This document shows, one piece after another, positions 1 through 64,000 of a stretch of 64,000 bases of DNA. This DNA is from an uncultured Planctomycetaceae bacterium. GTDB lineage: Bacteria; Planctomycetota; Planctomycetia; Planctomycetales; Planctomycetaceae. The stretch spans positions 960,001 to 1,024,000 of the forward strand of contig CAWFAK010000005.1 of the NCBI GenBank assembly GCA_963813715.1, in the 5' to 3' direction. The notes below the pieces were generated by a model. It searched no databases. It saw only the letters and a list, made by a program, of their open reading frames with translations, and was not told where the DNA came from. A program made the translations under genes and the position numbers. How positions within the stretch are numbered: position 1 is the stretch's first letter; every line of letters starts with the position of its first letter.

Positions 1-3000
1 CGACCTGCGGCCCGATCAGTGCGTCCTGGCGGCCGACATTGTGTGCACGGCCAGCGGTGGATCGGTTTTCTCGGTGACATTCGAGCTGCCGCAGGCGTGG
101 GACGTCACCCAGGTGGAAGCCGTCGTCGATGCGTCGCGGATGATCGACGAGACGACGCGCACGGTGGGCGACCACAAGCGAGTGAAGATCGACTTCTTCC
201 GGGCAGTGACCGATCGCGAGCCCAAGCGGTTCCGCGTGAAGGCATCGCGATCGTTGCCGCGATCGGGTGAATCGATCGATGTGCCGGTCATCGATTTCCC
301 CGGGTTTGCGTCGCAAGAAGTGGAGACGCTCGTTGTTCACGGTACTTCGATCGAGCTGGCGTTGAGTCCGGCCGACGCTTTTGCGGCGTTCGATCCAACC
401 GCCATTCTTTCGGTGCTGGCCGACTCTCCGCTGCGACCCAATCGGTCGGTCGGCAGCGAAACGCATATGCTCGCCAATCGTTGGACGGGGCAGAGCGCGA
501 AGGCCGCGGATTACGCTGCGGCGCGGCGAAGCGCTGCTGGCGGCCCGCGTACGAGACTCCGTCAACGTCGGTGCCGCGCAGCAAATCTCTGAGCGAGTCG
601 ATGCGACGATCGTTCCGGCGTCCCCCGTCGATCGGGTGCTCGTGTATTTGTCTGCCGAGGGCCCGCAATTCTCTTGGAGTCTGTTGAGCGATCCAAAACG
701 CCCGCTCGAAGGGGCGCGGCTGTCCACGGCCCGACACGCGGAATGGAACCTGCCCGAAGTGGGCGAACTCTGGGAGATTCGACTGCCCGAACCACTCCGC
801 AAGGAGTTTCGACTCGAAGGCACGCGCCGCAGTGGTGCGCTCGGCGGCGCACGGATCGGCGTGGCCTTCGTCCCCGGCGCGATCACCTTCGAGGGAACGG
901 TCGAGCTGCACTTGCAGGAACCGGAGCAATTCGACGTCGAAACTCGCGAGTCGCAGGCGCACCTCATCGAATTGCCTGGACACGCGCGGGACGAACGGCG
1001 AGCGCTGCGCGAAGCCTCCTCCCCTGAAGTGCCGGAGCACTCCCAGTCGGTCGCGTCCGGGACCGGCTCGGAGACAGCGAAAAGCCGCAAGCGTCCCGGC
1101 CTGCGTGTGTTTCATTACGACCGAGCAGCGGACGTGCTCATCGTGCGGCCGAAGCCGAGCGCCGTCGCCAAAGGAGGGACGCGGTTTGTCTCGCTGGAGG
1201 TGACGTCGTTTCTGAGTGCGGGGGGAATGGACGACCTGCATCGCGCCCAATTCTCCATTGCTCCGGAGCTTGCGCCCCAACCCTTTCACTTTCGTCTCGC
1301 TTCCGAATGCCGGCTGGGCTCGGTTGCCGTGAACGGTCGACTCGTGCGCGTGCGGCGTCGCGGCGATGACGTCACCGTCCCGGCGCTGCCTGCCGACGCT
1401 CGGAACCGCGTCCACGTCGAATACCGGACGTCCGCGACGTCCCGGCTCTTTCGCGAAAAACGGCCCATCGACGTGCCCCGGGCCGATGCGGACGTGTTGA
1501 GCTTTCGCTGGCGTGTCTACTTGGCGCCCGGCCTGCAGCCCGGCACGCCACCGGCGGGACTACGATTCGAACAGGGGCTGCCGTCGTTCTCGTGGGCCGA
1601 GCGGCTGTTCGGGCCGCTTGGTCGCTCGGCCGCTCAAATGCGACTCTCCTCGTTCAAACCGGACGCCTGGATGGTCGATCTGGCGGGGGCCGATCCGGAG
1701 CCAGAGGGTTGGACGCCGACCGATCGAGAGCCGGCGCCGGCCGGATGGTCGAGTTGGGACGCCTCGACTGAGGATATTCCTGCAGAGATTAGTTTGACGA
1801 TCTGGCACATGTCCAAATTCCGGACCTTGACATGGATCGTCTGTCTGGGCTGTTTGAGCGTCGGCTTGGCCCTCGCGCAACTGGCTCCGCGAATCGCCCG
1901 CCGGATCGGGTTGTTCACCCTTGCCGCGGCTGCTGCTCTCGCCGTCGCGGCGCCCTTTCCGTACGCGCTGTTGGCGGGAGCCTGCGTGTCAGGAACGCTG
2001 ATCGCGCTCTTGCTGTCGCGACCGTGGACGAGAATTGCCGCGTCGCCACCGTCGAGTGAAAAGCGATCGCCGCGACCGGGGAGCACGGTGAGTTACGAAT
2101 TGAGGACGGTCAGCGTCCTGCTGGCGCTGGCGGCTCTGGGTACGATGGTCGCCTTTGCGCAAGAGGCACCGCCCGCGCCGCGCAATGCCCAGACGGCGCA
2201 GTCGTCGAGCGACGCACGCCGGCCGCCCGCGCCGGCCGACAATGAATTGCTCATCGTGGTCCCGGTTCACGCCGGGCGCGGCCTGAATGGGTCGGCGGCC
2301 CGGCTGCCGGCCGACGACGAACTCGTCTACGTCGAGCCCGCCGCCATCGACGCATTGCGCCGCCGGGCTGCGGAAACAGAACGGAACGCAGGCGTGATCT
2401 TTCTCTCGTCCGACTACACGCTCTCGCTCGACGAGCGACAGCCGGCAGCGATCGAAGCGACCTATCGCGTCGCCGTGATGCCGGGGCCCGCGCGTTCGCT
2501 GTGGCTGCGCCTAAGGGATGTGACGTTGGCCGGAGCCAACGCGTGCCGCGTCAACGGCCGGCCGGTGCCCATTCGTCAAGACGCAGCGGGCTTCGTCGTC
2601 ATGCTCGAACCCGGCGTTCCATCGAGGCCATCGCTGGCATCGAGCCAAGCCGTGTCGGCACCTTCGCCGCCTTCCCCATCGGGTTCGCGCCGCGCGATCG
2701 CCGCGGAGCGACCCGTTTCGTCGGCCGACGCGGCCGAGCCTGTGTGCGCGGGCGAGGGGCCGCGGAGTTACGAAATCCAGCTCGCCTGTTTCCCGAATGG
2801 CGACGCTAAGCCCGGCCAGTTCGCATTCCGAGTTCCAGAAACGATGCGGACAAGCGTGCGCGTGGGACGCGGCGGTCCGTCGCAAACGGTGAACGTTGAG
2901 ACGGCGGAAGGTCTTTCTCGCCGCGTCCGCCCGGGCGATCCGTCAATTGATGTCGGCCAGACCGATCGCTTGCGGATTCAATCCGGGCCGGTGACGGACG

Positions 3001-5222
3001 GAGTTAACGTGCCGCTCTTGGCGCAGGCGGTGCAGTTCTGGCGATTAAGTCCCGGCCTGATCGAGATGGACTGCCGCGTCACCTACGACCGTGAGAACGG
3101 CGGGAGCGACAAATTCACCTGGCTCGTTCCGGCCGGCGCGACGGTACGAACCACGGGGGATGCCTATCGAGCGGCCCTCCGCACGGCGCCGCACAAGAGC
3201 AGTCCAACCACCGGCTCCAACCCGCCGCAATCCGGTCGTTCCACCGAGAGCGCGAAGGGCAACGCCGAGTCGCTCGTTCCGCTCGATTTTGACTGTTCGA
3301 CGGCGCCCGACGGACCGGTCACTCTTTCGGCAACGCTGCTGTTGCCGATGGATCCACGCAACAGCGCGAGTGGCGCGCCTGCCTTCCCGGTGTGCTTGCC
3401 ACGCTTCGATGGCGCCGCTGCGGATCAGCCGGCGATCGCTATGACCACGAACCAGGTCGGCATCTCGGCGGCGGCCGGTTATCGGGTCACCGCGGCCACG
3501 ACTGATCCCAATTTGGCGCACACGCAGAAGGCCGATTCGGCCTTTCGCCAGGAAGCGTTCGGGCGCGGAAAGAACCCGATCTAATCTTTGATTGTCAGAG
3601 CCTGCCAATGATATCGCTGCAACTGGCCGCGGTGGTCCCGACACACAAGGTGCGGCTAATGGCGCACGAGGCGCGCATTGCCCCCGACCGAATTCAGTGG
3701 CAAACGACGGCGGAAATTCGCACCGAAAATGCCCCGGCCTTCGTCCACGTGCTCCGCGTCGATCGCCGTCTCAAGATCGATTCGATCTCCGTCCGCGAAG
3801 ACGACGTGGAGCGACTCGTCCGCTTCAGTCAGAGCGGCGACGAGGTGACGCTTTTTCTTCGCGACCGAGCGGCCGCGACGCAGGACCTGGTGCTCACCGC
3901 TCATATGCCGCTCGAGCTGGGGCGACCGCTCAATCTTCCGAGCGTGACCCTGGTGCATGCCGTCGTCGCCGATGTGCGCCTGGCGATCGCACACGATCCG
4001 AAGATCGACGTCACAATGTCGGACGCCCCAGGTGTCGTCCGCTTGAACGGCGAATGGGGCACTGCGGGCCAGCGCGGCGACGCCGGAGCGGCTGATCGCG
4101 CCGAATACTCCTTGTCGGCGCAAGCAGCCATGCCCGAGATTCGGGTGACCCGGCGAGCCGAATCGGTCAAGTCCGGCGCAGGCGTTGCGAAGAACTCCAG
4201 TGCAAAGAGCCCGAAGCTCGCCGCCGCGTTGCCTGAGCAGTTGGCGAAATCGACCTCGACCGCGCCTCGGGTCACAAGCGGAGTCACGACGCTCACAGCA
4301 CCTCTGCCCAACTCGCCCGCCTCGAACTCGCCCACGTCCGGCATGCCCACGCCGAACTCAACCGGTCAGAAGCCCCGAGTCGAGGTTGTTGCGAACCTCG
4401 AGCTGCGCCGCGACGGCCCGGCGGTCGGCTCGACGCACGTGTTGTTGGAGCGTTTTCCCGAACCGTCGCTGCGGCTGTCTTGGCCGCCAAACGCTGTGCT
4501 GCGTGGGGTACTCCTCGACGGACACCCGGTTCAACCCGTAATGGGGGCCGACTGGATCTCCACTCGCGGTCCCCTCGGAACCGGCACCCCACCACGTTGC
4601 CGTATACTGGGAAAGCCGCGAGGCGTCGACCTTGCCGGCGATTGGCAGAATTCACGAGCAGTTGCCCGCGCCGACCGACGGCCTGACGAGCAGCGTACTG
4701 CTTTCCGTGACGGCGCCACCCGATTATCGCATCTTGGTCCCCGCGCACCTGGCACCTCTCGATCCGACCACCTTTGCGCACCTGGGCCAGGCCGTCCGGT
4801 CGTCCGATGGCAGTGCGACGGACGGCGTGGAAGCGATTCACCCGAGTCCGTCAGAGGGAGTGACCGACAACCGCGTGATCGGGCGCCTGGGAATCGGGCC
4901 AGCCGATGCTCCATTTTCGGCCTGGGTGCTCGATACCACCTGGCTCCGCCTGCCACTCGCCGCGGCGATTTTCGCACTCGTCGCAGCGACGGCGCTGCGT
5001 CCCGCGAGCGCTAAGGTCGGTAGGTGGATCTTGAACCACCCCCCGCTGACTTTGGCGCTGGTCGGTCTCGTCTGGTGGTTGTGCCTTTCGCCGCGTGCTG
5101 TTGGTCCGCTCGTCCTGGTTGCCGCTCTGGGTTGGCTGATCATCCAGTTGCGCCGCAAGTCGACGTATGCGGCGCCGCAGCCCAGCACGCTGCATCTCCC
5201 GTCCGGTTCGGGCGTCCGCTGA
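1..5222 (+). CDS. Large planctomycete-type membrane protein of unknown function (5'-truncated; split by ~3 apparent frameshifts)
   Basis: Consecutive + strand ORFs 41-592, 381-3584, 3608-5014 and 4632-5222 read as one protein across frame switches. Hydrophobic helices near 1830-2160 and 4940-5150. No recognisable catalytic motif. Confidence 0.6.
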
Positions 5223-5357
5223 TTCCTTGGAGCGAGGCGTGTTTTAGTGGGCCACTCCGCCCAGGCCGCCATCCCGCGCGCGGCCTGCAAAGCGGGCGCA
5301 ACTACCCAAATCGGGCCAGTTGCAATCGCTCCAAAAAGGCCCTAAGACTAAGGCACC

Positions 5358-6594
5358 ATGGCACGCATCAACGATCACTACCTCAAACTCCCGGCCGGCT
5401 ACCTGTTTCCTGAGATCGGTCGACGCGTCGCGAGCTTTGCGGCGGAGAATCCGCAGGCCGCGGCGAAAATCATTCGCATGGGGATCGGCGACGTCACCGA
5501 GCCGTTGCCGCCGGCCGTGATCGAGGCGATGCACAAGGCCGTTGACGAAATGGGCCGACGCGAGGCCTTTCGCGGCTACGGACCCGAGCAGGGTTACGAC
5601 TTTTTGCGAACGGCCATTGCCGAGAACGATTACCGCGCGCGGGCGTGCAGGTTTCGCCGGACGAGATCTTCGTCTCCGACGGATCGAAGTGCGACACCGG
5701 CAACATCCTCGACGTCTTCGGGCCGGAAAACGTCGTGGCCGTCACCGATCCCGTCTATCCGGTTTACGTCGACACGAACGTGATGGCCGGCCGCGGAGGA
5801 CGGCTCGACGACTCGGGTCGATTTTCGGACCTGGTCTACTTGCCGGTGACGGCTGAGAACAATTTCGTCCCCGTGCTGCCGACGCGGCACGTCGATCTGA
5901 TCTATCTTTGCTACCCGAACAATCCCACCGGCACCGTGGCCACGCGCGACACGCTGACCCGCTGGGTCGACTACGCAAAACAAAACGGCTCGATCATCCT
6001 GTTCGACGCGGCCTACGAAGCCTATATCGCCAGCCCGGGAATTCCCCATTCGATCTTCGAGATCCCCGGGCGCGGGACGTTGCGATCGAATTTCGCAGCT
6101 TCAGCAAGACGGCCGGCTTTACCGGGGCGCGCTGTGCCTTCACCGTGGTGCCGACGTCGCTGGTCGCCGACGCGGCCGATGGGTCGAAGGTCGAACTGCA
6201 TCGGCTCTGGAGTCGTCGGCACTCGACCAAGTTCAACGGCGCTTCGTACGTGGTCCAACGGGGGGCCGAAGCCTGCTATTCACCCTCGGGAAAAGAGCAA
6301 CTCCGCAAAGTAATCGACTTCTATCGCGGCAATGCCGCGCGGCTGCGAGAGGGGCTGACGGCGCTCGGCATGACAGTATTCGGCGGCGTCGATGCTCCGT
6401 ATGTCTGGCTCAAAACGCCCAACGGCCTGAAGAGTTGGGAGTTTTTTGATCGGCTGCTCGCCACCGCCCACGTCGTGGGAACGCCTGGGAGTGGCTTCGG
6501 ACCCAGCGGCGAAGGCTATTTCCGCCTGAGTGCCTTCAACTCGCGTGAAAACGTCGACGAAGCGCTCTCCCGCATGCGGCAAGTTCTGGCCTGA
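5358..6594 (+). CDS. dapL: LL-diaminopimelate aminotransferase (2 apparent frameshifts, ~5640 and ~6065)
   Basis: Motifs [60 protein letters not shown] (PLP lysine) and TPGSGFG spread over ORFs 5358-5783, 5645-6313 and 5908-6594. Confidence 0.95.
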
Positions 6595-6789
6595 ATAAAG
6601 CCGTCAAATCCGGCCGGCTCGGCCCCCTTCGATCGACGAATCCGGCCGGTCTTCGGCCGCCCATCCGGTACGATCGAGGCCCGACACGTCGCCCAGTCCC
6701 CGGCATTCTTGTCGTCCTGCGGCATCCGCGTATGATTGAGCGGCGACTGGCCCTGCGCTGCGAAACTGTCCAGCGGAGAATGGCGTCCG

Positions 6790-7410
6790 ATGCAAGTTGT
6801 TCTTGAACCGATCAATGGGAAAGGCCTCAAAATTCCCATTGATAAGGCGATCATCTTCATCGGCCGCCACCCCGATTGCGACATCGTGATCACTCGCAGC
6901 CGCACGATCTCGCGCAAGCATTGTGCGATCGTCCAAGTCAACGATTCACTGGTGCTGCGCGATCTGGGGAGCACCAACGGCGTGCGGGTGAACGGCAAGC
7001 GCGTGAAGAAAGAGGCCCGCTTCACCGCCGGCGACACGGTGATGTTCGGCGACATCGAATACAACGTCAGAAAGATCAAGGCGATCGAACCGGAAAAACG
7101 GGCCAACCGAGACCATCCGCAGGACGCGCGAGCCGGCGGAGCCATCCCGCTGCGTGCCGAAGTCGCCGTCCCGGCGGACGACAGCCAGGAAGTGCCCATC
7201 CCGGTCCGGGATGACGAATCGTTCGAGGGAGAAGAGTCCACCAGCGACACGCCCGATTCGATGGTCGAAATGTCGCCCGATTCGCTGCGTCGCAGCGCGC
7301 CGGCGGCCGATTCGCTCCCGCTGTCCTCGCCGCGCAAGTCGCCCAAAGGCAAAGGGCCGGCTCCTTCCGCGGCACACGACGAAGACGATTCGATTCCGCT
7401 GGCCGAGTGA
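6790..7410 (+). CDS. FHA-domain protein with acidic low-complexity C-terminus
   Basis: FHA signature IGRHPDCDI...ISRKHC...DLGSTNGVRVNG. ATG at 6790. Confidence 0.9.
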   Translation: MQVVLEPINGKGLKIPIDKAIIFIGRHPDCDIVITRSRTISRKHCAIVQVNDSLVLRDLGSTNGVRVNGKRVKKEARFTAGDTVMFGDIEYNVRKIKAIEPEKRANRDHPQDARAGGAIPLRAEVAVPADDSQEVPIPVRDDESFEGEESTSDTPDSMVEMSPDSLRRSAPAADSLPLSSPRKSPKGKGPAPSAAHDEDDSIPLAE

Positions 7411-7472
7411 CGGCAACGCTTGCGTGATCACTGTTGAGTGCCCGACGACCTGTGACCTTCGAGGAGGCTCGC

Positions 7473-8850
7473 TTGGCAAACATCGAACCGGTCGATCGCT
7501 TCCTGGACCAGAACGGGGCGCGCTTCGTCGATGAGCTGAAGGAATTCCTCCGCATTCCCAGCGTGAGCGCGAATCCCGCCCACAAGCCGGACATGGAGCG
7601 GGCGGCCGAATTCGTCCGCTCCCAGCTCGAGCAGGCGGGCGCCAAGGCCCAAATCTTCAAGACGGCCGGGCATCCGATCGTCTACGGAGAGACAGAAGGT
7701 GCCGAAAACGGGCTGACGGCCCTGGTGTATGGGCACTACGACGTGCAGCCGCCGGAACCGCTCGACGAATGGATCTCGCCGCCATTCGAGCCGACCGTTC
7801 GCGACGGCTACATCTACGCCCGCGGCGCCACCGACGACAAAGGGCAAGTCTTCACGCACATCAAGGCGATCGAGGCCTGGAGCAAGACCGTCGGCCGCCC
7901 GCCCGTCAACGTGAAGTTCGTGATCGAGGGGGAAGAAGAGGTCGGCAGCGACAATCTCGATATCTTCCTGAAGGAGCAGAAGGACCTGGTGAAGTGCGGC
8001 GTGGCGGTGATCAGCGACACCAGCCAGTACGCGCCCGGCATCCCCGCAATCACTTACGGCCTCCGCGGCATTCTCGCCTGCGAGATCGTGCTCCACGGCC
8101 CCAATCGCGACTTGCACAGCGGCATTTTCGGCGGCTCGGTCGCCAACCCGTGCAACATGCTGGCCCGGCTCGTCGCCAAATTGCACGACGACAAGCAGCG
8201 CGTGCAGATTCCCGGGTTCTACGACGACGTCCTGCCCCTCACGGCCAAGGAACGCCAGGAATTCGCCAAGCTCAAGTTCGACGAAGCGGCGTATCTTGCC
8301 GACCTCGGTGTACCGGCGGTTTGCGGCGAAGAGGGCTTCACCACGATCGAGCGGCGCTGGGCCCGTCCCACGTGCGACGTCAACGGCATCTTCGGCGGCT
8401 ACAGCGGACCCGGTCCCAAGACGATCGTGCCTTCCCGTGCCACGGCCAAGATCACTTGCCGGCTGGTCCCCAATCAGCAGCCGGAGAAGTTGTTGGCGTC
8501 GATGCAGAAGTTCCTCGTCGCCAATTGTCCGCCCGGCGTGCGGCTGGAGTTCAAGCCTCAGCATGGCTGCATCGGAGTGGTCATGGACTCCGAGAGCCGT
8601 TACATGAAAGCGGCCCGCGAGGCGATCGCCGTCGGCCTTCGGCGCCCAGCCGGTGATGATCCGCGAAGGGGGCTCGATCCCCGTGGTGACGACCTTCCGG
8701 GACGTCCTGGGAGTCGATACACTCCTCCTGGGTTGGGGCCTCAATTCGGACAATCTGCACAGTCCGAACGAGCGCTTCACTCTTGCCGACTTTCACCGCG
8801 GCACCAAAGCCAGCGCCCACCTGTGGAACGAGCTGGCTCAGCAACATTGA
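7473..8850 (+). CDS. M20 family dipeptidase (ArgE/DapE-like); frameshift ~8640
   Basis: Motifs [38 protein letters not shown] and NLHSPNE. GAGGAGG RBS precedes TTG 7473. Confidence 0.9.
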
Positions 8851-8998
8851 ACCGACGCCGCGGTGCATCAAACAGAACCTGACGACACGACGGGAGGGCG
8901 AAGCTCCCGCTGGACCGTCTGGTGACGGACCCAGCGGCGCTGCGACCGGAGCTTCCGCTCTCCGATCCGCCCGCCGCTGATTTCACGGAAGGACCGGG

Positions 8999-10280
8999 AT
9001 GCTCGATCTGCAGTTCATTTGCGAAAACCAGGCGCTCGTCGAGGAAAACTGCCGCAACCGGGCCGTCCCCGTCGATCTTCCGCGGCTGGTCGACCTGGCT
9101 CGTCAGCGGAGCCACCTGATTGTCGAGGGGGACAAGCATCGCCACGAGCAGAAAGAAATCGCGGCCCAAATCCCCAAAATGTCCGACAAGGAGAAACGGC
9201 AGACGCTCATCGATCGAGGCAAGCAGCTCAAGCAGCTCGTCGCGGAGAACGAAGCCACGCTGAAAACGCTCGAAGTGCAGCTCCGCGAGCTCGAGATGCA
9301 GGTCCCCAACCTCACGCATCCCGACGCACCCGTGGGAGCGGGCGACCAGGGCAGTCGCACCGTCCGCACCTGGGGCGAAAAACCAAGCGTTCGATTTCCA
9401 GCCCCGCGACCACGTCGAGCTGATGGAGCGGCTGGACCTCGTCGACCTGGAAGCCGGCGCCCGGGTAGCCGGCCACGGCTTCTACTTCCTCAAGAACGAG
9501 GCCGTGCTGCTGGAGCTCGGACTCGTGCAGCTGGCGCTCGAGAAGCTGCGGGCCGCCGGCTTCACGCTCTTCACCACGCCCGACCTGGCCCGGGACGAAG
9601 TGCTGCAGGGGATCGGCTTTTTGCCCCGCGGGCCCGAGGCGCAGATCTATTCGATCGAAAAAACCGATTTGAGCCTCGTCGCCACCGCGGAGATTACGCT
9701 GGGCGGCTCGCGAAAAGACGAGATCCTCGACGTCACCTCGCTCCCCCTTAAATATGCGGGGCTATCCCACTGCTTCCGCACGGAAGCCGGCGCGCACGGC
9801 AAGGCCACCCGCGGCATCTACCGCGTGCACCAGTTCACCAAGGTCGAAATGTTCGGCTTCACGCGACCGGACGTGGCTGTCTCAGACGCGTTTTTGGAGC
9901 AAGTTGTCGCGATCGAAGAGAACCTGTTTCAGACGCTGGGCATTCCCTATCGCGTGATCGACACGTGCACGGGAGACCTGGGCGGTCCCGCTTACCGCAA
10001 GTTCGATCTGGAAGCCTGGATGCCCGGACGAAACGAATTCGGCGAAGTGACGTCCGCCTCCAATTGCACCGACTACCAGGCGCGGCGGCTGGGCATCCGG
10101 TGCAAAGGGGGCGACAAGAAGGGGACGCAGTTCGTCCACACGCTCAACGGCACGGCCGTCGCAGCCACCCGCGCGATTATCGCCGTCCTCGAGAACCATC
10201 AGGAGGCGGACGGTTCGGTGATCGTCCCGGAAGCCCTCCGCAAATGGGTCGGGCAGGATCGCATCGTTCCTCGCGCCTGA
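8999..10280 (+). CDS. serS: Seryl-tRNA synthetase; frameshift ~9385
   Basis: MLD N-terminus with coiled arm and PNLTHPDAP. Class II motifs ATAEI, CFRTEAG, YRVHQFTKVEMF, SASNCTDYQARRL and HTLNGT. Confidence 0.97.
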
Positions 10281-10327
10281 GCAATCCCTCTCGCGAGTTT
10301 CTCCTTGTCGGCGGTTTGAGTTTCGGC

Positions 10328-10831
10328 ATGTCGACGTTCGCGAAACGTTTTTGGGTCAAATGGACGGCGGCGGTCGTCGTCGCGATCCTTCTGGCCGGAA
10401 CAATCGTGTGGTGGATGCGGCACTGCCCGGCCGACCTCGGCACCTTGGTCGAGATCACCTGCTCGCACCAGCCCGGCAATCTGACGGACGACTACTCCTG
10501 GGAAATGACCGTGGCGGCCGACGGAAATGGCACCCTCGTCGCCAAAGACGTCTCACGCACGATCTTCGCCGGCAAGATCATGCAAGAGTTCAAAGAGACG
10601 CTCGACACGCTGCGTCTCTGCGATCTTCCGGCGCAAGTCGGCGACCCGGTAGTCGATGGAAGTTGGGATTTGATGACGATCAAGATGACCCACTTCGAGA
10701 AGACCATCGACTTCGGCTACGTGGCCCCCGATCGCCAGCTGGATCGCGATGTCGTCGAGGCTCAAAAACTGCGGCTGCTGGTGAGGAGAGTGGCCAGAAG
10801 TGCGACTTCAATTCCCGGACCGCAGCCATGA
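10328..10831 (+). CDS. Hypothetical protein with N-terminal membrane anchor
   Basis: ATG 10328 followed by a hydrophobic segment (WTAAVVVAILLAGTIVWW). Fills the gap between serS and a convergent gene. Confidence 0.6.
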   Translation: MSTFAKRFWVKWTAAVVVAILLAGTIVWWMRHCPADLGTLVEITCSHQPGNLTDDYSWEMTVAADGNGTLVAKDVSRTIFAGKIMQEFKETLDTLRLCDLPAQVGDPVVDGSWDLMTIKMTHFEKTIDFGYVAPDRQLDRDVVEAQKLRLLVRRVARSATSIPGPQP

Positions 10832-10897
10832 TCGCACGGCACCTGAGAGCGTGCGGCGAGTTGCTGGAGTCGACCGCCCGGTTTGGCGTGGCCCGGG

Positions 10898-11908
10898 TTA
10901 TTTGTCCCGCAGATCCCAAGCGGTGTCCCATGCCATCGAATCGCGCTTCAGCTTGAGTTCTTGCGTCAGCCGGCGGTCGAAGTCGGGCATGTGGGCTGCG
11001 CCATAGAAGATGGCGATCCGCCGCGTCCCCTTGTCGATTTCTTTCTTGAGCACGTTCATCGCGGCCGTGTTGCGGTCCTGCACCAGGATGGTGTCGAGCG
11101 TCGCGCCGAGACCCGTCCCCATGCCGCCGAGCAGGTCCATCTGTTCTGCGAACATCTTCTTGAGGGCCAGCGGCCGGTTCGGGTCGAACATGGCCGAAAG
11201 CAGCTGCAGCTCGCTGAATTCGCCGCCGCCTTTCTTGGACGCGGCTTCCGAAACGCGGTTGGCCTGGCTGAGCAGGTCGAAGAACACCTTGATGCCGATC
11301 GACGCGCCGTTATCGCCCCGCTTGCGGATGGCGGCGGCCATTTCGTCCGGGCTCAGGTCGGCGTGCTCGAAGTTCTTGGCCGTGTAGTCGATGGCCTTGA
11401 GCTGATAGTCCAGGTCCAGCACGCTGGGCAGCGACTGCTGCAGCATGCCGATCGGATGATTGCTGCGGTGGTCGCCCAGACCCTTGAGCGATTGGCCTTC
11501 CGGCATCACCAGCTCGAAGAGCACCTTATCGTAGCCGCGGAACCGTTCGTTGAGCCGGTGATAGTAGTCCGTGTCGCCGATGTGGATCGCGCCGATCAGG
11601 TCGACCGTGACCGGCTTGCCCTCGGTCGAAACGTAGTGTCCGGTCGCCGTCTCCAGCGCGAGCGGACGATTCTTGGAATCCCGTCGCACGCGCATGAACG
11701 CCAACGGGTCGGCCGCGGACGCTTTGTCCTTGGATTTGCTCGCGGATTTGTCCGCGCCGGTTTTCGCGGTCGCCTGGGTCGGCCCGCTTGCCTTGGATTT
11801 CGAAGCGGCGGGTGGAGCGGTCGGACCGTCGGCCAGAACCACCGTCGGAACCACGCACGACGCAATCGCGATTGTGGCCCACGCCACTCGACGAAAGTTA
11901 TTGATCAC
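10898..11908 (-). CDS. Secreted protein, TraB/GumN-like family
   Basis: Signal peptide and low-complexity linker. Motifs LIGAIHIGD, VLFE, DRN and FYGAAHMP resemble the TraB/TIKI metal-binding pattern. Confidence 0.65.
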   Translation of the reverse strand: MINNFRRVAWATIAIASCVVPTVVLADGPTAPPAASKSKASGPTQATAKTGADKSASKSKDKASAADPLAFMRVRRDSKNRPLALETATGHYVSTEGKPVTVDLIGAIHIGDTDYYHRLNERFRGYDKVLFELVMPEGQSLKGLGDHRSNHPIGMLQQSLPSVLDLDYQLKAIDYTAKNFEHADLSPDEMAAAIRKRGDNGASIGIKVFFDLLSQANRVSEAASKKGGGEFSELQLLSAMFDPNRPLALKKMFAEQMDLLGGMGTGLGATLDTILVQDRNTAAMNVLKKEIDKGTRRIAIFYGAAHMPDFDRRLTQELKLKRDSMAWDTAWDLRDK

Positions 11909-12016
11909 GGCAAGCCTCTTTCCTCAGGGAGTACCGAAACACTACCATTCTCCGGTCGCGTCGGCCGAACGTCCAGCCACGCGTTCTCGCTTTTGTGCCG
12001 GAAACTGCCCGTGATC

Positions 12017-13507
12017 ATGCGTTCGTCGGGGCTGTTGCTGCACGTCAGCTCGCTTCCCTCGGAGTGGGGAATTGGCGATTTCGGGCCGCCCGCCACGGCC
12101 TGGATCGATCGGCTGGCCGACGCGGGACAGCGCTGGTGGCAGTTTCTGCCTTTAAGCCCGCCCGGCCGCGGAAACTCTCCGTACGAGCCCTTCTCGACAT
12201 TCGCTCTCAATGAGCTGTTTCTTAGCCCCGACTGGCTTGTGGAAGACGGATTGCTGCAAAAGTCCGAGCTGCCCGCAGCGCAGCCGTCGTCGAGCCGCGT
12301 CGATTATCCGGCCGTCATCACGCTGAAGCACGGACTGCTCGAACTGGCCCAGACGCATTTTCGCGGCGCAGCCCGGCCCGACTTGCGGCAAGCGTTTGAT
12401 CAGTTTTGCCAAGCCCAGGCCTCCTGGCTCGACGATTACGCTCTTTTCCGCGCCCTGCGGATCGCGCAGGGCGATCGGGAATTCCACGCGTGGCCCCCCG
12501 CGCTCCTGCATCACGACCCGGCCGCGTTGGCGGAGGCGCGGGGCCAACTCTCCGACCTCTTCGATCGGTTTCGGCTTGGACAGTTCTTGGCCCACCGCCA
12601 GCTGCTGCGTCTCCGTGAGCACGCCCGTTCGCGCGGAGTCGGACTGATCGGCGACGTGCCGTTCTTTGTCTCGCCCGACTCGTCGGATGTTTGGGCGCAT
12701 CCCGAATTGTTTCTGCTCGATGCGGATCGGCGGCCTCAATTTGTCGCGGGAGTGCCGCCCGATTACTTCAGCGCGGACGGACAGCTCTGGGGCGAACCCC
12801 TGTATGACTGGGATGCCTTGCGTCGCACCGGCTACCAGTGGTGGCTGGCGCGGATCGGCACTGTCCTGTCGCTCGTCGATCTCGTCCGGCTCGACCACTT
12901 TCGCGCGTTCGCGGCCGCGTGGCACATTCCGGCCGGCGCCACGACGGCCGTCCACGGCGAGTGGCGCCCCGGGCCGGAGGCCGATTTTCTGGCGGCCGCT
13001 CAAGCCCGGCTCGGCTCGCTGCCGTTGATTGCCGAGGATCTCGGCCTGATCACGCCGGACGTGATCGCGCTCCGCGATCAGTTCTCGCTGCCGGGGATGC
13101 GCGTCCTGCAGTTCGCACTCGACGGCGATCCGCAAAATCCGTTTCTGCCCGAGCATTATCCGCCCAACGTCGTCGCCTATACGGCCACGCACGACAACCA
13201 GACCACGCGCGCCTGGTACGAATCGCTCGGCGAGGAGGCGCGACGGCGGATCTGGACCTGCATCGGCCACCCGATCGAACCCGCGGACGCTGCCTGGGAG
13301 CTGATCCGCCTGATTTGGGAGTCCAAGGCGTCCCTGGCGATCACTCCCCTGCAGGATTTGCTCAACCTCGGTGCCGACGCGCGGATGAACTGGCCCGGCC
13401 GACCGCTCGACAACTGGAACTGGCGGGCGACGCCCGAACACCTGGACTCGCCGGCGTTCGAGCGGCTGCGCGCCCTCACGCGGCAGACGGGCCGAATCAT
13501 GCCGTGA
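12017..13507 (+). CDS. malQ: 4-alpha-glucanotransferase (GH77)
   Basis: Motifs RSSGLLLHVSSLP, GIGDFG, WQFLPL, GVPPDYFSADGQLWG, RLDHFR, IAEDLG, THDN and RMNWPG. Confidence 0.95.
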   Translation: MRSSGLLLHVSSLPSEWGIGDFGPPATAWIDRLADAGQRWWQFLPLSPPGRGNSPYEPFSTFALNELFLSPDWLVEDGLLQKSELPAAQPSSSRVDYPAVITLKHGLLELAQTHFRGAARPDLRQAFDQFCQAQASWLDDYALFRALRIAQGDREFHAWPPALLHHDPAALAEARGQLSDLFDRFRLGQFLAHRQLLRLREHARSRGVGLIGDVPFFVSPDSSDVWAHPELFLLDADRRPQFVAGVPPDYFSADGQLWGEPLYDWDALRRTGYQWWLARIGTVLSLVDLVRLDHFRAFAAAWHIPAGATTAVHGEWRPGPEADFLAAAQARLGSLPLIAEDLGLITPDVIALRDQFSLPGMRVLQFALDGDPQNPFLPEHYPPNVVAYTATHDNQTTRAWYESLGEEARRRIWTCIGHPIEPADAAWELIRLIWESKASLAITPLQDLLNLGADARMNWPGRPLDNWNWRATPEHLDSPAFERLRALTRQTGRIMP

Positions 13508-13668
13508 CGAGTTTCGCCTCGAAAAAACTTTCCCGGTTGTGAAACATCGCACATACACTTGGCGCGGATCCGCTCACAATCTGGCTTCTTGAGCGTCTGC
13601 GATATTATCGGCGACCGGCATAGGGGGGATCTTTCGGCTCTGCCGCGAGGTCGGCCGGTGGCTGTATC

Positions 13669-13715
13669 AACCGGCCGGCCTGTGGCATTCCCACGGGCCG
13701 GCCGGTTCCCTTTTG
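13669..13715. terminator. Strong hairpin / probable intrinsic terminator between convergent malQ and S41 genes
   Basis: AACCGGCCGGCCTGTGG-cattc-CCACGGGCCGGCCGGTT (17-bp stem, one G-U) followed by CCCTTTTG. Confidence 0.6.
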
Positions 13716-13722
13716 CGCCAAG

Positions 13723-14983
13723 CTAGGGCGTTTCTTCAAGCACCCACTGCAGAACGGGATCGCGGCCCGCTTTGAAGTCTGCCCAAGTTGTCTCGATTTC
13801 CCGGTCCGGTCGGATCATGTTCTCGCCCGTCTCGACGAACTTATAGAAGCGAACCGAATAGCACAGCGTGAGATGGGAATTCGGCAGAGTGGTCGTCTTC
13901 ACTTCCTGATAGCTGTTTGGCTTCTCGCCGATCGGCAGGCCGACCAGCGTGGCCGCCGTCTTCTGGCGGAAATGGGCCGCGTTGGACATCGCTGCCGAAA
14001 AAGTGAAGGGACCGATCAGCACGAACAGATGACCTTTCCGGTTGATCTCCGTAAGATTTCGGATGCGGGTCACCATGCAGGCCAGGCCGACAAAGTAGTC
14101 ACCGCCGCCGTTTTGGCGTAGATCGATGACGAGCTTGTTGCGGCCGCTGTTTCTCAACGAGGTCAAACAGCCCGCGCGACTTTTGACGCAGGTCTTCGTA
14201 CGAGCGCCAATTGCAATAGACGGTGCGAGCTTCGGGCATCCACGTGTACCAAAACGTCTCGCCTCGATGCTCGCGAAATAACGGCGGTTTGGCGTAAGCC
14301 CACCGCGGGGCGGCGATCGGGCCCGAGCGCAACTCCAGGGAGGATTCCGTCCCCCGTTCGTCGACCAGTTTCAATTGGGCAGCGCCGGACGCGGGCGTGA
14401 TGTCCAAGCCGTGCAACAGCATTCCAGTCGGCATCCAAGCGGAGACCAGCGCCTCCCGATATTGGGGAGTCTCGTCCTGCGGCGTCACGGCAAAAATCAA
14501 GTCGTGGACTCGATCGATGGGCGTGCCGTTGATGGCGATCACGCGGCCGCCAACCGCCTTCGCAAACTCCGGCGCGGCACACACGACCCGGTACTCGCGG
14601 CCGAACCGCGAGACGCCCAAAGGAAAATCATCGCAGTCGGCAGGAAACCGGAGATAAGTGTGCCCGTCGCCGATCGAATTCACGATCCGCATCATGCCGA
14701 CATAGACGTGCGCCGCGTCGAACTGCGGCAACTTGCGATCGAGCTCGGCCACGGAAGCTGCGAACCGTTCCCGAGACGTGAAATGAAAAGCATTCGAGTG
14801 GCGTTTCGGTAGCTCAAGGGCAATGAACTGCAGGTCCTCCCGCCACTGCGCGGTGGAAAGCTGCAGCTTCTCCGGTTGGGCGGCCCGGGCGACAGAGGTA
14901 ACCAGGATCAGAGCGCACGCGGTGCAGAAAGGCCGCCCGCCGGTCAATCGTTTCGACGTGGAGCGCGCTCCTGGTTCGTGCAT
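13723..14983 (-). CDS. S41 family peptidase; frameshift ~14160
   Basis: Signal peptide, WREDL and GDGHT motifs, a PDZ-like segment, then VIDLRQNGGG and TFSAA (catalytic Ser region) in ORF 13723-14166. Confidence 0.85.
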
Positions 14984-15281
14984 CAAACCACCTCGGCAAA
15001 CCGTTCTCAGTACAAACAAACACTGCTTGAGGGTCTTCGCTGTCGCCGCGGATTTCCTTGGGAATTCGGCGTAGGAAAAGAGGATTCTGCGACTGACGAG
15101 GGGCATCTGATACGGACACCTGCGGATTTCGCCAAAACTGTCCAACGCCAATCGAGACTGCTAGAATTCCCCGTTCTGCCGCTGCCTTCGCGGGCCGAGT
15201 GCCGGGCATCCCGAGCGCGCAAGCTGGGATCTGTTCGGCCCGCCTCGCACGCTAACCGTACCCGGAATTCCGAAGCATCGC

Positions 15282-16514
15282 ATGTCGTTTAGCGATCTGC
15301 CCCTCTCTTACTGCACCAACGTGCACCCAGGCCGCACGCTTGAGGAAATCGAAAAGGGGCTCGACCAGTACACCGTGCCCGTCGCTCACCAGTTGGGCAC
15401 GCCGCTGGCCGCGGGGTTGTGGCTTGCGGCACCCGTTATCCGCGAGCTGTCCGCCGCCCCCGATGCGGGTCGGCGGTTCGTGGACGGCTTGCGAAGTCGC
15501 GGACTGACGTGCCACACTCTGAACGCGTTTCCGTTCGGCGACTTTCACAGTCCGCGCGTGAAAGAGAACGTCTACGTGCCGAGCTGGGCTGAGCGCACCA
15601 GGCTCGAGTACACGTTGGGGGCGGCCCGCACGCTTGCCCAATTGCTCCCTGCGGACACCGAGGGCAGTATTTCGACCGTGCCATTGGGCTACCCGGGCCT
15701 GGATGCGTCGTCGGAGTTTCTGCCGCGCTGCATCGACCATTTGATTGCCGCGGCTGACGAATTGCAGCGAATTCAAGCCGACCGTGGCTGCACGATTCGC
15801 ATCGGACTCGAGCCGGAGCCGTGCTGCTGGCTCGACACGACGCCCAGCGCGATCGAGTTTTTCACGGGGCGGCTCTGGCCCGCCGCCCGCGAGCGTGGTT
15901 GCCTGGACGCCGTGCGCATGCACATCGGGTTGTGCTTCGACGTGTGTCATCAGGCGGTCGCGTTCGAGGACGTCGGCCGCTCGATCACCGCGCTCGATGA
16001 AGCGGGGATTCGGCTCAACAAGATCCACATTACCTGCGCGATTGAACTCCGCGATCCGGCGACCGACCGTGCGGCTCGGGAGGCGCTCGCCCGCTATGCC
16101 GAGCCCCGCTACCTTCACCAGACCAAGGCTCGCACGCCCGAGGGCCGCGTGTTGACGCAGTTCGATCTCGAAGCGGGCTTCGCCCTCGAGCCGCCGGCCG
16201 AGTTTCTGCAGGCGCCGCTTTGGCGGACGCACTTCCACGTGCCGGTCGACGCGGAACGCCTCGGCCCTCTCTGGACGACGCGGGCCGAGCTGCGGGCGGC
16301 CCTCGCCGCCGTCCGTGGCCTGTCCTACGCGCCGCATCTCGAGGTCGAGACGTACACCTGGGACGTTATGCCCGGTGCTGCCCCGCAGCGGCTCGTCGAC
16401 GGACTGAGAAGCGAATTGGCCGCGACGCAGAATCCTACTGGCCGAACTCTCGCGCTAAGGGCGGGGCGGTGCCGCGTGACCGGCCGCCACCGCCAGCCCT
16501 GGCACCGGCCGTAA
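15282..16514 (+). CDS. eboE: EboE metabolite traffic protein (xylose-isomerase-like TIM barrel); 3' end possibly frameshifted
   Basis: Motifs SYCTNVHPG, TLNAFPFGDFH, VKENVY, EPEP, CFDVCHQAV, RYLHQ, WRTHFHVP and HLEVETYTW. Confidence 0.85.
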   Translation: MSFSDLPLSYCTNVHPGRTLEEIEKGLDQYTVPVAHQLGTPLAAGLWLAAPVIRELSAAPDAGRRFVDGLRSRGLTCHTLNAFPFGDFHSPRVKENVYVPSWAERTRLEYTLGAARTLAQLLPADTEGSISTVPLGYPGLDASSEFLPRCIDHLIAAADELQRIQADRGCTIRIGLEPEPCCWLDTTPSAIEFFTGRLWPAARERGCLDAVRMHIGLCFDVCHQAVAFEDVGRSITALDEAGIRLNKIHITCAIELRDPATDRAAREALARYAEPRYLHQTKARTPEGRVLTQFDLEAGFALEPPAEFLQAPLWRTHFHVPVDAERLGPLWTTRAELRAALAAVRGLSYAPHLEVETYTWDVMPGAAPQRLVDGLRSELAATQNPTGRTLALRAGRCRVTGRHRQPWHRP

Positions 16515-16696
16515 GCTCCAACTCTTTTTGGGTTTAGGAAGCCGCGCGGGAGCCTCGGTGCTTAAAAGCTCCCGCCCAACGCGGCCCCGAAGAAGCTATC
16601 GGAGACGCGCCGTCGTGGTGGTGAGCCGGTCGGTCGCGCACTGCAATCGATCAGCGCCGGGTTAAGCCCGTCTTCTCAGTATTTCGGAATTCTGCT

Positions 16697-19675
16697 ATGC
16701 CACCGGCCCCTTCTGGCTCGACACCCCCCGTCACGACGGGATTCCGTCGACGCGGGACCGTCCCCGTCGAACGGTTTCTGAGATTTCCAGTTTCGGATCA
16801 TTCGGTTCGGATCAATCCAGTTCGGATTAAAGCTGTGAAAACACGTCCCCCCGCGGCCAACAACGTGTCCCGAGATGCTTCCGTTCCGGATTCGGCGCAC
16901 TCCGCAGACGAAGCTGCCGAGGGGGACGCCGCGGCCGGGGACGAGCGCGGCCCCGGTCTGTGGCACCACATGCGACGTCACTTGAGCCGGGACGGCGCGC
17001 AGCGAGTGGCCGGACATGCCGCCCGTTTGAGCCGTCATGGCTGGCGGCGGGTCTCGACAGCGGTCGCTACAGCAAATTCCGGTGGCCGCATCTCGCGGCC
17101 GGTCGGTGCCGTTTGGCAACGCGTCGCAAGAAGGCCGCCCGGCTCGAACGGTCCAACGGGCGAAAACCCGCACGCACACCGCAATCGCAGGCTGGCCTTT
17201 GATTTTGCGGTTTTGGCGGCGGCCGCCGCGCTCCTCTTGATGTTACATCATACGTTCCGTCCGCACGGTCGGCCTCGTCTGGCGACCGCCTTCGCTGCGA
17301 CGTCCGACCCGTCGGTCGATGCGGCATCGGCGCAAGCGCCTGCGGACGCGCCACCTCACCAGCATCGCCGACGCACACACCGGCCCGCGACTCCTCCTGT
17401 TGTGGCGGACGCACGCGCAATCGACACTCACGCCGGCGATCCGGTCGCGCTGGGTGACCCACATCATGACGCCGACACGCACAAGGCGATCGACGGCGGC
17501 GCAGATTTCGGCGATCACCCGGATGCCGGGCATCGCACCGATCATCCCATCGTTCCGCCCGTTGAAGTGTCCGGGAAGTCTCCCGCGCACGACACGATCG
17601 TTCACGAAACAGTGATCCACGAGACCGTGGTGCACGATGCCCCGCGGCAAAACATGGCACGGCACGACTTACCCGCGCACGACGGCCCCCCGCACGACTC
17701 CAAGGCGGCCGCGGATGCCGCGCTCGATAATCTGCTGTCGACACCCGTCGCTTCCGGTCCGTCGCACGGCAACGATGCCGCGGCGCCGATCGGGCAGAGC
17801 GAACCGCCCGTGTCGCACGACCTCGACAAGCGCGCTCACCCGCACCATGCCGACGATCCGCTCCTCGTCGATTCAAGGGAGCCCGGCGACCCGGCCGGCC
17901 ATGATCACGATCACCCCAAGAAAACGGTCGACGTCGGCGCGCCCTTGCCGGACGACTTCGCCGCGCCCATGCCGGCCAAGGCACCGGAAGAACACCATCA
18001 TGACCTGAAGGAACACGAACACGCCGGGCCGAAAGACCCGCCCAGGGACGAATTTGCCATGCCGGCCCCCGGCCCCGCGCCGGCGTCGGCCGCTCCGCTC
18101 GACGTGCCTCCGCCGAAAGAAAAAGACGACGTGCACCATCATTCGCATCACCCGGCCGACCACGGACCGGCTGATTCACCGTTTGGCGGCGAACCGAGTC
18201 CGACTCCGGGAAAGGATGCCGACGGGCTTCCGCCGAAACTCGACGCTCCGTCGCCCGACGCGAGCCATGGCCTGAAACCGGGCCCGGAGCACGCCGATCG
18301 CCCACACCACGACGATCCGCTGCTCGACGTCGGTCCCAAACTCGACGGTCCGCCCAAGGACGCGCCGCCGAAGGATGGCCCGGCTGGCCTGTCGCCCAAA
18401 TCGGCTGGCGACAAGATCGAGGTCAGCAAGCACGATCATCCGGACGACGGGCTCCCCGTTTTGAGCGTGCCGTCGCCGCACAAGCCTGAGGCCAAGCTGA
18501 ACGACGAACCTTCCAAGTCGGACGGACCGAAGATGGATGACCTGGGGCCGCCGACGCGGACCGCGAATGCGGTCGACGCCGTGCCTGGCGGCGGACTCGG
18601 GGACAATGGCGCGAAAAACCTGCCGCCGAAACCACCGGAGAGTCAAGCGCCTGCGGGTAACGACTCTTCACTCAACGATTTGCTCAACAGCAAAGTGCCG
18701 GCTCCGGGAAGCCCCAGCGCGGCCCCCGCCACCAAGCCGGCGCCGCCGACCGCGCCGGCCGCGGCTCCGAAAGAGGATCCGTTCCACACGGATTCCGCAC
18801 TTCCCGCTGACTCCGCGCCGCACGCCGTTGCGCCGCCAAAACAGGCGGAACCCGCGCCGGCCGAAAGCGTCGCTCCGACTGCAAAGCCGGCCGCCGAGCC
18901 AGCGCATCCCGTCGAAAGCGAGGATGCACTTCCGAGCGTGGCCGTGGCCCATCATCAGATCGAAAAGGACGAAACCGGCGCGTCGGTCCATTACAAGATC
19001 GTCGTTCGCAACAACGGCAAAAAGTCGGTGAAGTCCTTCGAGGTCGACGAGGCCGTGCCGGTCGATTACACGGTGCAAGTCACCGATCCGCCTGCCGAAA
19101 CGCGGTCTCAGGACCTGCATTGGACGCTGCACGACGTCGCACCAGGCGAGGAGCGGACGATTCTGATCACGCTCGCGCCTCCCGCGCGTCCGGTTGAAAC
19201 GCCGCTCGCCGCGCAGCCGGTTCCCATCGCGGCGGCCACGCGCGCGCCGGCGGCGAGCGACGCGCCCCAACTGAAACTCGAGCTGATCACCCCGGTGGAG
19301 GTGCACGTGGGCGAAACCTGCCGCATCGGTTTCCGGGCCACGAATCTGGGAGGCCAGACCACCGATCTCAAAGTGAACTTGGATCTTCCGCAGCAACTGC
19401 GCTACACGCGCGGCCAGCAGCTGCAGTACAAGATCATCGCGCTCGGCGATCACGAGGCTCGCGAGGATTATCTAACGGCAACTGCCACTGGAACGGGCCA
19501 GGTTGAGCTGCGGGCCGAGCTGCTGCACGCGGGGCACTCGATCGCCACGGCGAAGGGAACCTGTCACGTGGCCCCGGCCGGCGCGGCCAAAGGCGGCATC
19601 CAACAAACTGGCGCCTGGGTGCCGAGCGGGCCGACCCGGACGGCGAACGGATCCGACTGTCTGTGCTTGCCGTAA
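16697..19675 (+). CDS. Membrane-anchored His/Pro/Asp-rich protein with C-terminal DUF11-like domains
   Basis: TM segment LAFDFAVLAAAAALLLML, a long low-complexity region, then YKIVVRNNG...VDEAVP...WTLHDVAPGEERTI. Start codon uncertain. Confidence 0.75.
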   Translation: MPPAPSGSTPPVTTGFRRRGTVPVERFLRFPVSDHSVRINPVRIKAVKTRPPAANNVSRDASVPDSAHSADEAAEGDAAAGDERGPGLWHHMRRHLSRDGAQRVAGHAARLSRHGWRRVSTAVATANSGGRISRPVGAVWQRVARRPPGSNGPTGENPHAHRNRRLAFDFAVLAAAAALLLMLHHTFRPHGRPRLATAFAATSDPSVDAASAQAPADAPPHQHRRRTHRPATPPVVADARAIDTHAGDPVALGDPHHDADTHKAIDGGADFGDHPDAGHRTDHPIVPPVEVSGKSPAHDTIVHETVIHETVVHDAPRQNMARHDLPAHDGPPHDSKAAADAALDNLLSTPVASGPSHGNDAAAPIGQSEPPVSHDLDKRAHPHHADDPLLVDSREPGDPAGHDHDHPKKTVDVGAPLPDDFAAPMPAKAPEEHHHDLKEHEHAGPKDPPRDEFAMPAPGPAPASAAPLDVPPPKEKDDVHHHSHHPADHGPADSPFGGEPSPTPGKDADGLPPKLDAPSPDASHGLKPGPEHADRPHHDDPLLDVGPKLDGPPKDAPPKDGPAGLSPKSAGDKIEVSKHDHPDDGLPVLSVPSPHKPEAKLNDEPSKSDGPKMDDLGPPTRTANAVDAVPGGGLGDNGAKNLPPKPPESQAPAGNDSSLNDLLNSKVPAPGSPSAAPATKPAPPTAPAAAPKEDPFHTDSALPADSAPHAVAPPKQAEPAPAESVAPTAKPAAEPAHPVESEDALPSVAVAHHQIEKDETGASVHYKIVVRNNGKKSVKSFEVDEAVPVDYTVQVTDPPAETRSQDLHWTLHDVAPGEERTILITLAPPARPVETPLAAQPVPIAAATRAPAASDAPQLKLELITPVEVHVGETCRIGFRATNLGGQTTDLKVNLDLPQQLRYTRGQQLQYKIIALGDHEAREDYLTATATGTGQVELRAELLHAGHSIATAKGTCHVAPAGAAKGGIQQTGAWVPSGPTRTANGSDCLCLP

Positions 19676-19687
19676 GCGGACGTTGGC

Positions 19688-20875
19688 TTAACTTCCGGGA
19701 TCCCAGATCGTCGCGTCGATCGTCCGTTCGACGTGCGCAGGGTCGTGGAAGTAATAGATCGTGACGACTTTGCCGTCCGGCCGCTGCACGCTGCGGGGAT
19801 AGCCGAGATCCCGGCTGGCGCCGTCGCCGCGAAGCACGAACTGCCGACTCCATGAACGTCCGCCGTCGCTGCTCAAGCGGGCCTCCATCCGAAACGGCGG
19901 CTTGCGTACGCCGTAAGCCAGACATACCCGACCGTCTCGCAGACGAACGAGCGCGGGCGGATTCCCTTCGCCCAGATCAGGAGCCGCTCGATTGAGGAAC
20001 TGCCAGTGCACGCCGTCATCGGGTGAGCGCCAGGCGTCGATCCAGGCGTCGTGTTCCTGCGGGCCCTCTTCGCGGCGACGAATGGTGGTCAAAAGCTCGG
20101 TCGGCGAGAGGCGCACGGTCGAGGGCATGATGGCGTAACCGGTTGGCTCCGGCCCAATCTTCGAGACGAACTGCCATGTACGGGCGCCATCCGTCGTGCG
20201 AATGCAGATCGGTCGTCCCTCTTTGCCGTTTTGCTTGGAGGCGGTGACGAACATCAGGCAGTCGTGCGGCCCGTTTACGATGTAATCGGTACGGGCGGCG
20301 ATGCCTGTTTGGCCGCAGAGGGGCAGACGGAACGGTCCCTGCCAGGTGTGGGCCCGATCGACCGAGTAATAGAAACGGGATTGGCCGCCGTCGATGTTCG
20401 CCATCCGCGCGGTCAGGGCGAAGTTGGGATTCGTAAAATCGATGCCCCCGGGGCAGTCGATCGGCTCGCGCTCGTGCACGTCGTCGGGGAGCGTGCCGTG
20501 CCGCATTCCCTTGGTGCCGATGAGCACCCCCTGGCGCTCGGGATCCTCGAGCGACCAGGTGTGCCCCCCGTCGAGGCTGCGGGCCAGGATGTGCCGCTCA
20601 GGTTTGTTGTGGTCGATCGCATGGAAGCCCACGCCCCGATCCTGGTAATAGCCCACGCTGAAGCCGACGACGATCTCATTCCCCCAGGCCCAGATGCCAT
20701 GATTGGCGGGCCATCCGCCGAAGCGGCCGGGCTGAAAGTAGACAGTTGGCTGCTCAACGATCGCCGGCTGACCGGCATGGGCGGTTCCAATCGAGCAGAA
20801 AGTGTCCAATGCTAAGAAAGCAGCACAAAGAAACGCGAAGATTAGCGACACCCAGCTGGACCGAACGGTGTTCAT
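19688..20875 (-). CDS. Secreted BNR/Asp-box repeat protein (sialidase-like beta-propeller)
   Basis: Signal peptide. Five Asp-boxes (SLDGGHTW, SVDRAHTW, TTDGARTW, SPDDGVHW, SSDGGRSW) and DLGYP. Confidence 0.85.
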   Translation of the reverse strand: MNTVRSSWVSLIFAFLCAAFLALDTFCSIGTAHAGQPAIVEQPTVYFQPGRFGGWPANHGIWAWGNEIVVGFSVGYYQDRGVGFHAIDHNKPERHILARSLDGGHTWSLEDPERQGVLIGTKGMRHGTLPDDVHEREPIDCPGGIDFTNPNFALTARMANIDGGQSRFYYSVDRAHTWQGPFRLPLCGQTGIAARTDYIVNGPHDCLMFVTASKQNGKEGRPICIRTTDGARTWQFVSKIGPEPTGYAIMPSTVRLSPTELLTTIRRREEGPQEHDAWIDAWRSPDDGVHWQFLNRAAPDLGEGNPPALVRLRDGRVCLAYGVRKPPFRMEARLSSDGGRSWSRQFVLRGDGASRDLGYPRSVQRPDGKVVTIYYFHDPAHVERTIDATIWDPGS

Positions 20876-21210
20876 TTATGGAATCTCGCCTGCAAATTGA
20901 GCAGCGCCCGCAAATTCTATTTAGACGACGTAAGTCCTGAAAATCCACCCCGTTTGGTGGTTAGTTGCTTTCTAAAATCCGCATAAATCCCCTAATTTGA
21001 GGCTTCCAATCGCCTGAACGATCGGCCATGCTGGATCTGTCGTCGCGCCCTCTGCGGGCCCTCAAAGGATGCGCACCTCCCCGCTGGATCTGACTTCACG
21101 CGAGCTGGAAATCCCGTTTGAAACTGAGTGCATCTGCACCGACTTTTCGCACCCCCATGCGAAGGGTCTTGTGGCCGCAAAACGCTAAGACTGCGCCGGA
21201 GTGATCGACA

Positions 21211-24200
21211 ATGCGCTTGACCTCGTGGTTGGATTCTTTCGCCCTTAAAGCTCGGAAGTCCAGCGCCCGCCGCGCTCGCATGTCCGTCAGCGCCCGTCGC
21301 TCACGGCCGGCTGTCTGCCGACTCGCGGCCGCGGAACACCTCGAAGATCGTACGCTGCTTTCGGTCACGCCGGCAGCCACCGGCGTAGGAACGGGTACCG
21401 GTTCCGGCAGCGGGTCAGGATCAGGCTCAGGTTCAGGATCGGGTTCCGGCGGCACCACGGGCGGGTCGGGCGGTTCCACGTCGCCCACGCTCATCGTGAG
21501 TGCGGGACAGAACGCGGCAACCACGGTCAACGCAACGGCGATCCTGGCCGGCACGGTCACCTACAACGATCCGTCGGCCACGCAGCCGCTGACGACCACC
21601 TGGAGCATGGTCAGCGGTCCTGGCTCCGTTACCTTCGAGAAGCCCAACGCGCTCAACTCCAACGTCCTCTTCAGCACGCCGGGAACCTACGTGCTGCAGC
21701 TGTCGGCGACCGACGGTATCTTGTCGTCGCAGAGCCAGGTGAACATCCTGGTCACGCCGCCGACGGCCGACGCCCCGCCCATGGTGAGCGCGGGAGCCAA
21801 CCAGACGACCACCGTCGGCGCCACGCTCAACCTGAACGGCAGCGTCAGCGACGAAAACCCGCAGACTCCGCTCACCATCACATGGAGCCAAATCAGCGGT
21901 CCAGGAATCGCCAACGCTGCGTTCGCAAATCCGAACGTTGCTGCGACCACGGCGACCTTCAGCCAGGCCGGCACCTACGTGCTGAACCTCGTGGCCACCG
22001 ACGGCACGCTCGCTTCGAATTCGACGGTCATCGTCACCGTCAATCCGTCGACCGTAAACCCGGCTCCGGTCGTCTCGGCCGGACCGAACATGACCGTGCT
22101 GCAAAATTCGCTCGTGACCCTCAACGGCTCCGCGTCGACGTCGAGCGGCACGCTCTCGACCGTCTGGCAGGTCGCGAACGCTCCGGGCGGAACGTACTTC
22201 GTCAATCCGAACTCGCCGACCACGCAGGCTCAGTTCAGCACGCCCGGCATCTACCAAATTCGCCTGGTGGCGTCGAACGGAACCTACACCAACAGCAGCT
22301 ACACCACGATCACCGTGAATCCCTCGACCACGGTCGCCAGCAACTTCCAGCAGGGGACCAACGGTTACACCGGCGCGAGCGACTCGTACATCAGCTCGGC
22401 CAGCACGAACACGAATTACAGCACGAGCACCACTCTCAACGTCCGCTATAGCGCCTCTGAAGAGGCCCTGCTCGAGTGGAACCTGTCCTCGCTTGCCACC
22501 ACGAGCACGGTGACGTCGGCCACGCTGACGCTGGATGTGACGACCGCCGCCAGCGGCGTGACCTACAACATTTACGCCCTCACCGGCCCCTGGACCGCCA
22601 GCCAGGTCACCTACACCAGTTCCGCCACGGGAACGAAGTGGCCCACCCTGGGGGCCACCGGCACGTCGTCCGGTTCGACCGCCATCGGGAGCTTCACTGC
22701 CTCGTCGACCGGTTTGGTGACCGTCACGCTCAATTCGACGGGTGTCGCCCTCGTCCAGTCGTGGATCGCCAACCCGGCGACCAACTACGGAATGATCATC
22801 CGCGCCGCTTCCGGCACGACTCAGCTCAGCATCGCCTCGAGCAAGTTTGCGACGGTCGCCGATCGTCCGCAGTTGAGCATCTCGACGGTGGCCTCGACCG
22901 GTGCGACCTACTCGCCGCCGCCGATCACGAACCCGACGACTTCGGCCAACGCCGCGTTCATGGGCTTTGACGGCAAGCGCGACGGCTACATGGCGCCGAT
23001 CGGCTTGGACCTCGACACGCTGTACTTCCAGTATCAGCAATGGCAGCAGAACGGCAGCCAGGGGACCTTCACCTCGAATAATTCGTTGATCATCCTCAGC
23101 GGCAGCAATGTGCTGGTGAATGTGACGTCTTCGTTCAACGTCAGCTCACTCGTCACGACGTTGCAGAGCTACGGCATGCAGGTGACGGGCGTCGCCGGCC
23201 CGGACATTTCCGGCTGGATGCCCATCAACCAGTTGCCCAACCTGGCCACGGCCGGCGGACTGAACTTCGCCCAGCCGGCCAGCTATTACCTCGCCACTGC
23301 CCCGGCTGACTCGACGCAAGGCTCTGTGGCCATCGGGGCGGCCGCGGCGCAATCGCAATTCGGCGTCACCGGCACGGGCGTGACGGTGGGCGTGATCTCC
23401 GATAGCTACAACAGCTTGGGCGGCGCCGCGACCGACGTCACGAACGGCCAGTTGCCTTCGAATGTCGACGTCCTGCAGGACCTTCCCGCGGGCGCCGGCA
23501 CGGACGAAGGCCGCGCCATGCTGCAAATCGTCCATGCCGAAGCGCCGGGCGCCAACCTGGCCTTCGCCACCGGCGACTTGGGTGACGCGTCATTCGCTCA
23601 GAATATCGAGGCCTTGCAAAGCCAGGCGGGCGCGAACGTGGAAGTCGACGACCTCGGTTACTTCGACGAGCCCTTCTTCCAGGAAGGCATCATTTCGCAA
23701 GCCGTCGACTCAGTTGCGTCGAAGGGTGTCGCGTACTTCTCCGCGGCCGGCAATGACGGTCAGGGCCAGGCCTGGCAAGGTGCCTTCGTCAACTCCGGCC
23801 AGACCGGCCTGTTCTCGGGCGGCACGCTGAACACCTTCGGCACCGGCGCCAACGCCCAGTTCCAGCAAGTGACTATTCCGGTTGGCAGCGAGGTCACCCT
23901 CGACTTCCAGTGGAACCAGCCGTTCGCCTCGGCCGGCGGCGCCGGCTCCGCCAGTCAGATGGACATCTTCCTGCTCGACTCGCCGAGTCTGAGCGCGCTG
24001 AACCTCGTCGGTGAGGGCGTCAATAACAGCGTCGGCGGCGACGCCATCCAGTTGGTCAGCTTCTTCAACGACGGCAGTTTCGGCACCTCGACGTTCTACA
24101 TCGCCATTGAGCACGACTCGGGCCCCACGCCGACCGTCATGAAGTACATCGGCTTGACAGACGGTCTGCCCTTCCAGATCGATACATTTAACACTCAGAC

Positions 24201-27200
24201 CGGAACGACGTTTGGTCACGCGACGGCTCTGGGCGCCGCCGGCGTCGGCGCCGCGGACTTTTCCTTGACGCCTCCCTTTGGCGTCACGCCGGCGGAGGGC
24301 GAGAACTTCTCCTCGAGCGGTTTCGGCACCGAGTTCCTCTTCAGTCAGAACGGCACCCCGCTGTCGAGTCCCCAAGTGCGCCAAGAGCCGATGTTCACCG
24401 GCGTCGACGGCGACTTCCTGAATGTCACGGGAACGACCGAATTCACGCCATTCTTCGGCACCTCGGCCGCCGCTCCCAGCGTGGCGGGCGTCGCCGCGCT
24501 GATGTTGCAAGAGGGGGGCGGCGCGGGAACGCTCTCGCCCACCACGATCTACTCTCTGCTGGAAAACACGGCCCAGCCGACGGTCGGAGATTCCGCCGGC
24601 TGGAACGGAAACTATGGGTTCGGCCTGGTCAATGGCGACGCGGCGGTCCAAGCCGTGCAAACCGCGCCCAAGAACGCTGTGCCCAGCGCCACCCTCTCGG
24701 TGACGAACAACCCGTTCGCCGAGAACGGCGGCACGACGCAGGTCGTGGCGACGTTGTCGAAGCCGGCCACCGCCCCGGTCATCATCAATCTGCAATTCAG
24801 CGGCACGGCGACGTTCGGCACGCAATACTCCGTCTCCGCGAGCCAGATCTTCATCGCCCCCGGCCAGACTTCGGGAAGCATCACGATCACGGGCATCGAA
24901 GATCATGCGACCACGGCGGACGAAACGGTCATCGTCAGCATCTTCTCGATTCAGAATGCGACCATCGCGGGCGGCTCGCAGTCGGTGACGATCATCCGAG
25001 CCGACGACGATGTGCCGGAGATTTTCCTCTCGGTGGCTGGGGGATTCGGCCCCAACAACAACGCGTTCGACGAAACCGGCGGTTCTCTGGAATTAGCAGC
25101 CAGCCTCACCGAGCCGTTTTCGCAGCCGCTCCTCGTCACTCTCGGCTTCTCAGGAAGCGCGATCCTGGGGACGAATTACTCAGTTGGCTCGACCACGCTC
25201 GTGATCCCGGCCGGTTCGCTCGGGGGCTTTGGTTCCAACCCCATCCCTCCCTCGGAGACCATTCTCACCGGAATCACGAACCCGATTCCGGACCTGGCGA
25301 CCGCCTCGGTCTTCATCACGATCGAAAGCGTCCAAATCGATACCGCTCCCTTTCCGATTGCGAATATCAAGGACGTTGTCGGCGGCACCACGGTCGCGGC
25401 CTTGGCGGTCGACAACTTCGTCACCAGCAACCCGACGGGGTCAAACCCGGTTGTTTCGCTGCCGACCGTCACGGGGACGACCATCAGCGACAACGGTGGC
25501 ACAGCCACGATTACCATCTCGCAATCGGTCCTTTCGCAGACTACGACGGCCGTTCAGCTCTTGTTCTCCGGAACCGGCATCAACGCTGCCAATGACTCCC
25601 TCCCGCCGAACAGTCTCGGCGGGCCCAATTACGACGTCACTGACGCCAATGGGAACGAGTTGGGCAACGGATTCGGACCTACCGGATAGCCACTTGACGA
25701 CACCGTTTTCATCGACCGGGGGACGACCAGCACCACGATCACGGTGACGGGCCTTAACAACTTCGAGGTCGCCGGAAATTACACGCTGGTGATTACGCTG
25801 GGCTCAGTCGAGAACGCCCATGCGTCGGCGACCGCCAACTCCGACACCGTCACGATCGTCAACACGAACACGCAGCCGGCGGTCACGCTGGGTATCTCGC
25901 AAAAGACGTTCACGGCGGGCGGCGAGACAATCGTCACCGCTTCGCTCCCGCCCAACACCACGACCAACGGCCAGGTCGTCGTCAACCTGTCGTTTACCGG
26001 AACGGCGACCCCGAACCTCGACTACAGCGTGACGGGAGGCTTCAATCAGCCCATTCTCGGGGCGGCCACCGATGTGATCATCATTCCGTTTGGCCAGAAC
26101 AGCGGCAGCGTGGTGCTCACCGGGCTCAACGATGACTTGAACCGCAGCGAAACGACGGTTGTGGTCGGCATCGCCAGCGTCACCAACGCCGTGGTCGCGG
26201 GCACGCCGACGGTCATGGCCAACTACGTCAATCCAAACGTGCCGGTCACCTTCTCGACAGAGAATGCCGTCACGGCCCAGGGAGGCGTCGCCGCCGTCCA
26301 GGTGTTCATGTCTCGTACGCTGCCCTTCCAGGTGAGCGTGAATTACACGATCGCGAACGGCACCGCGTTCGAAGGGGCAGAATACTTGTTCCCCGCCGGC
26401 GGCTCGCAGGGTACTCTGGTGTTCGCGCCCGGCACGACCGTGCAGACCATTTATATCGACACCATTCCGCTCGGACCGGGTCTTCCGTCGCTGCCGGCGT
26501 CAACCAATTTCAGCGTCACGCTGAGCGGCGCCTCGCTCGACGTGCCTCGCCTCGGCCGCTCCCTCGGGAGTGGGCGTCACCGTTAACCCCAACAGTAGCG
26601 TCTCCACAGTCTCGATTCTCGAAACGAGCGTGGTGAACTCCAACACGCTTGCGGTGTCGCTGCAACAGCCCAACGGCAACTCGCCTCCGGATATCGCCGC
26701 CGCCGTCGGCATGCCGACTCCCCCCCAGGGCACGACCCCGGCGATCGACGCCGAGCATTGTCGTCATGACGAACGACCAATACACGGTCTACGACTACAC
26801 CACGGGCTTCACTGTCACGCAAACCACGCTGGATGCCTTCTGGACGAGCGCCGGAATTGCGGCCACGAGCCTCACCGGCGACGCGCTCGATCCGCGGATC
26901 GTGTTCGATCCGGTGCTGCGATCGGTTCTTCGCCGTCGCCCTCAACCCGGCGGGAGCGGCCAACAACAACGTCCTGTTTGCCGTCTCGAAGACGCAAAAC
27001 GCGCTCGGAGCTTGGAACGCCTTCACGCTGCCGGTCGACCCGGTGGCCAAGCAGAATACGGCGACTGCCGTCGCCCTGGGCTTCGACACAAGCGGAATCT
27101 ACATCACTGCCGACACCCTCAATACGCTGACGGGTGCCACCGGGGAAACGGGCTTCTCGATTCCCATCGTCGACTTCAACAATGACGGGGCGGCGACGAC

Positions 27201-30200
27201 CAACTTCACGCAGTATTTCAACATTCCGTCCGGTGCCGAGTTGCAGCCCGAGAGCAATCTGAATCCGTTCGTGTCGCAGCCGGAAAGCCTGCTCTCTGGC
27301 GACGCGACCACTCCCAACGACCTGTTGAGTTTCATCATCGCAGGCGCGCAGAACCCCAACGCGGCGATTTCGTCCCCGACCGATATTCCCGTCTCGACGA
27401 TTACCAACCCGCCCAACGCTCAACAGGAAGGCACGGCCACCACAATCTCGACAGGTCTCGCCGGCTTCTCCGGAAGCATCACGCAAGTCGGCACCGATAT
27501 CTGGGCTGTGGAAACGGTCGCCGACCCGACCTCGGGCCTTTCCGATATTCGCTGGTATGAGCTGCGCGACACCAGCGGCACGCTCGCCATCGAGCAGACC
27601 GGCCTGATCAGCAGCCCGACTATCAGCTACTACAACGCGTCGGTCGCTGCGTCGAGCTCCAGGCCGGGGGCGGCGGGGATCAGGTCGTGATCGGCTTCAC
27701 CGGCTCCGATAAGAATCAGTTCGCCAGTGCCTACGCCGCGATCGGCGACACGGTCGGCACGGGCGCCAACCAAACGACAACGTTTACCGCGCCAGTCCTG
27801 CTGGCAGTCGGGGCGGGCAGCTACAACGTGCCCGTCAACGGTGCCAACGCCTGGGGCAGCTATAGCGCCACCGTGTTCGATCCCAACGTCGAATCATTCG
27901 GATCCACCGCCGGTGAGTCTGGCGCAGTAACCGGCGCCACCAATGCGTCCCCCATCGTGATTACCACCGGCTCCACCTTCGGGCTCGTGACGGGCGAGGT
28001 TGTCACAATTAGCGGCGTTGGCGGCAACACCGCCGCCAATGGAACCTTCACCATCACCGTCCTGAGCGCGACCACGTTCCAGCTCAATGGCAGCACGGGA
28101 AATGGGACCTACACCAGTGGCGGTATCTGGACTTTACCACCGAGAGCCGCCACGTTCTGGACCTTCCAGGAATTCGCTTCGGCGCCCAATGTTTGGAGCG
28201 TCGAGATGGCCGAGGTCACAGTCGCTCTGCCGCAGGCCACGCTGCCGACGGTCGATCTGAACATCAGCACAACTTCGATCGGGGAGAACCTTGGCCCAAC
28301 GGCGACGGTGATGGCAATCCTGAGCGCGCCGGCTACCGACGACGTCGAGGTCACGCTCAACTTCAGCGGAACGGCAACCGAGAACGCGCAGTACTCGGCG
28401 ACCGCCCAGACCATCTTTATCCCGGCCGGCTCTATTAGCGGCTCGATCGTCCTCAGCGGCCTGCAAGTCGACACCGAGGGCTTCCCGACGCTCACCATCA
28501 GCATTAACCAGGCCTCGCTGTTTAACGCCACGCCGGGAAACACGACCTCCGTTTCGGCGACGGTCGAAGACATTGATCCCGTGGCGGCGGGCAACATTTC
28601 CGGTGAGGTCTATAACGACCTCAACTTCTCCGGCACCCTGCAGGCGGGCGATCCGGGCATCGGCAACGTGCTGGTGTTCCTCGACAAGAACAACAATGGC
28701 ACGTTCAACGTGGCGAACGATCCGTACATCTTCACGAGTGCGGCGGGCGCGGCCCAGGGCGACTACACGTTCTTCGGCCTCGCCAGCGGCTCCGACAACG
28801 TCTTCCAAGTTCCGCCGTCATCGTTCAGCCAGACTCAGCCCGCGCCCGGCACCGGATACATTGGCATTAGTCCGCCGGCCTCCAACATCAACTTCGGCGA
28901 CGCTCAGATCACCAATCCGAACGCCAGCGTTTCGGTCAACATCCCGCAGATCACCGACGACAAGTCGAGCGGCACGCTGACGATTAAATTGGCGCAGGGG
29001 ACCGCTGTCCCCGTGGCCCTGACGATTCTCGTTGGCGGTTTGGCGCCCTTCACCGATTACACGTTGACTGGGCCGAGTGGCACCGTCACGTTGTCGGCGG
29101 CGTCGGACACCTTCGTCGCGACGATTCCGGCCGGTAAGACCTCCGTCGCGTACACGATCACGGCCAACGCCGACAGCACCAACACCGACGAAACGATCAC
29201 CTTCCGGGTGGTCAACGTCTCCAACGCCACGCTGACCGGTGCTTCACAGGTCGAGACGTCGATCGTGACTCCATCGGGCTCGCCCGCTCTGGTCATCGAC
29301 AGCCCGACGCAGCTTTCCAGCACTGGTTTGAACGCCGGGCTTCTCGTTCGGTTCGCCGACGCTGACCTTCCAGGCCGGCGACCAGCCCGACTACATGATC
29401 GAGGCCGACCTGAGCGGCAACGGCGTGCCGGACCTGGTCGTGGCGAACTCGCAAGCCAGCTCGATCACGGTGATTCTCAATCCCGCGAGCGCCAGCCCCA
29501 CGGTCAAGACGTACAGCGTCGGCCCAAATCCGACCGGCATCGTGGCGGCCGACTTCAACAACGACGGTGCATTGGACCTGGCCGTCTCCACGTCGACCGG
29601 CGTCACCATTCTCGAGAATAACGGCTACGGTGGGTTCACCTCGACGGGTTCCTACGCGGCCGGCAGCGCACCGTCGGCCGTGACAGCGGGTGACTTCAAC
29701 GGCAACGGGTTGATGGACCTCGCGGTCGCCAACGCCAACTCGAACAACGTTTCGATCCTGTATGGCAACGGCAACATGACCTTCAAGGCCGCCGTCAACA
29801 TCGCCGTCGGCTCCAGCCCGACCGATATCAAGGCGGCCAACCTGGCCAACAACGGCATCACCGATCTGGTTGTGGCCAACAACGGCTCGGCCAGCCCCGG
29901 CGTGACGGTGCTGCTGAATAACGGCAGCGGCACGTTCACGGCGACCACTTACACCGCCGGCGTGCAGCCGCACTCGCTCGCGATTGCGGACTTCACCGGC
30001 AACGGCGACCTCGACATCGCGGTCACCAACGTCGGTAACGCTCCGGATGAGCCGGGCAACATCAACACGGTGACGGTGCTGATGGGTAACGGCAAGGGCC
30101 AGTTCACCTCGGTGCCGCTGCCGCTCGCCGGTCAGCCGCTGCCCGCGGGAACGTACGCGGCCGGCCCGTCGGTCTTCAGCATCGCCGCGGGCGACGTCAA

Positions 30201-31050
30201 CGGCGACGGCCTGCCGGATCTCATCGTGGGCAACAACGGCGTCGGCAACAACTCAATCAGCATCCTGACGAACAACGGCAACGGCACCTTCGCGGCCCCG
30301 CAGCAGGTTTCGGCCGGCAGCGGCAACCTGGTCGAGTCGGTCGTCGCGGGCGACTTCTACGGCAACGGAGCCGTCGACATCGCCTCGGCCAACTCGTTCG
30401 GCACGGCCGGCGTCAACGGCGTGACGATCTTCCAGAACACCGACGTTCCCGCTTCGCTGATCTTCCACGTCTACTTGAGCCACCCGGCCACCTCGACCGT
30501 GACCGTGAACTACGCGACGCAGAACGGAACGGCCACCGCCTACACCGACTACACGCCGGTGAGCGGCACGCTCCGCTTCTCGGCGGGAACCACGGTCGAA
30601 ACGGTCGCCGTCCCCATCCTGCCGGGAGCGGGCAACAACGTCTCGGTGATCCTGCAGCTCTCGGGTGCGACCTCCAACGCTCCGATCCAGATCGGCACGG
30701 GCGTCGGCACCATCAATCCGCTGGCTCCGGCTGCCAGCTCGGCGACTGCGTCGGTCAGCAGCGGCAACCTGGTCGTCAACGATGCGACGCAGCACGACTC
30801 GCTGCAGTTCGTGCAGCTCTCGTCGGGAACGGTGGAAGTGCTCGTCAACGGCGAGGAGCTCGGCATCTACACCGGCGTGACCGGCCAGGTCCAACTGACG
30901 ACGCCGCAAGGCCTCGACAACATCTACGTCGACGAAGAGATCACGGAGGCCGGCACGGTCACCAACTCCGGTGTGACCGTCAACAGCAGCTTCGGAGACT
31001 TTATGTTCGCCGAACTCGTCAACGGCAAGAACTGGCTGCTGCAAGCCTGA
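21211..31050 (+). CDS. Giant secreted multidomain protein (~3270 aa if joined): LEPR-XLL signal, PKD-like x3, DNRLRE, S8/S53-like protease, Calx-beta-like repeats, propeller-like domain, SdrD-B, FG-GAP repeats, Calx-beta; ~6 apparent frameshifts
   Basis: EHLEDRTLLS; repeated VSAG...GTYVLQLSATDG; DSYI...LLEWNLS...NYGMII...DRPQL; GVISDS/TDEGRAM/FFGTSAAAP; ISGEVYNDLN...VFLDKNNNG; GDFNGNGLMDLAVAN repeats; VNYATQNGTATAYTDY. Composition is continuous across the ORF pieces. Confidence 0.85.
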
Positions 31051-31070
31051 GCCAGCTCGACCAAAAAACT

Positions 31071-31110
31071 CAAGCGGCCTGCCGCGTCAACGGCAGGCCG
31101 CTTGTTTGTT
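31071..31110. terminator. Intrinsic terminator, probably bidirectional
   Basis: CAAGCGGCCTGCCG-cgtcaa-CGGCAGGCCGCTTG followed by TTTGTT, with an A-run upstream. Lies between convergent genes. Confidence 0.8.
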
Positions 31111-31183
31111 ACCCGTCGAACGTCACACCGCGCGTGACTCGCACGGCGGGTGACGGCTTGGGTCGACCGTCAACGCCAACGGG

Positions 31184-31495
31184 TTACCGCCAGTGGCGGC
31201 GGTAGTAGTACGGACGCCCGTAGCGCCCGTAAACAACTACCCCCGGATTGACGACGACCGGCGCAGGCGCGACGTAAGCGGCCGACGGCGCATAGTACCC
31301 TGGCCCGCCATAGTAGCCCGGCGCCCCGTAGTAGTACGGAGCCGGGGCCGGGTACACCGGGGCGGGTCCGTAAACCGGGCCGACAGGCACGGTCACTCCC
31401 ACGCCAACTCCCACCCCGGCTTGAGCCGTCGATGGCTGGGTCGCCACCGCCAGGCCCACCAACGAAACACATCCCAACGACAACAAGGTCTTCAT
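31184..31495 (-). CDS. Small secreted Tyr/Pro/Gly-rich protein
   Basis: Signal peptide ending AQA, then Y/P/G-rich repeats. Purine-rich RBS upstream. Confidence 0.75.
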   Translation of the reverse strand: MKTLLSLGCVSLVGLAVATQPSTAQAGVGVGVGVTVPVGPVYGPAPVYPAPAPYYYGAPGYYGGPGYYAPSAAYVAPAPVVVNPGVVVYGRYGRPYYYRRHWR

Positions 31496-31721
31496 TGTCC
31501 TGCCCTTTCCTCAGTGAAGAGCCTGCGAGAAAAATTCCGCTCCTCACTTGTGATTATACCTCTGATCTCGAAGCCGGCTCGAGATCGGAAAGGTCGACCG
31601 TGAAGGATCGCGCGGAGACTCGAGGGGACGCGCGACTTCTAGAGTCTGCGCAAAGAAAGACAGGCCCCGGTCTTCAGGTAGATCGGGACCTGTCGGAAAA
31701 GTTCGCCAAAAAGGGTCGTCG

Positions 31722-32933
31722 CTATGCAGCCTGTTCGGCCGCCCACTGCGCGAGGATCTCGGCATTCATTGCCGTGAGATCTTCGCTCCACTCGAAGTCG
31801 CGCGTCACCATTTCGCGGGTGCCAATGCCGTTGCGATAGGCGGCTGCGACCACGCCCGCAGTGAGCACGGGACCCATCAGGCGCGGCAGCGGATCGGACC
31901 AGAGAAACTCGTTCGTCGAGCGCGCCCCGAAGAAATGGCGGCACCACTCGCCGGCGCCGGGGAAGCTCTTCGTATGTCGAAACAGCGTGCAGAAGAGCCA
32001 GAAGCGGAACGTGTACGAGCGTCCGCGGACGGCCTCAATGGGGGCGATCTGCGAATCGAAGTAGGCGGACGCGAAGCGGGGGTCGTCTTTGAGCAGGTAC
32101 ATGCCGCCGGTCAGCCGCGGATTGCACTCAATCGCCGCGATCCGTCCGGACGCATCTTCAATGAAGTCGAAGCCCACCTGCCCCGTGTACTTGACGGCTT
32201 CGATGAACGTGCGGACCCACTGCCACACCGCCGGCTGCTCGACGCGACGGTAAACCACGGTCGGGCCGAAGTCGTGGCAGAAATCGGTGGCGTAGGTGGC
32301 ATGCGCGGTGATTCGACCCTGATGGGCGATCGTGAACGTCGCGTAAGGCCGTCCCGGTAGATACTCCTGCGCGATCCAGGGCCGTTTGGCGGTCGGCTCG
32401 ACGCCGTCGAGCGCCTCGATCCCCTGCGGACGCACGACCGTCTGCGCGGCAAACCGCGAATAGATGGGCTTATAGACCGTGCGGCTGCCTTCGCGCTGGC
32501 CGAACACGCGCAAGAGCTCGTCACGGCTGGCGATTCGCGTCGTCGCGGGAGCGGACAAGCCCAGCTCGCGCACCTTTTCGATGAAGAGCCACTTGTCATG
32601 CAGCCCAATCAGCGTATCGAAGTTGGGTGCAAAGAGCGCGGGGCCGTCCGGGCGGGCGGCCTTCGCCTGGGCCAGATAAAACACTTCCTCGTAAATGGGC
32701 ACGATCAGGTCGACCGAGTGCCGGTCGGAAATCTCCCACACCGCGTCGAGCCACTCCGAAGTCTGGCGGGCGGGCGACGGCACGTGAAAATAACGCGAAA
32801 CAGCCGACGAATACCGGCACAATGTGTGTGGCCACGCGTCGGCGACAAGCACCCGATACCCTTCCGCCTGAAATCGCCGCGCCAAGGCCAGCGCATAAGT
32901 TCCGCGACCTGCCGTCAACAACAACGTGCGCAT
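31722..32933 (-). CDS. ATP-grasp domain protein
   Basis: Motifs LHDKWLF, VYKP, WIAQEYLPG and GFDFI...IECNPR. Confidence 0.85.
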   Translation of the reverse strand: MRTLLLTAGRGTYALALARRFQAEGYRVLVADAWPHTLCRYSSAVSRYFHVPSPARQTSEWLDAVWEISDRHSVDLIVPIYEEVFYLAQAKAARPDGPALFAPNFDTLIGLHDKWLFIEKVRELGLSAPATTRIASRDELLRVFGQREGSRTVYKPIYSRFAAQTVVRPQGIEALDGVEPTAKRPWIAQEYLPGRPYATFTIAHQGRITAHATYATDFCHDFGPTVVYRRVEQPAVWQWVRTFIEAVKYTGQVGFDFIEDASGRIAAIECNPRLTGGMYLLKDDPRFASAYFDSQIAPIEAVRGRSYTFRFWLFCTLFRHTKSFPGAGEWCRHFFGARSTNEFLWSDPLPRLMGPVLTAGVVAAAYRNGIGTREMVTRDFEWSEDLTAMNAEILAQWAAEQAA

Positions 32934-33220
32934 AACGGGCCCCAGTGCGAGTGAATCGGGATGGGAATCGGAGAGCGATTCTCAAAGAGAGTCCGGCAGA
33001 CCAGAGTTTTCGGTCTGCGGAGGGGCGACGGATGAAGGGGACGGCCGCCCGTATAAGAACCGCGATCTTCCGAAACCAGCGTTCCCGCAGAAAGGGCACC
33101 GCGATCCGTAAGAGCCCGCAGGCAGGCAGCCTTGCCGCAGTTACAGCAGCGACTCACTGGAATCGGAGGAGACTGAAGCGTGAGCGAGATGGACCGCGCG
33201 AATTGTCTCGCGCGAAAGAG

Positions 33221-34513
33221 CTAAACAGCGCGGATAATCGCGGCAGCGCTTTGACCCATCGCCGTGCGATTGACGGTCAGGGCCGTCTTCTTTCGCAGAT
33301 CGAGCGGCTCGCGGTGGACGACCCGCAGCCGGAACCGCGGATCGGGAGTCTCGTAATTGAGCGTCATCGGCAGCGAGCCGTGCTCGAGCGCCAGCAGGCT
33401 GCCCGCCAGCTCGACCGCGCCCGAACCCGCGTCGAAGTGGCCGAAATAGCTCTTGAGTGCCGTCACCGGAATGGATTCGGCCTCGTCGTCGAAGGCCCGG
33501 CGGAAGGCGCAGGCCTCGACCAGATCGTCCCGCTGCGTGCTTTTTCCGTGGGCATTAATGTGCCCCAAATCCGAGGGCCGCAGGGACGCCTGCCGCAGGC
33601 TGGAGCGAATGGCGCGGACCAGGCCCGTGCCCCCGTTGCCGTTCGAGGAGCCTGTGCCGTCGCAGCCGGCCGCGACGCCCAGCACCTCGGCGTAGATTCG
33701 GGCTCCGCGACGTGCGGCATGGCTGTACCGCTCGACGACGAACGCCGCGCCCCCTTCGCCCACGATCGTGCCGTCACGGTCGAAGTCGAAGGGGCGGCAC
33801 GCACGGAGCGGATCGTCGACCCGCCGTGACAGTCCGTCAAACAGGCTGAGCTTGGCAATGTCGACCGGATGCACGTTGGAGCTGGAGGCGCCGACGATCA
33901 TGCAGTCGGCCGCGCCGCGGTCGATCACGTTGACCGCTTCGGCCAGCGCCAAGAGCGCCGACGACTCGCGGCACGTGATCGTGTTGTTGGGCCCCCGCGC
34001 ATCGAATTCGATCGAAACGTGGCAGGCGGGCATGTTGGGCAACTGCCGCAGAAACCAGAGCGGACAGATTTCGCCCATCGCTTGTTCGTTGAATCGCTCG
34101 TAGGCGAAGGCGCCCTTTTCGTCGCTCGAGGCGGTCACCGCGTCGGTGAGTTCCTGCGGCGTTGTGGAGATGCGGCCAGCCCCGAAGGAGACGCCCAATC
34201 GGTCCGGATCGACCGAGCCCCGCACCAGGGCGGCGTCGTCCATCGCCAAGGTCGAGGCGGCGACGCCCAGCTGGATGTCGCGGGACATGACCTTGATCAA
34301 CTTTTTATTGGCAATGTAGTCTTCGGGCGCGAAATCGTGGATTTGGGCGGCTAGGCGCGTGGGCAGATGGTCGCTGCGAAAAGCGCGCAGATAGCCGATT
34401 CCGGATCGGCCCTGCATCAAGCTTTTCCAGAACGCATCTTTGCCGATGCCGATCGGGGAAACGACCCCGACACCGGTGATGACAATCCTGGTTGGAATGT
34501 CCCCAGCCTTCAT
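33221..34513 (-). CDS. Beta-ketoacyl-ACP synthase (FabF-like) paralogue with Glu at the catalytic Cys position
   Basis: Motifs IVITGVGVVSPIG, LPNMPA, GPNNTITCRESS, RPFDFDRDG..GEGG, NAHGKST and KSYFGH. Confidence 0.85.
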   Translation of the reverse strand: MKAGDIPTRIVITGVGVVSPIGIGKDAFWKSLMQGRSGIGYLRAFRSDHLPTRLAAQIHDFAPEDYIANKKLIKVMSRDIQLGVAASTLAMDDAALVRGSVDPDRLGVSFGAGRISTTPQELTDAVTASSDEKGAFAYERFNEQAMGEICPLWFLRQLPNMPACHVSIEFDARGPNNTITCRESSALLALAEAVNVIDRGAADCMIVGASSSNVHPVDIAKLSLFDGLSRRVDDPLRACRPFDFDRDGTIVGEGGAAFVVERYSHAARRGARIYAEVLGVAAGCDGTGSSNGNGGTGLVRAIRSSLRQASLRPSDLGHINAHGKSTQRDDLVEACAFRRAFDDEAESIPVTALKSYFGHFDAGSGAVELAGSLLALEHGSLPMTLNYETPDPRFRLRVVHREPLDLRKKTALTVNRTAMGQSAAAIIRAV

Positions 34514-35337
34514 GAGACGACCCAGCGGCCGAGGCACGGCTCCGGTCGCAGCACCGCGATATCGGCTTTTCAACGTCCCGCCGGTGTCCCGCCGTCGAGA
34601 GGTCTCAAAGCTCGATCAACTTTGCCGTAAACCACTTCGCCCGAATTCTGCGGCCCGCCCGTGCGTGCCGCTGCCGATTTCTCTGCCGACCCTATTTCTT
34701 TATCGGCAATCTCCCCAGGGAGGGGAGACGGGTGATCGAGCAAACGGGGGACTGTTTTCGTCAAACAGCCGAAGCAGCCAACCTGCGCAGTCAGTCGACG
34801 CTCATGCCACTCGCAGCGCTTGACCCGCGTGAGTTTTCCGCGTGAATTTACAAGGGCGATTTTTCTAGCCGTCGCCAACCGCAGGATAAGTCGTAACTAC
34901 TGATCCCCATATGTGTTTGCTAGCCTGACCCATGTCAAATTAGACCGCAGATCGCGGGGCGCGTCAAGAACAATCCGCTACGGGCGGCACAAGGGGGCAA
35001 GTCGCCGGGTTCGGTAGAATCGGCCATGTCGACGCGTGGTGCGGCATCTCCAACGTCGCAGGACGGGTGTCGCGGCCAGTTCCCCGACGCGGGCGACACC
35101 GAAGTGGGGCTGAGGCCGATTGTGCCGACGGAATCGATTCTTCTGCGGCACCCTACACGCGACTGGTCATTTCGCGTCGCAGGGAGGGGGAGCGATGGTT
35201 CGTCGAGAGGGCGTTCAGCAGAGAAGATTGCGGCCGCGGCTAAAGAAAAACAGCCGGGAGAATTCCGGCGGTGGGGCAGGAACCACAAGAATTCAGCGTC
35301 CGGCTGCCATTCCCATTTTACTGCGGAAGGGGCGGGC

Positions 35338-35368
35338 TTGCAAACTTCGGGCAAGGCTGGATTAGAAT
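35338..35368 (+). promoter_or_regulatory. Possible sigma70-type promoter upstream of tRNA-Leu
   Basis: TTGCAA-N19-TAGAAT. Spacing is suboptimal. Confidence 0.3.
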
Positions 35369-35480
35369 GCGCGGGCTGCATCTGGAACTCCTTAACCAAG
35401 ATGCGACGGCGGCTGCTCCGGATGGCAGTGCCGCCTCGACGAAGCGACGACGAGACAAATCCGACATCAGCCGTGCTCAC

Positions 35481-35562
35481 GCGAGAGTGGCGGAATTGGC
35501 AGACGCGCCAGACTTAGGATTTGGTGCCGCAAGGCGTGGGGGTTCGAGTCCCCCCTCTCGCA
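35481..35562 (+). tRNA. tRNA-Leu (anticodon TAG), CCA not encoded
   Basis: GCGAGAG/CTCTCGC acceptor stem, D-loop GGAATTGGCAGAC, anticodon arm CCAGA-CTTAGGA-TTTGG, long variable arm and GGTTCGAGTCC T-loop. Confidence 0.97.
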
Positions 35563-35820
35563 TTCCCCCGCAGCTGCCCCCTGTGACGTAGAATTCGCGC
35601 GCCGTCACGCGTTCTCCAAGACCTGTTCAGACGTCTCTGTCTCGGCCGCGCACAACTCGCAGAGTCCGGGGACGCACTATCTTCACTCGAGACGCATGAT
35701 TTTTATCCGCTGTGGACGTGCTTCGCCACGCGGCTTCCAAACGTGCGTTTTGCAAGTCCCTCTTGCGTTTTTTGGACCGGTCAACTACAAGACCGAAGCC
35801 CCGAGGTAGTTCTTGGCACC

Positions 35821-36075
35821 GACATGGATGTCAGAGTCAAGACCCATCCGAAGCGCCGACCGGTGGCACGAATTCGGGCCGCCCCGGCAGGCGGAGTAAC
35901 CGCCCCTCACGCGCGAGGAGCCTCAAGGCAACGTGCCGGCATGGATGCCGATAACCGGCCGCTTTCTGCACCGGAGCGCTTTCGTGGCGAACCCGGCAAA
36001 GTGGCCCGGATCGCGTCGCACGACCCAGTGGCCGTCGCGATCTGACAAGGATGTAAAGTGCCGGAAAGGAGGCCT
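35821..36075 (+). promoter_or_regulatory. Putative multi-site CsrA-binding leader (or CsrB-like sRNA)
   Basis: Hairpins GACA-TGGA-TGTC (35821-35832), CGGCA-TGGA-TGCCG (35937-35950) and ACA-AGGA-TGT (36045-36054), plus RBS AAGGAGG (36066-36072). Confidence 0.6.
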
Positions 36076-36080
36076 CGATC

Positions 36081-36866
36081 GTGTTAGTTCTCACCCGCAG
36101 AGAAAACGAGAAAATCTTATTGCCCGACGTGGGCGTGACCGTCGAATTGATGTCGGTCACTGGTAACCGCGCCCGCTTGGGCATCAGCGCTCCCGATAAC
36201 ATTCGCATTCTTCGCGAAGAAGTCGCCGTCAACCAGGCTGTTCTCAAGCAGGCCACGGTTCGCGGTTCGATGTCGCGAGAATTCGTTCATGCCTTTCGCA
36301 ACCGGCTCAACGCGGCCATCCTGGCGGCCGAGACCGTGCGGATGCAAATCGAAGCCGAACGCCTCGACGATACGTCAAGCACGCTCGATCGCATCGTGAC
36401 CGAGCTCCGGGCGATGGCGTCGATGGTCGAAGGACCGCAGCCGGTCGCCGCGCCGCCGCTTGTCGCGTCAGGAGTGGGCGAGCACCGGCCTTGGAAGGCG
36501 TTGGTGGTCGAGGACGACGCCAACGAGAGCTTGCTGCTGGCCGGAATCCTGCGGATGACGGGGTACGAGGTCGACGTCGCCGGTGACGGTGCGGACGCTC
36601 TCGACTATCTCCATTCGCACGCGCGGCCCGACGTCGTGCTGCTCGACATGAAGCTGCCGAAGCTCGACGGGGCCACCACGCTCGGTCGCATCCGCCGGGA
36701 TCCCAATCTCGAGGGGATGAAGGTCTACGCCGTCAGCGCGACGCCGCCCAAGCGGTTTGGCGTGAAGACGGGACCGGGCGGCATCGACCGTTGGTTCTGC
36801 AAGCCTCTTGATCCGCGGGAGCTGGTGCGCCAACTCGATAGCGAGCTGAGCGCCCTCGATCGCTGA
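36081..36866 (+). CDS. CsrA-domain / HisKA-like / receiver-domain fusion protein
   Basis: N-terminus MLVLTRRENEKI...RARLGISAP..IRILREEV (CsrA). Middle HAFRNRL (H-box-like). C-terminus VVEDD...LLDMKLP...AVSA...CKP (intact REC). Confidence 0.88.
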   Translation: MLVLTRRENEKILLPDVGVTVELMSVTGNRARLGISAPDNIRILREEVAVNQAVLKQATVRGSMSREFVHAFRNRLNAAILAAETVRMQIEAERLDDTSSTLDRIVTELRAMASMVEGPQPVAAPPLVASGVGEHRPWKALVVEDDANESLLLAGILRMTGYEVDVAGDGADALDYLHSHARPDVVLLDMKLPKLDGATTLGRIRRDPNLEGMKVYAVSATPPKRFGVKTGPGGIDRWFCKPLDPRELVRQLDSELSALDR

Positions 36867-36886
36867 CGCCCAGGCGTCAGCGGTTT
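36861..36886 (+). terminator. Hairpin overlapping the stop of the CsrA-REC gene (weak terminator or stability element)
   Basis: CGCTGACGC-ccag-GCGTCAGCG followed by GTTT. Confidence 0.4.
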
Positions 36887-37222
36887 GCCGAATTCGGCCG
36901 TCGTCATCGATGGCTGCGTTGCAGTAAGCAGACGGCGCGGATGCAGGATCCGCGCCGCTTCTGAGATCGCACAACTTGCCGGTCCGGCGCCCCCACGCCC
37001 GTGCTGGGCTCGTTCAGCACGGATCGGCGGCCGCTTCAGCTGGGAAAGACACCCACCGTGCAGCCAAAACAATCGCCGCGCTCGCTGCCCCCTTCCGGTC
37101 GCGAGGCCGCCCCGTCACGCAATCTGGCTTTCGACTTCCAGCGGTCGGAGTTTGACACGGCCGCTCAGCCCTACGAAACATTTCAGACCACCACCGACGA
37201 GCCGCTCCCCCGACATTGGAAC

Positions 37223-38717
37223 ATGAACGGCATCAACATCGGCGAAAGTCTCCGTCGCGCCCTCGAGGTGTGCGAGGCGGCCTTCGACGACATCGTCGAT
37301 AAAAGCGCCGACGGTGTGGTCGTCGTGAACCCCGTCGGCACGATCTGTTTTGCCAACGCGGCCGCCGAATCGATGCTGGGCCGCTCGACGGGCGAACTTC
37401 TGGGCGAACCGTTCGGAATGCCGGTGGGGGCCGGCGAAACATTCGAGATGAAGCTGCCCTCGACCGATCAGGGCTGCCACTTCGCCGAAATCCGCGTCGT
37501 CGCCACCCATTGGCAGGGCTCGCCCGCCTTGCTGGCCACCCTGCGCGACGTCACGCAGCGCAATCGGGCCCTGCGCCGTCGCGACGAATTCCTGGCCATG
37601 CTGTCGCACGAACTGCGCAATCCGCTGGCGGCCATCTCCAGCGCGGCGAGCGTGCTGGCCCGCCCCGACCTCGACGGCGACGCCTTTGCCAGAGCCCGCG
37701 GCGTCATCGAACGGCAGTGCGCAAATGACCCGCCTGCTGGCCGATCTGCTCGACGTCTCCCGCGCGACCCGCGCGAAGATCGAGCTGCGCAAGAAATGCC
37801 TCGACCTGGTCGACGTGATCATCGAAGCCGTCGACGCGGTGCGCGGCGAAGCCGAGGCCGTCGGCCAGACCGTGTCGCTGGTTGCCAGTGTCGACATGAT
37901 TCCAGTCGACGGCGACGCGGTGCGCTTGCACCAGGTGTTTGTGAACCTACTTTCCAATGCGTCCAAGTTTTCCGGTGCCGGAAGCCCAATCCGGGTGATG
38001 GTGGGGATTGAGGAGGATCAGGCGGTCGTCAAAGTCCGCGACCAGGGAATCGGGATGACGCCCGAGGTGTTGGAGGCCGTGTTCCAGCCCTTCGTCCAGC
38101 TCGACTCGTCGCTGGATCGGCCCGGCGAGGGCCTGGGTCTCGGCCTGGCGATTGCCGATTGCTTGATCAAGCTGCACGGCGGCGCGGTGCGGGCGTCGAG
38201 CGAAGGCCTGGGAAAGGGGAGCGAGTTCTGCGTCCGCCTGCCCCTGTCTCGCTCGCGTCCCGAGTCGGCGCCCACGTTAGCCGACGCCGCGACGGAGACG
38301 GCGCTACGCGTGGTGATCGTCGAGGACAACGCCGACGTGGGCGAGATGCTCAAAACGTTGCTGGAGTGCGTGGGGCATCAGGTGGAGATTGCCGCCGACG
38401 GCCTGACCGGCGCGGAACTGATCGAACGCATGCATCCGGACGTGGCCCTAATCGACATCGGCCTGCCCGCGCTCAACGGTTACCAGCTCGCGCAGCGAAT
38501 TCGCTCCGACGACGCCCATCGGGACGTCTACTTGGCGGCGCTCACCGGCTACGGACAAGCGGCCGACCAGGAGAAGGCCCTGTCTTCGGGCTTCGATACT
38601 CACATCGCCAAGCCCGTCAGCGTCGAGCACCTGCGCAGACTGCTTGCTTCGCGACAACGAGTCCGCCTCAACGTGGCGGCAGCCGAAGAAGCGCAAGCCG
38701 AGCTACCCGCGCGTTGA
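37223..38717 (+). CDS. PAS-HisKA-HATPase-REC hybrid histidine kinase; frameshift ~37720; start uncertain
   Basis: PAS (DGVVVV...FANAAAE), SHELRNPL, NLLSNASKF, DQGIGM, GLGLGL, then receiver IVEDN...LIDIGLP...AKP. No TM segment seen. Confidence 0.9.
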
Positions 38718-38939
38718 CTTGGCGGCTCACCTGTCTAGTTTCGGTCCGAATTGGAACCGGACCGGCGTCGCGCGCCACTAAGCGTGGGCCGCGCCCCCAC
38801 GTTTCCGCGGAACCCCCTGTCGAATTCGTCTTTCCCAATTTGACGGACTCTGCTATGTGTTCCCGGCCGAATCTCCCGTTTCTGGGCCAACCGCACGGGG
38901 TGGGGGAGCGGTATCGAGATCGGTCGGGAAAGGATTCCC

Positions 38940-41709
38940 ATGAAAGGCCTGGCTTGGAAGATTGCGCTCGCGACCGCCGTGCTGGCGGTCGGGTTCCTGG
39001 TCATCCTGCAAGCGCAGCGAGGCATGACCCAGGCCATGCTGCAGAAGACGGCCGACGCCCAAGCCGCCAATCAACCTGCCGCGGCACCGGCAGGCGATGC
39101 CGCCGTCGCCAGTACTGCCGTTGCCAGTGACGCTGCTTCCAAGTCGGATCCGTTCGGCGACGCTGCGTCGGCGAGCGATCCTTCGTCTGTGCATCATGGT
39201 GAGGTCGGCAGCGGAGACCCGAAGAACAACGCTCCGAAGGTTGTGTCACCGGTGACGGCTCCGGAAGTTGTCGACAAGGACTCGGGCAAGTCGCCGGCAA
39301 AACCAACCGCGTCGCCCGATGCGAAAGAGTCCACGGCCGCCAACGATCCCTTCGCCGACGGCGGCGACGTGAAGCACAGCGCTCCAGCGACAGAGACGAA
39401 GAGCGCCGCGCCCGCGGGGTCCGAGGTCAAACAGGCGAGTGCATCAACCGAAGCGCTCGGGAAGAACTCCGAGCCGACCGATAATTCATCCCCGCAGGCG
39501 ATGCCGGCCCCCGAACTCCCCGCGCCCAAGCTGCCGGGAGCCGACGGACCTGGGCTCGGCGATTCGAAGCCGGAGGCGAAAGCCAAAGACGCGAGTGCGC
39601 CGCCAAAACAATCGGAGCCCCCCGCCGGACCGCAGATCGATCTGCCCGCGGGAAAGAAGGATGGCGACCAAAAGGACGCCGCTCCAAAGGACGCGGACGA
39701 AAAAGCGGCCGATGGCAAAGCGAGCGGAGGCCCGCAGCTGCCAGCCGGTCCGTCACTCGATCTGCCGCCGACGACCAATGCTGCTCCGGAAAACCCGTCG
39801 CCGCCGACTCCAAAATCGGCGACGAGCAATCCGCCTTTCCCTGGACCGGCCGACGGCGCCGCAACGCCTCCGGCACAATCCGAGCCTACCGACAAATCGC
39901 CCGTGAAATCGGCGGCGGACGCCGCTCCTCCCTCGTCGTCGGGAGGTCCCAAGCCGTTCCCCGAGGAGGGGCCCAAAGAGTCGCCGCTGGCTGTTCCCAA
40001 GCCGCCGGAATCAGTGCCGCCTTCGACGAACTCGCCGGCCCCGGCGATTCCCTCTCCGGCGATTCCGTCTCCCGCGTGCCCCGACAGGCGGCGCGACGAA
40101 CGGCACGCCGGCGAGCCCGATGGTGCTCGACCTGACACCGGGCAACGCTCCTTCCCCAAATGCTCCTGCAACGGGCGCTCCGCCGACCTTGCCCGAAACG
40201 AAGTCGGCCGATACCAGTAACTCGTCGACTCCGGCCCCGACACAGCGGCCGGCGGCCGACTTGCGTTCGGAGGGGGCGGCGGACTTTCAAGGGGACGGCA
40301 CGGTGGGCGAATCGGCTGCACTGGGACCGCAGCGACCCCAGTTGAATATCGAGAAGATCGCGCCGCAGAACGCTCTGCTCGGCCAGCCGCTCATTTATGC
40401 GATCGTGGTCCGAAATGTGGGCCAAAGCGCGGCCCGCGACGTCGTCGTCGAAGATCGCATCCCCAAGGGAACGAAGCTCTCCGGGACGATCCCCCGCGCG
40501 GAACTCACGGGCAAAAAGTTGATCTGGCGGCTCGGCACTTTGGCTGCGGGCGAACAGCGCAAGATCTCCATCCGCGTGATTCCGCAGGAAGCGGGGGAGA
40601 TCGGCAGCGTGGCCACGGTGAATTTCGTGGCCGAGGCGGCCGCCGAAACCGTCGTTACCGCGCCGCGATTGGAATTCAAAATCACCGCGCCCTCGGCAGC
40701 CCGGCTGGGCGAGTCGGTGCCTTTCCGCTTCGAGGTGAGGAATGTCGGCACCGGCGAGGCGCGCGGCGTCGTCATTCGCGACCTGATTCCGCAGGGCCTC
40801 GCGCATACCGCGGGCAACGACCTCGAATACGAAGTGGGACGCCTGTTGCCCGGTCGCTCGAAGCAATTGACGCTCGACCTGAAGGCGGGCAAGGTCGGCA
40901 CGGCCGTCAACCGGGCCGTGGTGCTCGCCGAAGGTGGACTGACTGCCGAGGCGAAGGCCACCATCGAGATCAGCGGCTCCAAAATCGCACTGACACGAAC
41001 TGGTCCGCAGCGGCGCTACCTGGGACGCCAGGCCGTGTTTACCAACACGCTCGTCAACGAGTCGAGTTTTGCGGTCGACGGCGTGGTACTGGTGGAATCG
41101 GTGCCGGCCGGGATGGACTTTGCCGGCGCGTCGCACGGCGGGCAATACAACGACGGCAGCCGCACGATCGCCTGGCGGATCGACCCGCTGTCGCCGGGCG
41201 AAACGCGAGTCGTGAAATCGCGGCTCGTCGCACGAAACCTGGGGAGCCAAACGAGCACCGTTCGCCTCACCGTTCCCAATGGGGAGCCGGTGGAGGCAAC
41301 TTCGCAGACCGCGGTCGAAGGATTTGCTGCCGTGGGGCTCGACGTGACCGGCGTCGACGGCCCGGTCGACCTGGGAGAGAAAGTCACCCTGCACGTCAAC
41401 GCGCGGAACAAAGGGACGGTCCCCGTCACCAACCTCATGTTGACCGTCGAACTGCCCGAGCAGATGGAGGTCGTGTCGGCCCGCGGTCCGGGCAAGCTGC
41501 TGCAGGAACCGGGGCGGCTCAAGTTCGGCCCCATGCCGACGCTCGAGGGACGCACGGCAGCCGCCTGTGAAATCGTGCTGGCGGCGCGTAAACGGGGCGA
41601 TAGTCGGCTGAGGCTGAGCATTCAAGCCGACCAGATCGACAAGCCGCTGGCCCGCGAGGAATCGATCCTGATTCTCTCAGAATCGCCCGAGCCGACCGCC
41701 GCTCGCTGA
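38940..41709 (+). CDS. Membrane-anchored Pro/Ala-rich protein with four DUF11 (OmcB-like) repeats; frameshift ~40080
   Basis: N-terminal hydrophobic anchor and low-complexity linker, then PQLNIEKIAP...YAIVVRNVG...VVVEDRIP and three further related repeats. Confidence 0.85.
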
Positions 41710-41713
41710 ACGC

Positions 41714-44271
41714 TCAGCGCGAAGAAACCGGCACGCCGTCCTTCGTATCGGCGATGATCCGCGCGCCCTGTTCGACGGGCGCCACCGGCCGGTTCAGCAG
41801 CCGCTGCGATTCGTGCAGGACGAAACTGACGTCCATGAACGGCTCAAAGCTCACGTCGAACCAGCGGGCATAGCCGTCCTTGTCGATCAAGAACATCCCG
41901 TGCATGGGGATGTTCTCGAAGTTGTCGTAGGCGCGGAATGACTGGAACGCCGAGTATTTGTCGTCGGCCAGGACCAGGAACGGATAGGGGCCGTTCTTGT
42001 ACTTGTCCAAGAACTGCTTGACGTGGGCTTGGTTGTCCACGCTGACGGCGACGAGGGTCAGCCCCTCTTTCTTCAGTTCGTCGGCCTTCTTGGCAAAAGC
42101 CTCGAGCTGCTTCACGCAGTGCGGGCATTGGCCGCCCAGGAAGAACACCATCAAGACCGGTTTGCCGCGGAACTCGGCGAAGGTGTGCTCGTGTCCCTGG
42201 GCGTCTTGAAGTTTCCAATCGGGAGCCAGCCAAGGCCGCCAAACGAGCGGCCCCAGCGACTTGAGCGGGCGGCGTTGCTTGAGCGATTTGTTGAGGCTCT
42301 GCGGCAACCGCCAATCGGCCGGCAGGTCGAAGTCCTTCGCGATCGGCTGCAAGCGCGCCAGAGGGGGCGAATCGAGATCGGCCGTGCCGGCCAGCTCGCG
42401 GAGCTTGTCGAACTCTTTGCGGGCTTCGTCCTTCTGGCCGATGCGATAGAGGATTTCCACAAGATTGGCCTGCGGCTTCACCTGATACTCGCGGTTGTTG
42501 GCGAACTCGCGGGCGCACCACTCGGCCGCGTCGGGGTCGCCGGCCTCCAGCATCTGGCGGGACATGAAGGCGAAATCGACGTTCACCGAATCGTAGGGCA
42601 GCTCGAGCAGCGCCAAGTGCCGCTGAAACAGCCAGACTCCGCCGCCGATCGCTAAGGGCACGGTGAGCACGGCCACGACGATCGACCGGCGCTTGATCGT
42701 CAAGAATGCGGCCAGCTCGAGGACGAACAGCCCCCCCAAGCACATCACGAGCGCCCGGCGGCTCAGGAAAAAGCCGCTGACGATGCGTCGATACGATTCC
42801 AGTTCCTTGCGGGAGCGCCGCCAGTTCCGCCATGGGCCGAATATACTTCGACTGGACCGCCGCCATCGCCTTGTTGCGTTTCGACGTGTCGCCGATTTCG
42901 TCGACCGCTGTTTGCGCGGCCGCCTCCTCGGATTCGCTGAGTCGGCGGATTTCGGCAAGCTCTTTGTCACCGTCGGCGATCTTGCCGGTCGAGTAGTAGG
43001 CCACGCCCAGGTTGAGGTGCACCTTTCCCTGCTCGCCGAGCAACGACGTTTCCTCGATGTAACCCGACTTGCACGCGTCGATCAGATCCTCCCAGTACTC
43101 GAATTGACGCAGAGTTTGCAACAGACGCTCTCGGCCGTAGTAGGCGCTCGTGCCGTGCGTTTCGACGGTCTTCTTCTGCTCCTTCGGCGAGTCTTCGTCG
43201 TCGGCGCTATCGTCGTCGTCCGGGGGCTCGATGAGGTTGAACTGCGGATGCCGCGGCAGATCGATCATGTGCATCGCCGTCCGCCGCGCGTCCTGCGCCC
43301 GGCCCATGTATAGCAGCGTACGCACGAGCCATTCGTTGTTGTGGGCGTAGAAGACCGACTGGTCGGGAACCACATGGTCATGCATCATGCGGGCATGCTC
43401 GGTGCGGATACACGCCTCGAGCTGCCAGGCGGCCTGCGGGTACATGTGCAGAGTGAAGTAAATGTGCGTGGGCATGTGCCACATGTGGCCGATCGACGGG
43501 GCCGAATCGCCGCAGTGATCGGCCGAGTCGAGTGCGCGGCTCTCCATCGACGCGAGATTGCAGATGTGGATCACCGCGTGGTTGATCGGGTGATAGGGAT
43601 TCACCTTCAGGATGGCGTTGGCCAGTTCGACGGCATCGTGCACTTCGGTGTTGCTGGCCTGGCCCGTTTCGATGCGGAACCACATCCGCCAGACTTCGCG
43701 GGCCTTTGCCTCCTGGTCGTCCGGGTACTTGGCCATGATGGCCCGATAGCCGCCCTGGGAGGTCAACGCATCGATATACATCTGTTCGCGATCGCTCAGG
43801 CCGGCCTTGTTCTTGGCGGCCAATTCGGCGAACTCGCGGGCGCGGGACGGTCGGTAATGGTTGGCGATCGAGGCGCCCCACCACGCCATGCCGGCGATCG
43901 AGTGATCCAGGTGCCTCCGCCGCGCGGAAGGAGCGCTCGGCCTCGGCGTACCAGAAGCCATGCAGCTGGCCCACGCCCTGCTCGAAGAATTTTTGGGCCT
44001 TTTCGACCTTATGGGTGATGGGAAAGTGCACATTTCCCGTACCCCCCATCAGATAAGCACTTTGGCGCAGACCCGCGTCGAAAATCTCTCCGTGCCGGGA
44101 GTGGCCCGGCAGAATGCGCTCCTCCTGCTGCGGTGCGGTGGGCTCGCCGGGTATCTGCACCCGGGCGCTGGGTGTCTGAGTAAGGGCACTGCCGGGGGTC
44201 TGCGCAAAGGCACCGTCGGCCAGCAAGGCGACGAATCCGACGAGTAGCAGGCATCGGGCAACGGCCGGCAT
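41714..44271 (-). CDS. Secreted TPR-like protein with C-terminal redoxin (AhpC/TSA) domain; 2 frameshifts (~43920, ~42820)
   Basis: Signal peptide, FFEQGVGQLHGFWYAEAERSF and HMWHMPTHI. C-terminus APDWKLQD...FFLGGQCPHCVKQL. Confidence 0.8.
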
Positions 44272-44450
44272 GCGAACGCAACCTTCCCCGAACATGTACG
44301 ACAGTCATCGCCAAAGCGCCAAAAGAATCTCGACCCCCGCCGAATCCCCCGGTCCCGAGGGCCCCCAACTGAGTCTGGCACTGACTCCAAGTTGGCGCCG
44401 TCCAAGCTGGCGGCGCCAAATCTCGCACTGACCGGGTCCTGGCAAAGCCG

Positions 44451-47400
44451 TCAGTCCCGCGTCAGCGGAGTCGGCTGATCGCGTCCCTCCACGACCAGCA
44501 ACTCCTTGTCGGCCGAGATCCCGGCCAGATGCTGGTCGCGCCCCGACATCCAGTGGATCACGACCGATTCGACCGCGGTGTTTGGTCCGAGTCCAAAGAC
44601 CAGCGCCCGCTCGTTGCTCGCCTGGAACCCGTCCCCCGCGGTGAGCTGCCGCACGATCTTCTTGCCGCCGGCGGTCACTTCGACCGTGGTGCCGATCGCG
44701 TCCCGGGCCGAGCCCGTCCCCACCAGCCGCAGCGTCAGATGGTGGCCCGGCTTCTGGGTCGTGTTCGTCAGGAGGGCGGCCGGGAGCGTGCGCGTGACAA
44801 ATCACGACGTCTTCCAAGCCGTCGCGATTCCAGTCGAGCCGTGCGACCGCTCGTCCCAGGTGTTTCTCTTGAAAATAGGGCCCGAGCGTAGCCCCGGGCA
44901 CCAGGGCGAAATGTCCCCGGCCGTCGTTCGTGAAATACGCCGGGAGCATTTCGTAGGGCAGATATTCGCTCTTGGGATTGTCTCCGTTGCCGCAGGCGGT
45001 GATCAGGTCGAGCTTGCCGTCGAGATCGGCGTCGATTGCCTGGGTTCCATAACTGGTCGACATCAGGGTGGGGGCATAAAGTCCGGCCGATGCCGTGCTC
45101 TGATCGCGGAACAGCCCGCCTTTTTGTTGCAGGTAGAGCGTGTTGGGTTCTTCGACCAGGCTCGTTCCGTGGAAGTCGAGCAGGCCGTCGCCGTTGAAGT
45201 CCCCGGCGGCGAGACCGAGAGTTTTGCGCCCCGTTCCGTCGATAGCCAAACGCCAGGCCCATGGCGAGCCCGTTCTCGGTGAACTTGGGCGGATCACCCG
45301 GCTTCGCGACGTCGTTTTTGAAGAAGTAGTTTTGCGTCCCGCTGTTGCCGACTAAGAGATCGAGCTTGTGCGAGCCGTCGACATTAGCGGCGATCACCGA
45401 GGTGCCCCGGTCTGAGTAGCGGTCGATCTGGGCGGTTGCCGTCGCGTCCTCGAAGCGGCCGTCGCCCTGGTTGAGCCAGAGCCGATGGTGGGCCGTGGGG
45501 AATCCGAAGGTCACGCATGGGTAGTGGTGGTTGTCCCGATCGCTACAGATTCGCGTGAGCGCGTCCCCCTCCAGATAACCGAGCGTGTAGATGTCCGGCA
45601 GCGAGTCGCCGTTGAAGTCGGCGATGACGCAGCTGCTCGTCCATTGCGACTCGGTGGCTCCCGAATCTTCCGAGGCGTCGCTGAACGTGCCGTCCCCGTT
45701 GTTGGAAAAGAGCCGATTGGAGCCGACGTTGCCCACGTAGATGTCGGGGAAGCCGTCGTTGTCGATGTCGCCGACGGAGACGCCCTGGCTGAAGCCGGTC
45801 TCGACGAGGTGCGTTTGGGCTGTCACGTCGGCGAAGTGCCCGTCGCCCAGATTGCGATAGAGCCGGTCGAGATGATCGGTTTGATCGCGGTCCTGCGGAT
45901 CCTTGCTGCCCTGCGCGAAATAGAGATCGGGCCAGCCGTCACGATCGAAATCGACCACACCCACGCCGCCCCCATTGACGCCGTGAAACTTGTTGAGCCC
46001 GTGGACTTCGGGGTCGCTGCCGTCAAAGTACGTGAAGGCGACGCCCGCGGCCTTGGCCTGATCCGCGAACGATACGCGGCTGGCCGGCACTTGAGGGGTC
46101 GGCACTGCGGAGGCTACGGTCCACTTCGGCAACGGCAGTTTTGAGAGGTCGACTTTGTTGGCCGGGTTGAAGTTGGGCAGCGTCCGCTTCTTCTCGAGGT
46201 TCTTCAGTTCGCCCTCGGCCTGCTTGAGGTCCTGTTCGAGGGCCTTGTTGGAGGGGTCGATCTGGTACGTCATTTGGGTCCAGCCGTAGGCCTCCCAAAA
46301 GTTGCCCAGCTCGCCGGCCGCCTTGATGGCGCGGTTGGCCAGCTCGAGATCCCCCTTGCCCAGCTCATAGGCGCGGAAGTGATTGAGCCGCGCCAGTTCC
46401 ATGTAGTCAGCCAGCTTCTGCGCCCGTTCGAGGAACGGGGCGGCGTCGTTCTTGCGGTTGAGCGAAGTGAGTAAGAGGCCGAGCTGGTAATTGGCGGTCT
46501 GGCGGTTCGGGTCGCGCTTGAGCTCCTCCCAATAACAACGGGCGGCGATTTCCGGCTCGTGAGCGCGCTCGGCCCGCGCGCCTCGCAGCGACCAGAAAAG
46601 CGGGTGATCCGCGAGCGACGGTTTGGCTTCCGCGTTCCACTTGAGATATTTCGCGTCGTTACCCGACTCGAAGAGCACCTGGCCGAGGCGGATCTGCGCT
46701 TCATCGATGGTCGGCGCCGTTTCGATAACCTTGCGCAGCACGGCTTCGGCTTCGTCGTACTTCGTCTGCGACCGCAGCATGTTCGCCCGGCCGAGCATGA
46801 TGATGGGATCGTCCGGACTTACCTTCATTCCCCGCACCACTGTCTCGAAGTCGGGCGCCACGCGCTCGTTGCGCGCCAGATCGTCCATCAGTTGCACGTG
46901 CAGGCGTTGCTTCTGCTCGATCTCCGACAGCTCGAGGGGGATCAACTCCCAGGTTCGCGTGCTCAATCGCATCAAACCGGCCAGCAGCCACGTCGCACTC
47001 GGTTCTTCCGGTTGCAGCTGCAGCGCGCGGCGATATTCCTCTTCGCCTTCCCGATACTTTTGGTACTGGTTGCACAGGATCTGGCCGGCTTGCAAGTGGC
47101 ACCAGGCGGCCGCGTCGCTTTCACTGTCTTGCGCCCGCTGAAAATACGGGAGCGCCTCCTTCTCCCGGCTCTGCCGCACGAGGCTCTGTCCGTAGAAGAG
47201 CAGCGCCTGCGTGGAGCGCGGCTCTCGCGCCAGCACGCGCTCGGCGTAATGTTCCGTCTCGATGTATTTGGCGAGCGCTTGCTTGGGATCGGTCGAGATC
47301 TGCTTCTCGCCGTCCGTGAACGACTCCTGCATCTTTTTGAGGAGCGACGGCACCGGCTCGGTGTCCACCTTCATGGTGGCGTAAACGCCGGCGGCCACGA

Positions 47401-47521
47401 ACCCGCCCAGGATCAGCAGGACGACGATCAATCGCAACTTGATGGCGCCGGCACGCGAACGAACCGGGCAGCCGCAGGGCCGGACGGACCGTCCCAACGG
47501 CGAAAATCGGGAAGGGTGCAT
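44451..47521 (-). CDS. TPR + CRTAC1/FG-GAP + ASPIC/UnbV protein; 2 frameshifts (~45250, ~44780)
   Basis: TM anchor, TPR helices and FG-GAP repeats (DFDRDGWPDLY, GDIDNDGFPDIY). C-terminus RDAIGTTV...GDGFQASNE...FGLG. Confidence 0.88.
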
Positions 47522-47654
47522 CGGAGAGAATGACTCGTAAACGAGGGACGAAGGGACGCGCGAGCGGCGCGTAAAAAAGACGGCTCAATCAACCATACAT
47601 TCCGGGACTGGCGAAGTGAAGGGCGGCAGAGCCACCGGCAGGGACTCCTGCGCC

Positions 47655-48083
47655 TCAGGAGGCGCGGCCCGAGCTCAGCCCGCGAAGATGGCCGGCGGAG
47701 GACTCGAAGAACCGCCGGCGACGCTCAGTTGCGGTCCCGCCCGTGCGGGTCGCACGCTCCAAATCGTCGAGGTTAGCTGCACAAATTCGACAGCCGACCG
47801 AGCGCAAGTGAAATTCGACGTACTCGGCCAGCGAGGGCTCGAGTGTCCCCAGCAGGAAGCCCCCCAACTGTTTCCGGCTCGGACAACTCAGCCGCCGGCG
47901 CCGCCAGATTTCTCCCACCGAGTGGATTCCGTCGTCGCGTCGCCGCGACAGCGAGGCCACGCGCAGCCTCAGGGCCTCGTTGCGGCGGAGATCGCTCTCG
48001 ATGGCCGTCATCCGTTCGGCCGGCAACATCTCGTCGAGATAGGCGAGCAAATCGGCGTCCGAATGTGCATCAGAAGCAGCCAT
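47655..48083 (-). CDS. Anti-sigma-like zinc-finger protein
   Basis: LLAYLDEML N-terminal helix, plus CPSR.QLGGFLLG and HLRSVGCRIC (H-x-C-x2-C type). Confidence 0.65.
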   Translation of the reverse strand: MAASDAHSDADLLAYLDEMLPAERMTAIESDLRRNEALRLRVASLSRRRDDGIHSVGEIWRRRRLSCPSRKQLGGFLLGTLEPSLAEYVEFHLRSVGCRICAANLDDLERATRTGGTATERRRRFFESSAGHLRGLSSGRAS

Positions 48084-48294
48084 TTGCGCGATTTTAGCCG
48101 GCTTTGGGACTGCTTGCCACCGCCCGACCCGCTCGGTAGCATAAAGCCGCTTTTGGCCGACGAGCGAGCGGGGGACGTGGCTCGGAAAGGCCGGGAAACC
48201 ATCGGGTTAGGGCCGGCGCGGCCCGGCGTTTGCAGCTCCGGTGTCCCAATCTCGGCGACGTCTCAGCCCCCCCCGCCAATTTTGCAGGTGAACC

Positions 48295-49143
48295 GTGCCC
48301 GTTCGAGCACCGCAGAAATCGGTTCCGGAGCTGTTGGCAATCGCCAAGACACTGCGGAAAGACATCATCCGCATGACGACCGCGGCCGGCAGCGGCCATC
48401 CCACCAGCAGCCTGTCGGCGGTCGAAGTGGTGGCGGCACTTTATTTCGGCGGTTTCATGCGGTACGACCCGGCCGCTCCCCATGATCCCCAGCGAGACCG
48501 GTTCATCCTCAGCAAAGGGCACGCGGTGCCCGTCCTTTACGCGGCAATGGCCGAGGCCGGCTATTTTCCAACCGAGGAACTGTTGACCCTGCGAAAGCTG
48601 GGCGGCCGGCTCGAAGGGCACCCGAACATGCGGCGACTGCCAGGGATCGAAGCGTCCACCGGGTCGCTCGGTCAGGGACTTTCGTTCGGCATCGGCGAAG
48701 CGCTCGCCTGCCGCCTCGACAAACTCGACTCACACGTTTACGTGATGTTGGGCGACGGCGAAATCGAGGAAGGGCAGGTCTGGGAGGCCTTCGCCGCCGG
48801 TCACAAATACAAGCTCGGCAACCTGACGGCCATCGTCGATCGCAACGGTTTTCAGCAGACCGGCGCGACCGCCCACGTTCTGGACATGACGTCGGTGGCT
48901 GACAAGATCGCTGCCTTCGGCTGGCACACGCAGTCGGTCGAGGGGAACGACATGCAGGCCGTCGTCGATGCGCTGACGAAGGCGCGGCAAGTCAAAGATC
49001 AACCCACGGCCATCGTCTCCCACACCCGCAAGGGCTTTGGGATTCTGCCCCTCTTGGAGAAAGAGGGAGACCTCAACTACCACGGCAAGCCGCTCTCCAA
49101 GGAGCTGGCGGAACAGGCGCTGCAACTGATCGACGCCAGTTGA
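48295..49143 (+). CDS. Transketolase, N-terminal subunit
   Basis: Motifs SGHP, RDRFILSKGH, STGSLGQGL, GDGEIEEGQVWEA (ThDP motif) and YHGK. Confidence 0.95.
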   Translation: MPVRAPQKSVPELLAIAKTLRKDIIRMTTAAGSGHPTSSLSAVEVVAALYFGGFMRYDPAAPHDPQRDRFILSKGHAVPVLYAAMAEAGYFPTEELLTLRKLGGRLEGHPNMRRLPGIEASTGSLGQGLSFGIGEALACRLDKLDSHVYVMLGDGEIEEGQVWEAFAAGHKYKLGNLTAIVDRNGFQQTGATAHVLDMTSVADKIAAFGWHTQSVEGNDMQAVVDALTKARQVKDQPTAIVSHTRKGFGILPLLEKEGDLNYHGKPLSKELAEQALQLIDAS

Positions 49144-49229
49144 CCGTCAGCGACAGTCAGCGGTTCAGCGACACACGGGCATTGGCGACACACGGGCACT
49201 CGCGAGACGCGGAAACGACGGACCGGAAG

Positions 49230-50189
49230 ATGAAGATCGGGGAAAAAAGCGGCCTCAAGCTCGGACAAGCGACGCGCGACGCGTTTGGCGACGCGCTCAA
49301 GGAGTTCGGTGGCACCCACGCGCAAGTCGTCACCGTCGACGGCGACGTCGGGAATTCGACCCGCACCGAGGTCTTCGCCCAAGCCTATCCCGACCGCGCG
49401 TTCAACGTCGGCATTGCCGAAAGCAACCTGGTCAGCGTGGCCGGTGGACTGGCGGCTTGTGGCAAGATTCCCGTCGTAGCCAGCTTCGCCTGTTTTCTGC
49501 TGAACAACGCCTACGACCAGATTCGCATGTCGGTGGCTTTTCCTTCGCTCAACGTGAAGCTAGTCGGCTCGCACGCCGGCATCTCGATCGGCGAAGACGG
49601 TCCCTCGCAGATGGGGATCGAGGACGTCGCCCTCGCGCGGTCGTTCCCCGGCATGACAGTCATCGTGCCTTGCGACGCCCCGTCCACCAAAAAAGCGACC
49701 GCGGCCATGCTCACACATGAAGGGCCGACGTACCTGCGGCTCGGCCGTCCGAAGGTCCCCGTCGTCTATCCGAATGGCTGCGACTTCGAGATCGGCAAAG
49801 CCATCACCGTGCGCGACGGCTCGGACGTGACCATCATCGCCAACGGGCTGATGGTGGGCGTCGCCCTCGACGCGGCCCATGATCTGGCGGCCGAAGGAGT
49901 TTCGGCCCGCGTCGTCGACATGCACACGGCAAAGCCGATCGACGAAGAAGCGATCATCAAGGCGGCCCGCGAAACGGGCGCGATTGTCGTTGCCGAAGAA
50001 CACCTGGCCGCCGGCGGGCTGGGGTCGGCCGTGGCGATGGTCGTTGGGCAAACACTTCCAGTTCCTCTGGCGTACGTCAATCTCGGCGATCGCTACGCCG
50101 AAAGCGGGGACGCGGAGGGTCTGCTCGAACATTACGGACTCACAGCGGCGGCGGTGTGCGATGCCGTGCGGCGCGTCAGCCGCCGCTAG
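49230..50189 (+). CDS. Transketolase, C-terminal subunit
   Basis: Motifs ATRDAFG, NVGIAE, YDQIR, SHAGISIGEDGPSQ, YLRLGR, KPID and AEEH. Confidence 0.95.
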   Translation: MKIGEKSGLKLGQATRDAFGDALKEFGGTHAQVVTVDGDVGNSTRTEVFAQAYPDRAFNVGIAESNLVSVAGGLAACGKIPVVASFACFLLNNAYDQIRMSVAFPSLNVKLVGSHAGISIGEDGPSQMGIEDVALARSFPGMTVIVPCDAPSTKKATAAMLTHEGPTYLRLGRPKVPVVYPNGCDFEIGKAITVRDGSDVTIIANGLMVGVALDAAHDLAAEGVSARVVDMHTAKPIDEEAIIKAARETGAIVVAEEHLAAGGLGSAVAMVVGQTLPVPLAYVNLGDRYAESGDAEGLLEHYGLTAAAVCDAVRRVSRR

Positions 50190-50286
50190 TCGTTCACCGA
50201 TCCATTTAGTACGAATTCCTTGCGGCCGAGAACGAGATCGCTGCGGAGCAGCCGGCGGGCCACGTTCCGCTTTGACCAGGTGTTGA

Positions 50287-51244
50287 GTGATCGAGTATCG
50301 GACGTTTGCCAATCGCGACCCGGCACGAATGGCCGCCCTCTGGAACGGTATGCCGCTGGGTCGAGGCGCCGCGACCGGCATCGGCGTCGATGCGTTCGAG
50401 ACGCTCAACTTCGCCCAGCCCTATTTCGATCGCAAGGGCGTCATCCTCGCCTTCGACGGCGCCGAACTGGTCGGCTTTGTGCACGCCGGCTTCGGTGCGA
50501 ACGCGGAGGAGACGACTCTCTCGTATGACGCCGGCGTAATCTGCGCCCTGATCGTGCATCCCAACTATCGACGGCAGGGAATCGGCCGCGAGCTCCTCCG
50601 GCGGGCCGAGACGTATTTGCGCGAGAAGGGGACCAAGAACGTTCCAGGCGGGCCCCAGCGCGCCGCGCGATCCCTTCTTCTTCGGGCTCTATGGCGGGAG
50701 CCGGCCGTCGGGCTTTATGGAGTCCGATCCCGATGCGGCCCCTTTCTTCACTGCGCTCGGTTATCAACCCGGCGAACGCTCCGCCGTCTTGCAGTGCGAC
50801 CTGACGACGCAGAAGAGCCCGATGAGTTTCCGCTTCGTCAACGTCCGCCGCAAAATGGAGCTGACGGTGTCGCCCGAGCCGTCCAAAATCACCTGGTGGT
50901 GGGAGACGCGCTACGGCCGGCTCGACACGGTGCAATTCAGCCTGCACTCCAAAGAAAATCCGGCCGAGGTAGCCGAGCTGACGGTAGTAGGCCTTGATCT
51001 GTATCTCACGGCCTGGCAGCAGCGCGCCGTCGGTCTGGCCGAGCTGCGGACCGTCACGACGGAAATGCGCAAAGGCTACGCGCAGGCGCTCCTGGTGGAA
51101 ACGTGCCGCCGCTTGAAGGACGAACTGGTCACCCTCGCCGAGGCACATGCGGTCGAGTCCAACCTGCCCGTGATCAAGCTGCTCGAGTCGTGCGGCTTCA
51201 CCCGCGTCGATACGGGAGTCGTGTACGTCAAGACGGAGTCTTGA
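50287..51244 (+). CDS. Tandem GNAT N-acetyltransferase; frameshift ~50645
   Basis: Two acetyl-CoA-binding motifs: VHPNYRRQGIGRELL and MRKGYAQALL...LLESCGF. Confidence 0.85.
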
Positions 51245-51342
51245 TTCGAGTGCGACTCGTTGTCAGATCCTGAGCGTCTTAAATTGTGTGCCACTGCTGA
51301 GCTTGCTCAGCAGTGTCTTCGGCGCGTCGGTCTGGAAAGCGG

Positions 51343-53107
51343 ATGTCCTTGAAAGACTGGCCACGGCTGGCTCGCACCGTCGCGCATCTGCGCCTTTCGC
51401 AAATCTTCTGGCGCGGCAGGTACGCGCTGCGTCGCCGCTATTTGTTGTCCTCGCACACCGAATCGCCGCCGCTTCCGCCAGAGGCGTGTCAGGGTGACCC
51501 GCTCACCCAGCTGGGCGAGCAATTGCGTGAGCACGACTTTCCTTCGGCCGCTGATGCTCCCATGATTGGCGATCAAGCGGCCATCGTCGAGCGCCTGTCG
51601 CGGGGCGTCTTCCGGCATCTCAACGAAGAGGGGCCGCTCGGTCGACCGCCGGATTGGTTGCTTGGCCCGCGTGACCGCGGCCGACTTTGGACGGTCACGC
51701 TGCACTATCACCACTGGGCGTGGGAACTCGCCGCGATCGCGGCAGCGGATGGTTCCTGCGCGGCCCAAGCGGGCGACCTCTATCGCGAATATCTCGACGA
51801 TTGGATCAAGCGATGCGATCTCTCGCGGCCGGGCGCTTCACCTGGCGTGGAACTCCTACGCCATCGGCACGCGTCTGGAACAGTGGGGCCTCTCGGCCCT
51901 GCGGCTCGGCCCGGGCTGGTGGTCGGCCAATCCGGAATTTGCCGAGCGATTGCTCACGAGCTTGTGGCGGCAGGCCCATCATCTTGCGAACAATATCGAA
52001 TGGGATTTGCGGGGCAATCACCTCGTTCGCGACGCCGTGGGACTGGCCTGGGCGGGTCGCTTCTTCGACGGTCCCGACGCTCCGCCGTGGCTCGCGCAAG
52101 CGGCTCAACTCGCCTGCGACCAGGCCCGCGAGCAAGTCCTTCCCGACGGCGGCCACTTCGAACGCAGTCCGATGTATCACCGGCATGTGATGCACGATTT
52201 CGATACGCTCGCGCACTTGATCAAGGACCCGGCCGCGCGAACGCAATTGAGTTCGGTCGTCGCCCGCATGCAAGAATTCGCCTCCTGGACACGCCATCCC
52301 GACGGCGGCGTGGCGCTCTTGAATGACGCGGCGCTCGACGAGGAACCATCGAGCACTCAGGCCTCGCCCGCGCAAACAGCGACGGAACCGCGCGGCGGGC
52401 GCCACTTCGCCGACACGGGCCTCGCCGTCTGGCACGGCGCGAAGTGGACTCTGTTCTTCGATGTCGGCCCGCTCGGCCCCGATTATCAACCGGGCCACGG
52501 CCACGCGGACAATCTCACGCTCGAATGTTCGTATGGTGGACAGCGGCTGTTCGTCGATCCGGGGACGCATTCGTACGACCACGATGAGCGGCGAGCGTAC
52601 GATCGCTCGACAGCCGCGCACAATACCGTCTGCGTCGACGGCACCGATTCGAGCGAAGTCTGGCACATCTTCCGCGTCGGCCGCCGGGCACGACCGATCG
52701 ACGTCCAAGTCACCGCCGACCAAACCCACTTCGACGCCAAAGCCGCCCACGACGGTTACCGACACCTGGGCCGCGTCATCCATCTTCGTCGCGTGCAGCT
52801 TGCCGACGACGAAACGCTCACGATCACCGACCGCGTCGAAGGCACGGGCTCCCATCAGCTCGAAGGCGGCTGGCTGCTCGCTCCAGACTGGATCGCGGCC
52901 CCCACGGAAGGCGGCTGGATCCTTCAGCACACATACCATCGCCTTCGTGTGCAACTGCTGGGGCCGAGACACCTCGAACTCTCCCTCGAGAACAAGCCTT
53001 GGCACCCGCAGTTTGGCATCGAGATCCCCACAACGCGTCTCGTCTGGCGCTACGCGGGGGCATTGCCATTCGAACTCAAAACGAGCGTCGCGGCTAAAAC
53101 AGAGTAG
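51343..53107 (+). CDS. Heparinase II/III family protein; frameshift ~51835
   Basis: Motifs LWTVTLHYH, IEWDLRGNHL, DGGHFERSPMYH, GHGHAD, VDPGT and RSTAAHNTV. Confidence 0.88.
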
Positions 53108-53189
53108 AATGGAGCGAGTTCATTTCGCCCCGTCTCTCGCCACGAGCAACCGACCGCTGGCTGGCTATCCGCCGCACCGGAGCAAGCCG

Positions 53190-53477
53190 ATGTGGATCAA
53201 ACGGTTTGAGTCATCAGAACTCACTGCCGACGTGATTGCCGCGATGAAGAGCGACGGCTTAACCGTTGCTGACGGACCAGGTGCTGATCGCGTGACGGTC
53301 ACCACGGACAAGGACTGGATGGCGAACAAGTGGGGAATGTCAAAGCGAATCATCCCCGACGGTGGGAAGGACACGTTTCTCGACCGCCTCGCCAAAATCG
53401 GCGCGTTGAACTTTATGGTGCTAATCATCGTGGCGGTCCTCGCCGTCGCCTGGTTCCTTTGGCGCGACCGAGGATGA
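53190..53477 (+). CDS. Small hypothetical protein with C-terminal TM helix
   Basis: ATG 53190 after GGAG. Ends in hydrophobic LNFMVLIIVAVLAVAWFLW. Confidence 0.55.
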   Translation: MWIKRFESSELTADVIAAMKSDGLTVADGPGADRVTVTTDKDWMANKWGMSKRIIPDGGKDTFLDRLAKIGALNFMVLIIVAVLAVAWFLWRDRG

Positions 53478-53489
53478 CTCGCCAGCTTG

Positions 53490-53612
53490 AAACCCGAATG
53501 ACCTAATCCGAATGACGAAAGAAGCACGAAGCCCGAAACGCAAGCGTCCTTCTTCGGGCTTAAGTCATTCGGTCATTCCTTCGTCATTCGTTCTTCGACA
53601 TTCTGGCTTCGA
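53490..53612. repeat. Intergenic palindromic element made of GAATGAC/GTCATTC units
   Basis: CCGAATGAC x2 and AAGCCCGAA on the left arm. TTCGGGCTT and GTCATTC x3 on the right arm. Confidence 0.7.
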
Positions 53613-53615
53613 CCC

Positions 53616-55750
53616 TCACGCCCCACCGCCCCACTTTTGGCGATCGAAATCCGCGAACGTCTGCCCCGCCTCGGCCAGCCGCTTAAGCAACGGCGAAGGC
53701 TTCCACCAGAAGCCCTGCTCCTTCTCGAACTGGCAGACGCGGTCGTAGACTTTCTTGAGGCCGATCGTGTCGGCGTAGAACATCGGGCCGCCGCGGAAGG
53801 CCGGAAAGCCGTAGCCGTAGATGTAGACGATGTCGATATCGACCGAACGCAGGGCGTGGCCTTCGTCGAGGATGAAGGCTCCTTCGTTGATCAGTCCGTA
53901 AATCGTCCGCTCGATGATCTCTTCCTTGCCGATCTTTCGCTGCGGGATGTTCGCCTCTTTCACGGCCGCGGCGATGATCTTTTCGGCCTCGGGGTCGGGC
54001 ATCGGCGTGCGGTTGCCTTTTTCGTACTTGTACCAGCCGCCGCCCGTCTTCTGGCCGTGCCGGCCCGCTTCGACGAGGCGATTGTCGGCCAGGTGCGGCC
54101 GCAGGCCGGCGGGGATTTTGTGCGCGGCCTCTTTGCGGACTTTGTAGCCGACGTCGAGACCGGCCAGGTCGCCGACAGCCAGCGGTCCCATGGCCATGCC
54201 GAATTCGTAGAGGGCCGCGTCGACCTCCTGCACCTTGGCCCCTTCTTCGACGAGGAAGGCCGCCTCGCGCATGTAAGGTCCGAACATGCGGTTGCCGACG
54301 AAGCCCCAGCAATTGCCGACGAGCACGCCGACCTTGCCGAGCTTCTTGGCCAGCGCCATCGAGGTCGCCAGCACTTCCTTCGACGACTGGTTGCCGCGGA
54401 CGATTTCCAACAACTTCATCACGTTGGCCGGGCTGAAGAAGTGATTGCCCACGACCATCTGCGGCCGCTTGGTCGACGCGGCGATCGCGTCGACGTCGAG
54501 CGTCGATGTGTTGGAAGCCAGCACGGCCCCCGGCTTGGCCACCTTGTCGATCTCGCCGAAAACTTTCTTCTTCAGCTCCATGTTCTCGAACACGGCTTCG
54601 ACGACGATGTCCGCCTCGCCGATGTCGGCGTAGTTGAGCGTCGGCTTGATCATCGCCAGCTTCTGATCGACCTGGGCCTGCGTCATCTTGCCCCGCTGCA
54701 CCGAAACGCCGTAATTGCGTTTGATCGTCTCCAGGCCGCGGTCGAGGGCCGGCTGATCGACCTCTTTGAGCGTCACCGGAATGCCGGCATTCACGTAGGT
54801 CATCGTGATGCCGCCCCCCATCGTGCCCGCGCCGATGACGGCCGCAGTCTTCACTTCGATCGGCTTGATGTCGTTGGGCAGGTCGGGAATCTTGGCGACC
54901 GTCCGCTCGCCGAAGAAGACGTGAATCAGCGATTTCGATTCGCTCGAGTAGAGGCATTCCTGAAAGAGCTCGGCCTCTTTCTTCACCCCTTCGGCAAACG
55001 GCAGCTTGCCGGCCGCTTCGACCGCTTCGATCGAGCGATAGGGCGACTGCATGCCCCGCCACGTTTTGGCGACCTGCTTCTTGAGTTCGGCGATGCCCGC
55101 CGCGACGGCCGCCGGCTCGCCAAAGCGGTCTTGGATCTCGCTCACCTTCCGCGGGCGGCTTTGCCCCCTTTCGACCGGGCGAATTTCACCGCGCCGGCCA
55201 GCAAGTCGCCGTCGACCAGCTCGTCGATGATGCCCCACTCGTGGGCCTGCTTGGCCGAAATCGGATTGCCGATCGCGCACAGCTCGGCCGCGTGCACAAT
55301 GCCGGCCAGCCGCGGCAAGCGCTGCGTGCCCGCACCGCCGGGAATCAGTCCGAGCTTCACCTCCGGCTGGCCCACCTGCGAATTCGGCACGGCGACGCGG
55401 TAGTGGCAGGCCTGTGCCAACTCCAAGCCGCCGCCAAAGGCCGTGCCATGAATCGCGCAGACGACCGGTTTCGGGCAGTTCTCCACGACCGTCAGCATCG
55501 GATGCAAACCCTGGTCGCGTTTCTTCTGTCCCGACGTGATCTTGCCGAACTCCTTGATGTCCGCCCCCGCGACGAAGGTGCGACCGCCGCCGATCAGCAC
55601 GATCGCCTTGACCGACGGGTCGGCGCCGGCCGCCTGCACGTGTTCGATCACCCCTTCGGGGACGCCCGGGCTCAGCGCGTTGACCGGCGGATTATTGATC
55701 GTCACGACCGCGACGTCACCGTCCTTGGAAAGCGTTACCAAGTCACTCAT
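53616..55750 (-). CDS. Multifunctional enoyl-CoA hydratase / 3-hydroxyacyl-CoA dehydrogenase (FadB/PimF-like); frameshift ~55150
   Basis: Hydratase motifs NPPVNAL, FVAGADI, GGGLELA and PEVKLG. Dehydrogenase motifs VIGAGTMGGGI, VEAVFE, SNTS, HFFSPAN and GFVGNR. Confidence 0.93.
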
Positions 55751-55871
55751 GGTGCGGATCCCTTTTTGTCAATCAGGTTTTTTGTCAAGCGCGTTGAGAG
55801 TCTGTATAACTGGATCGATCGAGATGCGATCGATTTCGAGCCTAAATCGCCCTGCGATTTCCGATCGGATA

Positions 55872-56021
55872 CCCCTCACCCCCAACCCCTCTCCCGCAAG
55901 GGGCGAGGGGGGAAGAGTTGCAGCTTTGGCCCCTCGGCACCGCAAGCCGTTATCTGCATAAGAAGGTGATTGCAATTCTCCTCCCCTCTCCCCCCGCGGG
56001 AGAGGGGCCGGGGGTGAGGGG
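55872..56021. repeat. Inverted pair of REP-like elements (CCCTCACCCC...CCCTCTCCC-N-GGGAGAGGG family)
   Basis: Copies at ~55872-55912 and ~55983-56021 in opposite orientation, each with an internal hairpin. Confidence 0.8.
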
Positions 56022-56132
56022 CCCACGCGATCGGTGTCCCAGGATCGCGCATGTCCTTAGGGCGAATGCCCGTCGATTTTTTTGCTAGGCGGCCCACTCG
56101 CGAAGGTCCTCATTCTCCAGGAATCACACGTC

Positions 56133-56892
56133 ATGAGCAACCGTTTTGACCTCACCGGCAAGAACGCCATCGTCACCGGCGCACGCGCGGAATTGGCCTG
56201 GCAATCGTCCGCGGCTTCGCCGAAGCCGGTGCGAACGTCACGCTGTGCGGCCGCAAGCAAGAAACGGTCGACGCGGCCCTCGCCGAGCTGGGCCCGGTCA
56301 AGGATAAAGTGCTGGGCGTCGTCGCGCACGTCGGCAAGAGCGAAGACCTGGAAACGCTGCTCGCCGAGGCGGAAAAGAAGTTCGGCCCCGTCAACGTGCT
56401 GGTCAACAACGCGGGGACCAACCCGTACTTCGGCCCAATCCTGGGCTCGGAAGACCCGCGTGGGACAAAACGATGGACGTCAACTTGAAGGGGCCCTACA
56501 TCCTCTCGCGGATGGTCGCGCCAAAAGATGGTGCAAACCGGCGGCGGCTCGATCCTCAACATCGCCTCGGTCGCCGGGCTGCAGGCCGCCGTCTACCAGG
56601 GAATTTATTCCGTCTCGAAGGCCGGCCTGATCATGCTGACCAAGTGCATGGCCCGCGAACTGGGCCGCCAGAAAATCCGCGTCAACTGCATCTGCCCCGG
56701 CGTGATCCGCACCCACCTGGCCGAAGCCCTGTGGAAAGACGAAGGCCGCCTGAAAGAATTCGTCAAAAACAAATCCCTCGGCCGCATCGGCGAGACGGAA
56801 GAAATCGTCGGCGCGGCGATTTACTTCGCGTCCGACGCGAGTTCATTCACGACCGGGGCGGCATCGTGATTGATGGGGGGATGGTGATTTAA
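56133..56892 (+). CDS. Short-chain dehydrogenase/reductase (DHRS4/FabG-like); several frameshifts
   Basis: LTGKNAIVTG, NNAG, NIASVAG, YSVSK and RVNCICPG distributed over three frames. Confidence 0.88.
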
Positions 56893-56959
56893 GGGCAGCT
56901 CAATGTTGACGAACTCCGGCGTGAGCTATTGGTCACACTCTCTTATTTAATCGCTCATT

Positions 56960-57090
56960 CATGAGCAGATTGTGGTGCCGAACCGAGCTCAATCCCGACA
57001 ATTACGGCGCGGCGGCCGGCGGATTCTTGCCGAGATCGATCAAATGCAGATCGAGGTTCGGATTCTCGCTCATCACCCGGCATAGGTCAT
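56960..57090 (+). pseudogene. Possible remnant of a small hypothetical protein gene
   Basis: Reads ...NPDNYGAAAGGFLAEIDQMQIEVR..., which looks coding, but has no intact start or ORF. Confidence 0.3.
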
Positions 57091-57378
57091 CGCCCCTCAC
57101 TCAGGAAGTGGGCTCGTAGGCGTTGAGTTTCTTTTCGGATTTTTGTCTCAGGGCTCCGTGAAATCTTCGAGCGAGATGTAGTGCTTGATGAAGGATCCGA
57201 TCCGCGGTAGCCAGTCACTCGACGTCAACTCGGTGCAATCCTGAAACTCTGCGAGGAACAAGAAGCCAGCTCGCACTGCATCGACAGTGCCTTTTTAATA
57301 TCGAGGCAAGTTGAGCATTGAAATCCTTTGCTTCGACCACCGTTTTAGGCCGGAGATTGGCAGGTCGGAAACCTCGAA

Positions 57379-58317
57379 TCATAGGCAGATTATACACACC
57401 GCAGACCAAGTCCTCGTCATTAGTGAGCGACCATTTGGCCGATCACGTGGTACGCCAGTCACCGTGGCGACCTCGGGCACCCCCCGCGTCATTTTGAGAC
57501 GGGAGTCGTTGCCCAAGCAAATAGACGACGATCCATTGCCTTGCGATTTCGTAGAGCCGGTCAACGTCCGCACGCGAGATCGTCGGCGAGTGCCGGTGAG
57601 TTCAGCGTGTCGAAGGTCGTTATTGTTGAGAAGACGCCCAAAAAAGTCCCAGTCAGATTGCGAAGCCCTCAGGGACGTCCTCGCAGACTTCCCGTAGATT
57701 AAGGAGAAGGCGTCACGAACCTTGTAAAGAGACATGAACCACGAGGAATGCTCGCGATGCGCGTATTCGTAGTAGTCGCCCCAGGGGCGATGGTAGTACT
57801 GAAGCAGTTTCCTCAAGCCGGCATTTGAGATCGCGTTTTTCGCGATTTCAGCCGCGATCCTAAGCGGTGGCTCGCGGTAGGTCGCCATTGTTTCGACGCC
57901 GAATGCCCCGCCCACCGTCACTCGCTTGAGTCCACGACGCGTCAAAAGTTCGGTCTCAACCGCCTTAGCATTGCTCTCGAACCGCTGATGAATGACCTCC
58001 GTGCGAGCTTCCACCCAGGAACGCCCCACCAGAAAATGACCATGCGGTCGCAATGATCTGCAACGCCCGAATCAATTCGTCTTCGGCAACTGGGACCTCA
58101 GCCGCATCGCCTACGGGCTTTTCGAGCGCGACGACGAAATCAGGCTAACTATACATTCTCCGGGAACGACCCCATGCCGTCATTCCGTCCCAGAGCGAGC
58201 TGTTGCCGTTAACGCCCATGCCCTTCAGAGAAGGAATTAGAACTGGGCCATCCTTCAAGGAGATTCGGACGACAGACGGGTCGGTGTTGCAAACTGGGAG
58301 ATTACCAATTCCACTCA
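57379..58317 (-). CDS. Hypothetical protein (disrupted), possibly HEPN-like
   Basis: ORF 57379-58053 contains SLYKV...W..F...LNNNDLRHA. Upstream coding-like frames extend to a GTG near 58317. Region is AT-richer than its flanks. Confidence 0.4.
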
Positions 58318-58376
58318 CTGCCTATTTCTCCCAGTTGCGCTCATAAGCCCGTTTGGCATTTCCCAGTTGCGGTGAC

Positions 58377-59123
58377 TCAGCCGCCGCGAATGTTCGCACA
58401 GTCGCGTCCAGAGCCAGAATTAGAACCGAGCACTATAAAAACGGTCATAAATTCGCTATACGCAAGCGTCTCCTTACCCATTCGCTCGATCGCCGAATCA
58501 TCCCCACTCATGCGGAACACCAAGTAGTTTATCGTGTCTTCGGCATCCATATGCGTCTGTGAGCTCAATCGTGCATACGCCGTGCGATAGGCGGTCCCTT
58601 CACCAATCGCGGCGAAGCGATCGCGGATTTGCTTGGGAAACTTCACCGTGAGGTCAAGTGGGGCGATGCCAGCAAACTCCCGCTCGGCGCCTTCAAGGAA
58701 TCGCAATCGAAATTGGTGCAACACCTTTCGCGTGTTGATTCGCGTGCTGTGATCGGCCCTCTCCGGCCCCGGAAGGGTTTCTACAAGTTGTTCCCACTCT
58801 CTAATCTGCTTCGCGTCCTGATCCACGTAATCGCGTAGCCATGCGATAAAGCGCGAATTTCGGTCGGATTCCATGATGAATCGAATGTTTGTCGAGGCTT
58901 CTATGGCAACCCGCGCCGCGACCTCAGCGGTCGCTGCATTCGCCGTAGCGATACAGGTGATCGCGGCGGCCACATGTTCATACGTCCGATCGCACATGTG
59001 CAAAATGACGCCATAGGTTGGCTCCGACGCGACGACGTTGTCGGCTGCCTGGGCTAGTTGTAAATCGGCGAATGCCCGCGCGCCGAGTACATGCTCGACC
59101 AGCGCAGGCCACGCGCCCACCAA
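58377..59123 (-). CDS. Helical hypothetical protein resembling DUF5677
   Basis: Pattern ARVAIEA..NIRFI...YARLSSQTH. The C-terminus may continue to ~58322 through a frameshift. Confidence 0.5.
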   Translation of the reverse strand: MVGAWPALVEHVLGARAFADLQLAQAADNVVASEPTYGVILHMCDRTYEHVAAAITCIATANAATAEVAARVAIEASTNIRFIMESDRNSRFIAWLRDYVDQDAKQIREWEQLVETLPGPERADHSTRINTRKVLHQFRLRFLEGAEREFAGIAPLDLTVKFPKQIRDRFAAIGEGTAYRTAYARLSSQTHMDAEDTINYLVFRMSGDDSAIERMGKETLAYSEFMTVFIVLGSNSGSGRDCANIRGG

Positions 59124-59753
59124 TCGGGTAATCGAACTTTGTGGTAAGCCTCAAACCGTGCTTGCCAAGCCGTCGTTTCCATGATCCACATTCGAATGAA
59201 GTGACGACTCGATCGGGCTCGTGCGCGAGCTGGTCCGACGGGAGGCGGGGTGCCCGCTTTAGAGGAAGCCCCGAATCTTCGCCTTGTTGCGTTTTACATA
59301 ACTTCCGGCCCACGGAAACATGGGGGCTTCCTCAGCGGAGCGCCCGGATCACGCATCTCTCTGCACGCGCGGTGGACCAATTTCCTTCCCTTATTGAAAA
59401 ATTTGGTCCGCCGGGTCAACTTTGGTCCACCGTCCTCAGTGGTGTTTCTAGGTGCATAGAACATTGGGCTTCGCCGGGCGAGGGAGGTGCCGTACGATCG
59501 AAGGATGCGCTTCGCGGCAGTGCGTCGTTGTGCGTCCATTGGTCCCTTGCCGGGGAAAAGCTCCCCGCCGATGACAAAAGTTTCATCCCCGGCGTGACGG
59601 GACCATCACATTTGACATAAGGGAGGCGGACCCACCGATGAGAGTCCCACCGGTCAGTGTCGATCCGTTGAGTGGCGATCCGGCCCGGCAATCGCAACGT
59701 GCGAAAGAGCACTGGCGGGTCAAAGCTCCCGCCAGTGGCACCCGGCGCGGTCG

Positions 59754-60215
59754 CTATGCTTTGACCAACTGCATCCCGTGTTGTTTTGGATCAAAGTCGG
59801 CTGGAAACCTCGTGCGCAAATCGTAAACGGCCCCCTCAAGCTTTGCCCGAGCAAAGGTTGCGCCCGCCAAGTCGGCCCCAGTCAAGTTAGTGCTACCGTT
59901 GAGCGCATCGCGGCCTAAGTCGGCTTCGTCAAAGCAAGCCTGCTGGAGATTAGCCGCCTCGAAACAGACACCGCGCAATTGTGCGCCCCGAAAGTCGGCT
60001 TTGACGGCCGTCGCTTCAAAGAAGTTGGCCCAATAGAGATCGCATTTGACAAAGCTGGCATTGTGGAGCCTGGCTTGTGCGAAAAAAGCACCCTCCAACG
60101 TCAGGCCATCAAAGACCGCGCCGTTCAATTTCCTGCCGCTCAAATCGAGACTCCCTCGAGACTCGCGTTCACCCAGCCGCAAAATGACCTTGCCGTCGCG
60201 GTTGAGGATGTCCAT
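59754..60215 (-). CDS. Pentapeptide repeat protein
   Basis: A(D/N)Lxx-type repeats (LDLSG, ADFRG, ANLQQ, ADLAG) ending GAVYD..TRFP.DFDP. Confidence 0.85.
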   Translation of the reverse strand: MDILNRDGKVILRLGERESRGSLDLSGRKLNGAVFDGLTLEGAFFAQARLHNASFVKCDLYWANFFEATAVKADFRGAQLRGVCFEAANLQQACFDEADLGRDALNGSTNLTGADLAGATFARAKLEGAVYDLRTRFPADFDPKQHGMQLVKA

Positions 60216-60337
60216 CGCAATCTTCGAGTGCCGCGTTGAGGTTCCCGGGTGGTGGTTCGTATTGAAAAACGAAGCACCCGCCAGCTGACGCTGGCGGCTC
60301 GCCGGGTACTTTGCCTGCTTCGCGATCGTCGTAAACC

Positions 60338-61474
60338 CTACATCGCCCGACGTTGTTTCCTGCCGCCGACGAAGCTCTCGAGCACCATGTTGCCCAGGTC
60401 GTCGGAGTTGCAGAAGGCGGCGACGCCGTGGGTGACTTGGGCTAACCGTTCCACGAAGTTCACCAGGCCGAGGTAGAAGTAATCCTCGATCAGGGCGAAG
60501 CTCGAGATCGTCAGCCCTTCGTCGGCGCAGCGCTTGGCTTCCGCCAGGGTGAGGCGGGCGGTTTGTTCGGCCGGCGGGTAGATCATCACGATCTCGCGGC
60601 CTTCGATGTGGGCCGTCGGTTCGCCGTCGGTGACGATGATGATCTGCTTGTTTTGCGCCGGGTGTCGGCGGAGGATGCGGCGGGCGAACTGCAGGCCGGC
60701 GTGGATGTTGGTGAAGTGCTCGGGCACGAACCGCGGCGGCTTGTCGAGATTGATCCGCAGGCGGATTCGCGGATCGTACATGCTCACCGGCTTGGGGGCC
60801 GACGCGAGGAGCTGCCGCTCGGTGAGGGGGCTGGCGTACGTGTAGAAGCCGACGACCTGCAAAAAGTCGCCCTGGTAGCGGCTGCGGACGAGCGACTGCA
60901 GGGCCATCGCCACTTTCTTGGCCTGGCCGTATTTGCCGAAGCGGGTCATGCTGCCCGACATGTCCAAGAGGACGACCGTCGCGCACGACGTCTGGTACTC
61001 GGTGTCGTAGACGACCAGGTCGTCCTCGCTGATATGCACGGGCGAGCCGCCGCCTTGGCGGAGGAGGGCGTTCTTCAGCGTCTCGTGCATGTTGAGGTTG
61101 CTCACCGGGTCGCCGAACTCGTACGGCTTCGACTCGTCGTGCATCGTCTGCCCGGCCCCGCGGAATTCGGTCTCGTGCTTGCCGAGCTTGTCCTTGCGGG
61201 CGATCTGAAAGAGTTCTTCGAGCGCCTTCGATTCGACGCGGCGAATGCCCTTGGGCGTGACGAAGTACTTTCCGTCGGCGTCCTTTTCGACGTAGCCGCG
61301 CTTGATCAGCATGTCGACGACGTCGGGGTGCTCTTCCTCCCACTGGTCGAGGTAGTCGAGCATTTCGTCGCCCCAGTCAAGCATGTGCTTGGACAATTCG
61401 TCGAAGACAGCATCGGCCGACTGCGGCGAGAACTGCTCGGAGCCGTCAAACTTGGAATACTCGAAGTGGGACAT
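60338..61474 (-). CDS. VWA-domain protein
   Basis: MIDAS motif LLDMSGSM, FTNIHAGL and IVTDGEPTAH. Confidence 0.88.
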   Translation of the reverse strand: MSHFEYSKFDGSEQFSPQSADAVFDELSKHMLDWGDEMLDYLDQWEEEHPDVVDMLIKRGYVEKDADGKYFVTPKGIRRVESKALEELFQIARKDKLGKHETEFRGAGQTMHDESKPYEFGDPVSNLNMHETLKNALLRQGGGSPVHISEDDLVVYDTEYQTSCATVVLLDMSGSMTRFGKYGQAKKVAMALQSLVRSRYQGDFLQVVGFYTYASPLTERQLLASAPKPVSMYDPRIRLRINLDKPPRFVPEHFTNIHAGLQFARRILRRHPAQNKQIIIVTDGEPTAHIEGREIVMIYPPAEQTARLTLAEAKRCADEGLTISSFALIEDYFYLGLVNFVERLAQVTHGVAAFCNSDDLGNMVLESFVGGRKQRRAM

Positions 61475-61531
61475 TTTTGTTCCTGCCGCGTGCCTGCGTG
61501 ATCGGGCTGGATGGCGGAGGCGGTTTTACAA

Positions 61532-61643
61532 CTCCCTCTCCCGGTCCGCCGGGAGAGGGTCGGGGTGAGGGCTGCCTTTCGGTGCGGTGCCGAGCGCGAA
61601 GAAGAGCCCTCACCCTGCCCTCTCCCATCGGAATGGGAGAGGG
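61532..61643. repeat. Second inverted pair of the same REP-like family
   Basis: CTCCCTCTCCC-ggtccgcc-GGGAGAGGGTCGGGGTGAGGG and CCCTCACCCTGCCCTCTCCC-atcggaat-GGGAGAGGG. Confidence 0.8.
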
Positions 61644-61657
61644 TTTGGAAACTGCCC

Positions 61658-62671
61658 CTAGCCGGCCACCGATTCTCGTTCCTTTTCCGCCGCCAGCATC
61701 TCGAGGATGCGGGTGACCAATTGCGGCAACCCCTGCCCCGAGACGGCCGAGATTTTCAACACCTCCGGGCCAATCTCTTCGGTGAATTGTTCGTAGACGG
61801 GGGTCGCTTCGGCTAGCTCACATTTGGTAATGCAGACCAATTGCGGCCGCTCGATCAGTGTCGGATCGTACAGGCGCAACTCTTCGCGGATGGCCCGGTA
61901 ATTCTCCAGGGGGTTCGATTCGTCGGACGGCACCGGCTCGACCAGATGCACCAAAACCTTCGTCCGCTCGACGTGCTTCAAAAACTCGTGACCCAGGCCG
62001 CTGCCGGCGTGCGCCCCCTCGATCAGTCCGGGGATGTCGGCCATCACGAATTCCTGGTCGTAGCCCGTCCGCACGAGGCCCAGGTTCGGATACTTGGTCG
62101 TGAACGGATAGTCGGCGATTTCGGGATGGGCCCGCGACATGCGGCTGAGCAAGGTCGACTTGCCGGCATTTGGTTTGCCGATCAGGCCGACGTCGGCGAT
62201 CAGTTTGAGTTCAAGGGCGACATTTCGGATCTGGCCCGGTTTGCCCCGTTCGAATTGGCGCGGGGCGCGATTGGTGGAGGTGGCAAAGTGCTTATTGCCA
62301 TAGCCCCCGTCGCCGCCGCGAGCGACGACGACCGAGTCGCCGTCGCTGCTGAGATCTTTGAGGAGAAAGCCGCGCTCGGCATCGCGGACCAGGGTGCCGG
62401 GGGGGACGCGAATCACGGCGTCTTGGCCGCGTTTGCCGGTCATCAGCGAGCCCATGCCGTGCTCGCCGCGCTCGCCCCGCCAGTGCTTGTGGCCGACGAT
62501 GTTTCCCAGGCTGCTGACGTTTTCGTCAGCGATCACCACGACGTCGCCGCCGTCACCGCCATTGCCCCCATCGGGACCGCCGCGCGGAACGCGAGCCTCG
62601 CGGCGAAAGCTGAGACACCCGGAGCCGCCATCGCCGGCCTGGCAGTAAATCGTGAACCGATCGACAAACAT
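61658..62671 (-). CDS. obgE: GTPase ObgE/CgtA
   Basis: MFVD...GGPDGGNGG Gly-rich Obg domain, plus GKPNAGKST, YPFTT, DIPGLIEGA and TKCE. Confidence 0.97.
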   Translation of the reverse strand: MFVDRFTIYCQAGDGGSGCLSFRREARVPRGGPDGGNGGDGGDVVVIADENVSSLGNIVGHKHWRGERGEHGMGSLMTGKRGQDAVIRVPPGTLVRDAERGFLLKDLSSDGDSVVVARGGDGGYGNKHFATSTNRAPRQFERGKPGQIRNVALELKLIADVGLIGKPNAGKSTLLSRMSRAHPEIADYPFTTKYPNLGLVRTGYDQEFVMADIPGLIEGAHAGSGLGHEFLKHVERTKVLVHLVEPVPSDESNPLENYRAIREELRLYDPTLIERPQLVCITKCELAEATPVYEQFTEEIGPEVLKISAVSGQGLPQLVTRILEMLAAEKERESVAG

Positions 62672-62738
62672 GGGTTCAATTATGGCCGATGGGGGGCGTG
62701 CCGAATAGCGGCCCGCCGCGGACCGCCGCGAATCTCGC

Positions 62739-63844
62739 CTAAGGCGTGAGCTTGGTTCGCGTTACGTTCCAGGCTTCGGTCGCTTTTTCGTCCTTGAGCG
62801 TGCCCGACCCGCGAATCCACCAACGGGTCGTCTGCATGTTGCCCAGAGGTTTGACGCCAAATAACAAAGTGTCGACTTGCAGGTTGCCGTCGACGTGGAA
62901 GGCGATGAAGTCGCCCGGATCGTTGCCGAAGTATTTCAGGCCCTGCGGCGATTTGTCGTGGAGGATGGCAGTCGACACGTCGACGGGCACCCAGCCGACG
63001 CCCCGCGCGAAGAACTCGGCCTTCACGTGCGTCTGGTAATAAGGATGGTTGAACCAAATCTTGCCCAGCTCGGACGACTTGGCCCAGCGGCCCCAGAGCG
63101 TTCGCGCGGGAATCTCGCTGGCTCGCAGAATCGAGGCGAACAGGACCGACAGTCCGCCACAATCGGCCCGGCCGCTCTTGCAGACGGCCGTCGCATGGAA
63201 CTCTTTTTTCAGCGGAGCGTCGTATTGCATGCCGGCCTTGAGAGCCAAAAACACGCGGCGGGCGAAATGGATTTCGCCTTCGTGGGTGCCGCGCTCCAGA
63301 CCGTGCTGTTGGACCCACTGGTGGAAATCGGGCTGATCGAAGTCGAAGTAGCCGCCATTCGCCAAATACATCTGTCGTTCGGCCGGCGCGAGATCGGGGA
63401 CCGTGCGAGGCGCCCCTTTGCGGAGCTTGCGGGATCTCAACGTCGCCTCATACGTGAGCTGGATCTTCATCGAGCTGATCGGTCGCTCGCCGGCTCGCAC
63501 GCGGGCCATCACCAGGGGCCGCGCCAAATCGCCCTTTTCATGAACGAGCTCACCAGCGGGGTCGAGCGTCGTCTCGACTTTGATTTGCCCCGGCAGCTCG
63601 GGCGCTCGGGCGCGAAAACGGTCCACTCTTTCCCCTGGCAGTTGGGGTAGGACACGTCGCGGGTCAGCGTGGCGACCACCCGCGCGACCGACTGGACACT
63701 GAGCGAATAACCCTCGGAGGGAGCCCGATCCCAGTCGCCGGCGGTCGCGCTCGTCTTCGCATCCGGCGGCGCCACCGGCAGGCTGCCGACGAGCGCCAAC
63801 GAAACCCACAGACTCAAACCTAAGCGATACGACTGACTGGCCAT
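62739..63844 (-). CDS. Secreted transglutaminase-like domain protein; frameshift ~63620
   Basis: Signal peptide in ORF 63509-63844. Triad motifs ADCGGLSVLF, HVKAEF and GWVPVD. Confidence 0.85.
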
Positions 63845-64000
63845 CGACCGATCCCCACAGGCGGCGCGCCGCAGCGCACACAGTCCTTAGAGGATAATCG
63901 CCATCAGTCACGAATCGAAACGAGCAGTATCTTGCCGGCAATCGCCGGGCGACGGGCTAACGGCAAGACCCTCGCCCACGCGCCGGGTGAGTGGATGCAA

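Follow-up and report, generated by a model that had tools for sequence, protein, structure and literature searches.

The usual control of CsrA proteins is external and comes from sponge RNAs or FliW. A gene that joins a CsrA domain to a receiver domain, and that is preceded by GGA hairpins of the type that CsrA recognises, therefore raises a question: is this leader an operator through which the gene controls itself, a site for other CsrA proteins, a separate titrating RNA, or an unrelated structure? We addressed this question in a planctomycete assembly (63% G+C, 7.49 Mb) for a window of 64,000 nucleotides (G000:C5:960001-1024000), to which all plain coordinates below refer. The records of close relatives are titled Planctomycetaceae. 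A preliminary description of the region had offered two readings of the hairpin array, an autoregulatory 5' UTR and a cis-encoded CsrB-like sponge RNA.

Three GGA hairpins and a double-GGA Shine-Dalgarno precede a CsrA-receiver gene

The downstream gene had been described as a CsrA fusion, and the Pfam matches bear this out: CsrA covers residues 1-49 (E 6e-15) and Response_reg residues 141-252 (E 9.8e-18). The CsrA domain passes the curated Pfam cut-off (PF02599, 55.4 bits vs 27), and residues 1-49 align with E. coli CsrA 1Y00 (E 9.5e-8). In this alignment the fusion retains L2, L4, R6, R7 and an arginine opposite E. coli R44, which we take to be the key RNA-binding residues. That arginine (R45 in the fusion) is invariant in 14/14 diverse orthologues, as are the receiver aspartate D189 and the lysine K241. 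According to PMC7652899, R44A is a binding-surface mutant of CsrA. The linker of 90 aa between the two domains has no Pfam match at E up to 0.001. It holds the motif H-A-x-R-N-R-L-N (residues 67-77, window 36279-36311), in which H70 is conserved in 13/14 orthologues and R73 and L76 in 14/14; in our estimation this motif resembles a kinase H-box/DHp helix.

When the letters were rechecked, all three hairpins were found exactly where they had been placed, namely GACA-TGGA-TGTC at 35821-35832, CGGCA-TGGA-TGCCG at 35937-35950 and ACA-AGGA-TGT at 36045-36054 (hairpins A, B and C). Their reported spacing of about 110 nt corresponds to GGA-to-GGA distances of 117 and 106 nt. Positions 36045-54 are identical to the SELEX core ACARGGAUGU and 35822-31 deviate from it at R only. 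The fourth motif, AAGGAGG, had been taken for the ribosome binding site; it occupies 36066-72 inside GGAAAGGAGG, 8 nt before the GTG at 36081. Further GGA triplets had also been noted, and 35821-36075 indeed holds nine GGA on the sense strand against an expectation of 4.0 at the genome rate; the antisense strand has one.

SELEX gave RUACARGGAUGU as the CsrA consensus, its GGA lying in a short hairpin loop, and RsmE reads an ANGGAN hexaloop (PMC7652899). Hairpins A, B and C each present a GGA in such a loop, as ANGGAN or ACA-RGGA-UGU; the apical loop of hairpin A is A-U-GGA-U, and hairpin B is present in both minimum-free-energy folds with a paired probability of 0.09 for its GGA. As in CsrA-repressed leaders, a GGA site, here GGAAAGGAGG, overlaps the Shine-Dalgarno (SD). 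Between hairpin C, with its GGA at 36049, and the two SD GGAs the distances are 14 and 19 nt; one CsrA dimer is described as bridging two sites when these are separated by 10-63 nt, best at about 18 nt (PMC7652899). Both strands of the genome together hold 134 copies of the octamer GGAAAGGA and 4 of the decamer GGAAAGGAGG.

Table 1. Features of the CsrA-receiver locus, with the other CsrA loci of the genome and the hairpins of distant orthologue leaders
Feature	Position	Strand	Remarks
tRNA-Leu	35481-35562		upstream of the leader
Putative -35 hexamer TTGCGT	35763..35768	+	columns (nearly) invariant in 16/16 leaders of alignment A2; invariant GTCCCT just before
Putative -10 hexamer TACAAG	35786..35791	+	T, A, -, A, A invariant; follows the -35 after a variable 17-nt spacer
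Predicted 5' untranslated leader	35797..36080	+	about 284 nt
Hairpin A, extended	35811..35842	+	lower stem 6 bp, middle 3 bp, upper 3-4 bp; GGA 35826-28
CCCAUCC	35843..35849	+	complementary to GGAUG
Conserved block CACGCGCGAGGAGCCUC	35908..35924	+	nearly invariant in alignment A3
Hairpin B	35937..35950	+	CGGC stem, A-U-GGA-U loop; GGA 35943-45
Hairpin C	36045..36054	+	ACA-AGGA-UGU, exact SELEX core; GGA 36049-51
Double-GGA Shine-Dalgarno GGAAAGGAGG	36063..36072	+	
CsrA-linker-REC gene	36081..36866	+	GTG start, 261 aa
3' UTR hairpin	36934..36956	+	9 bp, G+C-rich, U-poor tail; read from sequence
Ten further CsrA loci	C7:807279, C9:409150, C5:1103197, C5:1429550, C9:282240, C12:177083, C4:25279, C14:176976, C7:346500, C16:343267		
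Hairpins of distant clades			CGACA-NGGA-UGUCG; GGGC-AGGAN-GCCC; CCAGC-AGGGAC-GCUGG; GUGGAA-AGGAU-UUCCAC (GUGAAA/UUUCAC in L028)

The hairpins lie between a putative promoter and the gene

Two alignments of orthologue leaders were used: A2, comprising 16 non-identical leaders of proteins that are 66-99% identical, and A3, comprising 12 long leaders with 74% mean column identity. In A2, conservation begins abruptly at 35756 with GTCCCT (35756-61). The two conserved hexamers that follow form TTGCGT-N17-TACAAG, a putative sigma-70-type promoter that would place the transcription start site (TSS) near 35797. Within the -10 hexamer the invariant A2 columns are T51, A52, A54 and A55; a consensus promoter scan did not flag TACAAG because its -10 rule demands T at position 6. 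A terminator-like call at 35751-67 is better read as the -35 region. A terminator of the tRNA-Leu or of an upstream sRNA was rejected as its main reading: TTGCG, the 3' arm, is the sole invariant part, and L064 and L031 have lost the 5' arm. Two other candidates were discarded: a sigma-54 reading of TGGCAC (35814-19), which has no -12 element and whose hexamer is absent from the orthologues, and coding by a 100-aa ORF (35743-36045), which in close orthologues is broken by 1-nt indels and by an indel of ~62 nt and has no comparable frame in L014 and L062.

Parts of the stretch are represented in 19 RNA-library runs from 16 studies, and we compared four runs from four studies, using assembled contigs in place of reads. 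The start points are 35809 (X2), 35812 (X5) and 35830 (X3) and the ends 36989, 36988 and 36994, respectively, with no loose ends there; X2 has a single contig (35809-36989) spanning leader and ORF. The contig starts fit the predicted TSS and, with the exception of X3, whose contig starts inside hairpin A, precede all three GGAs. As evidence on transcript extent, contig ends of this kind are a weak hint. In X1, one contig (35356-36144; 8 differences, one gap) begins ahead of the tRNA and crosses the leader into the ORF, possibly through transcriptional read-through or through DNA carry-over in the RNA library. Three of the four runs show depth gaps among their contigs between 35570 and 35791; uncovered stretches were not counted as evidence.

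A terminator scan found no terminator-like site on the + strand between 35800 and 36080. The same scan missed the hairpin at 36934-36956, which is likely a 3'-end element: in three studies the RNA contigs stop 32-38 nt further on. The loop and closing pair of this hairpin read GCAGGA. An Rfam 15 scan of 34500-37500 at E up to 10 returned only tRNA above threshold and no match in the intergenic region, and a BLAST search of the genome gave no second copy of the leader, the best other match having E = 0.049 over 32 nt.

Hairpins and Shine-Dalgarno are conserved in close orthologues

Full-length relatives of the protein were present at 23/44 loci returned from species-representative genomes, and a metagenome scan gave 24/46 loci that match the fusion protein from residue 1. 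In the long leaders of A3, the three GGA loops are kept in 12/12 and the SD block GGAAAGGAGGCC is invariant. Three of these leaders lack ~62 nt between sites A and B. Hairpin B keeps its stem in 11-12/12 leaders and its GGA in all 12, while the N positions of the loop vary. A tetraloop would need a closing A-U pair, which only 5/12 leaders retain at site A and 8/12 at site B; the conserved loop is therefore the hexaloop A-N-GGA-N.

In four of the 16 A2 leaders, those of proteins 66-69% identical, one ACAAGGATGT hairpin and the SD are all that follows the shared promoter block. This ACAAGGATGT element is kept in 15/16 A2 leaders, including the four short ones as their only hairpin (L059 has one change), and the distance from hairpin C to the SD element is fixed at 12 nt in 16/16. 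Because the four short leaders carry promoter block, ACAAGGATGT and SD only, the minimal module is, as judged from these alignments, one hairpin plus SD, and the three-hairpin array an expansion peculiar to the window's clade.

Covariation had been proposed as a check on the hairpins, and it helped for one of them. Over the 12 leaders, 92.9% of the alignment cells of the A/B/C structure pair, vs 27-41% with the pairing partners slid. For hairpin A, which RNAalifold also keeps, 92.3% of cells are paired, and both partners have changed in two pairs and one partner in four; two such double changes were matched by 43/500 shuffles. Hairpins B and C are nearly invariant, which makes covariation uninformative for either.

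Two further conserved stretches might pair with the GGA sites. CCCAUCC is found in 8/9 of the A3 leaders that hold this stretch (L062 differs), is deleted in L013, L016 and L082, and is the partner of site A when 35797-36115 is folded to minimum free energy. The CACGCGCGAGGAGCCUC block is either an extra GGA site (35917-19) or an anti-SD. RNAalifold pairs 35908-24 with the SD/start region (36069-36084), with pairs that scarcely vary and of which 0 changed on both sides. Single-sequence folds are inconsistent as to the SD partner (35908-24 or the 5' end of the leader), and no compensatory change was seen. The GGAUG:CCCAUCC and SD:35908-24 pairings could hide the GGAs.

Statistics within the genome are by themselves no more than suggestive

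A genome-wide count against background had also been proposed, and its outcome depends on the motif. ACANGGATGT occurs 21 times in the 7.49-Mb genome (both strands), twice at this leader. With Poisson approximations for the cluster expectations and E-values, and with motif definitions picked after the site was seen, CANGGATG (573 occurrences) is enriched, its sole same-strand triple within 250 nt being this leader (0.026 expected), whereas ANGGATG (one triple cluster genome-wide, this leader, vs 1.08 expected) and a structure-only rule (NGGA tetraloop closed by at least 3 Watson-Crick pairs; 19 clusters genome-wide vs about 13 expected) give weak statistics. Taken by themselves, these genome-internal statistics are no more than suggestive. 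Folding of the 538-nt intergenic region, likewise put forward earlier, gave a stability no greater than that of shuffles (z = -0.75), and global fold stability was rejected as an argument for the leader. Structure-only clustering and loose hairpin counts (5.1 per kb) were set aside as well, as they do not discriminate the locus.

The hairpin signature follows the fusion gene into distant clades

Leaders of proteins with 38-47% identity cannot be aligned to that of the window, yet they have GGA-loop hairpins of their own on other stems (Table 1). For a count across all relatives, we took positions -290..-1 of 42 leaders, i.e. the window plus 41 loci. Left out were the near-identical L011, L055, L056, L060, L061, L072 and L083, L012 with too short an upstream DNA, and the C-terminal fragments L066, L080 and L081. 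A strict rule was applied, which demands an ANGGAN hexaloop closed by at least 3 pairs and has a genome background of 0.133 hairpins per kb per strand.

Under this rule the 42 leaders hold 46 hairpins on the sense strand and 4 on the antisense strand, compared with 2.08±1.27 (maximum 6) in 200 dinucleotide shuffles. This is a 22-fold sense-strand enrichment over shuffles in rows that are related and not independent trials; no fewer than a dozen distinct clades or singletons contribute, where 0.05 hairpins are expected per leader. At least one strict hairpin is present in 33/42 leaders, and of the 9/42 with none, three (L063-65) have the tetraloop form. The rule passes over site C and the single hairpin of L063-65, in which 2 pairs extend beyond the hexaloop. 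GGAAAGGA is found at the SD (within -30..-1) in 33/42 orthologue leaders, and in L027, L032 and L070 the SD itself lies inside an ANGGAN loop.

Counting the fusion, 11 loci of the genome exceed the Pfam cut-off for CsrA (12 matches are listed). Most of the ten others encode 66-85 aa; C16:343267 looks frameshifted, with its match in two pieces. On the CsrA model the six best small paralogues score 66-90 bits and the fusion 52. As a control we applied the strict rule to the leaders of these 10 small paralogues, which hold 1 hairpin in total. The hairpin feature therefore goes with the fusion gene.

From these comparisons, the three-hairpin array and the double-GGA SD are real conserved motifs, and it is the conservation in orthologue leaders, not the single-genome counts, that shows them not to be a product of chance.

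The leader as a putative CsrA operator

We consider it probable that 35797-36080 is the leader of a monocistronic CsrA-receiver mRNA and acts as a putative CsrA operator, probably an autoregulatory one. Among the two readings offered at the outset, the autoregulatory 5' UTR fits the indirect evidence and the sponge is unsupported. We favour the former because the hairpins lie 3' of the promoter-like block and of the contig starts with no terminator before the ORF, because hairpin C stands 14-19 nt from the double-GGA SD, and because GGA-loop hairpins recur in leaders at 38-47% protein identity.

In the mechanism that we propose, the three A-N-GGA-N loops would offer the shape recognised by CsrA/RsmE, and the GGAAAGGAGG SD would be single-stranded. 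A CsrA-domain dimer would dock at hairpin C and bridge the 14-19 nt to the SD GGAs, so that the ribosome would be excluded and translation would drop at high free CsrA activity. Hairpins A and B may add avidity or recruit more dimers. The binder would most likely be the gene's own product, resulting in negative autoregulation, and phosphorylation of the receiver domain would presumably set the activity of the fusion protein.

Parts of this arrangement have precedents. The E. coli csrA leader likewise belongs to a CsrA-family gene and carries GGA sites, four in number with one over the SD (PMC7652899, on Yakhnin et al. 2011). The leader described here differs in its unrelated sequence, its phylum, its CsrA-linker-receiver product, its strict ANGGAN hairpins and conserved tandem-GGA SD, and in that its sites are predicted. 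In glgC, a hairpin just 5' of the SD tethers CsrA and leads to SD occlusion; there, too, a GGA hairpin sits just upstream of an SD GGA with a spacing within 10-63 nt, the hairpin being the high-affinity site and the SD the lower one (PMC7652899). Unlike glgC, the present leader serves another target gene and has two more upstream hairpins, 106 and 117 nt apart, beyond the bridging of a single dimer. In loop sequence and short stems the hairpins match RsmE-hcnA and SELEX CsrA sites. To our knowledge, the specificity of a planctomycete CsrA domain has never been measured.

Other CsrA proteins of the genome may be the ones that read this operator. Under such a scheme of cross-regulation only, one or more of the ~10 small paralogues would bind the leader, and the fusion gene would stand below them in a cascade; we regard this as somewhat unlikely. 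That the six best of the paralogues out-score the fusion on the CsrA model speaks for it, as does the fit of the sites to a consensus defined for canonical CsrA/RsmE (PMC7652899). Against it, the hairpin plus SD signature tracks the fusion gene down to 38-47% identity and is missing from the paralogues' own leaders (1 hairpin in 10), and the RNA-binding arginine of the fusion is kept in 14/14 orthologues. The fusion and the small paralogues may both bind the leader, and cross-regulation and autoregulation are inseparable by computation.

An unlikely, more elaborate possibility is that the leader has a dual function in a phospho-switched CsrA circuit, being an operator and at the same time an mRNA-borne decoy for the ~10 small paralogues. 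The neighbouring hybrid histidine kinase, perhaps together with the conserved H-box-like histidine of the linker, would then phosphorylate the receiver and alter how tightly the CsrA domain binds RNA or how it oligomerises, and growth from one to three hairpins would tune the buffering. If true, this would be the first CsrA set by two-component phosphorylation of itself, and not by sponge RNAs or FliW.

It is distinctly unlikely that the leader is structured for a reason independent of CsrA, i.e. as a riboswitch-like element, the site of another protein, an RNase/processing signal or a ribosome standby site, with the GGA loops incidental to purine-rich SD-like sequence. The long conserved leader does contain GGA-free blocks (35908-16, 36020-36035), and the RNAalifold long-range pairing sequesters the SD. 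However, distant clades keep the A-N-GGA-N loop on differing stems and share no single fold, the region matches no Rfam family, and the gene served encodes the very domain that reads the GGA-loop motif.

We hold it very improbable that the array is a separate CsrB/Rsm-like RNA made from the same promoter, ending before the ORF and titrating CsrA proteins. Repeated GGA hairpins on one RNA are what the leader shares with CsrB, CsrC and RsmX/Y/Z; it has three of high quality and nine GGAs in 255 nt, and the step from one to three hairpins in the window's clade goes beyond the needs of SD occlusion. Those sponges, however, are stand-alone RNAs that end at terminators of their own and carry far more repeats (roughly 18 in CsrB; PMC7652899), whereas here the array is continuous with the ORF. 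The reading is disfavoured because there is no + strand terminator-like site between hairpins and ORF, no second copy and no Rfam sponge family, and because one unbroken contig covers leader and ORF; the fixed 12 nt between hairpin C and the SD in 16/16 leaders also argues against it. Chance occurrence of the motifs in a G+C-rich intergenic region, with which the ANGGATG and structure-only counts would agree, is scarcely credible given their conservation in 12/12 close leaders and the 22-fold sense enrichment in 42.

The gene itself belongs to a catalogued combination, since a census quoted in PMC2222644 (its reference 12) lists response regulators whose output domain is CsrA. A review, PMC12471899, loosely places E. 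coli CsrA among the response regulators. Our literature searches returned this census mention only, and no study of the function of a CsrA-receiver fusion or of its leader. The leader is probably CsrA-operated, and probably autoregulatory, in a phylum and on a gene architecture from which such leaders are not known to have been described. CsrA-receiver fusions, catalogued and unstudied, suggest direct phospho-control as a third control route. For this family the leader offers a sequence-defined RNA target, with three hairpins plus SD and natural one-hairpin variants, and an orthologue exists in the cultured strain Lacipirellula limnantheis I41 (L032). In Planctomycetota, moreover, this leader is a candidate new cis-regulatory RNA motif that Rfam 15 lacks.

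Neighbouring genes and other hairpin clusters

In the window, as in relatives L013-L016, the tRNA-Leu lies directly 5' of the leader; the short-leader clade has a coding region in that place. Downstream, from 37001, Pfam identifies a PAS/HisKA/HATPase/REC hybrid histidine kinase. It is contained in two overlapping frames (37001-38011 and 37686-38717), and the frame shift falls within the HisKA domain, near 37715-37725. In relative L015 (Illumina-based) the kinase is a single 546-aa ORF, and in L016 (long-read) it is split as in the window. An assembly indel would explain the split frame, as would a genuine pseudogene.

Elsewhere in the genome, a search for at least 3 ANGGAN hairpins in 400 nt gave 14 clusters vs 2.7 expected, several of them in coding sequence, including window 7684-7980. 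Tight ANGGAN triples are found at G000 C2:110790-110863 (-) and C7:747684-747770 (-), just 5' of apparent start codons and with the SD inside a hairpin; these two are candidate CsrA-regulated leaders. Finally, C5:5023 and C7:876034 have the same 24-nt context around ACATGGATGT, with one flanking base near the end differing, and may be paralogous leaders or a repeat.

Follow-up and report, generated by a model that had tools for sequence, protein, structure and literature searches.

A CsrA domain fused to a kinase-derived hairpin and a receiver in a planctomycete, a candidate for direct phosphorylation control of an RNA-binding protein

Can a two-component system act directly on an RNA-binding regulator? 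The CsrA/Rsm proteins are major post-transcriptional regulators and their known controls are indirect: sRNA sponges under BarA/UvrY or GacS/GacA, and the binding of proteins such as CesT or the antagonist FliW. At the locus described here a CsrA domain and a receiver are encoded by a single gene beside a probable sensor kinase, which suggests that phosphorylation may directly switch an mRNA-binding protein. We analysed the whole stretch of 64,000 nt in which the locus lies (the window) and all coordinates are window positions. The original prediction had described a fusion of CsrA, a helical segment and a receiver, followed by a hybrid kinase. The fusion is indeed present, as a 261-aa ORF at 36081-36866 on the + strand with a CsrA domain, a helical hairpin and a receiver; the kinase is not present as one open frame, and the prediction was thus borne out in part. 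The features of the fusion gene are:

36081..36866, + strand: CsrA-DHp-like-REC fusion gene, 261 aa, GTG start (ORF and Pfam domains)
36081..36227, + strand: CsrA RNA-binding domain, residues 1-49 (Pfam PF02599)
36276..36431, + strand: DHp-like hairpin of two helices (66-91 and 95-117) bearing the H-box-like HxxRNxL (AF2, hhalign)
36288-36290, + strand: His70 codon
36495..36860, + strand: receiver (REC) domain, residues 139-260 (Pfam PF00072)
36645-36647, + strand: Asp189 codon

The HMM search recovered two of the three expected profiles. CsrA (PF02599) matched residues 1-49 with an E of 6e-15, its 55.4 bits being well over the cut-off of 27, and Response_reg (PF00072) matched residues 141-252 with 64.8 bits against 30.2 (E 9.8e-18). 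HisKA remained below its threshold with 13.8 bits against 26.9 (E 0.06). For the N-terminal domain, PF02599 was matched by all 37 aligned relatives, and the segments MLVLTRR and ILREEV align to the solved CsrA chains 2bti and 1y00 (E 9e-8), so that the beta1 and ILREE motifs are retained as proposed. We counted conservation across 76 full-length relatives reaching down to about 32% identity (about 32-99%). L2, R6 and R45 are kept in 76/76 and E47 in 75/76; we take these to be the positions that contact RNA in the solved CsrA/RsmE complexes. The fusion shares with CsrA/RsmA/RsmE (PF02599; 1y00, 2bti, 2jpp) the HMM and chain match of its N-terminal 49 residues, the residues of beta1 and the REE region and a predicted interlocked dimer. 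The canonical proteins, however, stand alone at about 60-85 aa, whereas here the domain is fused to DHp-like and REC modules in a protein of 261 aa. Planctomycete genomes are rich in csrA paralogues. This one (82.6% complete) has 12 Pfam matches to csrA, the other CsrA paralogues that we read out are 66-85 aa long, and a FliW was not found.

The receiver has the site residues E144/D145, D189, S219 and K241. D145, D189 and K241 are kept in all 76 relatives and a S or T at position 219 in 75 of them, and the intact Asp/Ser/Lys set that had been read from the sequence is therefore present. The domain was modelled with pLDDT above 90 (AF2). The top Foldseek matches of the whole model were the CheY, RR468 and PhoB receivers (E about 1e-9); as they are all receivers, this search is uninformative on the hairpin. 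The 60 matches listed from a profile search against PDB sequences were likewise all receivers. ANTAR-type RNA-binding response regulators (AmiR, NasT, EutV, PdtaR) also join a receiver to an RNA-binding domain, but in the fusion the order is reversed, with the output N-terminal and the receiver C-terminal, and a DHp-like His hairpin lies between them. The mode of action would differ as well: ANTAR outputs work through antitermination, and for CsrA an effect on translation and mRNA stability is to be expected.

The pairing of CsrA and REC is far beyond chance, as both Pfam domains occur in 118 of the 120 best database relatives. The ORF of the fusion is also free of indels in near-identical contigs of four runs. 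The CsrA and hairpin part was matched by 155 clusters (50% identity) at E up to 1e-10, and among the cultured holders of the family are Stieleria marina K23_9 and Bythopirellula polymerisocia Pla144. A full-length profile search found the fusion in at least 9 of 301 Planctomycetota genomes (G000 included), among them 7 of 16 further genomes from the family to which the window belongs, together with the single genome (1/1) of a second family. These tallies are lower bounds and silent on absence, because only 8 to 13 first-look candidates were scored per genome. When all candidates were scored, 5/5 known holders were recovered, and an N-terminal profile gave full-length matches in the same nine genomes. 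We do not claim a form of the family that lacks REC. The search with the CsrA and hairpin part did return proteins of 110-190 aa. Some of these (P0129, P0133 and P0215) are cut or frameshifted, as they end where the receiver begins, and others (P0171, P0182 and P0199) are without the H-box. Two genomic 'CsrA plus extension' genes, L101 and L103, have unrelated tails. CsrA-output response regulators have been catalogued since Galperin's 2006 census, which is cited in PMC2222644 for a class 'RNA-binding output: ANTAR and CsrA'. The family is thus widespread and already catalogued, and its function is a prediction from sequence. No functional work on a CsrA fused to a receiver came up in our literature searches, in agreement with the earlier statement that none was known.

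What is the middle segment? The H-box-like HAFRNRL is present as described, with His70 encoded at 36288-36290. A weak HisKA match was seen in 7 of 37 family members (best E 0.0083), and it was the only recurrent weak Pfam match. In a profile-profile comparison, hhalign aligned the hairpin profile to the HisKA profile of the neighbouring kinases with a probability of 96.3% (E 1.5e-9) and placed His70 on the kinase phospho-His. By these alignments the hairpin is homologous to the DHp of the kinases. Its two helices (66-91 and 95-117) were modelled with pLDDT about 86 (AF2). H70 is kept in 70/76 relatives, R73 in 64/76, N74 in 68/76 and L76 in 74/76. The residue following His70 is A in 27, D in 16 and E in 14 of the 76, so that an acid is not conserved at this position. 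Pfam gave no HATPase_c match on the fusion, there is no CA domain after the hairpin, and no Hpt match was found in the protein at E up to 0.1. His70 is not essential to the family as a whole, since it is missing in six of the 76 relatives and all six have an intact receiver. The adjacent kinase is absent for 5/6 of the His-less relatives versus 29/69 of those with His, a difference that is not significant (Fisher p 0.086).

A structure prediction of the homodimer returned a dimer through the CsrA part and the hairpin, with a score of 0.63 compared to 0.00 for the best control. The runs agreed in at least 96% of contacts and the partner pLDDT was at least 77. The mark used for such scores was calibrated on known structures and was reached by 20 of 30 solved pairs versus 1 of 23 single chains. 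The modelled interface consists of CsrA residues 1-49, which supply most of the predicted contacts, and of hairpin heptad positions in 63-117: strand 2-7 is paired across the dimer with 30-35, and the two hairpins form a four-helix bundle across the chains through heptad contacts. H70 and REC are absent from the confident interface residues. The model may owe this pass to solved CsrA and DHp dimers that it has memorised. Both linkers have pLDDT below 50 (residues 51-62 and 121-133; AF2), with the hairpin and REC joined by a 20-residue low-confidence linker, and there is therefore no visible structural route from the receiver to CsrA. The middle His had been proposed as a relay site or part of a dimerisation helix. 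Both roles would fit the DHp homology and the four-helix bundle in the dimer model.

Spo0B of Bacillus and ChpT of Caulobacter are DHp-type histidine phosphotransferases in His-Asp-His-Asp relays. By analogy the hairpin of the fusion may be of a similar kind: its predicted fold, its His and the lack of a CA domain fit a kinase-derived element that dimerises into a four-helix bundle, exposes a His and would not autophosphorylate, and in the proposed relay it too would stand between one receiver and a final one. Spo0B and ChpT are separate proteins with a degenerate CA-like domain, whereas the fusion has no CA and carries the hairpin inside the terminal regulator, between the output and the receiver.

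The gene downstream encodes the probable partner and has the following features:

37223..38717, + strand: cytoplasmic hybrid histidine kinase PAS-HisKA-HATPase_c-REC, probable start ATG 37223, alternative GTG 37001
37283..37414, + strand: PAS domain (Pfam PAS, E 1.3e-7)
37580..37718, + strand: HisKA (DHp) as far as the frame break (38.3 bits in the truncated frame, Pfam HisKA)
37607-37609, + strand: phospho-His codon (SHELRNPL)
37911..38249, + strand: HATPase_c catalytic domain (Pfam, 91.1 bits)
38310..38642, + strand: C-terminal receiver with no Hpt after it (Pfam Response_reg, 72.5 bits)
38454-38456, + strand: receiver Asp codon

The predicted PAS-HisKA-HATPase-REC order and the lack of a TM segment both held: the highest 19-residue Kyte-Doolittle mean is 1.47 and no TM segment was found. 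The single open frame did not hold. In the window the kinase is split into 37001-38011 and 37686-38717, which lie in different frames, and the cause is two bases missing after 37718 in a GC-repeat. The two extra bases are present in near-identical contigs of all three public runs that cover the site (X1, X2 and X10; a fourth run, X14, does not span 37718). In L009, a 95%-identical relative, the kinase is one intact 572-aa ORF, or 499 aa from the probable start, and its HisKA scores 55.9 bits over profile positions 2-64. As the frame is intact in 3/3 covering runs and in this relative, the break is probably an assembly error. At a second site, 38761, the window is also 2 nt short compared to the same runs, and it splits a gene that is one 906-aa ORF in L009, which again indicates assembly indels. 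Seven differences common to all or most runs fall in 36958-37213. This fits a non-coding spacer and is consistent with a kinase start at 37223. The fusion and a large part of the kinase are also represented, at 99% identity, by RNA-library contigs of X10 and X14; we did not count them as proof of expression because such libraries can contain DNA.

A kinase of the HisKA-HATPase_c-REC type leads one to expect a second His step. The partner kinase shares this order with the hybrid kinases of Hpt-dependent relays (ArcB, BarA/GacS, RcsC-RcsD, LuxN-LuxU); unlike in those systems, there is no Hpt in it or beside it, and no match was found in the window's kinase pieces at E up to 0.1 (Pfam). BarA/GacS reach CsrA indirectly, via UvrY/GacA and sRNAs, whereas here the CsrA protein itself bears the receiver.

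We surveyed the synteny of the fusion with the intact L009 ORF as query (blastp). Of the 80 species loci, 45 have a hybrid kinase (at least 200 bits) no more than 6 kb from the fusion, and in these the co-occurrence that the prediction called for is observed. In 14 of the 45 the kinase is downstream on the same strand, in 20 it is convergent, in 8 upstream on the same strand and in 3 divergent, and in 35 of them it lies within 400 bp. The remaining 35 loci have no such kinase within 6 kb, a few of them on short contigs. We estimate chance adjacency at under 1%, since this genome has only four other kinases of at least 200 bits in 7.49 Mb. In a quick tree, a branch with SH-aLRT 99 separates 39 of the 44 neighbour kinases from all four paralogues of this genome. 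Four neighbour kinases were scanned with Pfam (L009, L020, L032 and L072): all keep the C-terminal receiver and none has an Hpt at E up to 1e-5. In L020, L032 and L072 the neighbour is a CheB_methylest-CheR-PAS_10-PAS-HisKA-HATPase-REC protein. The window kinase differs in having just one PAS and neither a CheB nor a CheR module. In the quick tree, the clade sister to the short kinases of the window type is made up mostly of such long kinases (24, each over 1200 aa), and the long neighbour kinases presumably correspond to the KEGG 'CheB/CheR fusion protein'. A literature search on CheB-CheR fusions gave nothing related.

On the RNA side, the upstream and downstream flanks of the fusion gene contain the following features:

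36045..36072, + strand: 5' leader with three GGA motifs, preceding the fusion gene (read from sequence)
36045-36054, + strand: leader GGA stretch ACAAGGATGT
36063-36072, + strand: leader GGA stretch GGAAAGGAGG, 9-18 nt upstream of the GTG, covering the ribosome-binding region
36862..36881, + strand: perfect 9-bp inverted repeat GCTGACGCC / GGCGTCAGC followed by a weak T run, overlapping the TGA stop of the fusion

GGA is the recognition core of CsrA. It occurs within -20..-1 in 77/77 fusion leaders compared to 153/459 control leaders, and GGAAAGGA occurs in 36/77 fusion leaders versus 1/459 controls. This enrichment in the leaders of the family itself is a hint of CsrA binding to GGA motifs. 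A GGA at -20..-1 may also be just a strong Shine-Dalgarno sequence, and the six stand-alone csrA genes inspected in this genome also have it there. The folding of the leader (36000-36095) is of ordinary stability (z 0.14). Rfam over 34000-40000 gave just a tRNA-Leu and, below threshold, a single match to an sRNA (23.2 bits compared to 37). A promoter scan found none, and the terminator scan gave no terminator-like sites above shuffles and did not call the inverted repeat at 36862..36881.

Taken with the kinase next door, we are fairly confident that the fusion is a CsrA regulator controlled by phosphorylation and partnered with the neighbouring hybrid kinase. The claim of a phosphorelay wired directly onto CsrA by that kinase has comparative support in the receiver residues kept in 76/76 relatives, the linkage in 45/80 loci and the grouping of the neighbour kinases; we infer the phosphotransfer steps, the RNA binding and its gating by the receiver. 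In the mechanism that we propose, the fusion would be a dimeric RNA-binding response regulator whose N-terminal CsrA forms the usual interlocked dimer. A flexible linker would tether it to the kinase-derived hairpin, a four-helix bundle exposing the conserved His70, and a second would lead to a standard receiver with Asp189. The partner would be the adjacent soluble PAS hybrid kinase with its own receiver and no Hpt. Phosphate would pass from the kinase His to the kinase receiver Asp, from there to His70 and finally to Asp189, with the CA-less DHp filling the role of Spo0B or ChpT in their relays. Whether or not the receiver is phosphorylated would then set whether the CsrA dimer binds mRNA leaders containing GGA, probably including its own, and translation would be controlled in this way. 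This particular route is our working proposal, put forward tentatively and with doubt and belief in nearly equal parts.

A shorter path is conceivable, in which the kinase His would phosphorylate Asp189 directly, the kinase receiver would be a sink or internal regulator, the hairpin would be a dimerisation or docking platform or, through Asn74, a cis phosphatase, and His70 would be a relic. The receiver site is kept in every relative including those that lost His70, the hairpin is a predicted dimer interface, and the well-conserved N74 sits at what we take to be the position of the HisKA phosphatase T/N. Hybrid kinases with a regulatory receiver do exist, VirA being an example. However, the conservation of His70 over about 32-99% identity is hard to square with a purely structural, solvent-facing residue outside the confident interface, and the C-terminal receiver was retained in all the neighbour kinases scanned. 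We consider direct transfer unlikely, but a reading to be taken seriously. Alternatively the kinase receiver could hand its phosphate to a free Hpt and this to Asp189, leaving His70 without a phosphotransfer role. Pfam gives 10 Hpt matches in the genome that pass its cut-off, several of them in small frames of 76-242 aa, so that the phosphate could travel through an Hpt of the usual kind. There is no Hpt match in the window, though, the nearest among the matches listed is about 65 kb away on the same contig, no Hpt gene occurs among the flanking genes of the loci scanned, and the conserved H-box of the fusion would be left unexplained. A separate Hpt is in our judgement improbable.

Two further readings would take away the output or the partner. 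The protein might serve mainly in phosphotransfer or as a phosphate sink, with the CsrA fold reused to dimerise or to tether RNA and without any regulatory binding of RNA. Although the CsrA part does give most of the predicted dimer contacts and the flexible linkers offer no visible allosteric path, a dimerisation module would not require surface residues such as L2, R6, R45 and E47, and we think it very improbable that CsrA is not the output. The split kinase might also be a true pseudogene that leaves the fusion orphaned, with the module decaying in this strain. The window sequence is 2 nt short and the frame is broken, but the two bases are present at 99% identity in the runs that cover the site, the window is also short at 38761 and splits another gene that is whole in L009, and both kinase halves retain full-scoring domains. 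Decay is hardly credible on this evidence. Returning to the relay through His70, its fullest version would make the two adjacent genes a complete His-Asp-His-Asp phosphorelay with the CA-less DHp of the terminal regulator as the second His and the CsrA dimer as the output. Phosphorylation would directly switch the repression of GGA-bearing mRNAs, the fusion's own among them, as a third mode of CsrA control beside sRNA sponges and protein antagonists of the FliW/CesT type, and CheB-CheR-PAS kinases would drive it in most lineages. We regard this whole picture as possible, though somewhat doubtful in its entirety.

As cultured strains hold it, the family is open to bench testing. If the reading is true, a receiver-bearing CsrA would mean two-component signalling that acts on translation without a transcription step, and a DHp-type His within a response regulator would be a new layout in phosphorelay design.

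The original prediction joined a CsrA domain, a helical H-box segment and an intact receiver in one 261-aa open reading frame, and this layout proved right by Pfam, by alignment with CsrA chains and by the residues read out. The fusion gene and its surroundings are as follows:

33221-34573, minus strand: beta-ketoacyl synthase gene
35481-35562: tRNA-Leu (anticodon TAG), 518 nt upstream of the fusion
35751-35767: terminator-like hairpin with a T run, between tRNA-Leu and the fusion
36081-36866, plus strand: fusion, 261 aa, GTG start
36288-36290: codon of His70, in the H-box-like motif HAFRNRL
36862-36881: perfect 9-bp inverted repeat spanning the fusion's stop codon
37001-38011: N-terminal half of the kinase, PAS and first half of HisKA
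37686-38717: C-terminal half of the kinase, HATPase_c and REC, in a frame different from that of 37001-38011
38940-40220: Pro/Ala-rich ORF with an N-terminal hydrophobic stretch
40120-41709: ORF with DUF11 repeats
41714-42970, minus strand: membrane-anchored AhpC/TSA-type redoxin gene

The proposed HMM check gave two domains out of three. CsrA (residues 1-49, plus strand, 55.4 bits, cut-off 27, E 6e-15) and Response_reg (residues 141-252, plus strand, 64.8 bits, cut-off 30.2, E 9.8e-18) scored above the Pfam cut-off, and the HisKA match between them (residues 67-117) stayed below it with 13.8 bits versus 26.9 (E 0.06). The solved CsrA chains 2bti and 1y00 aligned to the first 50 residues (E 9e-8), where MLVLTRR corresponds to the beta1 strand and ILREEV to the REE region. 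The receiver residues are E144/D145, D189, S219 and K241. Judged by sequence, the protein thus has a CsrA domain and a receiver that should be phosphorylatable. The inverted repeat at the stop codon lies ahead of a 356-nt spacer that leads to the probable start of the kinase, and it may act between the two genes as a terminator or attenuator. The beta-ketoacyl synthase and the redoxin were not among the neighbours of the fusion at other scanned loci.

HisKA failed in the Pfam search of the fusion and passed in a profile-profile comparison. Family residues 56-136 matched the HisKA region of 45 neighbouring kinases with a probability of 96.3% (E 1.5e-9), and the alignment placed VHAFRNRL of the fusion on SHELRNPL of the kinases and His70 on the phospho-acceptor His. 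HisKA was also the sole recurring Pfam family besides CsrA and REC (7 of 37 aligned members, best E 0.0083). The AlphaFold2 model, computed from a 37-row alignment (mean pLDDT 81.5), comprises the CsrA strands, a helix at 46-59, a hairpin at 66-91 and 95-117 (pLDDT about 86) and a confident receiver, with low-confidence linkers at 51-62 and 121-133. HATPase_c is absent from the fusion according to Pfam. By these comparisons the middle segment is classed as a DHp without a catalytic domain. As the CA domain is absent the fusion is not a histidine kinase, and it is not an Hpt either.

A dimer structure prediction had been asked for beforehand, and the predicted homodimer passed, with a score of 0.63 compared to 0.00 for the best control (contact agreement at least 96%, partner pLDDT at least 77); in calibration this mark was reached by 20 of 30 solved pairs and by 1 of 23 single chains, and the model may remember solved CsrA and DHp dimers. 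In the CsrA part the predicted interface covers residues 1-49, with strand 2-7 against 30-35 of the other chain, and in the hairpin it follows the heptad-spaced positions 69, 72, 73, 76, 79, 80, 83 ... 116, 117. The confident interface list contains neither His70 nor receiver residues, where unlisted residues are uncertain, and it agrees with a four-helix bundle on which the His is exposed.

The fusion belongs to a large family. Queried with the fusion in a word-seeded search, a set of 5.8 billion proteins returned 929 matches (E up to 1e-3). Both PF00072 and PF02599 were found in 118 of the 120 best matches, most of which are 250-300 aa long, are named 'carbon storage regulator CsrA' or 'response regulator' and come from Planctomycetaceae, Pirellulales and Planctomycetota. 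The CsrA and hairpin part (residues 1-135) was also compared exhaustively, by phmmer, with 1.84 billion cluster representatives. There were 2663 matches at an E limit of 1e-3, of which 155 remained at 1e-10 and 5 at 1e-30; among the 150 matches listed, most span about residues 1-110 to 1-130. Relatives are encoded in at least 439 of 601 candidate stretches from one-genome-per-species contigs. In nearly all of the best 80 loci the match begins at residue 1 and extends to about 250-260, whereas in L085 it ends at 205. They are titled Planctomycetaceae, Pirellulaceae, Thermoguttaceae, Gemmataceae, Isosphaera and Lacipirellulaceae and include Bythopirellula polymerisocia Pla144 and Stieleria marina K23_9. 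Conservation was computed over 76 full-length sequences, the window and 75 loci; L009, L019, L071, L081 and L085, whose best tblastn segment is partial, were left out.

Conservation of key residues in the fusion family (kept/76)
CsrA: L2 76, R6 76, R45 76, E47 75
Hairpin: H70 70, R73 64, N74 68, L76 74
Receiver: D145 76, D189 76, S/T219 75, K241 76

The relatives without His70 are L028, L066, L068, L073, L077 and L087. The fusion is real and conserved, and it is probably functional.

The adjoining kinase had been described as a PAS-HisKA-HATPase-REC protein without a membrane segment. Domain order and topology were borne out, whereas in the window it does not form one open frame. Aligned to the MAG locus L009 (95.4% DNA identity), the window is short of 2 nt in the GC-repeat just after 37718, and in L009 the kinase is a single intact ORF of 572 aa. 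We also compared the stretch with Logan contigs (~99% identical to the window) from four public runs. A 'GC' is inserted behind 37718 in 3/3 covering runs, namely X1 and X2 (soil DNA) and X10 (a rhizosphere RNA library); the X14 contigs do not reach this position. The same three runs carry 2 further bases at 38761 that are absent from the window, and L009 has one 906-aa ORF in place of the two overlapping window ORFs at 38940-40220 and 40120-41709. The fusion copy of L009 has itself a 1-nt insertion (L009:6100-6110), so that in this MAG the frame-breaking indel sits in the other gene of the pair. From these alignments we conclude that the window assembly appears to carry small indel errors, and further window genes may be split by indels of the same kind. 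Since the runs restore the 2 nt and the L009 ORF is unbroken, the organism itself most likely has an unbroken kinase gene, and the frame break is most likely an assembly artefact; a strain-specific pseudogene is very improbable. Counted from its probable start Met, the L009 kinase carries PAS (22-65), HisKA (121-184), HATPase_c (232-344) and REC (365-475). The Pfam scan of it found no Hpt, and no membrane segment is predicted (top 19-residue hydropathy mean 1.47). Seven differences common to all or most of the compared runs cluster in 36958-37213, which fits a spacer, and the kinase therefore probably starts at ATG 37223 rather than at GTG 37001.

Co-occurrence of the two genes had been set beforehand as a check. 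The intact L009 kinase served as blastp query on every ORF of the 80 loci, and at 200 bits or more a HisKA-HATPase-REC protein turned up in the 6-kb flanks of 45 of them, in 35 cases at most 400 bp from the fusion.

Arrangement of the neighbouring kinase relative to the fusion (n = 45)
Downstream, same strand: 14
Downstream, convergent: 20
Upstream, same strand: 8
Upstream, divergent: 3

The adjacency persists across four arrangements and thus argues for selection on the linkage rather than inherited operon order. Only four other kinases reach 200 bits (215-253 bits) in the 7.49 Mb of the window's own genome, G000, so we estimate the chance of such a kinase in a given 12-kb stretch at below 1%. 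In a quick, midpoint-rooted IQ-TREE search of the kinase cores (44 neighbours and the four G000 paralogues; the truncated L063 was left out) 39 of the 44 neighbours are separated from all four paralogues by a branch with SH-aLRT 99; the other five, L038, L048, L050, L054 and L079, group with the paralogues. Nine short PAS kinases including that of L009, the 95%-identical counterpart of the window, form a group (support 84), and its sister clade (support 96) holds 24 kinases above 1200 aa and five shorter, probably truncated ORFs. Three long neighbours (L020:6873-11084, L032:1450-5895 and L072:1703-5815) read CheB_methylest-CheR-PAS_10-PAS-HisKA-HATPase-REC in Pfam, with about 1350-1480 aa. Long kinases of this CheB-CheR type, with fused methyltransferase and methylesterase modules, adjoin the fusion in many lineages. 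Two of the 35 remaining loci have other hybrid kinases beside the fusion (L051, PAS x3-HK-REC-REC; L058, ETR1_N-PAS-HK-REC-REC), three a lone receiver (L011, L045, L078) and one a REC-HD protein (L044); the rest of those scanned have unrelated neighbours. Pfam scans of four neighbour kinases gave no Hpt domain.

The original prediction of a phosphorelay wired onto a CsrA protein is backed by comparative evidence, and its relay step through His70 stands as a proposal. In our judgement it is likely that phosphorylation controls this CsrA regulator and that the hybrid kinase beside it is its partner. Since a receiver is the last domain of this kinase and an Hpt is lacking, phosphate leaving the kinase would need a second His. 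The most economical reading takes His70 for this, on the DHp bundle and beside a flexibly tethered receiver, so that a four-step relay would run across two proteins from kinase His through kinase Asp and His70 to Asp189. In such a relay the DHp without a CA domain would play a role analogous to that of Spo0B and ChpT, the relay proteins of the Bacillus and Caulobacter phosphorelays. The state of the receiver would gate RNA binding by the CsrA dimer, and as both linkers are predicted to be flexible we suspect, by pure inference, docking or occlusion rather than rigid helical transmission.

We put the chance of the His70 route a little short of even. Against it, the residue following the His is not a conserved acid (n=76), and six of the 76 relatives lack the His and still keep the receiver. 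The latter observation favours a reading that we regard as rather unlikely, in which Asp189 is phosphorylated directly and the hairpin serves in dimerisation, docking or phosphatase activity; weakly in favour of the His70 step, the adjacent kinase is missing in 5/6 His-less compared to 29/69 His-bearing members (Fisher p 0.086). G000 also has 10 Hpt matches over cut-off, several of them in small frames, which speaks for a relay through a free Hpt protein and against the His70 step, though such a route seems to us quite improbable. Other rivals are left with small remainders.

The leader of the fusion gene offers a candidate target. ACAAGGATGT at 36045-36054 and GGAAAGGAGG at 36063-36072 lie just before its start codon. 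GGA is the CsrA recognition core, and ACAAGGATGT resembles the SELEX-derived high-affinity site. As controls for 77 family leaders we took 459 leaders belonging to other genes of the same loci; the control starts were called crudely, and the 77 are mutually related sequences.

Motifs in leaders (family, control)
GGA in -20..-1: 77/77, 153/459
AAGGA in -20..-1: 63/77, 11/459
GGAAAGGA in -30..-1: 36/77, 1/459
At least two GGA in -100..-25: 41/77, 144/459

The proximal motif could be no more than a strong Shine-Dalgarno sequence, and GGA occupies the same position in the six stand-alone csrA genes inspected in G000. The fold of the fusion leader showed nothing unusual. Autoregulation through the leader is a possible lead only.

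The CsrA-output receiver architecture has already been catalogued (Galperin 2006, as cited in PMC2222644), and the fusion is a further member of this family. The available text of a 2025 review (PMC12471899) names CsrA among response regulator outputs and cites for it only the E. coli CsrA structure. The earlier claim that functional characterisation is lacking agrees with the full-text literature, in which we found no functional work on receiver-fused CsrA, most subscription papers being outside its coverage. As far as the literature was searched, the DHp-type His and the conserved partnership with Hpt-less hybrid kinases are undescribed.

More than one fusion paralogue occurs in some genomes. 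Stieleria marina K23_9 has four fusion matches (L051, L104, L105 and L106), and two of three paralogues read out carry the H-box His and one does not. The second copy in another genome (L020 and L107) is His-less, with a degenerate receiver in which the Lys is replaced. In G000, Pfam gave 12 CsrA matches, 11 of them over cut-off; the fusion is the only long CsrA, and the six other paralogues read out (among loci L001-L008) are stand-alone proteins of 66-85 aa. FliW had no match in this genome, which is 82.6% complete.
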